Below are positions 1-64,000 of a stretch of DNA of 64,000 bases, piece after piece. The DNA is from Octopus vulgaris (taxonomy: Eukaryota), in assembly GCA_951406725.2 (NCBI GenBank), contig OX597818.1:28706001-28770000 (forward strand). Reading direction: 5' to 3'. The translations under genes and the position numbers were made by a program. Position 1 is the stretch's first letter, and each line of letters opens with the position of its first letter. A model generated the notes under the pieces. The model saw only the letters and a list, made by a program, of their open reading frames with translations. It searched no databases and was not told the DNA's origin.

Positions 1-719
1 TACGGCTTTGATTTATTTTTTTATTAAAAATAAATAATATTATTGCTTTATATATATAATAAAGATTTACTTCTTCGAACCGTTTGGTCAATGTCAACTT
101 CCTGTGTCTGGTATTCTGACATAGTAACTAAGTAGCCAGCTATTTACAAATACACACACACACACACATATGTATGCATCATTACATTTGTGATGGTTTC
201 TGATGAATATTAATTTCTAAGGGTACTTTCATCTTTTATATTCTTCTCCAGCTTTCTGTTTGTGTATTTGTACATTCAAGCTCATTTCTGTAAAAATTCT
301 CCAATGTCAACAGGTCTGTTTCATATATAACTATTACCACCACAACGATTACTATCACTGCTAACCACTGCCACTTCTACTTTATACTGTCACTATGACA
401 ACTAAAAGTTCTGTCACTAATACTTATACTACAAATACTACTAATGCAACCACCACCACCACTACTACTGTCATCATCATCATTAATTATCAAGCTGACA
501 GAATTGCTAGCACGCCATGTGAGATACTTAGCGGTACTTCCTCTGTTGCTATGTTCTGAGTTCAAATTCCGCCAAGGTCAACTTTGCCTTTCATATGTCA
601 ACAGATCTGTTTTATAAGACATATATTTGTGTGTGCCCTCTCTGGACGGCCACACTGCTGGTGAGATGGTCAATGATCTCATAATTCATAAATCTTTAGC
701 AACAGTCAACGGCTCTGTG

Positions 720-1837
720 AGTGAGCCATCTTAGCTCCACATAATGATGCAGTCAACAAAATCAACTGGAATTTCTTGCAGCCCTTGCCAAGGCAAGAAC
801 AGTCTTTCAAATCCCTCAACACCGTCATTGATCCAGGTCAGGCTGTAGTTTTCCAACTGAGTTCCTGAACTCTCTACAGCTATCTGAGAAGCCACCTCAC
901 CACTTAAACACTTAAAGAGCGGACACCAATCATGCTGCCAAAGAATTTGGATCCACTTTGTCTGTGCAATGGCACCAGACTGGTGGTGAAAGCGATGCAA
1001 CCCCATTTCCTAGCAGCAACAATTATGACTGGGAACTATAAGGGTGAAGATGTCTTCATTCCATGGATCCTGTTAATCCCATATGACCTCTCCTTTGAAT
1101 TTAAACGGTTCTGGTTCCCAGGGAAACTAAGTTTCATTTTGTCAATAAACAAATCTCAAGGAGAGTCTCTCAAGGTTGTTGGACTTCACTGTGCTTCTCT
1201 CATGGGCAATTATATGTAAGATGTTCATGAGTTGGACGTTCCCCAAACCTTTTCATGTATACACCAATAAAAGGACACACTTAAAACACTGCGTATTTAG
1301 AAGCTCTAGAATCTAGATCATTAAAATGCGATTGATATCCAAATTTGTTTCAATACATTTGTTTATACTCACATCATCTGATAGAAATTTTGTTAAATGT
1401 ATTTATAAACAGGAGAGGAGCACCTGGAGGGCAGTTCTCAAATTTATGCATTTTCAGGTTCAATATGTTTCAAATAAGTACTGACAATTGAAGGTGATTA
1501 CAAAAACAAAGAACTACCTGCATTTTTAACAATTTTAACAATGAGAACATCAGACAAAACATATTATTGACATATACAGTTGGTACCTCAGCTTATTAGC
1601 TGTTGAGAACTGCATAATCCATGTTTCATTTTACTTAGAGATTAGAAAGCATAGTTAAAAATCATTACTTTCAATTACCTGGGAAATGTCGGGGTATTAA
1701 CATATGAAATTGGTACCTCAGCTACTAGAAGGGGAGACCTGCATAGTCTATGTTTCATGTCAGTTAGAGATCTAGAAGTCTTTTACAAATTTCTTTATTT
1801 TCTTTAACCTGGTCAACATTGGGTATTTTTTGCTAGC
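720..1837 (+). mobile_element. Helitron 3' fragment (PIF1-like helicase C-terminus plus 3' terminus)
   Basis: ORF 932-1219 (NLDPLCLCNGTRLVV...GEDVFIP.I.LIP...F.FKR..FP..LSF..SINKSQGESL..VGL) matches the PIF1/Helitron helicase C-terminus and is frameshifted. It ends in a decayed subterminal hairpin plus CTAG at about 1808-1837. Confidence 0.8.
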
Positions 1838-1856
1838 ATATATATATATATATATA

Positions 1857-3711
1857 TGGTAAAGGTGGTTGATCCTGCGAAATAGCAGTTAAATCAATTG
1901 CTGCAGGAGAGGAAATGGAATCGACAGATAGATCGCTAGTAACACAAAAGACAAAAGTGCAAGCATGCTGGTGTGATGCGCGACACAGATAATTTTCTCT
2001 GTTAATTACGTGACCAACAGGAGTCTAACAGGGAAAAATAATTACGCCTAAAACATGGGCGCAGCGCATGTGAACATCCGACGTTCTATGAGTCGGGAAA
2101 AGAATTAAGCTAACGCAAACGTGTTGCAAAAACAAGGCAATACACGTGAGAAGCAAAGGCGCATGAAATGCAATAGGGCTTGCCAGACCGAAAAACAGCA
2201 ATGAATATGCCAGTGGTTGAGCGATTATATGCCTCGTTCGTACAGGAACAAAAGTATGACATGCTGGCGCGTTATAATGGACAAACAACCCTCTCTATGT
2301 ATACGTGACCGACCTAGGGTCTACAGAAATGAGGTGTGTCCACAAAGGCAAATTAGCATGGAAAAACAAGCGAGAAAAGCATGTGTGACGTATGTATGTG
2401 AGAGAGATAGCATTTATGTGTGTGTACGTGTGTGCGACAGAATATACAAACAAGGTGAATGCGAGCAAAAATAAAAATACAGCGCATAGAAAAATGTCTC
2501 TCAGGGCTATCTCAGACAATGGAGTTAATTTACCAGTCTCTAATAGCCTGATGCACAATAGCAGTTCGTTCTGTAACAGAATGTTGAAATCACAAATGCA
2601 GATGCCGGTTGAACACAATGTGTAGCGGTTGTAGCTTCGATGCTGTGACAGGTTAAATCGTTACAGAAGAATCTCGCAAATAGACTGGGCTGTTAATCCT
2701 TGGCGCGCTATGCACGAACAGCGTGAAAGCTAAAGTTCCGCGAGTTGCTATGTACATCTTGGTCGACGGTGTTGAAAGGCGACGGTGGTGGTGGAAGGCG
2801 ACTGTAGTGGACTAGAGACAACATTGTTCTTAGTGGTGATGGCGACGAAGATAACGACGACGTGAAGTTCTAAGACGACGATGATGATGACGAAGGCAGA
2901 GAAAAAGCATCGATGATATGATGGCGTCCGTCATTATGTTGAAGAATAAAAAAGGCTCCTTCTATAACTGTCCGAGGGGACCGGAAACAAATCGTCGAAA
3001 GATGATGACTGCGTAGAGTTAAATCGTGTTCCGACCTGGCAGAAAAACTGGATTTCTTTGTTGTTAAGTGATCTCTGGTTTTAGACCAGAATCACGTCGG
3101 GGTCACCAGTGTAACGAACAGTGAATATCTTCTCTTGCACTTTTGGGGTGCAGTTGGTGCAATCACTATCCGTTGCTTTAATAATCCAGATTCTACCAGT
3201 CAGAAACAACAAGACGCAGACGTAAAATATATATATCTACTTTATTCTCTCATGACAGTAACAGATAATTGGTATATCTGATATCCTTGGTATAGATGTG
3301 TCAGAGCTGAACTATATCGCTGTAGAATCTACAGTGTTCAAATACAAAACAACACTGGTCAAAGATGGCGTCCGGAACAGGGAGAAGATGTGGTCTGCAA
3401 CAATTCAGGTTAAAAGTCTTTTGTTAAAGGCTGCTGCTATAATCAAGTTCGGACAGAGAGAAAAGAACTAACGTCCGTTACCTTCAGTCGTCGTGCCTCA
3501 AGTCAATGACTGCTGCTGGACGCTAGTGGTCAACGTCCTACGATCCCCCTGCCTCGGCTAACTGCCACGTAGGCAAAAGGGTCCTTCTTCCGGTGCTTCG
3601 CGCATGCGCGAGAGGGCCCTTCCTCTCTCTGCCCATCAGAAGGCACAAACTCCGCACGCGCGAAACAGGAATGGACGGTGCGCGCGCGCGCCGCTGTATA
3701 GCGTCACTACA
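1857..3711 (-). mobile_element. Truncated LTR retrotransposon (probably Gypsy-like): 5' LTR, PBS and leader, between (TA)n tracts
   Basis: LTR 3110-3711 is bounded by TGTA...TACA. On the minus strand it is followed by TGGTGACCCCGACGTGA (3092-3108), complementary to the tRNA-Trp 3' end. The region is CpG-rich, with no second LTR and no recognisable gag/pol. Confidence 0.75.
3092..3108 (-). promoter_or_regulatory. Primer binding site (tRNA-Trp)
   Basis: The + strand reads tcacgtcggggtcacca, the eukaryotic tRNA-Trp 3' end including CCA, 1 nt from the LTR edge. Confidence 0.8.
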
Positions 3712-4073
3712 TATATATATGGTGGTGGTTGTCTACTCCTTAAGCAGAGCTTGACCACCTCCTGTACCTGCATCTTAGAACCATCATGGCATCTGATGTG
3801 GGTTTTTGTAAACCAAATACTGTTTTGAAAAGACAACCACATAGATTGCATATCCAATTTCAACCACCAAGAGCTGCAGATAAGTTCTGATCTTCGTGGA
3901 TCTTAAAAACGTCTTTTGAGGCCTCTGTCAGATTTGCAAACTTTCTGGCATACATTGCATTGAAAGGTGTGCACAGATGTATAGGCAGAATAGTTGGTGG
4001 AGGATCGTTTTCCATGGATTTACAAATGAGATTTGAGCCCAGCAAAAGACAGGCATGGTCTCTCACAAACTGC

Positions 4074-4104
<31 letters not shown>

Positions 4105-4135
4105 TAGATATAGATATAGGTATATATACAAATAC

Positions 4136-4222
<87 letters not shown>
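4074..4222. repeat. Compound (TA)n/(GA)n microsatellite
   Basis: Directly visible. Confidence 0.95.
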
Positions 4223-4225
<3 letters not shown>

Positions 4226-7200
4226 CTTGACTGGAGATGTGTCGATTTGTGCTGCCTCCAAGAAGTAAGGTAGTGAGGAGGTTCTGCTAGGTTCCTCACA
4301 GGCAAAGAACACAGGTACAAGATTTTCTGGGTAGGGAACACTGACGGGGTTGGGGGCGTGGGTATACTTCTTGCAGAGAAATGGGTTGATAAGGTAATCA
4401 AGGTAGTCAGAGTTTGCAACAGAATACTTAAGATTAGATAAGTGCTTCATCGTGGGTTAGCAACCATTATCTTGACCTATGTCCCTCAGCCGGGGCTACC
4501 TGATGGAAAGAAAGACCAATTTTATGACACCCTCTTGCAGACTACCTCATTGACTAATGACAGGGAACTTCTCTTTCTAGCTGTTGACTTCAATGGACAC
4601 GGACAACATGCAGGGGGCTTCCATCGCATACATGGAGGCTACGGTTTTGGTTCCCACAATGAGGAAGGAACCAGGCTGCTGGAGTTCTGTGATGCAAATG
4701 ATGTTATGGTTTGCTGCAATACTAACTTCAGGAAACTTGCCAATCATCTAGTCATCTATACTTCTGGCAGACACACCAGCCAAATTGATTACATCCTTGC
4801 CAGAAAAAGGGAAAGATGGCTGCTTATAAATGCCAAAACCTTCGCAGGTGATGAATGTACCCCCACAACATAGACTAAGTAGTAGCGACTTCAGGATTAG
4901 GGCTAAATGGATGCCCAGAAGATGACCAGCATGGAGGAGAAGGGTCTGGAAGCTTAAAGATCCTGTGAATGGACAGATTTTTAGAGACGTATTACTGGAA
5001 GCCTTTGACGAAATAAAAGGGGATATAGCTTCACATGATGTAGAAGACAACTGGATGTTTCTACAGAACAACATGCTAAGGGCCACTGACCAAATCTGTG
5101 GATAGTGCGAAGTGTCCTCTCAACCCAAAATAATGTGGTCGAACAATGTCATTAACAGGGCTATTAGAGAAAAGAAACAGGCTTGGAAGGATTGGAAGAA
5201 CGCTGGTAGCAGGGAATTGTATCAGACTGCCAGAAGGGAAGCTTGGAGATAGGTTTATATAGCCAGAGGGGAAGCAGATAAGAAACATTTTGCCAATGTT
5301 CTGCACCGTGAGGACCAAAGACATGAGGTATTTCGTGTTGCAAAACAGTGTGTGAGAGAGAATTGTGATGTCATAGGCGAGAAATGTGTCCGTATGGATG
5401 ATGGTTCACTTTCACTAAACCAGGCTGCAAAGAGAGAGGTTTGGAGACACCACTATGAAAGAGAATGAATGGGAGAAGGAAAGTCTGCCAAATGTCAACC
5501 CAACAGAGGAACCAGCTATCCAAGTCGACAGTACCTTGGTAGATAAAGCAATTAAGAGTATGAAGACAGGGAAAGCCTCTGGCTCATCAGGAATCCCCGC
5601 AGAGATGCTCAAAATATCTGGCAGTGTTGGCTATAGCCTAGTCACCCATATAGTTAACCAGGTGATACACGAAGGAGTCATACCCAATGACTGGTGTAGC
5701 AGCACCATAGTCAACTGCTACAAAGGTAAAGGTGATGCTTTAGATACAAATAATTACAGAGGCATCAAGTTGTTGGATCAGGTAATGAAGGTAACGGAGA
5801 GGGTCATAACACAAGAAATTAGGGAGAGTGTCTGTTTAGATCAGATGCAGTTTGGGTTTGTGCCAGGGAAAAGCACCACTGATGCTATATTTCTGGTAAG
5901 ATAGCTGCAAGAGAAATACCTAGCCAAAGATAAACCTCTGTACCTGGCTTTCATTGACATGAAGAAAGCCTTTGATAGGGTCCCCCGATCCCTTATCTGG
6001 TGGTCAATGTGGAAACTAGGGATAGAAGAATGTTTAGTGAGAGCTGTACAAGCCATGTACAGGGAAGATGTCAGTAAGCTGAGAGTTGGCAATGAGTACA
6101 CTGAAGAATTCTGGGTAGAGGTAGTTGCCCACCAAGGTTCAGTCCTCAGCCCCCTCCTATTTATCACAGTCCTCCAGGTAATAACAGAGGAATTCAAGCT
6201 CCTCTATGCTGACGACCTTGCTCTAATTGTTCAGTCACTATCAGAACTAGAGGAGAAATTTCAGGTGTAGAAGCAAGGATTAGAATCGAAGGGCCTTAGA
6301 GCCAACTAGGCTAAAACCAAAGTCCTAATAAGTAGGAAGGCAGACAAACCACAAATCCCTTCAGGTAGATGGCCCTCCTCGATCTGTAGAAAAGGTGTAG
6401 GTAGAAACTCTATAAGAGGTGCAGTAATATCAAAGGAAGGCTAACTGGGAAAATAGTTTTTGTATGTGGCAGATGCTCAGGAGCAATAAACACTGAAAAT
6501 GTGCAGAGAACAACTTCTGCCACATTCCAGGGAGAAAAACTAGAAGTAGTTGATAGCTTCCATTACTTAGGTGACCAAGTCAGTAGCAGGGGTGGGTGCA
6601 CTGAAAGTGTAGCTGCTAGAATAAGAATAGCCTAGGCAAAATTCAGATAGCTCTTACCTCTGCTGGTGACAAAGGGCTTCTCGCTCAGAGTAAATGGTAG
6701 ACTGTATGACGCATGTGTATGAACAGCCATACTACATGGCAGTGATACATGGGCTGTGACTGCTGAGGACATGTGTAAGCTTGCAATGAATAAAGCCAGT
6801 ATGCTCCGCTGGATGTGTAATGTCATTGTGCATACTTGACGGAGTGTAAGTACCTTGAGAAAAAAGTTGGACCTAAGAAGCATCAGATGTGATGTGCAAG
6901 AGAGACAACTGCACTGGTATAGTCATGAGGCGAGAATGGATGAGGATAGCTGTGTGAAAAAGTTCCACACCCAAGCAGTTGAGGGAACCTGTGGAAGAGG
7001 TAGACCCAGAAAGACCTGGGACGAAGTGGTGAAGCATGACCTTTGAACATTAGGCCTCACCGAGGGAATGACTAGTGACTTAAACCATTGGAAATATGCT
7101 GTTCTTGAGAAGTCCTGGCAAGCCAAGTGAGACCATAACCCTTGGCCCATGCCAGGGGTGTAACCAGCCCACTTATGCATACCTTTCCTTCATTGGACAT

Positions 7201-7520
7201 TAAACTCTGCTTGCGAAGACCTGTTGAGGCAAGTGAAATCAAAATCGAAATCAAATTCGATGATTGGCATCTGTGCTAGTGGGGCACTAAGAGCACCATC
7301 TGTGCATGATCATTGCCTGAGCAACTGACTGGCTTGTGTGCCAGTGGCATGTAAAAGCACCCACTATACTCTTGGAGTGGTTGGCATTAGGAAGAGCATC
7401 CAGCTGTAGAAACTCTGCCAGATCAGATTGGAGCCTTGTGCAGCCATTTGGTTCACCAGTCCTCAGTCAAATCGTCCAACCAATGCTAGCATAGAAAGCG
7501 GGTGTTAGACAATGATGATG

Positions 7521-7522
<2 letters not shown>
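4223..7522 (+). mobile_element. Near full-length degenerate RTE-clade LINE (APE endonuclease, RT, 3' UTR)
   Basis: APE motifs (GVGILL, YVPQ, DFNGH, SQIDYIL) and RT motifs (QFGFVPGKSTTDA, KAFDRVP, QGSVLSPLLF, YADDL), C-terminal GRGRPRKTW, many stops and frameshifts, (GAT)n tail. Confidence 0.93.
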
Positions 7523-7551
<29 letters not shown>

Positions 7552-8075
7552 GTTGAGATTCAGTGGAATTAGGTACTTAAGTTGAAGCACCAAGTCAGTC
7601 CGGTATTATCTGCACTCCTTGAAGTAAGGTGAATAAAATCGAAATAAGGAATAGGATATCAAGTAGTGATGCAGTACAACCATTTCAAGTGGCTCCATTT
7701 ATTTGAACAATGCAATCATTACATCAGTTTAAATGCAGTGTCATCATCAGCTGCACAAATAAATAGAATTTTAACCAGTTGGACATATTAAAATAATTTT
7801 TCCAAAATACTTTAACAGAGCATGAAGATGGAAGAAATTCATGTTGTCACTATTGTAGCTAAGAATAGATTACACTTCCAAGAATGGCATGAAGCTCACT
7901 GGAGTCATAGTTTGTAAAGGATGAAGCAACCAAAAAGGTCACACATGACAGCACTGTTGAAGACACCCATTGCAACATCGAAGGAGCCTTCCGAGTCAGT
8001 TCTTCTGTGCGTCAAGCTAATTTCTTATGCACATCCTCATGCTGTTCATTTTTATTCATTTATTTGAATTGACTA
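7552..8075 (-). mobile_element. Probable Penelope-like pLTR remnant with degenerate hammerhead motif
   Basis: Minus strand 7669-7756 reads tgcag-CTGATGA-...-GAAA-tggttg-TA-ctgca (stem I plus core); the segment is flanked by TA tracts. Confidence 0.4.
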
Positions 8076-8084
8076 TATATATAC

Positions 8085-8415
8085 TTTGCTTTTCATCCTT
8101 TCAGGCTTGATAAATTAAGTACAAGTAAAACACTGGGGTCGATGTAATTGACTAGTCCCCTCCCCACAAATTTCAAGCCTTGTACCCATAGAAGAAAGGA
8201 TTATTATTATTATTGGCAGAATTGTTAAGTCACTGAATAAAATGCTCAGCAGCATTCGTTTGTTTTATGTTCTCAGTTCAAATTCATTTGAGGTTAACCT
8301 TCATCCTTTTGGGGTCGATAAAATAAGTGCCAGTTGAATACAAGGGTTGATGTAATTGAAAGGCCCCACCCCACAAATCTCAGGCCTTATGCCTATAGCA
8401 GAAAGGATTATTATT
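8085..8415 (+). mobile_element. Two tandem SINE copies (Nin/Deu-domain-like family)
   Basis: Repeated ttcatccttt.ggg..gataaa.taagt core with (att)n tails; the same family occurs at about 500, 21660, 26950, 35175 and 38880. Confidence 0.7.
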
Positions 8416-8769
8416 ATGACTGAGACCTTTGGCAATATGCTGTGCTTAAGAAGGCGACCCATCAAGCCAAGTGAAATCATGGTCATGGCAGATACTGGTG
8501 TCATGCTGCTGGCACCTGTGCTGGTGGTATATAAAAGCATCCATTACACTGTCAGGGTGGTTGGCGTTAGAAAGGGCATCCAACTGTAAAGACCAGGCCA
8601 AATCAGAATGGAGTCTGGTGCAGCCCCTCAGCTTACTTGCCAGCATAGACCATGGACATCAAATGATGATGGCACACACACACATGTATACACACACACA
8701 CACACACACATATGTACATATATAAATACTGATGCTTGTCTTGGATCACAATATAATAGAGTTGACCAC

Positions 8770-10830
8770 GCATAGACAAAAGGAACCTGCAGACATGCAG
8801 CCTATGAATAACACCCAAGACCTATCCAATCTGAACTACCACAAAGCAGATTGGAAATCAGTTGAGAAAGAGATCACTGAACAGGATTGATCCCTATCTC
8901 TCTCTACACCTGACACCAACATGAAATTGAAAACCTTTATGACCATAATGCAAGCCATATACTATTATTTTGTCCAGAGAGAAAGGCCACTGCACATAAA
9001 AATGAGATTCCCAGTGAGAGAAAAGTTCTTATGAGATGATGAACAAAGATTGCAAACCATCTCAACAGAGAACTCAATGAAAAATCCTGCCTGGAAATAG
9101 CACTGCTGGAGATTGAGAAACATTCGAAATGCTCCCATGAAAAAGAAAGAGCAGACAAAGAAGTCGAGGTTATAAAAAATATAAAATCAAACCTTAAAGC
9201 CTGCTTTAAGTACTCCAAAGAAACTGCCTCTGTGCATTGCAAGGTAGGGTCACACCCCCAAAACGATGTTTCCGGCAAAGGAAACTTGATGAGGATAGTT
9301 GAAACACAGAATAAACAATTCAAAAGTGTCTTAACCCCACCCTTATGACACATGCAAGTTAGCAAACCTGTAGAGCTCTTTTCCACTACAGATGCAGAAA
9401 AGAAGACAGTGACAGTTGATCACATCAACATCAAAGAAGAGGATGTTATACTGGCAATAGATGATGTGAACACAAACTCAGCTGCTGGCCCCAATGGATT
9501 CCCAGCAATCCTCCTTAAGTCATGTAAGTGAACCCTTGCAAATGGTAAGCTCCCAGACAAAATGAAAGAGGGAATAATATCCCCTATTCATAAAGGAGGA
9601 AGCAGAGCAGATGCATTCTTGGAAAAGAATGACTTGCTGATCAACACCCAGCATGGTTTTCGACCAGGTTGAAGCTGCCTGACACAGCTCTTGCAGCACT
9701 ATGACTAGGTGTTGAAGCAACTGTTCACCAACTCAAAAACGGATGTGATATATCTCTACTTTGCAAAAGCTCTTGATAAATTCGACCATGGTATGACATG
9801 GGGGTCACTGATATTCATTGCGGCCCTTTCAGACATGCTCCCAACTGCTCAGATAGCCACCCTTGCTAGCTATGTAGATGACACAAATCAATCTTTCAGA
9901 GGATACAGAACCCTGGAAATGTTGCGCATCTGCAGTGGGAATTGGACACAATATACAAGTGGGTTGAGGAAAATAACATGCAATTTAACGAAGGTAAAAT
10001 TCTTAGCCCTGCGCTGCCAGCACACGAAGCTTAATGGAAAGCAGACAGGGCACACTGGTCCAGGGTGGATTGCAATTCCTAAACCAAAATCAGTGCACAA
10101 CCTGCGCATTGACATGTGTAATGATGCATCTTTCCATGTACATATTGCTAATTTAGCAATAAAATGCAGACAATTGAATGGATAGATCCTTCAAACTTTC
10201 GGAATGAGAGAACAGGAAATTATGATAGTCCTCTGATGACATTTCTCCTCAGCCATTTAGATTACTACTCCCCTCTATGGTCACCACACAGTATAAAATT
10301 AACGATAGAATTTGAAGCAATCCAGCAATGCTATGCAAGGGAGATTGTCTCAATATGATATGTCAGCTATTAGGGAAGACTTAAAAGGTTAAGACTCTAA
10401 TCCTGAGAATAAAGGCAGGAAAGATACACAGTAAGATACAACTAGAAAATCCTAAAAGAACTTGTAACAAACTTTGGAATTTTCAATTACACAGCACTAC
10501 GGGATGGCACTGCATGGTACCAAAAATACCGAAATTGCCATCAGAATATAGGACGAGATATTGCAACAGTTTGGGCTTCAAAGGCCTACAGCTTTTTTCA
10601 GTATATTCCCACAAAGTTTGAGTGACCTACCTGGTATCTTCAAAACAAAACTGGATCTCCTCTTGTCAAGAGTTCCAGATAGGGTTCAACTCTTGTCAAG
10701 AGCTCCAGAACCAACCTCATGGCAAAAAAATGCAGATGAAAGTAGCAACATCAAACTCCCCCATTCACCAAATTCCACACATCAGAAGTTTATTGAAACT
10801 GTAGCAAATCAAATGGTGGTGCCCAGCATG
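8770..10830 (+). mobile_element. Decayed CR1/L2-like LINE RT region
   Basis: Fragments AGPNGFP, QHGFRPG.SCLTQL, DVIYLYFAKALDK, YVDDT and HLDYYSPLWSP, with internal deletions and stops. Confidence 0.7.
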
Positions 10831-10839
10831 GTCTGGCAT

Positions 10840-11720
10840 CAAAGGGTCTTAAAGTTAACCTAGCTAAGACAAAAGCTATTGTTAGTAAGAAAGAAAATAA
10901 AACTCTCTTTCCATCAGGTAAATGGCTCTGCTCAATATGTAGGATAGGAGTTTGGAAGAAATTCCATTTGCTGTACCCAGTGTAAATTGTGGACACATAA
11001 GATGTGCAATGGAATAATAGGTAGATTAACATATAAAGTTGTCTTTGTATGTGGCAGATGCGCAGGAACAATAAGCACTCAGTGCACATGGGAATTAGAT
11101 TCTCTCAAATGCTCAAGAGGCTTTCTTGAGGGTATAGATAGTTTCTGTTACATAAGTGACCAAATTAATAATGTTGGATGGAGGATGCTCTGAAAGTAAT
11201 GTTTCTAGAATAAGAATAGGTGGAGGAAATTCAAAGAGCTATTACCTCTGTTGGCAACAAAAGGACTCTCCCTCAGAGTGAAAGATAGACTATATGATGC
11301 TTGTGTGTGAATGGCTATACTCCATGGTAGTGAGGCATGGGCTCTGGATGCAGAAGACATGTGGAGATTGGAGAGAAATGAAAAGTAATACGCTCCGTTG
11401 GATGTGCAACATCAGTGCACATGTATGGCAAAGTGCAAATGTACTGAGAGAAAAGTTGGGCGTAAGAGGAATCAAATGCAGCATGCAAGAGAGAAGACTA
11501 CGTTGGTTTGGGCATGTGATGCATATGAATGAAGACAGCAGCATAAAGAGGTGCCAATTACTGAAAGTGGATGGCACCCGCAGAAGAGGGAGACCCAGGA
11601 ACATGTGGGATGTAGTGGTATGGACTGATCTCAGGAAGTTGGGCCTCACAGAGGCAATGACAATGGACCAAGATGTCTGGCGATATGAAGTTCTTGAGAA
11701 GACCTGCCCACATCAGTGAA
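10840..11720 (+). mobile_element. RTE LINE 3' fragment
   Basis: Cys-rich insert and RRLRWFGHV...RRGRPRNMW motif. Confidence 0.85.
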
Positions 11721-12949
11721 ACTGAGTTCTAGAAGTGTTGTGTCTCACCCACACTTAACAAGAAAACTTTTCATACACTCTATCACAACAAACCAAACTA
11801 CGTCTCTACATCTCATCTCTTCCTCACATTTCCATTTCATGCACTATACTTACCTCCCACTTCCCAATCCTGTCCTCTTAGCCCTGTACCTCTGTATTAT
11901 TGCTCTCAGCTTGTCTCCAGCCTGCATGTTCTATGCACACAGTCTGTCTAACTGTACTATTGTTATCTGCTAGCCCCTGACCTGTGTCCCACCCACACAT
12001 AAAAAGAAATCTTTTCACTTACCCTCCCCCAACAAACAAATCTACATCTCCACATCTCTTTCTCATATTTCCTCCTTCACACTCTATGCCTAGCTCTCAC
12101 TTCCCTATCCTGTCCTCACGGTTTTGTTCCTCTGTATCATTGCTATCCGGTAGCCCCCCACACTAACTCTATATATACCCAGGTTTTTCACCACTTGCTT
12201 GTACTCCTTGATCACAATTCCTTTGCAATATCCTGTCACTAATATTATGGCATTTGAACTTCAAGAGTATGCCCTGGCACTTGCCACCACCTATATCTCT
12301 CTCTTCCTTTACTCAACCATCCCATTTATATACTGATCCTTGTTCCTTGTTAGTACACCTGGCATTTTGCCACTATCTCTAACATACAGTTTCTCACTCC
12401 CTCTCTCTCCTTCTGCACTTCCTTCAGGTAACCATATATTTCCTTTGCGGTAGCACACCTGCTTCTGTCTTCATTCCTGATCTTTCTCTCTCCAGCCAGG
12501 TAACCTTGAACTTCCTCTACAGCAAGACACCTGTCAGTGCAGGTGCCACTTAAAAGCACCCAGTCCACACTGTAAAGTGGTTGGTGTTCAGAAGGGCATG
12601 CAGCTGTAAAAATCCTGCCAAAACAGTAGTAGGAGTCTGGTGCAGACTTCTGCCTGGCTGGCTCTTCTGAAACCAGCCTATCCATGCTAGCACGAAAACA
12701 ATGATGACGTTAAACAATGATGATAATGATGATGATATATATATTCTTTTATTCTTTTATTTGTTTCAGTCATTTGACTGTGGCCATGCTGCAGCACTGC
12801 CTTTAGTCAAACAAATCAACCCCCGGGACTCATTCTTTGTATGTTTAGTACTTATGCCATTGGTTTCTTTGGTCGAACTGCTAAGTTATGGGGATGTAAA
12901 CACACCAGCATCGGATGTCAAGCGATGGTGGGTGTGGGGGCTTTGCCAT

Positions 12950-15012
12950 CAGACATTGACCAATAAAGCAATGAAACCTTCACACTTGAAGTATCACTTT
13001 GATGCAAAGCATTCTGACAAGAAGGACAAGCCATAAAAATACTTTTTGCAACTGAGCTCCTCTTTCAAAATGTAAATACCGACATTGAACATGCTACTCC
13101 AGGAAACTAGTAAACAGGAGAATGATGGTTTGATTGCATCATACAACATTGAATTGCTTGTTGCTAAGTCCGGGAAGTTTCATACAATTGGAGAAACACT
13201 ACTTCACCCAGTTATTGAAGAGGTTTAGAGGTTTTGTCAACCATTATACATGAGAAACCTGATAACATTATGAAGAAGATCCTACTTAGTAATAATACGA
13301 TTTCTTGAAGCATCAATAAAATGGCCAACGATGTCAAACACCAACTCATTAATATTCTCCAGCGTCCTGAATTTTCTATACAAGTGGCTGAGTCAACTGT
13401 TGTGGACAATCAATGTTTGATGATGGTATATGTTTGGTATTTCAGCAAAGACCTTCAACATTGTGAGGAAATGCTGTTCGCAGGGAAATTGTCACTTGAT
13501 TCAAGAGGTGCAGCTATTTTTCACACTCTCAAGTCTTTCCTTTTTGAATGTAATATCCCACTCAGTAATCTTCTTGCGTGTGCGTCTGATGGAGCCCCTT
13601 CGATGATAGGAAGATACAGAGGATTTTCATCTCTCCTAAAGCGTGAAATTTCCCACCAGATACTAGCTCTGTTCATTGCTTGGCACACCGGCAGCATTTA
13701 GTGGCAAAAAATATGGATAGTAGATTTAATGATGTGCAAAAGTTAGTTATCAAGACTGTGAACAAACTGAAGTCCAGTCCCTTGTCTGATCGAATTTTCC
13801 ACCAACTCTGTCAAAGAAATGATGAGGACCATTCCAAACTCTTATACTATACTGAAGTGTGGTGGCTGTCAAAAGCAAACTGTGTTTTATGCTTTGTTGA
13901 ACTGTTTCATATAATCAGTTTTCTTTGAAACTACTCCACTATCTGCTTCATTGATGGCTGCAAGGTGCGATATCTATTTTCTTTGTGATATATTCACAAA
14001 ATTAAATGATTTGATTAAGTTATTGCAAGGAAACAGAAAAACTCTCATTGACTGTAAATCATTTATCACTTCCTTCATTTTGAAATTGATGTTGTATAAA
14101 ACTAACCTTTCAAAGCGTCAGTTTCATCAATTTCCACAACTTGATTCTTTGAAAGATGTATTAGTTGACGAGGATTTAGCTACATATCGCAGCTATTTAC
14201 AATCATTGCACAATAACACGGGGGAATGATTTCAAGATGTTATTGTGATGAATATTCCAAATTGGTATAGCAATCCATTTGAGGTCGATACAGTCGATTG
14301 CGAGGATGACATTCAGTAGAAATTGATAGAATTACAAAATGACAATGATGCCACAATACAGTATCACTGTAATGGCAAAGAAGGTTTGTGGTACCATCAG
14401 AGTATATTGAATTCCTACCCCAGTCAGTGGAAACATCTGAAATTTCTTTTGCTTGCCTTCCCTACCTCATACCGGGTTGAATCTGGTTTTAATCATGCTG
14501 GAACTTTACTTTCCCCATAAAAGAATTGGACTGGATGTAACAACGAGGAGACTTGCGACTAAACCTGACAAGTTTGAAACCAAAAGTAACTTCACTAGTT
14601 GCATCGCACCAGACACATAGTTCTCATTAAAAAGTTGTACTCTTTTCCTTTATCATATAATCATTAATTATTTTTGCATTGGTAGTTCTAATCAATGGTT
14701 CATTCGGAGAAAATGAAAATCAGTGTAACAGAAAGAGCAAGTTTCCATGAGTTAATCTGTCTGAAAATTATAGAGTTAATGTTAGTCTTTTATTGAAACT
14801 ATGGCAAAACTAATCCTGCATATTTAGTACAAACGGCACTAACAGAGCAACGAGTCTACGATATAGTGTGTGTGTCAAATGATATGGGGAGGAGGGGATT
14901 TTGTGTTGTTGGGGTTGTGTCAGGGTTATTTCACACAGGAGGGCGATGGAGCATTTTTCAGTCGAGAGGTGGACGATGTTGCAATTTGGTGTGAAAAGTT
15001 TGAGAAACACTG
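12950..15012 (+). mobile_element. Decayed hAT (Charlie/Buster, ZBED5/SCAND3-like) DNA transposon, 5' truncated
   Basis: AMKPSHLK.H, FSIQVAEST, ASDGAPSMIGRYRG, HRQHLVAK, TEVWWLSK, AFPTSYRVESGF; Charlie-type 3' TIR ...aagtttgagaaacactg at about 14996-15012. Confidence 0.88.
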
Positions 15013-15237
15013 AGTTAAATAAATGAACAGAATGATAGATGATTAAAAAGTGAGAGAATTTCTTAGCTTATGGGCTGGACATCATACGTCATGATATGAG
15101 GGTGTCAGATAGCACAGCAAGAAAGACAGGTTTAGGAGGAAAGCCATGTGTTTTATAGGCTACAGGCCAAGTGTGGTTGGCTTCATCACAAGGGAATCAA
15201 AAAAGCAGCAATGGACAATTATGAAATGGAAGGAAAC

Positions 15238-16280
15238 GTCATCATCATCATCGTTTAATGTCCATTTTCCATGCTAGCATGGGTTGGACGGTTCAACTGG
15301 GGTCTGGGAAGCCAGAAGGCTGTGCCAGGCCCAGTCTGATCTGGCAGTGTTTCTACAGCTGGATGCCCTTCCTAACGGCAACCACTCCATGAGTGTAGTT
15401 GGTGCTTTTTATGTGCCACCTGCACAGGTGCCAGACGAGACTGGCAAACAGCTACGATCGGATGGTGCTTTTTATGTGCCAACGGCACGGGGGCCAGATG
15501 AGGCTGGCAACGGCCACAATCGGATGGTGCTTTTTATGTGCCACCAGCATGGAGACCAGTCAGGGCAGCGCTGGCAACGGCCATGTTTGGATGGTTCTCT
15601 TACATGCCATCGGCTCTGGTATCACAGCTACAATTCCCATTGATGTTGATCGATTTCGATTTTGATTTTCACTTGCCTCAACAGGTCTTCACAAGTAGGG
15701 TTTGTGTCACAAGAAGGAAAGGTATGCATAAGTGGGCTGGCTACATCCCAGGTAGAGGCCATGGGTTATGGTCTCACTTGTCCTGCCAGGTCTTCCCACG
15801 CACAGCATACTTCCAAAGGTCTTGGTCTCTGGTCATTTCCTCGGTGAGACCTAAAGTTCGAAGGTCGTGCTTCACCACCTTGTCCCAGGTTTTCCTAGGT
15901 CTACCTCTTCCACAGGTTCCCTCGACCGCTAGGGTGTGGAACTTTTTCACACAACTATCTTCATCCATTCTCGCTACATGACCATACCAGCACAAACGTC
16001 TTTCTTGTACACCACAACTGATGCTTCTTAGGTCCAACTTTTCTCTCAAGGTACTTACACTCTGTTGAGTATGAACACTAACATTACGCATCAATTGGAG
16101 CATACTGGCTTCATTTCTTGTGAGCTTACGCATATCCTCAGCAGTCATGGCCCAAGTTTCACTGCCATGTAGCATGGCTGTTCGTACACATGCGTCATAC
16201 AGTCTGCCTTTTACTCTGAGCGAGAGGCCTTTTGTCACCAGCAGAGGTAAGAGCTCTCTGAACTTTGCTCAGACCATTCT
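15238..16280 (-). mobile_element. RTE LINE 3' end with 3' UTR minisatellite
   Basis: ORF 15774-16238 (RLYDACVRTAMLHGSETW...GRGRPRKTW); about 55-60 bp repeats of ggtgctttttatgtgcc at 15400-15610. Confidence 0.9.
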
Positions 16281-16338
16281 TACCCCACTTTGCCAATATA
16301 TATAAACACATAAGCACACATACCTGTATGTATGCACA

Positions 16339-17712
16339 TATCTTATATATTAAAAGGCAAGTTGTCTGTCTGTGTGTTGTGTGAACCACTTCTACTCCTA
16401 CAATTTTCAACCAAATTTCACCAAATTTGACATGTGTACTCTCTTTGACTTAGGACACTTTTTCTTATAATTTTTCCCCGAAATTCCGTGCTCCCAACAT
16501 AAATAAACTACTCTCAATTCACCTAAGATATGAACCCACCATGTCTATGCAATGGTAAGTGTACAATTTTCAGTGCTTCTTTAGAAGTGCACCTCTCCCA
16601 GAAAATGATGCTTAATTTCTAGAAAAATCATGAAAATGGGAAATATATCCAAAATAAATGAAGTATGCAAAAAATTAGGAAGATTCCTCTATTTTTAAAT
16701 ATTTTATACTAAAAAATAAAACACGGAAAATGGACACTCATGAATATAAATAAACATGTTGGCGATACAAGGGGTAGTAACTTGTATATATAAAATTAAG
16801 AATGTGCGTCTATCTGTGTGAATCCCTAAAACTAGAGAACTACACAACCGATTTCATTCAAATTTTACACATGCCTTACTTAGGGTCTATGCAGTGTCAA
16901 AGGCGAAAAAAGTTTCAACTTCTTGCCTAATGCGAACCTAGAGCAATGTCCTATCTCTTATACTATTTCAGTTTACATCTCTATTGTTATGTGAGATAAT
17001 ACTTGCAGATTGAAAGAAGTCTGTCCTATATATATATATATTCCTTGTGCATTCCAAAACGAAGTTACTGATTTTGATGTATAGGGTATCAAAAGATTCA
17101 GTACTATTTCAACTACAAATTAAACTCAATTTCCATTCACATATTTGCATTTCAAAAATTTAACAGTGTAATCTTTTCCATAAATCAACTATCGTAAACA
17201 TTTTATACGATGATGTCACATGTTCTATATGTGTGTGTACCTTAAAAGACATCAATCTTCACGACACACACCTTCACTCACTCACTCTCTCTCTCTCTCT
17301 CTCTAACACACACACGTCCATTTCATATACATGTACATACATCTTTCACTTTCTCTCTGTCTTTTTTGCTTTCTCTTCTTTCAATTTTGGCTCTCTTCAA
17401 ATAGATTTCTATGGAATGAGTGAGAAAATGAGAAAATGAGCCACCACAGCAGAATGAAGATAGTTAAACATGAATTTATGCCAACGTCAAAGTTCAAAGG
17501 CAAGTCTATAACCTCATTGGTTCCCTGTTACCCACAAATGAACAACTACAGTTCTTCAAATTTACTTTATGAGTGATGTAGGACAAGAAACCCAAAGGTG
17601 TCAAAATTTCAGGTGATGGGTCGTGTTAGACACAGCACTGACTGCTGCAAAGGTGAGTATATCTACTGACAGCTTTTCAGTGTGTTCAAAAATCACATAA
17701 ACCCCAGCCCCA
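16339..17712 (+). mobile_element. Helitron-like 5' ends and Rep-region fragment
   Basis: Two TCTT/TATATA-type 5' ends with ctgtctgt and caaccgatttc motifs (16339, about 16785; another copy at 25597). 17470-17560 encodes a frameshifted FMPT.KV.GQVYNLIGSLLP, typical of Helitron RepHel N-terminal regions. Confidence 0.6.
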
Positions 17713-18285
17713 ATTATATTGTTCAGACTATTATGGCTGTTGGTTGGTAGTGGTCATTAAGGAGTTGATAACTAGTCCAGGAACCTTTTGATACCGCCTC
17801 ATATATATATATATCTGTTTGTGTCTGCCTTCCAATTGCTGTTTTTACTGAGATCTCCCTTTTTAGTAGAAGAAATAGCTATAACTCTTTGACTGCTATT
17901 TCTAAATGGAATGAGTGAGAAAATGAGAAAATGAGGCCACCACAGCAGAATGAAGATAGTTAAACATGAATTTATGCCAACGTCAAAGTTCATGGAAGGC
18001 AAGTCTATAACCTCATTGGTTCCCTGTTACCCACAAATGAACAACTACAGTTCTTCAAATTTACTTTATGAGTGATGTAGGACAAGAAACCCAAAGGTGT
18101 CAAAATTTCAGGTGATGGGTCGTGTTAGACACAGCACTGACTGCTGCAAAGGTGAGTATATCTACTGACAGCTTTTCAGTGTGTTCAAAAATCACATAAA
18201 CCCCAGCCCCAATTATATTGTTCAGACTATTATGGCTGTTGGTTGGTAGTGGTCATTAAGGAGTTGATAACTAGTCCAGGAACCT
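17411..18285 (+). repeat. Near-identical direct duplication (about 375 bp; 17411-17786 and 17906-18285)
   Basis: The two copies differ only by a few small changes on direct comparison. Confidence 0.92.
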
Positions 18286-18286
18286 A

Positions 18287-18332
<46 letters not shown>

Positions 18333-18335
<3 letters not shown>

Positions 18336-18740
18336 GGAGTGGCTGTGTGGTAAGTAGCTTGCTAACCAACCACATGGCTCCGGGTTCAGTCCCACTGCGT
18401 GGCATCTTGGGCAAGTGTCTTCTGCTATAGCCCCGGGCCGACCAATGCCTTGTGAGTGGATTTGGTAGACGGAAACTGAAAGAAGCCTGTCGTATATATG
18501 TATATATATATATGTGTGTGTGTATGTGTGTGTGTTTGTGTGTTTGTCCCCCTAGCATTGCTTGACAACCGATGCTGGTGTGTTTACGTCCCCGTCACTT
18601 AGCGGTTCGGCAAAAGAGACCGATAGAATAAGTACTGGGCTTACAAAGAATAAGTCCCGGGGTCGATTTGCTCGACTAAAGGCGGTGCTCCAGCATGGCC
18701 GCAGTCAAATGACTGAAACAAGTAAAAGATAAAAAGATAG
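18333..18740 (+). mobile_element. Full-length tRNA-derived SINE with internal (TA)/(TG) tract
   Basis: A-box-like gtggctgtgtggtaag, B-box-like ggttcagtccc, 3' gactgaaacaagtaaaaga tail; older copies at about 12750(-), 40490 and 60718. Confidence 0.85.
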
Positions 18741-19030
18741 AAGAAACCTCTAACTCTCTTCCAAGAGGTTGTGAATCCAACCAACTGAGGGATAATATCT
18801 ATCCAATATACTGGTGATATATTTTTGCCTAATTTGTTGTTTATGTTGTCAGTTATCCATTAACCAACCATAACAAAGTCATGGCCTTTCAAAACAATAA
18901 ATGACCAATTAGATTACCCACTCCTCTCTTCCTGCAGGATTTCAGCTAATATCACAGGTATTAATATAAACTCTAACCCACATATTGTGGACCGTTACCT
19001 CTAGCCCTCAATAGGGCTATATATACATCT

Positions 19031-19090
<60 letters not shown>

Positions 19091-19632
19091 TCCTCATTTA
19101 TGTACCTTTTCATTCCAACATAACTACAATAATCTTAAGATATATTGATTATTTAAATTTCACTTTTATTTCTCTTTTGATAATTTTTCTTTCCTCTGTT
19201 TATACTTTATCTAATAACAGTAATGTAATATATCTAATAATAATAATAATTGATTCCCTTTTTTGCATATACATAGACATATAAAGGTATAGATAAGTAT
19301 TTATGTATATTTATGTATATGTGAAAGTGTGTATATACGTATGTATTTATATTTCTAAAGTCTCTGACGAAGACCGGAGACAACCAAGTACCATAATCTT
19401 ATCTACCAAATACTTCACTGAAACAGCTAAGATACTATTCTACTTTCTATGCTCTACGTTACATATTTTAATAATTACTGGTAGTTTTATATTTTATATA
19501 TTATATATGTAAAATATATGTTATACATGTATGTATATTGTTATAACTGTTATTTTAAATAATTAAATAGACATAATATAATGTCTAAAATTTTATGAAT
19601 ACCACTTCCTGATCCCCTCCATTTTGTTATTG

Positions 19633-19686
<54 letters not shown>

Positions 19687-19689
19687 ATA

Positions 19690-19915
19690 TATATATATCA
19701 ACATTCCTATCCAATATGACACAGAGAAGGAAGAGTAAGCAGATAATATGGAACATTACCAAAGCCAATAGACACTTGGTTAAGGGCACCAAATGTACAC
19801 TTCGCATTACTGAAAAGCTAAACTTTGTCCAATCAAAAAAATATCTTAAACATTAGGGATGGAGGCTTCACTCCCTGCATGCATAACCAATATTCTTCAC
19901 TCTGACATTTCAAAG
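19690..19915 (+). mobile_element. Penelope-like GIY-YIG endonuclease C-terminal fragment
   Basis: IWNITKA...GTKCTL..TEK....LN.R....CMH pattern; inverted copy at 37096-37330. Confidence 0.65.
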
Positions 19916-19959
19916 AGGAGCCACTCATTCTGTTGATTTAACCAGGATAGGTTTTCCTC

Positions 19960-21345
19960 TGAACATGAACAGTAAATATATACATCATATGATCTTTACA
20001 GATAGAAGATACATGCCCTCATGTCAGCCAAACAGTGAACGTGTATATTCTATCTCCCCTAACTCTAACGATGAAAACTGCAAGCATCTTGGAATCCATG
20101 AGAATGTTGCACACATTGTATACGGAATAACAAAAGAGTACTTCAGCAGGCTTCAGAGCTGTCTGCATTTAGCAAGATCGTATCTCACCATGCCTATACA
20201 GTGATAGTGTTAATACTAACATTTGAGATACTGAACTGGAAACTTTACAAGATCTGCAACCAGGACATCTAAACTAAAAAGGTACTGACCATCACTGTTA
20301 ACTTCCTCAGTAGCAGTGACACTCATAGGATTTATGTGGGACAAAAAATGTTGGTAGATGGATAAGGTCAGTACAAACCGCCTTTGAATGTCACAGACAA
20401 CATCTGCTGAATGGTAAAGAAAGAAATGGATACACTCCATGCATACTCAAAAGTTAAAGAATCTTCAGTGCTGGAGTGAAACTGTGCAGCTACTCTGAGA
20501 ATATTACTGTCTCATGCAACCCAAAGATTGGACTGACTATCTAAACAGAAGCTTGGAGGTGAAGTAGGCATCATACTAGCAAAACCAATGCATGAGTACA
20601 TAAAACTAGAGGATAACAGCAATGACATTAACAGTGACCTCTCTTGGACCTGTGATTTGATACACTACATTCCACCTGGAAGGGGATGCCTTTGCTATCC
20701 AGGAACCTGCTAACAAAAGAGTGGAAAATACCACCAAATTTCTGTGTCCCGATAGAAAATGTTGGCTTTGCTATACGAGTGTTGAAAATTTTACCTATAT
20801 CAGCAGCAGCTACCCCAAAACATCTACGAAATATTACCTACCCTTGAGATAAGATATAGTGGCAAAGACTATTTACAATGCTACCTGTAGGAAGGATTGT
20901 CCGACATATACATCAAAGCATGTCAGAACCAGTATGTATTCACGCCTTTAAAAACAAAGAATACTAGTGGAAAGCTCCAATAGAAACTGCAGTTCGGTGC
21001 AGACATAATAGACCTGGTGTGACAGGGAACAAAAGTCATGTCCTGCTGTAGAGATAAGTTACCCAGCAGATGTGAATTTAGATCAAAAGTTCAGGGAAAA
21101 GTTAACATTTATGGTGTACTAAAGCAGAACTTACAGCTCTTGTACTCTGACTATGAATTCCCGTTTATACCTATTACCGTAGGTGCATTAGGTTATGTAC
21201 CTGCAAATTTACACAAAAACCTAGAAATACTAAGTTTCTTTTTTTAGGAATGAGCGAAGGAAAGTGACATGGATTCTCTAAATTTAATCTATGAGCTGTA
21301 CAGTAAAAATTTATAAGACATTCCAAAGATTCTCCATCTGAGATT
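19960..21345 (+). mobile_element. Decayed R4/Dong-like RLE non-LTR retrotransposon 3' part
   Basis: EGDAFAIQE, CWLC..VE zinc knuckle, LR.DIVAK, HNRP, IPITVGALG; the sister copy shows KIWNSELSA. Confidence 0.7.
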
Positions 21346-22196
21346 CTTTACACGAACAGATACACACACTTCAGAGTCTCCATCGAGAGTTTAACCGACA
21401 TATGCTTTCAACCACATATTTACTAATACTGGAAATTCTTTTCAATCAAAATTCTTTTTGTTCTGTTAGCGACCGGCTTCAACTTCCTTGAGATGAACGT
21501 AAATAAAACTCAAAGGAAAACAAACAGTCGGTCTTCCATTAGTCGCATATTATTATGTAGACAAAGGGAGATCACTCCAACAGCAATGAGACTAGAAATG
21601 AAAAGAATGACGGTCTAAGGGAAGTAATTCAAGGAAGTTGTACTCGGATTTTTCTACTCTTGGCACAAGGCGCAACGGGATGGAGCCAGTCGATTAGATC
21701 GACTTCAGTATGCAACTGGTACTTAATTTATCGACCCCGAAGGGATGAAAGGCAAAGTCGACCTCGGAGAGATTTGAACTCAAAATGTAAAGACAGACGA
21801 AATACTGCTATGCATTTCACCCAGCGTGCTAACGTTTTCTGCCAGCTCGCCCCCTTAAGATGGACCCGGATCGCAATATCTTTGTGCTCAGCTTCCTAGT
21901 TTGCAAAGATCTATCTATTATGTATTCACATACCTAGTTCACGTGTTAATCGTGTGGATTAAACAAAGTTCACTTGGATTAATACGTACAGAAAGTGCAT
22001 ACTTGTCTTCAAAAACAATTGCTGGTAATATTGCTTACGGTAAAACTTGTAAATGATACGTAAAGAATAAATTATAGAAATGAAGAATATAAAAGAAAAT
22101 TTGTGCACATCAGCGCATGGGACCGCTACCTCTTATGGTAGCTCTCTCTCTCTCTCTCGAATATCTCCTAAGTTACAAAAACTACTACACTAACTA

Positions 22197-23345
22197 CCGT
22201 AATCCGGGGTGAATAGGGACAATAACCGAGAAAAAATATTTTAGAACAATAAAGTTGAGATTACTCAAATTGTTCTCGTTTCTTTCTAGTTATTTGTAGG
22301 TACATATATATGCCTTTCGGAACTTTCTTTCTGCAGGAGACGTTGTACCAGCGAGGGTGTTCCGACCCGCTCAGTTTCTTGCAGCAGGTTTCCAAACACA
22401 CAGTGCACGTGACTGATTTCCTCGGAAAATCCATTGGTATCCTTACCACCGCCTATTTCTGCTTTCACCCCTATTTTGGTGTTTTGTAGTGGTGAATAGG
22501 GATACCATGCCGCGACAGTAGAAACCAGTTCCTGGGAAGAAAAATACGCCAAAATAGATCCTGAGCGACTAGAGGCCGCCAAAAGAGCTGTCGTCAAAGG
22601 AATGACACTCAGAAAAGCAGAAGAGGACTTCAAAATTCCATCAAGTTGGGGAAAAATATCAAGAAACGTGGTGGACAGGCTGTTTTATTTTCAGGTGAAG
22701 AGGAAATTCTTGCTCAAAGGCTCGTGCTGTGCGCCTCTTGCGGCTATCCGATGGACTCCTATGATTTGCGACTGATCGTTAAAGGATACCTGGATCGTCG
22801 AGGTGTCGATGTGAAAAGATTCAAAGGGAATATGCCTGGTGTAGATTGGGCTGGTTTGATCTTCAAAGTTTCATTGACTGGTTTACAACCATAGCCTTAC
22901 CTTATCTCATATGTTGAAACCTAAATCGTGTTTATTCTGCCAATAATAATCTGTTCATTTTGTGTTACTTTGTTTACCTGTAATACATCTAGTCTTTTTA
23001 ATTCTGCCAATAATCTGTTCCTTTCATGTCACTCTGTTTACTTGTAATACATGTAGTCAATATTCTATTCACTTCGTATCACTTTCTTTACCCATAGTTT
23101 TTTTATTTGTCCGTATTGACCCTACAGCTAGTTGAATAGGTCCAATAGTGTGTTGTGGATAACTGTCCCTATTCACCCCAAAAGACGGGGTAAATAGGGA
23201 CAGTGGTTTTTGATTTTAAAAAAATGTGTATGCCAACGAATTTTGATAAAGTTTCAATGCGCGTCGGTAGGTTACCAGTAGGGACATAAACCCCACTAAA
23301 TTAATCAGTAAATTCTATTGCAGTCGCAATAGCATTTACTGATTA
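22197..23345 (+). mobile_element. Non-autonomous pogo/Tigger-like element (HTH-psq/CENP-B-like N-terminus), 3' TIR lost
   Basis: TA followed by TIR CCGTAATCCGGGGTGAATAGGGAC; GMTLRKAEEDFKIP and EEEILAQRL...GYP...DLR...F.GNMPG.DWA. Confidence 0.8.
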
Positions 23346-23819
23346 ATTTCAAGCCCTCTGCTATCAGCCAGTTAGCCATAACAAACATTCTTTGGACGAA
23401 AAGAAACTGCAGTCCCTGAGTCAAACACACTGCATGATTTGGGGATTTATATGCGCATCGTTTCATGTATAAAGGATCAAGATGGCTGGTGAAGGACCAG
23501 AAGAGTATACATGTTCTATGGAGTGAAGATGGAAAAGGTGTGTAGTGATATAGTTATGGGAACTTCTGGTATAACTATTCTTTGGCATGAAGAGTTATAC
23601 CAGCCCCCAACTGGATGTCACTGTTCCACAAGTGCCACCCAACCCATCTAGAGTGAGGAACAGGAACTGCAATAACTTGTAATTTAAATATCTTGCAAAA
23701 GATCTGTGAAATGTACATGAGGTGGTGGGGTAGATGTTTTCATGAAAAAACTTGACCCCCTTGCTGTCCAAGGTGCCAGATGAACCAACATCACAACAGG
23801 AAACTTGAAAGAGGGCAGT

Positions 23820-24135
23820 AATTTCAGATGATGGGTCGTTTTAGACACAGCACCGACTGCTGCAAAAGAGAGTATATCCACTGACAGCTTTTTGGTGTCT
23901 TCAAAAATCACATAACCGCTGCCCGCAATTTTCCATGACATACTCCAATTTTTCATGAGATACTCTAAATGGACACATAGCATGTTGCTTAGTCGAATTA
24001 GCCATCATTTACTCCACAAATGTTTTGTTGTCAATGCTGTACTTTCCCATATCGTCTGTTTCAACATAACTGTAATATATTATATACAAACTATGCCATT
24101 TTCATCTTGAGTAATGCCAAGTATCGCTGCTAGTA
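23820..24135 (+). mobile_element. Helitron 3' end remnant
   Basis: Shares about 105 bp with 17606-17714 and ends in a decayed hairpin plus ctag (cttgagtaatgccaagtatcgctgctagt). Confidence 0.5.
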
Positions 24136-25119
24136 TATAATATATCCCCATGCAGTGCTTCTAGAAAACATTTTTATCATAGTGAGCAAGTTTTCATAAG
24201 AACTTCATATCACCAAATATGCCAATCGTTTGTTATTTTCGTCTGTGATGTTCAGAGTCCTGAGGTCAACCTCGATTACTTTATTCTGTATCTTCCTGGA
24301 TCTTCATCATTTACAGGCTCTAGCTATATTTAGTGATCATCACATTTTATACAGCTGTCCTCATCCATTTACATCACATCTCATACCAGAATAGTCTTTT
24401 CTCTTGCACATTACATGATTCCTCTTAGTACATCACATTACATTGATTCCTCTTAGTATAAATGTCTTTTTCTCAGGTCATTTATATTGTAATGTTCATG
24501 CATTCTTACCTTGCACATCCAAAAGAGCATGCTAACTTTATTTCTTTCCAACCTATTATGTTCTCTGCATTCAAGGCCCATGTCTCACTGGCGTGCAGCA
24601 TTGCAGTTCTAACACATGTAACATATATTCTGCCTTTCCTTATGGAGGAAAAGACCTTTGTTTTCAGCAGTGCTAGTAAATCCCTGAGCTTTTCCAGCCC
24701 ATTCTTACTCTGAGTACTATGCTTTCAGAGTAATCTTGCTAATCACATCTCCCATGTAAGAAAAGCCATCAATTACTTATAGTGAATTGCCTTGGCATTT
24801 AAGTGGCTCAGTTTCTAGAGTGCTAGTATGAGCTACAATGCATCAACTACATATGAAGCCATCATTTTCAGATGGTCAGTCAGCTATGAGGTTGGTGCAT
24901 GTCATCAGTGGCCTGGTAAGGGGAGGTACAGACATACACCATCCCCAAAAGATCCATCTACGAAAATGGCTCAAAAACCAGAAATTGGTGGGGCGCTGAT
25001 CAATTAAGGTCAATCCAAAGTTTTCAATAGGGTTGACCACTGGTACCTGGTAGCAGTCCTCAAGACAGCCAGTTTTGGGCCCATATTCAAGGTATGGATC
25101 ACTCTAATGTACAGTAACA

Positions 25120-26590
25120 CCTGTTCAATAGTTAGAGTGAGCAGTCACCTCTTGGAACTGTTCAACGTCATACACTTGGTCTGCCAGTTTGTCTCCTCTA
25201 CTCTCATCTCTGTTGTATTTATTGACTCTCAAACAACTAGTGTACCATCTGGATACACTGTGGGGAATACTGTGTGAGCATTTGCTGATGATGTCAAAAA
25301 CCAAAATCATTGAGATGATTGGGACTGCACTTAGGGAGTATAAAGGAGTGAAAATTAACCAGGTAAAGTCAGAGGGCTTGCAGCTTGGCACCTGGAAAGA
25401 AAAGTCTATGCTATTCAACAGCATTGTTGAGTGCTGGATGGACAGATTGGCTAAATTGCTTAGGGTCTAGTTTTATATTGACCTCCAGATTGACAAAAAT
25501 AAAACTGGGATGGAGTGATGAGCGAGGTGACTACTCTCATCCAGAAATGTCCTGAGAGGAAGCTTTCCTTGAAGGGTTGGGCAGAAGTGGCTAATGTATA
25601 AAAATAAGAATGTGTGTCTATCTGTCTGTCTGCGTGAATCCCTAAAATTTGAGAACTACACAACCGATTTCACTCAAATTTTACACATGCCTTACTTAGG
25701 GTCTATGCAGTGTCATGGGCTAAAAAAGTTTCAACTTCTTGCCTAATGCAAGCCTAGAGCAATCTCTTATCTCTTACATTATTTCAGTATTACTATTGTA
25801 ATGTGTGAATACTTTCAGTTTGAAAGAAGTCTAGCGTCCATTAGCTAGGGGACCAAGTTAGTAGTAGGGATGGATGCTCTGAAAGCGTAGCTGCTAGAAT
25901 AAGAATAGCCTGGGCAAAGTTCAGAGAGCTCCTACCTCTGCTGGTGACAAAGGACCTCTCGCTCAAAGTTAAAGGTAGACCGTATGATGCATGTGTACAA
26001 ACAGCCATGCTACATGGCAGCTATCCTTGAAGGGTTGGGCTGAAGTGGCTAATGTGTACATCTTGTTCATTATCTATTACCACCTGATCATCATGCTATG
26101 TCATGATCCCCACCTGGCTGCACTAAAGCATATACTCTTTCACATTTTGTGAAAGGGATGCATTCCCATGGTCAGGCAATCCATCTACTGTCCACACCCA
26201 CTGCATGGTTGGACTGGGCATGCCATGGCTTATGAGGTGCAAACATGCACTGATGCTATGGCATCTCCAATATCTCCAGTGAACAGATATGGTTGACGTT
26301 TGCCAGACATGTGTTGGCCTTGCTTGTCTTGTTGACAAGATTGTGAGAGAGAGCACTTGAAATATAGAATGTCTTCAAGCACTCGTAACCCTCAGTCAGT
26401 CACGTATGGTGATAGGTGGAAAATTCACTTCAGCATTCTATAGAGGATTAGTGGTGGGTAAAAGTGATGATATTCTTAGGGAGACTTTGGGCAGTGAAGA
26501 CCATCAACAAACTGCTCTCTCAGAGAAATTTCAGCCCAAAGCAGACAAATAATTTCTAGAAATCTCTGGCATGGCAGTGCTACTGGAGAG
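25120..26590 (+). mobile_element. Decayed L1/Tx1-clade LINE fragment, interrupted by a Helitron/RTE piece
   Basis: RT fragments (LSPLL, INQVKS, RKLSLKG.AEVAN); related to 27560-28800. Confidence 0.6.
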
Positions 26591-26915
26591 CATTACTGGT
26601 TCAAGATAAACCCTACAGGCATGGAAGTGCCATAAGCCAAGCATGTCTGAGATGCATTCAGAAGCATGAAACCATCCTGCCTGCACTTGTCCAGTACTGA
26701 AGCATTGTTGATTAGTGCACTACAGTAACAGCCCATATGTTGATGGCAGTCACAAGGTTGCTTGAGTTGCACTTTGATTTCAAGGAGTTTAAGGCACTTC
26801 AAATATGCTATGATGACATTGTCTTTCATTTCTCCATGCAAGATATTGTCCAACACTAGGATCCCAAGGTACTTGTACCCCTCATCATCTGGGGTCTTCC
26901 ATTCTCTTTCCATTT
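26590..26915 (-). mobile_element. RLE non-LTR (R4-like) RT fragment
   Basis: GYKYLGIL...EMKD....YLK.LKL. Confidence 0.5.
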
Positions 26916-26949
26916 GGCAATTCTATGCCCCTACAAACTGCTCTTTTAA

Positions 26950-27552
26950 GGCAGTAAGCTGGTAGAACTGTTAGTATGCTGCACAAAATGCTTAGTGGTA
27001 TTTTGTCTATTGCTACGTTCTGAGTTCAAATTCTGCTGATGTCAACTTTGCTTTTCATCCATTCAGGATCAATAAAATAAGTACCAGTGAAACACTGTGG
27101 TTGATCAAATCGACTATTCCCTTCTCCCCAAATTTCAGGCTTTGTGTCTTTAGTAGAAAGGATTATTATTATTATTAAGTTAGAACTGTTAGCATGCTGG
27201 GCATAATGCTTAGTGGGATTTCATCCATCCTTATGTTCTGAATTCAAATTCTGCTGAAGTTAACTTTGTCTTTCATCCTTTCAGGGATATTAAAAGAGAT
27301 ACCAGTTGGGTACTGGGATCGATGTAATAGATTAAACCCCTCCCTGAAATTACTGCCAAAATTCATGCCATTATTATTAATGTGCTTAGTGATATTTCTT
27401 CACATTCTGATTTCAAATTCTGCTCAGGTTGACTTTGCCTTTCATCATTTCAGGATCGATAAAATAACACCCGGGTCGATGTAACTGACTAGTCCCCTCT
27501 CAACAAATTTCAGGCCCCGTGGCTTTAGTGGAAAGGACTTCTATTATTATCA
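26950..27552 (+). mobile_element. Head-to-tail array of 3-4 SINE copies
   Basis: Repeated ttctgagttcaaattctgct..gtcaactttgc.tttcatcc units separated by (att)n. Confidence 0.8.
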
Positions 27553-27554
27553 TT

Positions 27555-28810
27555 AATTTACATAGATTGCTGTGACTCTTGACAAAGGTAAATAAACAAT
27601 AAGAAGAGGGCAGTGTCTGGATACGTGGACGATGTCATTGTCATGGTGTCGGAAACCTCCAAAGTGGAGACGGTTGGCTCCATTGTGAAGGAATATGAGG
27701 TGAGTTGTAGGGGCTAAAATCAATGCCAACAAGTTGGTGGGATTGCAACTGGGCATCTGGAGAAGCAGATCAATGTCATTGGATGCTGGACTGATGGACC
27801 AGTAAAATTGCTCAGGATCTGGTTTGGTCCCGACCTCCAGGTGGATAAGAATTGGGAAGAGGTGACAAACAGGGTGACCTCTCTTACCCAGAAATGGGCA
27901 GAGAAGAAGTTGTTCCTGAAAGGTCAGCAGAGGTGGCGAATGCCTACATCATCTCTGTCATTATTTATTGTCTAACCATTGTCCTATGTCCCAGTTACTG
28001 CTTGAGTAGATTGGAGCATATCCTGTTTATTTTCTTGTGGAAAGGGCGCATTTCAATGGTCAGGTGGTCAGTCTGCTGCCAACTTCCTTTGCATAGCAGC
28101 TTAGGCATGCCATGGATTTTAATGCGCAGCCACACACTCAGGTCATGCCACCTGCAGCGATTTCTTGAAGGTGAATGTGTGTGGGCTCCATTTGTGAGGC
28201 ATGCCTTTCTGAAGCTCATCTCCGTGATAGAGCTGCAGTATTGGGTAAAGTATAGGCTGAGATGGGGCGCCTGGCACTTAGAATGTTGTCAAGAGCTCAC
28301 TGTCCTCTACAAGTCAGGCAATGGGATCGATGGATGTTCCACTAGATATTTACAGTGGATTAGCAGCAGTGAAGTGCGATGACGTCCTCGGGGAAGACCA
28401 TAGGTATCGACAAAGATGAACTGGCAACTCTGTTCCAGAGGACTTTCTGGTCAGGGACTGTTATGGATAATTTCCAGATGTCATTGTCCTGGCAGTGCTA
28501 CCGGGGGCACTACTGGATCAAGATAAACTCTACAGGCACGGATGTGTTGTCAGATGGGCTTGTCTGAGGTGCTTGCAGAATGACAAAACCATTCTGCATG
28601 CACTTGTTCTGTGTTTGGGCATTGCTAACTTGTGGAGTTATGTTGAACTGCTGCTGTTGCATGTAGGACAGATCCGTCTATTGTCCAAGTCCATAATGAT
28701 GATTGCCCTGCCACCCTCCTTTAATCAGGCTGGCAAGGCAGTCTTCCTTTGTCTGGTGGCTGTGGCAAAAGAGGTTATCTGGTGGATGATCATGGATGGT
28801 GGGGTTCCTT
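27555..28810 (+). mobile_element. Decayed L1/Tx1-clade LINE 3' part
   Basis: LFIFLWKG...LGMP, a zf-RVT-like C.RC...TI.H knuckle and VAKEVIW; 3' tail to about 29030. Confidence 0.65.
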
Positions 28811-29069
28811 GATTATCCTAGAAGTCCTCCTGAATCAGGGGATCCCCCATCACGATCCTTTTTCTTTTTTTTCCTCTTTTTCTAGTGTCACATACTATGT
28901 ATACTTCCTTTCTTCTAATGTATGCCCTGTATACTTTTTATTTTATCATTCCATTATATGTAAACCCCAACACATTATGTCTTTGTATTGTCCCCTCATC
29001 CTTTGCCCTGGTGACAAATAAAAGAAATCATCATCGTCATTATTATTATTATTATTATCTGTGGGTGGT

Positions 29070-31680
29070 GCAAAGACCCCTCTCAACCTAAGGTAATGTG
29101 GTGGTGGAACAGTGTAGTTGATAGGGCCATTAGGGAAAAGAAACAGGAATGGAAGGGCTGGAAGTGTGGTGGTAGCAGGGAACTGCATCAGATCACTAGA
29201 AGGGAAGCTAGGAGACAGGTTTACTTAGCCAGAGGGGAAGTAGATAAGAAAAAAATTTCCCAATGTTTTACATTGTGAGGACCAGAGCCTTGAAGTGTTT
29301 CGTATTGTAAGACAGTGTGTGAGAGAGAATTGTAATGTCATAGGAGAGAAATGTGTCTGCTTATATGATGATTCACTTGCACTTAATGATGCTGCAAAGA
29401 GAGAGACTTGGAGACACCAATGTGAAAGATTGCTAAATGAAGAGAATGAATGGGAGAAAGAGAGTCTGCCAAATGTCGACCCAACAAAGGGATCAGCTAT
29501 TCAAATTGACAGTACTTTGGTAAAGCAATTAAGGGTATGAAAACAGAGAAAACCCCTGGCTCATCAGGAATCACAGCTGAGATGCTTAAAATATCTGGTA
29601 GTATAGAATATAGTCTAGTCACCCATATAGTCAACCAGGTGATACATGAAGTCATACCCAATCACTTGTGTAGCAACATCATACTCAACTACTACAAAGG
29701 TAAAGGTGATGTGTTAGATAGGAATAATTACAAAGGTATCAAATTGTTGGACCAGGTGATGAAAGTCACAGAGAGGGTCATAGCCCAACTAATTAGGAGA
29801 GAGTTAGTTTAGACGAGATGTAGTGTGGGTTTGTGCCAGGGAAAAGCACCACTGATGCTGTATTTTCTAGTAAGACAGTTGCAGGAGAAACACCTAGCCT
29901 CTGTACTTGCCTTTTGTTGACATGGAGAAAGCTTTTGACAGGATCCTCTGATCCCTTATCTGCTAGTCAATGCAGAAACTAGGAATAGATGAGAGGTTGG
30001 TGAGAACTGTACAAGCCATGTACAGGGATGCTGTCAGTAAGGTGAGGGTTGGCAACAAGTATAGTGAAGAATTCTGAGTAGAAGTAGGGTATTCACCACG
30101 GATCAGTCCTCAGTCCCCTCTTATTCATCAGTGTCCTCCAAGCAATAACAGAGATATTCAAGATAGGGTGCCCCTGGCAGCTCCTCTATGCTGATGATCT
30201 TGCTCTAATAGTTGAGTCATTACCAGAACTAGAGAAGTTCCAAGTGTTGAAACAAGGTCTAAAATTGAAGGGCCTTAGAGTCAACCTAGCAAAAAACCAA
30301 AGCCTTAGTGAGTAGGAAGACAGACAAATCACAATTCCCTTCAGGCCCTGCTCGACCTGTAAAAAAGGCTTAAGTAGAAACTCCATGAGATGTACCCAGT
30401 GTAAGCTACGGACACATAAGAGGCGAAGCATTATCAAAGGAAGGTTAACTGGGAAAATAGTTTTTGTGTGTGGTAGCTGCACAGGGGCAATAAACACCCA
30501 AGATATACAGAAAACAGATTCCATCACATGCCAGAGGGAAAAACTACAAGTAGTTGATAGCTTCCGTTACCTAGGTAACCAAGTCTGTAGCTGGGGTGGA
30601 TGCTCTGAAAGTGTAGCTGCTAGAATAAGAATAGCCTGGGCAAAGTTCAGAGAGCTGCTACCTCTTCTAGTAACAAGGGGCCTCTTGCTCAGAGTGAAAG
30701 GTAGACTGTATGATGCATGTGTGCAAACAGCAATGCTACATTGCAGTGAAACATGGGCTGTGACTGCTGATGACATGCATAGATCTGAAAGTAATGAAGC
30801 TAGTAGATCCACTGGATGTGTAATGTCAGTGTGCATACATGACAGAGTGTAAGCACCCTGAGAGAAAAGTTGGACATAAGAAACATCAGATGTGGTGTGC
30901 AAGAGAGGCAACTGTTCTTGTATGGTCATGTGTTGCGTATGGATAAGGACAGCTGTGTGAAGAAGTATCACACCCTAACAGTGGAGGGAACTTGTGGAAG
31001 AGGTAGACACAGGAAGACATGAGATGGTGTAGTGAAGCATGACCTGTGAACGTTAGGCCTAACAGAGGCAATGACAAGTGACCGAGACCTTTGGAGTTAT
31101 GCTGTGCTTGGGAAGACCTGGCAAGCCAAGTGAGATTGTTAGGCCTAACAGAGGCAATGGCAAGTGACCGAGACCTTTGGAGTTATGCTGTGCTTGAGAA
31201 GACCCGGTAAGCCAAGTGAGATCATAGCCATGGCTGATGCCAGTGTTGCATAACTGGTTCATTTAAAAGTACCCTTCAATTGTCGGGCAATATGCTGTGC
31301 TTAAGAAGACCTGTTGAGTCAAGTGAAATCGTAGTTGTGGCCAATGCCAGTGCTGCCTGATTAGCACCCATGCTGGTGGCACATAAAAATCACTATTCAA
31401 GTGTAGCCAATGCCAGTGTCCCCTATTGGCTCCTATGCCAGTGGCACATAAAAAGCACCATCCAAGCATGGTCAATGCCAGTACCACCTGACTGGCCCCT
31501 GTGCTGGTGGCACATAAAAAGCATCCACTACACTCTTGGAATGATTGGTGTTAGGAAGGGCATCCAGCTGTAGAAACCTTGCCAGATGAGATTAGAGCCT
31601 GGTGCAGCCTCCTGGCTTACCATTCCTCAGTCAAACCATCCAACCCATACCAGCATGGAAAGCGGACGTTAAACAATGAT
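29070..31680 (+). mobile_element. 5'-truncated degenerate RTE LINE
   Basis: Colinear with 5100-7500; YADDL, Cys-rich insert, GRGR.RKT, internal tandem duplication at 31052-31220 and 3' UTR minisatellite. Confidence 0.92.
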
Positions 31681-31875
31681 TATTACTATTATTATTATTA
31701 TTATCAATATTATTGCTATCATTTACCACATGATAGTTGTTCTTACCTGTTTTTTTTTTTTTGTTGCAGCTTCTGTGAAAAGCCTTCTGTGGGCACATTA
31801 ATTTGCTTGTTGTAATCATCTTTATAGTTATCAAGGTTAATAACCATTGCTATTTCTTGCTGCTGGTGCTGTTGT

Positions 31876-31906
<31 letters not shown>

Positions 31907-33873
31907 GCTGCTGCAGCTGTTGCTATCATAACTATTCTTATCTTTGATATTATTCTATGCGTTCCTTGAGTCTGGCTGATCTGCTTGTAGGTTATGTTTA
32001 TGCCAAGGGAGGTAATAACTTAACTGGAGACAAAGAAGAGAGAAAAGGGAGAAGGGAAAACTAGGAGAGAAGAGAGAGAGAGAGAAAGAGAGAGGGAGAG
32101 AAGAGCTATATTATTCTGCATTTGTGTATTGAAATCAAAATGTCTAAGGCTGTGAAATAACGCCATGAAGATCTATAAATTTATGCATTAAATAATATAT
32201 TGATAAATAGTTAAATTAAAGTGAAATTACCTTAATTAGCAAATAGCTGTGAATGTTAAATTTTCAATCTTTTACATGTTACAGATCAAAGACTGTGGTA
32301 TTGCTTGGGCACTGCTGTTATTAATTTTTCTTTCTTTTTTGTTATTTGGTTTAAATGATTTTCAATTTTATGACAGTAGACAAATACAGACCAGAATGTA
32401 GATATGAGTGTTAATTAGCTAGCTAGCTAGAACCATTTTGGCTAACTCTGATGAGCATAAGGTTGTATAATCTGATTGTTACCTAACACTCCATTGTATT
32501 CCTGGCATGAAACCACTTGTTAAGATCAACTGTGATGGGTATATAATACTGTACATTTCGCATAAAATACCCACTTTATTGACAGATATACAAGTGCATC
32601 ATTTCCCTGATTTATGAACACTTAGACAACTCTTGCATTTATATATATATATATTCTTTTATACATTTCAGCCTAAAGGCTGTAGTTATGCTGGAGCCCT
32701 ACCAGTATTATCACCTTTTCAGTGGCCATTCTTCTCTGATTGGTTTTGTTGAAGGAGGAAGTTTCATATTACTCCCTTCTTTCAAGTTTCCAGTTGTGAT
32801 GTTGGTTCATCTGGCACCTTGGACAGCAAAGGGGTCAAGTTTTTTCATGAAAACATCTACCCCCCCCCCCACACCTCATGTAGATTTCACAGATTTTTTT
32901 GCAAGATATTTAAATTACAAGTTATTGCAGTTCCTGTTCCTCACTCTAGATGGGTTGGGTGGCACCTGTGGAACAGTGACATCCAGTTGAGGTCTGGTAT
33001 AACTCTTCATGCCAAAGAATAGTTATACCAGAAGTTTCCATAAGTATATCACTACATACCTTTTCCATCTTCACTCCATAGAACATGTTTACTCCATAGA
33101 ACATGTATACTCTTCTGGTCCTTCACTAACACATTACCACCATCTTGATGCTTTATACATGAAACGATGCTCATATAAATCCCCAGATCAGGTTGTGTGT
33201 TTGACTTAGGGATTGCAGTTTCTTTTCGTCCAAAGTATGTTTGTTATGGTTAACTGGCTGATAACAGAGGGCTTGAAATTCTTCTGCATTAAATTGCATG
33301 TTGTTTTCTTCAGCCCATTTGTACGTGGCAACTGGGCCATTCTGTAGAAGATTGGCATCAAAGGGTTTCTTGACTGCTTGTAATACTTTTGTAGTGGTTA
33401 AGGGTGCATCAGATGTGTTGAGATAAACAGATGCGATAGGCATGTGGATGCCTTGGAAGTAAACAAATGAATGACATCTATTTATTGATTAAATAATTTA
33501 TTTACGGGACTTGCATTTGTTGTTGGTAAACACAGTTTTTCAATACATTAATTTGTTGTCAACTGCTACGAGTTGATGGGAATAAAAACAGGGTACATTT
33601 GTGGATGTGATGTTGTAGAACTGAATATGTTTTGTTTCTGTGTGTGTGTCATTCATTTGAGAAAGTGAGTTGTCTCTTCGTCCCGAGTATTTCTCTCTCT
33701 CTCTCTCTCTCTGCTAACAACAGTATTTATAACGGCCGTGGCAGCTAGAAGGACAGACATACTGCAGGAGAGATTGTGTCTAAACAGGTCAGCTACTATC
33801 CATTCGGTTTCGAATCTCAGCTTGGAGAAGGAAGTGTTACTTTTTACACTTTTTTGTATTATCGGCATAGCTA

Positions 33874-34829
33874 CCGTAATCCGGGGTGAATAGGGACAAT
33901 TTTTGGGTTCAAATGCATGTCACTAAGCGACTGCAATAGAATTTACTGATTAATTTAGTGGGATTTAATGGTACCCTACCGACGTGCATTGAATCTTTAT
34001 CAAAATTCGTTGGCACACCCGTCTTTTGGGGCTGAATAGGGACAGTTATCTACAACACACTATTGGACCTATTCAACTAGCTGTAGGGTCAATACGGACA
34101 AATAAAAAAACTACAGGTAAACAAAGTGATACGAAGTGAATAGATTATTGACTACATGTATTACAGGTAAACAAAGCGACATGAAATGAACAGATTATTG
34201 GCAGAATTAAAAAGACTAGATGTATTACAGGTAAACAAAGTGACACAAAATGAACAGATTATTATTGGCAGAATAAACACGGTTTAGGTTTCAACATATG
34301 AGATAAGGTAAGGCTATGGTTGTAAACCAGTCAATGAAACTTTGAAGATCAAACCAGCCCAATCTACACCAGGCATATTCCCTTTGAATCTTTTCACATC
34401 GACACCTCGACGATCCAGGTATCCTTTAACGATCAGTCGCAAATCATAGGAGTCCATCGGATAGCCCCAAGAGGCGCACAGCACGAGCCTTTGAGCAAAA
34501 ATTTCCTCTTCACCTGAAAATAAAACAGTCTGTCCACCACGTTTCTTGATATTTTTCCCCAACTTGATGGAATTTTGAAGTCCTCTTCTGCTTTTCTGAG
34601 TGTCATTCCGTTGACGACAGCTCTTTTGGCGGCCTCTAGTCGCTCAGGATCTATTTTGGCGTATTTTTCTTCCCAGGAACTGGTTTCTACTGTCGCGGCA
34701 TGGTATCCCTATTCACCACTACAAAACACCAAAATAGGGGTGAAAGCAGAAATAGGCGGTGGTAAGGATAACAAAGGATTTTCCGGGAAATCAAACCAGG
34801 TTATTGTCCCTATTCACCCAGGATTGCGG
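33874..34829 (-). mobile_element. Complete non-autonomous pogo-like element (about 956 bp) with both TIRs and TA TSD
   Basis: ta|CCGTAATCCGGGGTGAATAGGGACAA ... TTGTCCCTATTCACCCAGGATTGCGG|ta; truncated transposase N-terminus. Confidence 0.88.
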
Positions 34830-37331
34830 TAGTTGCTGTAGTAGTTTTTGTAACTTAGGACATATTCGAGAGAGAAAGAGAGCTACTATAAAAGGTAGCG
34901 GTCTCATGCGCTGATGTACACAAGTCTTTTATTTTCTTCATTTCTATAATTTATTCTTTACGTATCACTTACAAGTTTTACTGTAAGAAATATTACCAGC
35001 AATTGATTTTGAAGACAAGTATGCACTTTCCGTACGTATTAATCCAAGTGAACTTTGATTAATCCACACGATTAACACGTGAACTAGGTATGTGAATACA
35101 TAATAGATAGATAGATAGATCTTTGCAAACTAGGAAGCTGAGTACAAAGATATTGCAATCCGGGTACATCTTAAGGGGCGAGCTGGCAGAAAACGTTAGC
35201 ACGCCGGGTGAAATGCATAGCAGTATTTCGTCTGTCTTTACGTTCTGAGTTCAAATCTCGCCGAGGTCTACTTTGCCTTTCATCCCTTTGGGGTCGATAA
35301 ATTAAGTACCAGTTGCATACGGAGGTCGATCTAATCGACTGGCTCCATCCCCTTGTGTCTTGTGCCAAGAGTAGAAAAATCCGAGTACAACTTCCTCTAA
35401 TTACTTCCCTTAGACCGTCATTCTTTTCGTTTGCATTTTCATTGCCGTTGGAGGTCCTCCCTTTGTCTACATAATAATATGCGACTAACGGAAGACCGAC
35501 TGTTTGTTTTCCTTTAAGTTTTATTTAAGTTTATCTCAAGGAAGTTGAAGCCAGTCGCTAACAGAACAAAAAGAATTTCCAGTATTAGTAAATATGTGGT
35601 TGAAAGCATGTGTCGGTTAAACTCTCGATCGAGACACACTGAAGTGTGTGTATCTGTTCGTGTAAAGAATCTCAGATGGAGAATCTTTGGAATGTCTTAT
35701 AAATCTTTACTGTATAGCTCATAGATTATATTTAGAGAATCCATGTCACTTTCCTTTGCTCATTCCTAAAAAAAGAAACTTAGTATTTCTAGGTTTTTGA
35801 GTAAATTTGCAGGTACATAACCTAATGCACCTACGGTAATAGGTATAAACGGGAATTCATAGTCAGAGTACAAGAGCTGTAAGTTCTGCTTTAGTACACC
35901 ATAAATGTTCCCTGAACTTTTGATCTAAATTCACATCTGCTGGGTAACTTATCTCTACAGCAGGACATGACTTTTGTTCCCTGTCACACCAGGTCTATTA
36001 TGTCTGCACCGAACTGCAGTTTCTATTGGAGCTTTCCACTAGTATTCTTTGTTTTTAAAGGCGTGAATACATACTGGTTCTGACATGCCTTTGATGTATA
36101 TATGTCGGACAATCCTTCCTAAAGGTAGCATTGTAAATAGTCTTTGCCACTACATCATACCTCAAAGGTAGGCAATATTTCGTAGATATTTTCGGGTAGC
36201 TGCTGCTGATATAGGTAAAATTTTCAACACTCGTATAGCAAAGCCAACATTTTCTATCAGGACACAGAAATTTGGTGGTATTTTCGACTCTCTTGTTAGC
36301 AAGTTTCTGGATATCAAAGGCATACCCTTCCAGGTGGAATGTAATGTATCAAATCACAGGTTGAAAAGAGGTCACTGTTAATGTCATTGCTGTTATCCTC
36401 TAGTTTTATGTACTCATGCATTGGTTTTGCTAGTATGATGCCTACTTCACCTCCAATCTTCTGTTTAGATAGTCAGTCCAATCTTTGGGTTGCATGAGAC
36501 AGTAATATTCTCAGAATAGCTGCACAGTTTCACTCCAGCACTGAAGATTCTTTAACTTTTGAGTATGCATGGAGTGTACCCATTTCTTTCTTTACCATTC
36601 AGCAGATGTTGTCTGTGACATTCAAAGGCTGTTTGTACTGACCTTATCCATCTACCAACATTTTTTGTCCCACATAGATCCTATGTGTGTCACTGCTACT
36701 GAGGAAGTTAACAGCGATGTCCAGGTTGCAGAGCTTGTAAAGTTTCCGGTTCAGTATCCCAAATGTTGGTTTTAACTCTATCACTATATAAGCGTGGTGA
36801 AATATGATCTTGCTAAATGCAGACAGCTCTGAGTTCCATATCTTCTGAAGCCTGCTGAAGTACTCTTTTGTTATTCCGTATGCAATGTGTGCAACATTCT
36901 CATGGATTCCAAGATGCTTGCAGTTTTCATCGTTAGAGTTAGGGGAGATAGAATGTACATGTTCCCTGTTTGGCTGACATGATGGCATGTATCTTCTATC
37001 TGTAAAGATCATATGATGTATATATTTACTGTTCATGTTCAGAGGAAAACGTATCCTAGTTAAATCGACAGAATGGGTGGGTCCTCTTTGAAATGTCAGA
37101 GTGAAGAATATTGGTTATGCATGCAGGGAGAGAAGACTCCATCCCTAATGTTTAAGATATTTTTTGATTGGACGAAGTTTAGCTTTTCAGTAATGCGAAG
37201 TGTACATTTGGTGCCCTTAACCCTGTATCTTTTGGCTTTGGTAATAATGTTCCATATTATCTTGGGAGGGGGTTGCTTTCTCCTCCATCTTTCAATGTCC
37301 ATATCATATTGGATAGGAATGTTGATATATA

Positions 37332-37760
37332 TATGAGGTGGTATCAAAGGTTCCTGGACTAGTTATGTTTAAACTGTTCAGAGTACAGGCTGGCATTAGT
37401 GGTTTGATATCTAGAGCAACTTGTGAATTGTCCCTTCATAATTCCACAAGATGCAGGGCATCACCTTGAGTTTGAAGCTAGCCCTTGCTCCGGAATCTAG
37501 CCCTTGCTGAACCACTGCTTATGCATGTTAGGATTGCAAAAAAAATCTCTCTTAGATTATTACTTTTTCTGTTCCATCGCTCACTTCTTACACTCACAAT
37601 GCTTCATCAATCAAGAAGTGGTAGAAGCATCTGTGAAGGTGTTCTTTGACTTGAAGGACAAGAACTGGTATCTGCGTGGTTTCGAAGAACTGGCAGGGAG
37701 GTGACTTCAAATAGTGAAACATGATGGCTGCTACTTTGAATGCTCTGTTGCTTTTGTTGT
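37332..37760 (+). mobile_element. Mariner deletion derivative
   Basis: TIR tatgaggtggtatcaaaggttcctggact; C-terminal motifs DYYFF.S...EVVE..V..FF...WYLRGFEELAGR...HDG.YFE. Confidence 0.8.
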
Positions 37761-37868
37761 AACTTGATGGATAATGCAAGTAGATTACTAAAATTTTGCA
37801 AAAGGTTTAACTCTGCACAGTAATATGGCCACTACCAGTAGCAATATGTCAGCTCCTTAATGACCACT

Positions 37869-38130
37869 GTGGAGGTGCGTAGCTTAGTGGTTAGGGTGTC
37901 AGCACCATGATCGTAAGATTGTGGTTTTGATTCCTGGACCAGGTTACGTGTTGTGTTCTTGAGTAAAACACTTCATTTCATGCTGCTCCAGTCCACTCAG
38001 CTGGCAAAAATGAGTAACGCTACAATGGACTGGTGTCCCATCCAGATGGGAAACATACACACCATAGAAACCAGGAAACCGGGCCCATGAGCCTTGCTAG
38101 GCTTTAAAAGGGCTCATTTATTATTTTTTA
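37869..38130 (+). mobile_element. tRNA-derived SINE with 12-bp TSD
   Basis: A/B-box-like head; TSD ttaatgaccact at 37857-37868 and 38131-38142; the left IR arm carries the empty site. Confidence 0.85.
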
Positions 38131-38719
38131 TTAATGACCACTACCAACCAACAGCCATAATAGTCTGAACAATATAAGTAACCTCCATCTCAAATAAAAC
38201 TCAACCATAATTTAGTACCCTAGTATATTTTATATCTTGAAAAAAAAATGTTTTCTTGGTCTTAGCTAAAAAAACAATGCCTTGAAAGTAAACAGCATAA
38301 ACAATGCAATTAACAAGAACAGTCTAACCCCACCACAATCAACAATACCCCAACTGTTATAACGAACACCATCATCACCCCTCCAACACCAGTACACCTG
38401 ACGTCACTACCAGTACCATTCATGACATTTGAATAACTAACTGACAGTAGCAGTCATAGAATCAGATTGATAGCAATTTCAGTACAATCATGTGTCTGTG
38501 TGATTAGACCCAAGTCAATGGTGCAAGTGGTAACCTTTCAATTAATAACCATACAACATTTTCTCCATCTCTCTTCTTTCTCTTTCCATCTCATTTCCTT
38601 TCTTACATCCATAGGAATAAGACAAATTTGTGCTCTCATGAAAAAGTTATTTCTCAGTGCTGTTTTTTTACTACATGTTTGTGGTTGATTGCTGCCACTG
38701 GTGGATTTTCCTACAATTC

Positions 38720-39495
38720 AAAATGTCTGAAAAGAATTCATCAGTTGGAGCTGAAGGTAGGTGTGCAAAAAGTAACTGAAAAGGATTACGCTGGATATTA
38801 AGTCAACGTTTTTACAGGAGGAAAAAAAATTAATCACATTACCAAAATATTGGTTTCAAATTTTTACACAAAGCCAGCAATTTCAGGGGAGTGCTTAAGT
38901 TGATTACATCAACACCAATGCTCAAATGGTACTTATTTTAGCGATCCTGAAAGAACAAAAGGCATAGTGGACCTCAGAGGAATTTGAACTCAGATGGTAA
39001 AAATAGACAAAATGCTACTAAGCATATTGCCTGGTGTACTAACAATTGTGCCAGCTTTCCACCTTACATTACCAAAATATTAAAATGTGTAACGTTTTCA
39101 GTGAGAACAATGTGACAATAGCATGAAAATTAAGTCAAGTGTTAAAAATGTTACTTGGTTAATAGCTTGTATCGTATTTTTTCATAGGTCTAATGTATGC
39201 TTAAAATGAACCAGCTCTCTAGTCATAAGCATGATGATAATTAAAAACAGCCAAAAGTTTGTATGAGGATTTGAGGAAAATGGAAAACAAACTTGTAATA
39301 AAAAACATTTTATGTTCAGTAAAGACTGGTTTGAAAAGTTTATAAAGTGTTTGAATTTGCATAACATAAGATGATTGGTGAAGCTGCAAGTGCTGATATG
39401 AGGCTGATGTGAGGTTGGAAAAAAATTTCTGCTAAAGGGGGCTACACATCAGTGAAAATATGCAACGTTGATGAAACTACATTTTTTTGGAAACA
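38720..39495 (+). mobile_element. Tigger-like transposase fragments interrupted by a SINE
   Basis: WFEKF...LHNI..GEAASAD and GGYT..KI.NVDET..FWK. Confidence 0.65.
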
Positions 39496-40017
39496 CATTT
39501 GCATTTTCCCCCTTGCACCTCTGACATGATTCATAAAATGATTCACACTCTTCTTTCTCCCACTCCCTTTCTCTCTCCCCCTCTCTCTCATACACACATG
39601 GCTCTGTTGACATAGAATGTATGTAGCTACAGATATTATTACAATGCTGGCACTATTATTTTTGTCAGTTGGTTATTCAAAAGTTGATAGGTAGCTGGTG
39701 TTGATTGTATTGATAGTTGAGTATTGTTGATGGTGGTGATATTGCTTTTATTAAATGTTTTTTTGCTTAACCTCAAAATAATTCTTGGTAACCTAAGGTC
39801 AAAACATTTCATTCAACATTCAAAATACTATCTCATTATCTCGTATGATTGTTTTTTTGTTTTAGATGGAATTATTTGTCTTGTCCATGCTACTGTTGCT
39901 GTTGACAGCGGTCATTAAAGAGCTGGTGTGTTGGCATTGTCAGTGCTTTTATTGGTTTTTGGTGTTGAAGATGGTTATGTTAGTGCTGATGGTGGTGAAA
40001 CTCCTTATATATATATG

Positions 40018-40048
<31 letters not shown>

Positions 40049-40883
40049 ATATATATATGCGTATAAATTGAGGTAGGTAGGCAAGTGTCCATTGTGACCC
40101 AAGGAAATACACACACACACAAACATTCAGTTTAAAATTCTACTTCACATCTTCAAGTATTGATAGCAACACATACACAACTACTTGAATACACACACTC
40201 ACATATATATTTTAGATTTGCATGTATTATAGATTTTCAGATTGTTATCTATTTTGCATTGAGACAAATTGTCAAGATAGAGCCTTTTGGGTAAAAAGGA
40301 AGTCTAATTTTTGGATACTTAAAATTTACCTGAGCTTTCAAAAGAGCAAAATTACACTCAGTTCTGAAATTAGTGGTCATGCTTTACAAGTACTGCACAT
40401 ATGAAATATCATAACTTGAGTTAGTGCTATTGTGGGTTGTACCTCCCTATATATATTCATACATATATTCTTTTATATATATAGCTACTGGCATGGTTGT
40501 GTGGTTAATAATGGTGTTTCCTAAATTTATGGGTTTCAGTCCTCTCCCACTGCATGACATTTTGGGCAAGTGACTCCCACTATAACCTTGGGTCAAACAC
40601 AGCCAAGTCTTTCAAGTGAATTTAGTGTGGACATATGTGTGTGTGTGTCTGAATGGGTAGGTATGTGTTGGTGTTTCTTTTATTTGTCGTTTTATGACAG
40701 TTGTAAAAAAGCATCATCCCTCATTTCCACTTATCCTGTGTCTGTCCTTGAGAAAATATTACCTTACTTGGAAACAAGAGGTTGGTACTAAAAAAAGTAT
40801 CCACCCATAGAAAACCTCAATGAATTCCATCTAGTCCATAAAGCCAAGAAACTTGGAAAAAGTGCCATGAAAATGATAATCAT

Positions 40884-41181
<298 letters not shown>

Positions 41182-41787
41182 ATACATATGATATGCTGAA
41201 AATATGTCACTCTCAACCATCATTTTAGCCAATTTGTATAAGCAAACAAGTATATTCCTTACATATTTATTTTATTACAATAAACTTGTGAAGTTTAATG
41301 ATGTTTTCTTTTTTTATAATTAAGCCCTTAAATACCAAAGATATATTATATGATGTTTATACATCAACTCTGTATAAAGATGTATACACATCTATGAACT
41401 GTGCAGCACTTTGCATATGTGTCTTCCATTGTAATCCAGGACCAACCGATGATTAGTGAATAAATTTGATTGATGAAAACTGGCTGGAATCCTGTTGCAT
41501 GTGTGTGTGTGTGTGTTCATGTTTATGTTTGTCCATCCTCACACTGCTTGATCACCAGAGTTGGTTTGCCTACATTCTCAGTTTGGTGAAAAAAGATTGC
41601 TAGAACAAGTATCTGACTTGACCCCTCAAAATGGTGCCTTATCATGGCTCCAGTTCAATGACTGTGGCAAGTAAAAAGTTTATATATATATATATATATA
41701 AATAATAAATATTAGGGAATGAATCCAAAATTACAGGGAAAAATCAGATTTAGGGTTAAATCCAATTTTATAGTAAAATATTATATA

Positions 41788-42285
<498 letters not shown>

Positions 42286-43104
42286 CACTCCTTCTTCCTT
42301 AGAAAGTCAACACTCTGGAATTTCTTTCATGCCTGTCTATCTGTATATATTGACATACTGATGTACAAGCTGTATATAAACTCATCAATTTTACAACTTT
42401 TGAGAGTCTACACAGGCCAGGAACACACCCTTTCATCCAATTGAAGCACAAAAACAATATCATTCTTATAACAATTCATTTATTCATTTTGTAGTAAGAT
42501 ATAAGAGGAATAATACTGGATCTGAATAAATATTTGCACATGCAATTTACCTATGTAAAAAAGAGTGAAGTAATTTTATGAGAATAAAACTATAAGTTCG
42601 GTTTCTTTTACAAATACACGTTCTAACAATTTGGATTTGAATGTTCTTGCTTCTTAGAAGAAAGTTAAATCAAATTCTAATGAAATGGTTAATAGAAAAG
42701 ATAAAATAACACTTAAAGAATGTATAATTCATCTTTATTTACTGAGTTAAAATCATAGCGATAATAAAAGCGGTTAGCAAAATTAAGGTTAAGAAAAGTA
42801 GATATAAAAGTAAAAGTACTGAAGTAGTGAACACTTTGTCATGAATTCAAATCTTACTGCAGACATTGTGTTATATCAATGAGTAAGGCTCATAACAATG
42901 CATGAAAAAATGTACATAAAATTGAAGAAAAAAATGTCATTTTCTAGCAGAGAAATCAATACAACATAGAATATAATATGAACTGAAAACTCATACTGAA
43001 AAATTATGTTCTAGTATAGAAAGATAACTGGGTAATGCCATTAGTAGGAGAAGTTGGGATGGTGAAAGAGGAGAATGAAGTATTTTATCAGAATAAAAAT
43101 AGGG

Positions 43105-43377
43105 GACACTAAGCTAAATTAAGAGAAATTAATAGAAGTCAAAAGCATTTATGAACAAGACATGAGAAAATGAAAAGGTAACAATGAAGAAAATGAAAAT
43201 GAAAAGATAAGAAAATGAGACAGTGTGAAAGGGTAAGAGTTTTTAATAGATTACATAAACCTTAGACCGCCTGAATAGATACACGAGAAGAAAAATTATG
43301 TATCTTACAAAAAAATACAAATTTAGTATTTCTAATTTATACCTTAGTTTAAGCCTGTTTTACACACACACACACAC

Positions 43378-43414
<37 letters not shown>

Positions 43415-43867
43415 GAATTGACTAAATTATAACAAAAGGAAATTAACTGTTCTTGAAAAGCCAGTATTTACATTCTTATGTAATATTATTAAAAAAGGAA
43501 CAAATCTTTGTCTGTCTTAGGATATGATGCGAATTGGAAGCAAATTGACTTATAATTTGGTAATTTAGTCAGTTCTTCTTCTGTGTGTGTGTGTGTGCAA
43601 GTGCACGTGCACAAAAGACAGGCTTAAACTAGGATATAGATTTAAAATTCTAAATTTGTATTTTGTTGTAAGATACATAGTTTTTCTGCTGGTCTATCTT
43701 TAAGTGTTTTGATGTTTATGTAATCTATTAAATACTCACCTTTTCACACACTCTCATTTTTTCATCTTTTTGTTTTCATTTTCTCAATTGTTACTTCTTC
43801 ATTTTCTCCTGTCTTGTTCATAAGTGCATTTGACTTCTATTAACTTCTCTTAACTTAGTTTGATGTC
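43105..43867. repeat. Long imperfect fold-back (arms about 320 bp, loop about 115 nt)
   Basis: 43105-43440 is a diverged reverse complement of 43555-43867. Confidence 0.88.
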
Positions 43868-45096
43868 TGTGAGATAGTTTTTAGGTAAGAAAACAAAGCA
43901 AAGCTAGTTATAACATATTTAATGCATGGAGAGTTAGAAAATAAACTAGAAATAAATAAGCAGCTAAAAACATCATGATATTAATTAATGATAATATTTT
44001 GATATTTTTATCAGCTCTGAATATATTTTGGCTTTATTATGACCTTATTAGCAAAGACAAGCCTTGATAGTACTTGCTGAAATAGTGATAAAATTACTAA
44101 TTAAAATGCACAATAATCCATATTTTTTTAATAGAAAAATAGAATTGGTAAGAAATTAAATATTTCAAGGTATTTATTTAAGACAAGAATAATCAAGCAC
44201 TTTTGTAGGAACAATGTGATAACTGTTCACAAGCAATGACAAACTTAACCTTGGAACATCTCTAACATGCATTATTGTTGGAAGAATTCCATATATGTAC
44301 AGTGATCTTTTAGTAAGTATATTATAATGGTATAGCATATAAGTATTTCTTTATAGAAAGAATGGTTAAATGTGGGTATAAAAAACACATAGCTTCACAA
44401 TCACCAAGAAGAAAAATGAATTCTAGTACACATAATTTTAGTATTTAAAAAAATGACCTTGGATTTAAAAGGGCTGAAAAGATTGAATTTAAAACTTGAT
44501 AATATCAAGGATTATAATTCTGAATTTATGTATGTATAAATGTGACAGAATGAAATCTGAATACATTGATTCCAATGCAGTAAACTAACAAAGTATATAA
44601 TGAACTTTTGTAAAGTGAACATCACAAATTTTAATCATGAAGTTGTAAATGGTTTCAAGAATATGTTTAATGTGGAAAAAGCCCAATCATAATTGCTGGT
44701 CATTTGTAGAAAATTGGCATGAATTCAAATTCTTAATTTTTTTTCAGGAGATTATTCTAAAATATGTTCCAAAATCAATGATATTTATAACTATGTTGCT
44801 AAATATTCATACTGTGTTTAAATGATGATGACTCATATAAGAGGAAAGAAATACTGAAATTTAACTGGGTTTACTTCATTGATGCAAATGTTTAGTTATA
44901 GATAGACATTTATAAAGACTGAAGATAAATCAAGAAATTGTCAATGAATTATATACAAAAACAAAGCAGTTATAGCATATAACAGAAATCAATAATTTTA
45001 TGGTAGTATCAGATATTTAGTTCAAATCTTCAGTGCTTGCAAAAGTGTCCATGAAATGATGACAAAGAGACTGATTGGTTGCTCACAAGGTTTCAT

Positions 45097-45159
45097 TCAG
45101 TTCTGGAAGCTTCTAGGTTCCTTTTGTTCATCTGAAGAACATAGACCTTCACTGGTAAC
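45097..45159 (-). CDS. Terminal coding exon of tyrosine-motif tail gene (VTSEGLCSSDEQKEPRSFQN*)
   Basis: Strong acceptor ttttattctttcattttgtag|G; phase 0 matches the upstream 23-nt exon; TGA at 45097-45099. Confidence 0.6.
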   Translation of the reverse strand, partial: VTSEGLCSSDEQKEPRSFQN

Positions 45160-45299
45160 CTACAAAATGAAAGAATAAAAATGCACACGAGATCCTGATC
45201 TCTTAAACAGTTATTTGATGCTTGGTAATTTTGAAAGTAATTACATGCTTTGCAGAAAAATAATTGGAAGTAGTAGTAGTAGTAGTAGTAAGGTTATAA

Positions 45300-46330
45300 A
45301 CAAAAAAGATGTGGGTGCAGATCCTGTCATGTAATCCTTTAAAGGCTGACAAATGGTTCGCTGTTAGGATGAAAAGCATTACAGATGAGCTGTCACCCTG
45401 AAATATTCCTGTAGATAATATAACTTTGTTAGTGACTATAGTGGTAGTTCCAGTTCTTATTGATAGTTCTTGTGGACCATGATGTAGTCAGTCCCTTAAT
45501 AACAATGAATATATCATTTAGAACCTCAACAGAATGAGGTGACTCTCTTATCCATAAGTAATAAGCAGAATCAAACAACTTCTTAGAGTCTAACCATACA
45601 GTCAATAAGTTTTAGCAATGCTGTTTTGTTACCTTAAGGAAGGTTTATAAGAAGCTGTTCATCCCAGCCTATGACTCCTTTCTTTCCTCTTGCCTACTCT
45701 TCAGCCACCATATTGCTTATTCCAAAGTGGACGTGGAGGAATGCATTCAAGAAAACTGTATATAATTCATATATAACCTTCAAGTATGCCATGAGCTTGT
45801 AGTTTTTGGTCATATGCTCCTCGTGTTTTGCAACTAGTGTTGTATGTGCAGCTGTCTGTCAATCTAGTACATTAATTTCAGTGTTAATTGTTCCTTTGAA
45901 CAGTTTTTTTCATGGGTTTTCCTATAGAACATGTGCTTTCTGTACCAATAACTATCAGCTCTCTCCAAGATGATTTTCTGGTTTGGTAGATTTTGCAGCA
46001 ACTGTCAGGGGAGTTTACAGTGCGATTCTGATGTGGGGATGAGAGCAAATTTTCTTGGTAATGGTTGTTTATTGTCAGTTGTTTGGCACTGAAGTTTGGA
46101 TAGTTGGAGTATTATAGATCAGTGAAAAATATATGAAGAGTGTTAGAATTTACATAAAGTTTTAATATTCATGAGAGAAAAAGGTGTAATAGATATTTTT
46201 TTGAGATGTGCAGTGTTGTGTTTTGGTGATCTTTAACAAGATTAAGTTATTGGTTCTAATTGCAAGATGCTTTACAGGTTTCCATTTCTGAAGAACTTCA
46301 AGTTGAAACACATATGAATGCTTAGCGATG
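45300..46330 (-). mobile_element. Decayed R4/Dong-like RT fragment (intronic)
   Basis: Minus-strand KKLFDSAY and GIFQGDSSSVMLF (RT QGD motif). Confidence 0.55.
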
Positions 46331-47127
46331 AAAGAATTCATGGTTGTATGTTTCCATTTTGTAAGTTCAGAAACTCATGCAGAGTTTAAACAAAGACAGG
46401 TAGCAAGCCAATTTAGTAACTGAGTGTCTGAGAATTTAAATAACTAATATCAAAAAACTTAATAAGAATTTAAACAAATTAATAAAAACTTAAATATCTA
46501 TATGTAATTCAGCCTAAAACTGCTGTGAAATGAGAAAAATATCAGAACTATATAGTGAATGAAAAATTCTTGATTCTTAAAGATAAATTTAGGTACATAA
46601 AATGATGAGAATAAATTAAATCTAAATCCTCTAATTCCATAAGTATTTTTAGAAATATATAGAAAATCCAAGCTTCACCAATGAATATGGATGAAATGAT
46701 AGTGTACAAATCCTGTACATATATAATCATAACTAAGAAAAAGAGACAAATTTATTTATTATATATAATTCAGAGAAATATAAGTATAAATAGTTTCTTC
46801 TTTCATAGGCTTAGATTTTAGTTTACTATTACTTGCATTATTTTATATACCCATGTTCTGCATATGGATATATGGATATAATCAGGTTAGAATAAAAGAG
46901 AATGTAAGAAACTGTTAATTTAGAAACTGTTAGTTGAGAGTTTAGGATATTTTTGAATGTACAGTTATACTTCCAGAACATATTTGAGAGATGGTTTTCA
47001 ATACATGACATCTTCATTAAGGAAATATTATGAAAGAAGTAAAACCAGTAAAATAGCTTGACTTTAAATACAGTATTAAATTCATGAATAACAATACTTA
47101 CAAAATGAAAGAAGAACTTAATCATAC

Positions 47128-47150
47128 CTCAACTATTCTGACACTATCTA
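47128..47150 (-). CDS. 23-nt micro-exon (V)DSVRIVE, phase 1 to 0
   Basis: tttgttttcttgaaag|TAGATAGTGTCAGAATAGTTGAG|gtatga; the acceptor resembles the exon A acceptors and joins B4 to the terminal exon in frame. Confidence 0.6.
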
Positions 47151-47644
47151 CTTTCAAGAAAACAAAGCATGAATGGTCATTAGAAAAACTTATTTCAAAA
47201 TAAATATGTTTTAAGACAATATCTTCATATAACAACTTATGGATTAATCTCATTTCTTTGTTGTTTTCGTAAATGTCAATAGGGTTGCAACTTTTAGTTT
47301 GTGCAGGTGTAGAATACAACAACTGGGTATAAAATACAGAGTATATAATATATGCAATACATTACAAAGCCCAACAAAAACAAAAAGTGAAATTATATAA
47401 TCAATATTAAAAATAATGAGTTTTCTCAGTGAATAAAAATTAGCATGCAAAATCAACCTAGTAGATGACTGAAATTTATTATGTAGATCAGAAAAAGATG
47501 AAAGATAAAACTGACATCAGTGGTATTTGAGCTCAGAATAGAGTGGGACTAAATTTAACACCTTCAAGTATTTAGTATGGTATTCTACTATATCAGTCAC
47601 TCAAATATATTTTATTGATATTTAAACATAATAATGTTTAAATA

Positions 47645-48203
47645 ACCTCATGGCCTATGCCAGGGGTGTAACCAGTTCACTTATGCGTACCTTCCCTTAA
47701 TTGGACACTAAACTCTGCTTGTGAAGACCTGTTGAGGCAAATCGAAATTGAAATAAAATTCGATGACTGGCATCCATGCTAGTGGATTGCTAAGAGCACC
47801 ATCCGAGCATGATCGTTGCCAGAGTAGCTAACTGGCTTCCATGCCAGTGGCATGTAAAAAGTGCCATTCATGCATGATCGCTACCAGTGTTGCCTTACTG
47901 GCACTTGTGCTGGTGGCATGTGAAAAAAACATTTGAGCGAGGTCGTTGCCAGTGCAGGTGGTATGTACAAAACACCATTTGAGAGTGGCCATTGCCATTA
48001 CTGCCTGACTGGCCCTCGTGCCGGTGGCACATAAAAGCACCCACTACACTCTCGGAGTGGTTGGTATTAGGAAGGGCATCCAGCTGTAGAAACTTTGCCA
48101 GATCAGATTGGAGCCTAGTGTAGCCATCTGATTCACCAGTCCTCAGTCAAATCGTACAAACCATGCTAGCATGGAAAGCAGACGTTAAACGATGATGATG
48201 ATG
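47645..48203 (+). mobile_element. RTE LINE 3' UTR fragment
   Basis: Colinear with 7140-7522; (GAT)n tail. Confidence 0.85.
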
Positions 48204-48685
48204 TTACCATTAAGAGAAGTCATTCACTATCTTCCAATGTTACTTTCATGTCAGTGGTGTCCATGAGCAGGACTGATTGTGGGTACTCAAAACAGTTTCT
48301 GATCAAGATGTGAAACATTCACCATTGCAAATTTGCTCTATACATTATGCTTCATGTCTAGTAATCTCAATACTAGTTTTATCAGTATTTGCTTTATTTG
48401 TGTAAATAGAGCTTACAAAAATATACACATGAACTATACTATTGTAAGGATTAATAGAAGTGCACAATTATGGAATTAATATGAATGTCTAGAAGATGCA
48501 GCTTATATGCAGTTGAATTTTAACATTTTAATGGTTTTCTTTAAATACATGCATATATATACTATTAAGCAGCATATTCCACTCAAGGAATGAGCCAAAC
48601 TTTTTACTAACTTTACCAGGACTGATTCCAATGACAGGGATGATAAATGAATATAATTTTATTAATGGATTGCTTATATACTTAC

Positions 48686-48727
48686 CACTAGGTTTCTTCA
48701 AAACATTAACATAAGCATCATCCAAGT
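48686..48727 (-). CDS. 42-nt micro-exon B4: xLDDAYVNVLKKPS
   Basis: tttttttaatttcttaaag|ACTTGG...CCTAGTG|gtaagt; phase 1-1. Confidence 0.8.
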
Positions 48728-48826
48728 CTTTAAGAAATTAAAAAAATAAATATGTAACATGGCTATAAATAATACCTAAAATATGTTAGCAGTGTGTATA
48801 TATATATAAATTATATATATACATAT

Positions 48827-49346
48827 ATTACATGGAAAAATGTGAGCATGAAAAGTAATATTCTTAAGATTATAAACCTGGAAAAGTATAGGACAAGTTA
48901 TTACACCTGTGAAAGTACAGGACAAACTATTACTTCAAGTAAAGTAAAGAATAAGCAACTTTTTCCTTAAAATATTGCAGCAAAGAATGTCATTTCTTCT
49001 AATTTATCACTCTTCACAGTTTTCATCTTTTAAATTTATTGTACAAAACTGTTGATCTAATTTATAAGTTTGTCTAATTAGTCACTTTTTTCTGTATTTA
49101 AGGTAGTAAATTAGCCAAATTCTATTTAAATAAGTATAGTGTTATTTGTAAACTATAAAAAATGATTTTTAATACTCAAATTTTAATTTTAGTGGCAATG
49201 TTTTAAGTAAAAAGTTTCTTATTCTTTACTTTTCTTGAAGTAATAGTTTGTCCTATACTTTTAAATGTGTAATAACTTGTCCTGGACTTTTCCAGGTTTA
49301 TAATCTTAAGAATATTACTTTTCATGCTCGCATTTTTCCATGTAAT
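48827..49346. repeat. Fold-back element (arms about 150 bp, spacer about 215 nt), MITE-like
   Basis: 48827-48978 is the reverse complement of 49195-49346 with scattered mismatches. Confidence 0.85.
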
Positions 49347-49870
49347 CCATGATTTTTCCACGCATTGCTGTTATAAGTTAATTAATAATGTGTCAGTTAA
49401 TAATTTAAGATTTTACCTTATAAAATACTCAAAGATAATATTTCAATTTTTCCATGTAAGTGATGATAATATTTCAATTTTTTCATGTTTAATTTAAATA
49501 TATGTTTTGATTGAATTAATGGCTGGGATTTTTACTATGTTGTTGGTTGCACAATGGCTCACCAAATGTTACAAACAACAAGACCCCAAAACCATCAGTT
49601 ACCAGACTCACCTTATGTAACCTAATTTTGCAATAAAAAATGACTACTATTGTACTGTCAATTTTATGCAAATATTTGGTTTTTCATAAATTAAAACCAT
49701 TTTATAAACCAAAAAAACTATTTTTAATTTCCAAATTTAAGAAAATGTTCTTGTTACTTTTTTCTATTTATGAATTTGGTTCCTAAATAATCATTAATCA
49801 ATCATACAATCTTCGTCTTAAATTTAATTTTTAGTTACAATTCCACTGAATTTTGTTTTTTAATTTGTTT

Positions 49871-50560
49871 ACATTTTTTTCCATAAATGATAAAACAATG
49901 TCAGGCAATTTGGGAGGAAATTTAGTATGTCTTTTTGTAATGATGTTGTCATTGATTTCATCCCATATATCATCTCTAGTTTTAATCAGTGTGACCTTGC
50001 TCTAGATGTTGGTCCTCTATGAATAACAGCAGCTTTAGAGGAAATTTGTGCCAAATATTTGCTGCCTTTTTTATCTGAAGTTCATTATATCACGTTTGAT
50101 TCTTTTTTCCATATTAAAATTTTGATTAATTAAAAATCTATTAATTTGAATAACAAGATATTTAAATTCAGGAGGAAATTCAATTCTGGAAGTAATTTCA
50201 TGTTCAGTATTGAGTGAACATGTTTCACAATTTTTTGTAAGTGAATATGTTGTGGTTTTAGTAATCAAAAATTTAAATTGTCGAGGACCATTAGTTGGTT
50301 GCAGAAACAATTCTTCTTTTAAATCAATAGGTAGTTGTGATTGTCTACCACAAACAATTGTATTGCAGTTGCAAATTATATTTATAAAGATGTTGCAAGT
50401 ATGTTGATACAATCTAATGCATCTAGCAGTGTCATATTTGATGAATGTAAACTTTTGTTGAGATTACATTTGAAGATAAAGATAAATTTCTTTCCAAAAT
50501 TCATGAGCATATTATTGGCTTCTATCATTAAATCTTCCACCAATAATCCTTTCTAAATTT
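49871..50560 (-). pseudogene. Degenerate intronless ubiquitin-specific protease (peptidase C19-like) remnant
   Basis: LLDALDCINIL (QxDA-like box), CxxC, YLVIQINRF, AAVIHRG...GH (His box, frameshifted) and IWDEINDNII, in USP order. Confidence 0.55.
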
Positions 50561-50899
50561 GCATCAGTGTTTTGAATATGATAAAGAATATTTGCACGTG
50601 TGATTTAGGAAGGGGGATACTTTGGCTGCTATTTTTAGCATGTTGAGCGACCAGATAAAGGCTCTTTCATTGGTTTGATTGCGTGATGAGATTTTTAAAC
50701 ATATATGTAAAATGTATATTTATCATCAGCAGAAGTTTATTATGTATGCAATGAAATTTTAACATCTTCAAAGTTTTAATTTCAATCATACATATATATT
50801 AAGCTGCATATTCTACTCAAAGAAAGAATGAGCCAAACTATTTGCTAATCTTGCTCTAATGAATGTAATTTTTTCTTAATAAATTGCTTATATACTTAC

Positions 50900-50941
50900 T
50901 AGTAGGTTTCTTTGAAACGTTAACGTAAGTACCATCCATGC
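50900..50941 (-). CDS. 42-nt micro-exon B3: xMDGTYVNVSKKPT
   Basis: tttttttaatttcttatag|GCATGG...CCTACTA|gtaagt; phase 1-1. Confidence 0.8.
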
Positions 50942-51186
50942 CTATAAGAAATTAAAAAAAGAACAAATAGCATGGCTATAAATAATATTTAAATTAAGAT
51001 AGTTGTGTACTGATTCTACCATGATAAATACTAATGAGATAGACTCAAACACACTCACACATACATACATGCATATTAATACACAAAAGTTAAAGAGTGA
51101 CATTTTTCGTAATAGTTAGCTGTCTGTCTATTTTAAAGATAGGTTCTAAGATCATGCTGTGTACTAACAATATTGATTGTACTTAC

Positions 51187-51246
51187 TTCGTTGTCCCATT
51201 TCTAAATATTTCGGCTCGCTAACCTCAGCACATTGTTCTTCCACAG
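51187..51246 (-). pseudogene. 60-nt exon A3 with mutated acceptor (AG to TG): xVEEQCAEVSEPKYLEMGQR
   Basis: Homologous to A1; donor gtaagt intact, acceptor ttgatg, Tyr to Cys change; possible cryptic in-frame 15-nt exon at 51187-51201. Confidence 0.65.
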
Positions 51247-53029
51247 CATCAAGAAATTAATTTAAAAAATAGGCATATTTATTGTTTGGAGATGATGATA
51301 TGAATATTTTGATGATACACAGAATGTAGCTGTTATATATATGTATATATAGTAGAATAAGAAATAGAAAGCCATTAGTACAGTATTATATATTTGAAAA
51401 TCTGAATAGAAATGGCGTTTTTGATAATTTTTCCACTTTAATAATTAGATGTCTAGAATCTAGTTAGTTTCATACCTAAAATCAGCTCCCTTTAATTTTG
51501 CTCAGCTTGTTTTCAATTTTGGTGTATTGATACTGTTCTGTATTTTGATTATGCTCAACCAATTACTTTATCTCATAAATTAAAGAATCTGATGTTATTT
51601 GGAATTAAAGTTGGGAAAATCTGATCAATTTTAGCCAATCAACAGACAGTGAGGCATTAACAGCCAGTTATCATGTTAACCACACATTGTGCTGATTCTT
51701 TACACAACGAGATTCACTTCATCCACATGTTTTGTTTGTGTATATCACTGTTTTTTTAAAATTTTCTGGAAGATTTATATCTATCAATTAGAATTTTATT
51801 GTAAATGTTTTTCGTCAATTTTTTAAATATTTTACTTATTCTTTTATATATTTTTCATATATATTTTACATATATTTCATGAAGTTTTTCTGTGTTTTTC
51901 TGTTTTTACTGTTGCTTTGAATAGCCACATCCACATTCACATTCAAGCCATTTAATTGTACCACTCTGAAGGAGATTTTGAAAACAGAGGTGGATGCAAT
52001 AAATTATAAAGTCACTCCTAGATGTGCTCCATTCTCTGATGCCCAGACATTCTCTGTCCCCCCTCTCTGTCATTTCTACTGTACTATATGGCTTCTGCTC
52101 CTTGCAGCTAGCTGAGCTCACCTCACCTCTCAAACGTTCCCATCCCATTTGCCTCTTCTCTTTTCATTATCCCTCTTATGTCCAACCCCATCCAGCCCTA
52201 CCTAAAAGGCCTCATACTTATGGATATGCTCAGTTTTTCCTCCCCAAAATGGTTTCCCTCAAGAAATCCTTCCCTGCTCATATCTTTCCCACAAATGTTG
52301 GTTTATGAAGGTTCACAAGGCACATCAATGTCCTTAATCATTAACCTCATTCATCCAGATGGTCTGTGAAGGGCATAGGCAATGTCCCTTTTTCAAACCC
52401 AACATAGGTAGAAGACAAAATATAAAAAAAGATCAAACCAAAACTAGGCTGAAAGATTCTTGCTCAAGGTGTGATGGAGTTAGATTGAACTCAATACTAA
52501 CATGTCAGGATTATGATGTGAACTTATTAATCACCTGGTCGTGTACCCCTCCCACAAACCTGTCAGAGATGTAGAAGCAAAACTGTACACGTGGTGGGCA
52601 AGTAATGTAATTGGTAGGTTTGGATCCAGCTGAGGTAGAAATAATAAACCCCATGGAACTGAAGCTGGCAGAATGAATCAGAATCAAAATTATTTCCTAA
52701 ATGATATGGAAGGAAAAAAGGGCACAGAATTACGGGTTGGGATGTGAAAGACAGAGATTGTGAGGAAATTTTCCATTGTATGAAACATAAAATGATTAAA
52801 AACAAAATGAAGGAAACCTGCCCATCTCACTTTTCTTTTTCCATGAGGTATGGAACTTTGAAGGACAGTTGTTCCAAAAATTATGTCCAGAATGGAGTGC
52901 CAGACTAAATGCTTTGTTCTATTTAGTTATGTTCCTCTGCATTCTGAATTCAAATCTCACACAAGTCAGCTTTAACTTTAATCCATCAGGTATCAATAAA
53001 ATAAATTATACTAGAATAGCTTGCCAATA

Positions 53030-54105
53030 ACATCACATTTCTCCTTTCTTTTGATTATCTTTATTCTTCTTTTGGAAAAGGGGATTATCACATTGACTCT
53101 TCTTCCTTTTGTTTTTGTACAGGTGCATTATACATGCATCTTTGAACTGCTGGGGAACAGATCCAGTTTCCCAGATCAAACAGATCAATTTGCACAGCTT
53201 ATTTACAATTTGACTGCAACCATGCTTGGACACCTCTATGGGAATATCGTCTTGTCCAAGATCTTTACCATTGGAAAGTTTTTCAATAACAGTACTTGTC
53301 TCTTCCAAGGAAGGATGTTCCACTAGTTCTTCAGCACTGCTAGTGGATTCTTGATTTGATACAGATGTAAAGTGTTCAGGTAATCTTTTTAGAATTTCAT
53401 CTTTCCTTCTTATGAGTTGTGTTACATCATTTGAGGTAGTACAGAATCTATTCTGTACTACCTTTTTTGGACCAAACACATTTTTCAGAATGTTATACAG
53501 TGTTCTCAAGTTGTGAGAGTTAGCAGCCTGTTCCAATTCTTGGGCTTGTTTCGTCCACCAAACTTTTCATCTCATGCAGTTTTCTGCATAGATTTTCTCT
53601 AGAGATGTATAGGAATCTGGATGTTGGCAAGTATTTGTCTGAGATCCATGTCTTTTGTCTCTTGTGCAAAGTTTCTAGGAGAGGTTTAATTTGAGAATCA
53701 TTCTTGTTGGTGTTTGTGCTTCACAAATCCTAGAACTACTTCAGCAGATGATTTGATGCTGTCATGTATATTGTGCCACCATATTTTAGGCATTCCTCTA
53801 TTTCTGCAATCTTTGAATTTAAATGTATTTCAAAATTTTTTATCATTTCTAGATTTTTTAAAGAAGCAATGTTTATTCTTGGATGTAAACTGGATTTTAG
53901 TGGCCTCTTTCCATATAGTTTAACAAATGCCTTGCTGTGAATCATTCTGTGATCCAAGTAACACTTGGATGTTATGTGAGTTCTGGTGAACCCGAAATCA
54001 CTGCAATCATTGTTCTTAGTTATAACATAGTCCACATATATCAGTGACTAGATCAGGGATGCTTCCAGGCACTTTTGTATTTATTTGCCTACATAAACAC
54101 TGCAT
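53030..54105 (-). mobile_element. Decayed RTE/BovB-like LINE fragment
   Basis: DYVIT...DHRMI; GKDLGQDDIP.E...IWETGSVPQQFKDACIMHLYKNK. Confidence 0.75.
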
Positions 54106-54109
54106 CTGG

Positions 54110-56060
54110 TGCTGTTCCAGTCCCATTCATCTAGAGATCGTGTGTCTGTAGATGAAGCCTCACTGAACAGCAGAATTCAAATGCCACTCAAGGAGAAGGT
54201 TGCTGGTCGGTACCAGTTTTTTGGGAAATCAATTAAATGCAGAAAGAAGAGAGTGACAGAATTATTGAAAGAGGTGACACTACTGTGGAGAGATAAGCTG
54301 AATTTTCCAATCATTTCCAAGCTCAAAAATGTGCTTCATTTGTATGACAAATGCACCTAAAAAAGACAATTTGAGCCATTAGAAGAACTGTTCAATATCA
54401 ACAAAGTCTGCAATGAATGGCTTAATGCTGATGATAAAATGCTTTATTCTATCCAACTCCAAAGCCAGGGCAAAATGGGTTATTCGACAAGCAAAGCTGC
54501 AAGCAAGCACACTATCCATAATTCCAAGAGAAGATGCTCGGATGCTGAAGCCTCCCATTCTTTATCAAACTCAGCAACCCTGGTACTGACAGTGACTCTG
54601 AAGAAGAAGAGATTGAAGAGTACAATTATGGTGAAGATGACAGAGTTGATCAAAACGATATAGATAGTGATGGCACTTATTCTTCCACAAGAAGGAACAA
54701 CAAATCTGCAATTGGTATGAGATTTGTAACTGAAACAAATGTCTCTACCTACAAAGCTGCGAAAATCTGCAAAGAATTGTCAGAGGAGGACATTGATATC
54801 CCAGCTCCTAGTCAGCAAGGCATTTTACAATGCACTGTTTGAGAAAGCTGGTGTAATGAAGAAACACTTGATCAATACACTAGGCAATCAGAAATGGGAC
54901 CTGCATTTTAATGGTAAACATATTGACGGAAATGAATATCAAGTGGTAATCATCAAGATAAAACAAGTGAAATTAAGCTGGCTGCTCTGAAGCTGTGTGG
55001 TGACAAGGCCGAGACCATTGCAGGATTGAAAAGCATCTTGGATGAATTACACTTTTAGGGTGAAATCTTAATGATTATTGTTGATACGACAAGTGTGAAT
55101 ACCGGATGAAAGAGTTGGGTAGTGGTTAGACTGCAGAGAATTTCTTGAGCAAATGCTATGATGAGCCACAATTCATGAGCAACAAACACCATGTCTTGGA
55201 CAGAATCCTGCATATTTTCATGGATGAGGAGCTAGCTAGTGCAGGCAATTCACTCAATATCGGATATTTTCTTGTCAAAGAACTCATGACAAGTTATGAA
55301 GAACTTCAAGGCTCCTTCCAGTATGGAAATCGTCATAGTAGATCAAGCTGGTTGGAGAGATGATATGAAGTTCCTGTTTCACTTAACCCATGCCTTCAAG
55401 TTCTTCCATGGAAAAAGAGACATCCCTTTCATCAAGTTTCAGAAAATCCCAAATATCAGTAATGCCAGATGGAATTTGCAAGCAATCCTAGCCCTTCTTA
55501 TATTTTTACTTACGCCACATGTGAGAGATTGCATATGGTCTGCCACTTCATCTCATATGACTGTGCAGACCACTGGTTATAGAGCTGAAGATTATGCAGA
55601 GCTATCACAAACCTTACTACTCTAGAAGACTTCTTTGAAATGCTTGACAAATCACTGGAAACAAGAGCTCTCAAAACTAAAGATCAGCAGAAGCAATTAA
55701 TGCTGTGAGTGAGCAATTAAGGTCATGCAAGAACTACACACCACATGCAAGAACAAAGCTAACCTGCCATTGAGTTTCATTCTCTCTATTAGACTTGCCG
55801 CAACTTGACTATTGACTAATTTGACTTTATATGACTTACCTTCTTTTTATTATTCTGGAATGCAGAATATAATTCTTTTAACAGTTATGGATCTTTTTTT
55901 CCTTTATTGTTTATTATTCTATCAGGGTCCTAGTTTTTGGAAACCCACCCAAATGCAACCAAATATAAAAATTTCAAAGTTAGTCATGAGTGAACTTTTT
56001 TGAGCAAATAGAAAAAAAAAAACATTGATTTTCATAGTCTTCTAGCAAAAACTCGACAGA
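54110..56060 (+). mobile_element. Decayed hAT-like (possibly hATm-type) transposase
   Basis: LHFNGK, DTTSVNTG, xxHHVLDRIL, ISNARW and C-terminal SN..CE.AIK motifs, with many stops. Confidence 0.55.
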
Positions 56061-56739
56061 ATATGATACAGGACTATGGAGTTACAAAAAAGTTGTATCC
56101 TCAGTGCACACAGCACGGTGAGATACTGTGACCAGGTTTTGGGTAGGTGTTCTGCTTGCTATGGGCAGGTCTTCTTGAGCATGGCAGGGCACCAGCCCTC
56201 CCAATCCATTGTCATCTCTTCTGCAAGGCTCAGCATTTTGAGGTCAGTTTACACAACCTCATCCCATACTGTTGGCAAAGATCTCTAATAGCAGTTACTA
56301 AGACATCTGAAGATGATGCAATACTACTATTTAGTGCATCATTTTTATGAAACAAACAATTAGTATTGCATCATCTTTGAAGGAATGATGAAACATTGCA
56401 TCATAATTCAACAAGTTAAAAACATTGACAGCCTGCCAACCATTCATTTGTCCTTTGTAATCCTTCCACGAAATATCAAAGAATCAAAAGCTAAGCCTTG
56501 AAGAGATTTCACAATTGTTATCCAACTTTCATAAAGAATGGGAAAAAATTATTTGTGATGAATCTTCTTTTCCTGAAGAGGATAATGAAAATGATCATGC
56601 CAGTATTGCCTATTCAGAATTGGATATGATGACAACAAAATGATTCTCCAAATCCTTCAATGATGTATGTACAGCATTATTTGAAGGATAAGTCTGAAAC
56701 TGAAATGACTCAGGAAGAACAATATTGAAAGGGCACAAG

Positions 56740-57010
56740 AAGAACTCCATTCTACAATGTTTACATGAACAGCTTGGACCTTCCCATTTTGCAAGTAGAT
56801 TTTATGATTCAGCTCTTTCATAATTTATATTATTCATGAAGCCAAATCTGGAAATCCAAATATGGACAAATGCTGAAGGAACTTGGGTCTATAAAGATAA
56901 GTGAATAGAAATAAACTCTGCTGAATTTAGAAAGTTTATTGGATTGATTATTCTTACAGTAGTTTCCAAATCCAAGCATGAAAACATTACTCAAACTTAG
57001 AGTTTTGGAG
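56740..57010 (+). mobile_element. piggyBac-like transposase fragment
   Basis: IWTNAEG...EFRKFIGLIIL..SKS pattern. Confidence 0.35.
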
Positions 57011-57249
57011 ACAGACACCCCCATTGCAAACACACTCACATACACACATGAATGCATAAATGTACATATAAACTTATATACGAATACATACATCCACATG
57101 CACATATATATTGGTGATGTACACAAATACATAACAGGTATACATAATACTGAAATAAGCAACCCATATTGATTCCTGTGTGTAGAAATCAATGGCTTCA
57201 TAAAGTGCAACTGTAACAACTAATGTGAAACAAATGCATACATACATAC

Positions 57250-58760
57250 ATCATCATCATTTAACGATGCTAGCATGGGTTGGACGGTTCGACCAGGGTC
57301 TGGGAAGCCAGGAGGCTACACCAGGCTCCAGTCTGATCTGGCAGTGTTTCTACAGCTGGCTGCCCTTCCTAAAGCCAACCACTCCGTGAGTGTAGTGGGT
57401 GCTTTTTACGTGCCACTGGTACGGAACCCAGTCAAGGCAGCGCTGGCATTGGTCATGTTCGGATGGTGCTTTTTATGTGCCACACGCACAGGTATCACAA
57501 CTACAATTTCCATTTGATTTTTATTTTGATGTTGATGTACTTGACTCAATAGGTCTCCTTAAGCACAGCAGGTCGCCCTACAATCCAAGGTAAGCACAGC
57601 AAGCCGTCCTGCAGTCGATGGCACTTTGGATGGGCTGGGGCTGCTATGTGAAGCTGGTGCAGGAAACAGCCATGAACTCACGTTATTTGTCAGGTCTTCA
57701 CAGTCACAGCATATCTCCAGAGATCTCGGTCTTTCGTCATTGTCTCTGTGAGGCCCAATGATCAAAAGTCATGCTTGACCACCTCATCCCATGTCTTCCT
57801 GGGTCTACCTCTACCCCAGATTCCTTCAACTGTTTGGGTGTGGCACTTCTTCACTCATCTCTCCTCATCCATCCATAGTACATGACCATACCAGCGCAAA
57901 CATCTCTCTTGCATGCCACATCCAATGCTTCTTATGTCCAGCATTTCTCTCAGGGCACTTACACTCTGTCGTCTGTGCACACTGACATTAAACATCCAGC
58001 GGATCATACTAGCTTCATTTCTTTCAAGCCTACACATGTTCTCTGCTGTCACAGCCCATATCTCACTACCTTGAAGCATGACAGTTCGCACACATGTGTC
58101 GTATAATCTACCTTTCACTCTGAGCGAGAGACCATTTGTCACCAGTAAGGGTAGAAACTTTCTAAACTTTGCCCAGGCTATTCGTATTCTAGTGGTGACA
58201 CTCTCTGAGCATCCACCTCCACTACTAACTTGGTCATCTAGGTAGTGGAAACTATCAAGTACTTCTAGTTTCTCTCCCTGGAGTGTGATGGAATCTGCTT
58301 TCTGAGTATCTGTGGTGTCTATTGCCCCTGTGCATCTGCTGCACATGAAAGTTATCTTCTCAGTTAGTTTTCCTCTGATGTTGCTGCACCTCTTATGCGT
58401 CCATAGCTTACAGTGGGTACATCTTATGGAGTTTCTACCTACACCTTTTCTACAGATCGAGCAGGGCCACCTACCTGAAGGGGTGTGTGGTGAGTTTGCC
58501 TTCCTACTTACTAGAACTTTGGTCTTTGCAACATTGACTCTAAGGCCTTTTGATTCTAAACCTAGCTTCCACACCCAAAATTTCTTTTCTAGTTCCGGTA
58601 GTGATTCTGCTATGAGGGCCAGGTCATCAGCATAGAGGAACTCCCAGGGGCATCCCATCTTGAATTCCTCTGTTATTGCTTGGAGGACTATGATGAATAA
58701 AAGGGGACTGAGGGCTGAACCTTGGTGGACCCCTACTTCTACCCGGAATTATTCACTTAT
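57250..58760 (-). mobile_element. RTE LINE 3' half
   Basis: ORF 57855-58658 with YADDL, WPCSICRKGVG and RLYDTCVRT; VHQGSALSPLLF upstream. Confidence 0.92.
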
Positions 58761-59173
58761 ATTAATATAACAAATAAAAATAAAAATAATAAAAATATAC
58801 AAAACATACAGAAATCAATGAAGAGAGAAAAGAAACAGTAAGATGATAGATGTTGACTTCATTAGGTATTTCTGTTTATTTAGAAACCTACAATGAACAG
58901 GTCATTTCACAGATGCTAAACTATAAATTTCACAGGGTAAAACCTTAAAGTTGACACCACTAAGTTGAGAATGTTACAACGCAGAAAATTTCTGTCTCAC
59001 TATTGGCTAAAAATACACAGTTTTTCGAGTTTTCATCAAATTCTTTCTCCACAAGTACATGGCTTCACAGGAATAAGCATGTAAAACTACATCAATATAA
59101 CCGATTTTCAAATATTTTACTTCCTTTTAAGAGATGCAGATTTTATGAATGAAACAAACAAGATCTGATGCGG

Positions 59174-59404
59174 ATAAGTTTAGAAAAAGGTAACTCTTGA
59201 ATTCAGATAGTCAACCAAGGCATGGGTGAGGGCAGTTGCTGAGGCCATTGCTTCTGCTTTCCTTTTCTAAAGTTCTTCACTGGCCTGTTGCTGTGGAAGG
59301 ACCTTCAAGAAAAAAGGAAAGCAGAAGCAATGGCCTCAACAACTGCCCTCACCCATGTCTTGTTTGACTAACTGAATTCAGGAGTTACCCTTTTGTAAAC
59401 TTAT
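59174..59404. repeat. Hairpin/MITE-like palindrome (arms about 95 bp)
   Basis: ataagttt...catgggtgagggcagttgctgaggccattgcttctgctttcc pairs with ggaaagcagaagcaatggcctcaacaactgccctcacccatg...aaacttat. Confidence 0.88.
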
Positions 59405-59861
59405 AAACATCTAACTATTGAAGTAGAAAAATTATCAGAAAAGCCATTTCTATTCTTTTTTCTACAAATATAATTATATATATACACATACATGTATTTA
59501 GAAACAAAAAATATTTAAATCCAGCCAGAGTCCATGTACAGTATATGATCTTCATCCTCTCATTTACATATTGTTAAAAAGAAAAGTATTGTCTAATAAA
59601 TTTATTTGGTATGAACAAAAGGAAAAAAGGAGTAATTTTGGTTAATATGACATTTCAAAATTAGACTTTGGAAAGAGGGTTCCTCAGTAAAGTGGCACCC
59701 AAAATTCTATTCTACAAGAAAGATGCTAATGATTATGTAAAAGTAGTACTTATTGAGAGGCTGATTGTACAAAATTTACTTCACTGGGATATAATATCAG
59801 AATGTACTAACACTAAATTTTTTGTTAATAATTTTTGTTAATAAATTGCTTATATACTTAC

Positions 59862-59903
59862 CAGTAGGTTTCTTTGAAACATTAACGTAAGTACCAACCA
59901 TGT
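59862..59903 (-). CDS. 42-nt micro-exon B2: xMVGTYVNVSKKPT
   Basis: ttctaatttcttaaag|ACATGG...CCTACTG|gtaagt; phase 1-1. Confidence 0.8.
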
Positions 59904-60148
59904 CTTTAAGAAATTAGAAAAAGAACAAATAGCATGGCTATAAATAATATTTAAATTAAGATAGCTGTGTACTGATTCTACCATAATAAATACTAATGAG
60001 ATACACTCAAACACAGTCACATATACATACATGCATATTAATACACAAAAGTTAGAGAGTGACATACTTCATAATAGTTAGCTGTCTGTCTATTTTAAAG
60101 ATAGGTTCTAAGATCGTGCTGTGTACTAACAATATCAATTGTACTTAT

Positions 60149-60208
60149 GTGGTTGTTTCATTTCTAAATATTTGGGCTCGCTAACTTCAGCATATTGTTC
60201 TTCCACAA
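60149..60208 (-). pseudogene. 60-nt exon A2 with mutated donor (GT to AT): xVEEQYAEVSEPKYLEMKQP
   Basis: Acceptor tatttcttgaag intact; donor reads ataagt. Confidence 0.65.
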
Positions 60209-61177
60209 CTTCAAGAAATAGAATAAAAGGCATATTTATTGTTTTCAGGGTGTGATTTAAATATTTTGATGATACACAAAAAGTAGCAGCTATATATATT
60301 TAGTACAGTTTGCACTATTTCCATCACTTCAATATTTGGTTGTGATATTTAACTTTAAGGGAAGCTATTCACAAATATGTTTAGAGCAATAAGGGTTTTT
60401 CTAAGATAAATATCTTGCTAGAGTTATAAATAAACAGGAGTGATTTTGGATACTAGAGGAGAACAGTTAATCACATTTACTATTGCAAATTTATTCCCAT
60501 TCATTGTATCTCATGCCTTAGCAAATATCTACTGAATTCATCATTACTTAATTATTTAGATTTTTTTGTACAAATAAAGCTTTCAAAGTAAATGTTTATG
60601 AACTACATCATTAAGGGTAAGGATTGATAAAAAGGTAAAATATTAGAGTTAAATAGGAATATCTGTAAGAAGTTTATCGTATATGCAATGGAATTTTAAT
60701 ATTTTGAAAGGTTTTTAGGTGTGGCTGTGAGGTAAGAAGTTTAATTTCCAAACACATGGGTCTGGGTTTAGTCACATGATGAGGCACCTTGGGCGAGTGT
60801 ATTCTGCTATAATCCTGGGCTGACCAAAATCTTGTGAATGGATTTGGTATATATATAAGGGAGTGTGTGTGCCTTTGCGTTTGATCCCCATCACCACTTG
60901 ACAATTGTGTTGATTTGTTCACATCCACAAAACTTAGCAGTTTAGCAAAAGAAACCAATAGAATAAGTAAAAGGCTTAAAAATAATAAGTACTCAGGTGG
61001 ATTTGTTGGACTAAACCCTTGAAAGTGGTGCCTTAGCATGGCTGCAGTTCATTGACTGAAACAAATAAAAGACATGCATTAAGCTGCCTATACTACTCAA
61101 AGAAAGAGTGAACCAAAATTTTGCTAACTCTTGCTCTAATGAATGAAATTTTATTATTGGATTGCTTATATACTTAC

Positions 61178-61219
61178 CATCAGGTTTCCTTGAAACATTA
61201 ACATAAGAAATCTTCATGT
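61178..61219 (-). CDS. 42-nt micro-exon B1: xMKISYVNVSRKPD
   Basis: tttattttttaaag|ACATGA...CCTGATG|gtaagt; phase 1-1. Confidence 0.8.
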
Positions 61220-61439
61220 CTTTAAAAAATAAAAAATAAAAACAATAAATAGCGTTATGTTAGTATTGTGTTGATACTACAATAATAAATGCTAATGAGA
61301 CAGACTCAAACTCACTCATACACACATATTAATAGATAAAAGTTAGAGAATGATACATTTCATGACTGTTAGCTTTCTGTTAATGTTTAAGATAATTTTT
61401 AAGATCATGCTGTGTACTAACAATATTGTTTATACTTAC

Positions 61440-61499
61440 CTGCTGGTTTCAATTCTAAATAACTGGGCCCACTAGCTTCAGCATATTGCTCTTCATTAG
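61440..61499 (-). CDS. 60-nt micro-exon A1: xNEEQYAEASGPSYLELKPA
   Basis: aattttttgaag|CTAATG...CCAGCAG|gtaagt; phase 1-1, both sites intact. Confidence 0.78.
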
Positions 61500-62892
61500 C
61501 TTCAAAAAATTATATAAAGATGTGCACATTTATTGTTTGGAGAGGATAGTTTTAATATTTTGATATTGTACAAAAAGTAACTAAAAAAAATAAAATACTA
61601 GTGAGATCTGTGGAAATTCCACAGAACGAAAGAGATTAAGCAAAGCTATTTAAGAAAGAAAGGATGATTGTTATTTGTATTTTGCTAAGTGATTTCACTT
61701 CCAGTTGCAAAATAGTATATGATTTTAAAATTTTCTTCTGCTAAGCACCTTATATTTCTCTCTTTCTCTCTACCTCTTCAACGAACATTTTAACCATGTA
61801 ATTCCCCTCTTCATGTCTTTAACATTTCCCTCTTTCTCTTTCCAACCTACAGTATGTCATTAACACTTCTCTCTCCCACTTTCCTCTCATCGTATTTGTG
61901 TCTTGCTCTTTGCCTCCCACTTCAACTAACTACGTGATGCATTTGACCTTAGCGTATTATTATACTCCTCTCTTCTTGCTTCTCTAACCATATTTCTCCC
62001 TCTCTCTCATTCCACTTCCACCTCTCTAACAAACGAAAGTATAACAGGTGAACAAAGAAGCAAATTATTATATAGATAGTGTATATTTTATATGCAACAA
62101 TGTTTTCATACATGCTACCCCAAGAAATCGAACTAAATCACCTCTTTTAAACTGCATCTTTCTCTTCTTCACATTTCCTCTTCATGCCATTAAAAACCAC
62201 TCCCAAGTATGGTTCACCTATTGACATTTGTCCTTTATCCTTACCATCAATGAGCTAACCTCCACTATTGTTATTGATTTTCCCTTTTTCCACTATTCAC
62301 CACATCTTACATCTGCTGCCACTTCCAACAGACAGCCATTCCATGTTCATACCACAAATGATCCTCCACCCTTCAAATTGGTATCCCTTTCTCAATTTCC
62401 CCACCAATCACAACTGCCAGCCCCACAACTCATGACCCTATAATGAGCCCTCCATCATTCTCCTGTCGAAAGTGCTATTCTGCTGCTGTAAGAAACAAAA
62501 ACAGAATACACCATACATTTATACCATACATATTGCCATCTCTGTACTGTGAGTTACCACTTCCTTTCCTTTGTACTATTTCCAGTCAGCATCTATTCCT
62601 TATTCTTACTGTGTCCACTTATATACGTAAATCCTTTCCCTGTTCATGATTTATTACATCTCCTATGTTCATTTGACCTGTTTTATTCCATGGTTTGTAT
62701 TCACCTCCTTTTCTCCCAAACTCTTACAACCTTACACACCAGCATCCCTGATTCTGAAGTATCATCACTATAAATACAGAATGGAAAAAGATATGTAAGT
62801 GGAGGTCAAGTAGACAGCACGAATGTGTGTGTGTATATGATTGATTGATTCCAGTTCCAGCCTATGAGCTGTGGCCATGCTGGGGCACCATA

Positions 62893-62965
<73 letters not shown>

Positions 62966-63112
62966 ATGCTTCTCTGGAGACTGTCAGAATGATATAAATG
63001 TCTCCGATGAGAACACAATAAGGTTCGAAAATCGATTAAGGTTGTTAATTGTATTTTTTCAGTCTGCAGAGAAATGGCTAAAATTTGCTTTGTTTATAAT
63101 TATACCTAAATA

Positions 63113-63343
<231 letters not shown>

Positions 63344-63467
63344 TGAAGGCAGCAGTTTGCAGTGTTTCACCAAAAAGGAAAACTATAATTGTCACTAAAT
63401 GTGACTAGTGTGTTAGAAACACATACATTGCTAGAAATATGAGCTAAAATGCTCTAATGTTGTGTAA

Positions 63468-63510
<43 letters not shown>

Positions 63511-63513
<3 letters not shown>

Positions 63514-64000
63514 TGGGGGGAAATCAATATTCGTATATGTCAAAATTCTTTATCTATTTAATTTCTAATGAACATAAATGGAATATACCAATACTATATT
63601 TGCATACACATGCATAAACTAAGAATATGCAAAAGAAACTAATAAATTATAGTAACTAAGGAATTTATAGACAATTATAAATATTTAGGGTTGGAAAAAG
63701 TATTCGTACAGAATAAATTTTTGATTTTCTATGCCACAAAATACTGTTATAATATTTATTTTTAATAGAACTTTCTTGTTTGTTCCAATAATCTTATCAG
63801 TTGTCATTTTTAAGTATCAAAACGCTATCTTCTTCATTCAGCAGTGAGACAACATAAAGTAGTATCGTAATAATGGCGAAAAGTAAAGAACTCCCAAATA
63901 CAGTGAAAAACTTAATTATTGAACAGTGGAAAGGAGGTAAAAGTTACAGGAAAATATCAGAGACCCTTTGTATTCCATTTTCTACCATATCTTCATTTAT
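63511..64000 (+). mobile_element. Tc1-like transposon left end and transposase N-terminus (runs off the window)
   Basis: TA|CAGTGGGGGGAAATCAATATTCGTA TIR, inner repeat ggaaaaagtattcgta at about 63693 (IR/DR-like), and ORF from 63873 MAKSKELPNTVKNLIIEQWKGGKSYRKISETLCIPFSTISSF (paired-like HTH). Confidence 0.88.

Follow-up and report, generated by a model that had tools for sequence, protein, structure and literature searches.

The window, a 64,000-nt stretch of the Octopus vulgaris genome, carries on its minus strand four diverged copies of an intron–exon unit, lying where they had originally been predicted and sharing 72–89% identity in pairwise comparison. Every unit contains an exon of exactly 42 nt (4/4), bounded by AG and GTAAGT, in phase 1-1 and open: B1 (61178..61219), B2 (59862..59903), B3 (50900..50941) and B4 (48686..48727). 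All four encode YVNV in spite of codon variation (TAT/TAC, AAT/AAC), B1 in the form ISYVNV (a pYxN motif), and YxN is present in four of the six intact B-type exons of the gene. The three 60-nt exons described alongside them are also there, but both splice sites are intact only in A1 (61440..61499), which is in phase 1-1 and has its two tyrosines in YAEA and YLEL. A2 (60149..60208) has a dead donor (ATAAGT) and is likely a pseudo-exon. A3 (51187..51246) has a dead acceptor (TG); an in-frame AG lies 9 nt downstream, paralog database models begin at comparable downstream AGs, and by this route A3 could serve as a 51-nt exon (51237-51187) with YLEM. The YxxM motif that had been proposed to bind PI3K p85 thus exists as YLEM, but its restriction to the damaged A2 and A3 led us to downgrade the PI3K reading.

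The 3' end of the gene is less regular. A homolog of the penultimate "YEN" exon (47249..47300, minus strand, phase 1 to 0), recognized by aligning it with the exon that gene 7 retains intact, has decayed and lost both splice sites. The 23-nt exon of the original prediction (47128..47150, minus strand) is doubtful: the segment aligns to sequence without a donor GT in two paralogs and is deleted from a roughly 99% identical duplicate of the tail. The start of the terminal exon (45097..45159, minus strand) has two candidate reading frames. Direct splicing from B4 adds three residues (GYQ) before a stop at 45149, and the xYQ-stop ending is found in models P0006, P0008, P0012, P0021, P0057, P0234 and P0239; the frame chosen originally, with its stop at 45097, is used by P0235-P0237 and P0009. 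A C-terminus three residues past B4 is the more likely of the two. In the peptide first assembled from these exons, it is the two final steps, the 23-nt exon and the 20-residue end, that are doubtful.

The missing N-terminal part had been placed beyond the right edge of the window, and it is there that transmembrane (TM) and Ig exons were found. Behind the Ig exons come a TM exon of 102 nt, a pair of 19 and 17 nt, two YATI exons of 42 nt each, one exon of 39 nt, and then A1, B1-B4 and the terminal exon. The TM exon (C5:28842956-28842855) has intact splice sites and encodes a hydrophobic run followed by KRR; the exons between receptor and tail all have intact GT/AG and sum in frame. The Ig7 exon matches P0001 at 100%; this O. 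vulgaris model of the locus ends at C5:28795273, before the window tail. The O. sinensis model P0006 connects Ig7 to the tail, and P0235 connects the juxtamembrane 19/17-nt exons to A1 and B1. Since TM and Ig exons lie in the upstream DNA, the tail exons of the window belong, by the exon structure of the gene, to the cytoplasmic part of a multi-Ig type I receptor. Pfam domains above cut-off in P0001 are Ig_3, I-set, Ig_2 and C2-set_2. The paralogs P0011 and P0053 start with hydrophobic stretches, as judged by eye, which may be signal peptides. An AlphaFold model of P0011, built on an eight-sequence alignment, was poor (mean pLDDT 45.7), and by fold it resembled generic tandem-Ig proteins in the PDB; it is therefore no guide to ligand or disorder.

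The supposedly hidden gene proved to be a partly annotated member of a family, with window exons, A1 among them, contained in P0006, P0235 and P0240. Seven Ig2 and seven Ig7 exons lie on C5 between 27.44 and 29.30 Mb, and by this count the window gene is one of seven clustered receptor genes in about 2 Mb. Gene 7 stands head to head with it and the two ectodomains are nearly identical; the closest ectodomains, those of genes 6 and 7 (Ig2 86%, Ig7 94%), are joined to different tails. Database relatives are uncharacterized Octopus proteins, with one relative in Argonauta and a distant homolog in cuttlefish (CAE1168733.1) that is 31% identical to the Argonauta protein and has a repeat-built tail with three YxN. 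Ig proteins from outside the cephalopods are mostly no more than about 30% identical, and one cluster among the Atlas neighbours bears the name CD22-like. We rejected the possibility that the unit is a dispersed transposable element: the matches, at least 42, lie on 3 of 227 contigs, all of which carry matches to the family's Ig7 exons (the count is a lower bound, 40 of 57 candidates having been scored).

The idea that the modules can be skipped in frame is borne out in database isoforms of two paralogs and of the O. sinensis counterpart, all of them annotation models in which repeated exons may yield false skips. All eight RefSeq isoforms of LOC106874069 and all seven of LOC106869178 (both O. 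bimaculoides) share one ectodomain and TM segment within their gene and differ in the tail by 14- or 20-residue modules or by the last exon. In O. sinensis LOC115229375, isoform X2 omits one YATI module and X3 additionally omits the ISYVNV module, the counterpart of B1. Such single-module skipping would imply that splicing likely alters the number of signalling proteins able to dock.

We consider it somewhat probable that the locus encodes a type I multi-Ig receptor whose tail is assembled from duplicated in-frame micro-exons, with candidate Grb2-type docking sites whose number is set by skipping. Symmetric phase 1-1 exons would let unequal crossing-over add or remove modules while the frame is kept. 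On binding its ligand the receptor would cluster and have its tail tyrosines phosphorylated by a Src/Syk-type kinase, and the four phosphorylated Tyr-x-Asn modules would then, as predicted, likely dock SH2 adaptors of the Grb2 type. Multivalent binding of Grb2/Drk, like that on LAT or DNAM-1, would drive activating signals, and exon skipping would likely set the docking-site count per molecule. An immune or self-recognition role would be a guess by analogy.

A serious, if rather unlikely, alternative accepts the receptor and takes the array to be mostly a by-product: crossing-over multiplies and kills exons, skipping is noise, the module number is untuned and one or two pYxN suffice. The 99% duplicate, which comprises the tail only and is devoid of the TM exon, and truncated copies on C28 and C31 suggest that the region is unstable. 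Module exons undergo birth and death. In the tail DNA examined there are 58 B-type and 39 A-type exon copies, of which 6 and 14, respectively, are damaged, and four of the A copies are intact 63-nt exons; YxN exons number from 1 to 9 per gene in the cluster DNA examined, and module number is unequal among the counterparts of three species. Most codons, moreover, are near neutral. The A modules look neutral, with 64 amino-acid changes against 64.9 expected and a pN/pS of 0.97 (the four intact 63-nt exons being left out, and a circular stop-codon test on intact A exons being discounted), and in the B exons (pN/pS 0.81) the nine codons other than those for Tyr, Asn and Pro accumulated 75 changes against 69.

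Set against this by-product reading is the constraint on the tyrosine and the +2 asparagine. Under a neutral model built on short flank alignments, and after removal of nine YAT[I/L]-type copies (52 reduced to 43, of which 33 unique), these two B-exon positions have changed residue 5 times where 13.1 changes were expected (P=0.0055); with the window peptides excluded, the count is again 5 and the expectation 12.7 (P=0.012; 27 exons). Asn+2 alone has 2 against 6.9; taken by itself, Tyr does not reach significance (3 against 6.2, P=0.11). Several modules of gene 3 have Ser in place of the Asn, which counts against the docking reading. Selection had been suggested for YVNV as a whole, but both valines have changed as often as neutrality predicts (14 against 14.0). 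The substitution counts thus show constraint on Tyr, Asn+2 and a Pro, the last being post hoc (P=0.006 among 13 sites); a "Y+N+K+P" test chosen after seeing the data was discounted. AG..GT splice sites are kept in 39 of 45 unique B-type copies against 10.3 expected under neutral drift, and stop codons occur in 1 of 45 against 16.1, an excess over chance in a test biased upward because the search profile includes splice sites. The cuttlefish homolog, too, has a repeat-built tail with tyrosines, which again speaks against a mere by-product.

An improbable reading is that the tyrosines are not Grb2 sites at all but inhibitory ITIM-like sites for SHP-type phosphatases, or Yxx-hydrophobic sorting signals. 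In its favour, YVNV, YATI and YLEL each close on a hydrophobic residue, and ITIM/ITSM-like pairs stand at the end of both gene 7 and the Argonauta protein, of which TIYAD[L/I] is what we take to be an ITSM-like motif. ISYVNV does match the ITIM consensus [I/L/V/S]xYxx[I/V/L] as given in PMC9546547, as was originally noted, but it is B1 alone among the four YVNV modules of the window that fits. On C5, just 4 of 44 intact B exons do so, and two of these are one exon counted both in the gene and in its duplicate. ITIM positions -2 and +3 are not conserved among copies; changes at +3 are as frequent as neutrality predicts (8 against 7.5), in contrast to the constrained Asn+2. Because Tyr and the +2 Asn are kept and the valines are not, docking of the Grb2 type at pYxN is favoured over ITIM or sorting signals. 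pYxN is the binding motif of Grb2-family SH2 domains, and for stable recruitment LAT is described as needing at least two motifs (PMC6669380); in the experiments described for DNAM-1 the +2 Asn was required and the +3 residue was not (PMC4647266), which is the conservation pattern of the octopus modules, and we counted it in favour of Grb2 docking. A search of the window-gene tail for the ITAM consensus Yxx[I/L]x6-9Yxx[L/I], as given in PMC9546547, found no match: the tyrosine motifs of the A module are 4 residues apart, with Ala at +3 in A1, and the paired YATI exons have a spacing of 10. N-glycosylation at N-V-S was rejected as an explanation of the asparagine, since the tail comes after the TM segment and the Ser shows no constraint (7 changes, 6.8 expected).

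That the window exons are not joined to the receptor at all, the gene ending upstream as P0001 and the tail being a decaying remnant or separate transcript, is very improbable: P0001 does end without them, several models (P0234-P0240) are tail-only, and the YEN exon and every A exon but A1 are dead, but the intervening exons are intact and in frame, P0235 and P0006 bridge the gap, and all four B exons are intact. Returning to the docking receptor, a bolder version, which we think doubtful, is a hitherto undescribed coleoid paired-receptor system for self/non-self or pathogen recognition: in activating members of a fast-evolving Ig cluster, Grb2 valency would be set by splicing in each tissue or cell, one exon per site, and gene 7, with its ITIM/ITSM-like end, would be the inhibitory member that opposes them.

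In the literature searched, mostly main texts outside subscription journals, we found neither a described cephalopod cluster of tyrosine-motif Ig receptors nor a mention of six LOC ids of the family. Hydractinia, Botryllus and vertebrates base self-recognition on lineage-specific clusters of such receptors, and the octopus cluster is a concrete candidate. Its one-motif-per-exon tails also form a natural series of isoforms and paralogs, which could be used to ask how signal strength depends on the number of SH2 docking sites, a problem for which mainly engineered LAT has so far served.

CD22/Siglec-like receptors and the paired Ig-like receptors KIR, LILR and NITR are multi-Ig type I receptors in fast-evolving clusters, as in octopus; among them we found no parallel to the repeated one-motif exons. 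LAT lacks a large ectodomain. LAT and DNAM-1 (CD226), the latter an Ig receptor, likewise have several pYxN tail sites (PMC6669380, PMC4647266), a likeness of motifs rather than an established sequence relationship, binding in octopus being predicted. The crustacean Dscam tail, too, gains or loses predicted SH2-binding and ITAM motifs through skippable exons, of which shrimp has seven, but these exons are described as distinct elements, whereas the octopus exons are tandem copies of one motif; Dscam, in the same account, is a single gene with Fn3 domains whose diversity is mainly extracellular (PMC6851185). The Dscam ectodomain (9 Ig-4 Fn3-Ig-2 Fn3) is not that of the octopus family, in which Pfam detected no Fn3 in the four proteins scanned, and a PDB sequence match to Dscam is generic Ig (E 0.0016). 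Hydractinia Alr is likewise a tandem cluster of single-pass IgSF genes with recent duplications, pseudogenes, tail tyrosine motifs and alternative splicing; as described in PMC9546547, its members have few Ig domains and an Fn3-like region, canonical ITAMs and ITIMs, and whole TM-and-tail blocks swapped by splicing, whereas the octopus receptor has about seven Ig domains, no Fn3 by Pfam and no canonical ITAM. The FcoR genes of Botryllus likewise form an invertebrate cluster and encode type I receptors of the IgSF, in which 1-4 tyrosine motifs are variously combined; two of the genes are reported to swap ITIM and hemITAM by splicing (PMC12582321). This likeness is one of architecture and not of shown homology, and the octopus cluster has no known paired partner gene or allorecognition role. 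The FcoR swap, as described there, comes from intron retention and alleles in two genes, whereas the octopus tail gives each duplicated symmetric exon one motif, mainly YxN.

The minus strand of the window carries four diverged copies of one intron-exon unit, with pairwise identities of 72-89%. In every copy, just as the original prediction had it, a 42-nt B exon (B1, 61219-61178; B2, 59903-59862; B3, 50941-50900; B4, 48727-48686) lies between AG and GTAAGT, is in phase 1-1 and encodes YVNV. The three predicted 60-nt A exons are also present, but only A1 (61499-61440) is intact; A2 (60208-60149) has lost its donor and A3 (51246-51187) its acceptor, with an in-frame AG 9 nt downstream. The feature is real, and its first reading as the tail of a receptor or adaptor is right in outline. 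Long MITE-like inverted repeats (arms of 100-174 nt, 84-90%) occur at 48822-49351, 59167-59411 and 43105-43867; one lies immediately upstream of B4, at the spot expected for an A exon, and could influence splicing. A perfect ACGC array (4-nt unit, 74.5 copies) occupies 40884-41181, and the B2-A3 intron holds, at about 57700-58750 on the minus strand, a degenerate fragment that looks reverse-transcriptase-like (LINE) on visual comparison with ORFs. Another minus-strand stretch (53036-53434), resembling a retroelement fragment, is a coding exon in the database models P0005, P0240 and P0241, probably through an annotation error.

The N-terminal or transmembrane (TM) part had been placed to the right of the window, and both Ig-like exons and a TM exon were located there. 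For one such Ig-like exon the database gave 14 matching proteins, each with an Octopus label and one at 100%, in which Pfam recognizes Ig domains. Mapping of these proteins back onto the genome gave the exon order, the first exons of the gene lying outside the mapped part. In transcription order, Ig exons run from at least C5:28952986 (on this contig, C5, the window spans 28706001-28770000) down to 28850564 and are followed by a 102-nt TM exon (28842956-28842855), 19-nt and 17-nt exons (sum 36), two 42-nt YATI exons homologous to B but diverged from it, a 39-nt exon lacking tyrosine and, in the window, A1, B1, B2, B3, B4 and the terminal exon. All junctions from the TM exon to B4 are in frame. 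The YATI pair (C5:28800894-28796846) gives YxxI-x10-YxxI, an ITAM-like spacing, only when both exons are included; one is skipped in an O. sinensis isoform model. Since the O. vulgaris model of the locus (P0001) ends before the window whereas the O. sinensis and O. bimaculoides models P0006, P0235 and P0239 include its exons, the tail is partly annotated but uncharacterized.

The penultimate exon of the family passes from phase 1 to 0 and carries a YEN or YES motif; the window's copy is decayed, with both splice sites missing. The 23-nt exon predicted instead (47150-47128) aligns in two paralogs with sequence lacking a donor and is deleted from a near-identical tail duplicate. Splicing of B4 directly to the terminal exon yields GYQ-stop, a type of ending also present in the O. 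bimaculoides counterpart P0239 and six other models. The short ending appears more likely in this gene than the predicted one, although the O. sinensis models P0235-P0237 do use the predicted frame of the terminal exon, which they reach through a last module that is shortened and shifts the frame.

Taken as a whole, module evolution is close to neutral, with pN/pS values of 0.81 (B) and 0.97 (A) and with exon columns that change as frequently as flanking intron columns. This is one ground for the main rival explanation, in which drift accounts for most of the array and the skipping is noise. When expected changes were obtained from simulations on the tree scaled by the flanks, the A exons (64 changes, 64.9 expected) and the two valines (14, 14.0 expected) indeed followed the neutral rate, whereas tyrosine and the asparagine at +2 underwent 5 amino-acid changes against 13.1 expected (P=0.0055; 33 unique exons), or 12.7 without the window's peptides (P=0.012). 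Asparagine alone is significant (P 0.014-0.02); in the same simulations no significant constraint was found on tyrosine alone (P about 0.1). B copies keep their splice sites in 39 of 45 cases (10.3 expected) and contain 1 stop (16.1 expected), with a search bias that favours such retention. Because tyrosine and asparagine are constrained, the valines neutral, and splice sites and frames retained, the unit that is kept is an in-frame exon with Y-x-N. The selection first proposed for all of YVNV is thereby narrowed to two residues. Drift remains the main rival, and we consider it the less likely account of the array.

In O. bimaculoides, all eight RefSeq isoforms of LOC106874069 have one common ectodomain and TM, as do all seven of LOC106869178; at both loci, what varies between isoforms is the last exon or the presence of entire modules of 14 or 20 residues. 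At LOC106879981 a 14-residue module is absent from one of five isoforms, the remainder varying in the ectodomain or at their ends, and isoforms of the O. sinensis counterpart tail lack one YATI module, then the ISYVNV module too. These are annotation models of paralogs or counterparts, in which repeats can yield false junctions; annotated RefSeq isoforms of this type usually rest on RNA-seq introns.

The unit has at least 42 matches, on three contigs. Seven genes, defined by Ig2 and Ig7 exons, lie on C5 at 27.44-29.39 Mb; further Ig7 matches occur on C28, C31 and C15, but no Ig2 match was found there (Ig7 and/or tail copies: C28, 8.0 and 10.7 Mb; C31, 2.85, 6.7-6.8 and 9.1 Mb; C15:67916583). 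The four Ig7 exons on C28 and C31 have identical scores, and the C15 copy contains a stop. Two distant Ig2-like exons (L086 and L087, C5:98.63-98.76 Mb; 33-34% identity) perhaps represent another, more ancient lineage within the family. The stretches examined, part of the tails only, hold 58 copies of B type, of which 52 are intact, and 39 of A type, of which 25 are intact if four 63-nt exons are counted. Paralog ectodomain exons change fast (pooled dN/dS 0.88 for Ig2, 0.65 for Ig7). About 179 kb downstream and in the same orientation, a 70-kb segment (C5:28570049-28639423, L049-L056) duplicates the tail alone, with 95-99% identity to C5:28748280-28815915 and neither TM nor Ig exons. It could represent an alternative 3' end, a recently duplicated segment, or an assembly artefact or uncollapsed haplotype. 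In gene 3 (C5:27.84-27.87 Mb, L035-L038), serine replaces asparagine in several B modules (YVSV), and the first tyrosine of the A modules is gone, which suggests that the binding partner may have changed.

Gene 7 (C5:29157503-29387555; L080, L069-L078) lies on the opposite strand, head to head with this gene, and has the closest, near-identical ectodomain. Its tail consists of 51-nt LYAKV modules and ends in YAEL and TIYADL, an ITIM/ITSM-like pair; an Argonauta protein, with 43% identity over the ectodomain, shares such a terminal pair (YADL, TIYADI). Gene 7 could be an inhibitory partner of this gene, and it may be damaged, since its Ig7 open frame lacks the first ten codons. The cuttlefish protein CAE1168733.1 (P0063) has a homologous ectodomain, 31% identical to the Argonauta protein, and a different set of about five tyrosine repeats of about 20 residues, three being YxN. 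The other listed matches (150 in the list, 10 of them checked by name) look mostly like generic multi-Ig proteins, near 30% or below.

Grb2-family SH2 domains bind pYxN, and two or more such motifs are required for Grb2 to be stably recruited to LAT (PMC6669380). DNAM-1, itself an Ig receptor, depends on the asparagine at +2 but not on position +3 (PMC4647266). A pYxN/Grb2 reading fits the observed conservation better than an ITIM or Yxx-hydrophobic sorting signal, as both of these depend on +3. We lean, with some reserve, towards a putative receptor that, when clustered and phosphorylated, would recruit Grb2-type adaptors in a number set by its module count; this count would be altered by exon skipping within the animal and, on an evolutionary scale, as exons are duplicated or lost.

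A search of the literature, mainly of titles and abstracts and outside subscription journals and supplements, found no description of this receptor family. The protein belongs to the IgSF; compared with Dscam and with the canonical ITAM, it qualified as neither. Invertebrate Ig receptors that are encoded in clusters and carry tyrosine motifs are reported from Botryllus (PMC12582321) and Hydractinia (PMC9546547); in crustacean Dscam, SH2 motifs lie on tail exons that can be skipped (PMC6851185). By analogy, the octopus protein would work like these systems; it differs from them in that its tail was built by serial duplication of a symmetric, one-motif micro-exon, throughout a whole cluster of genes.
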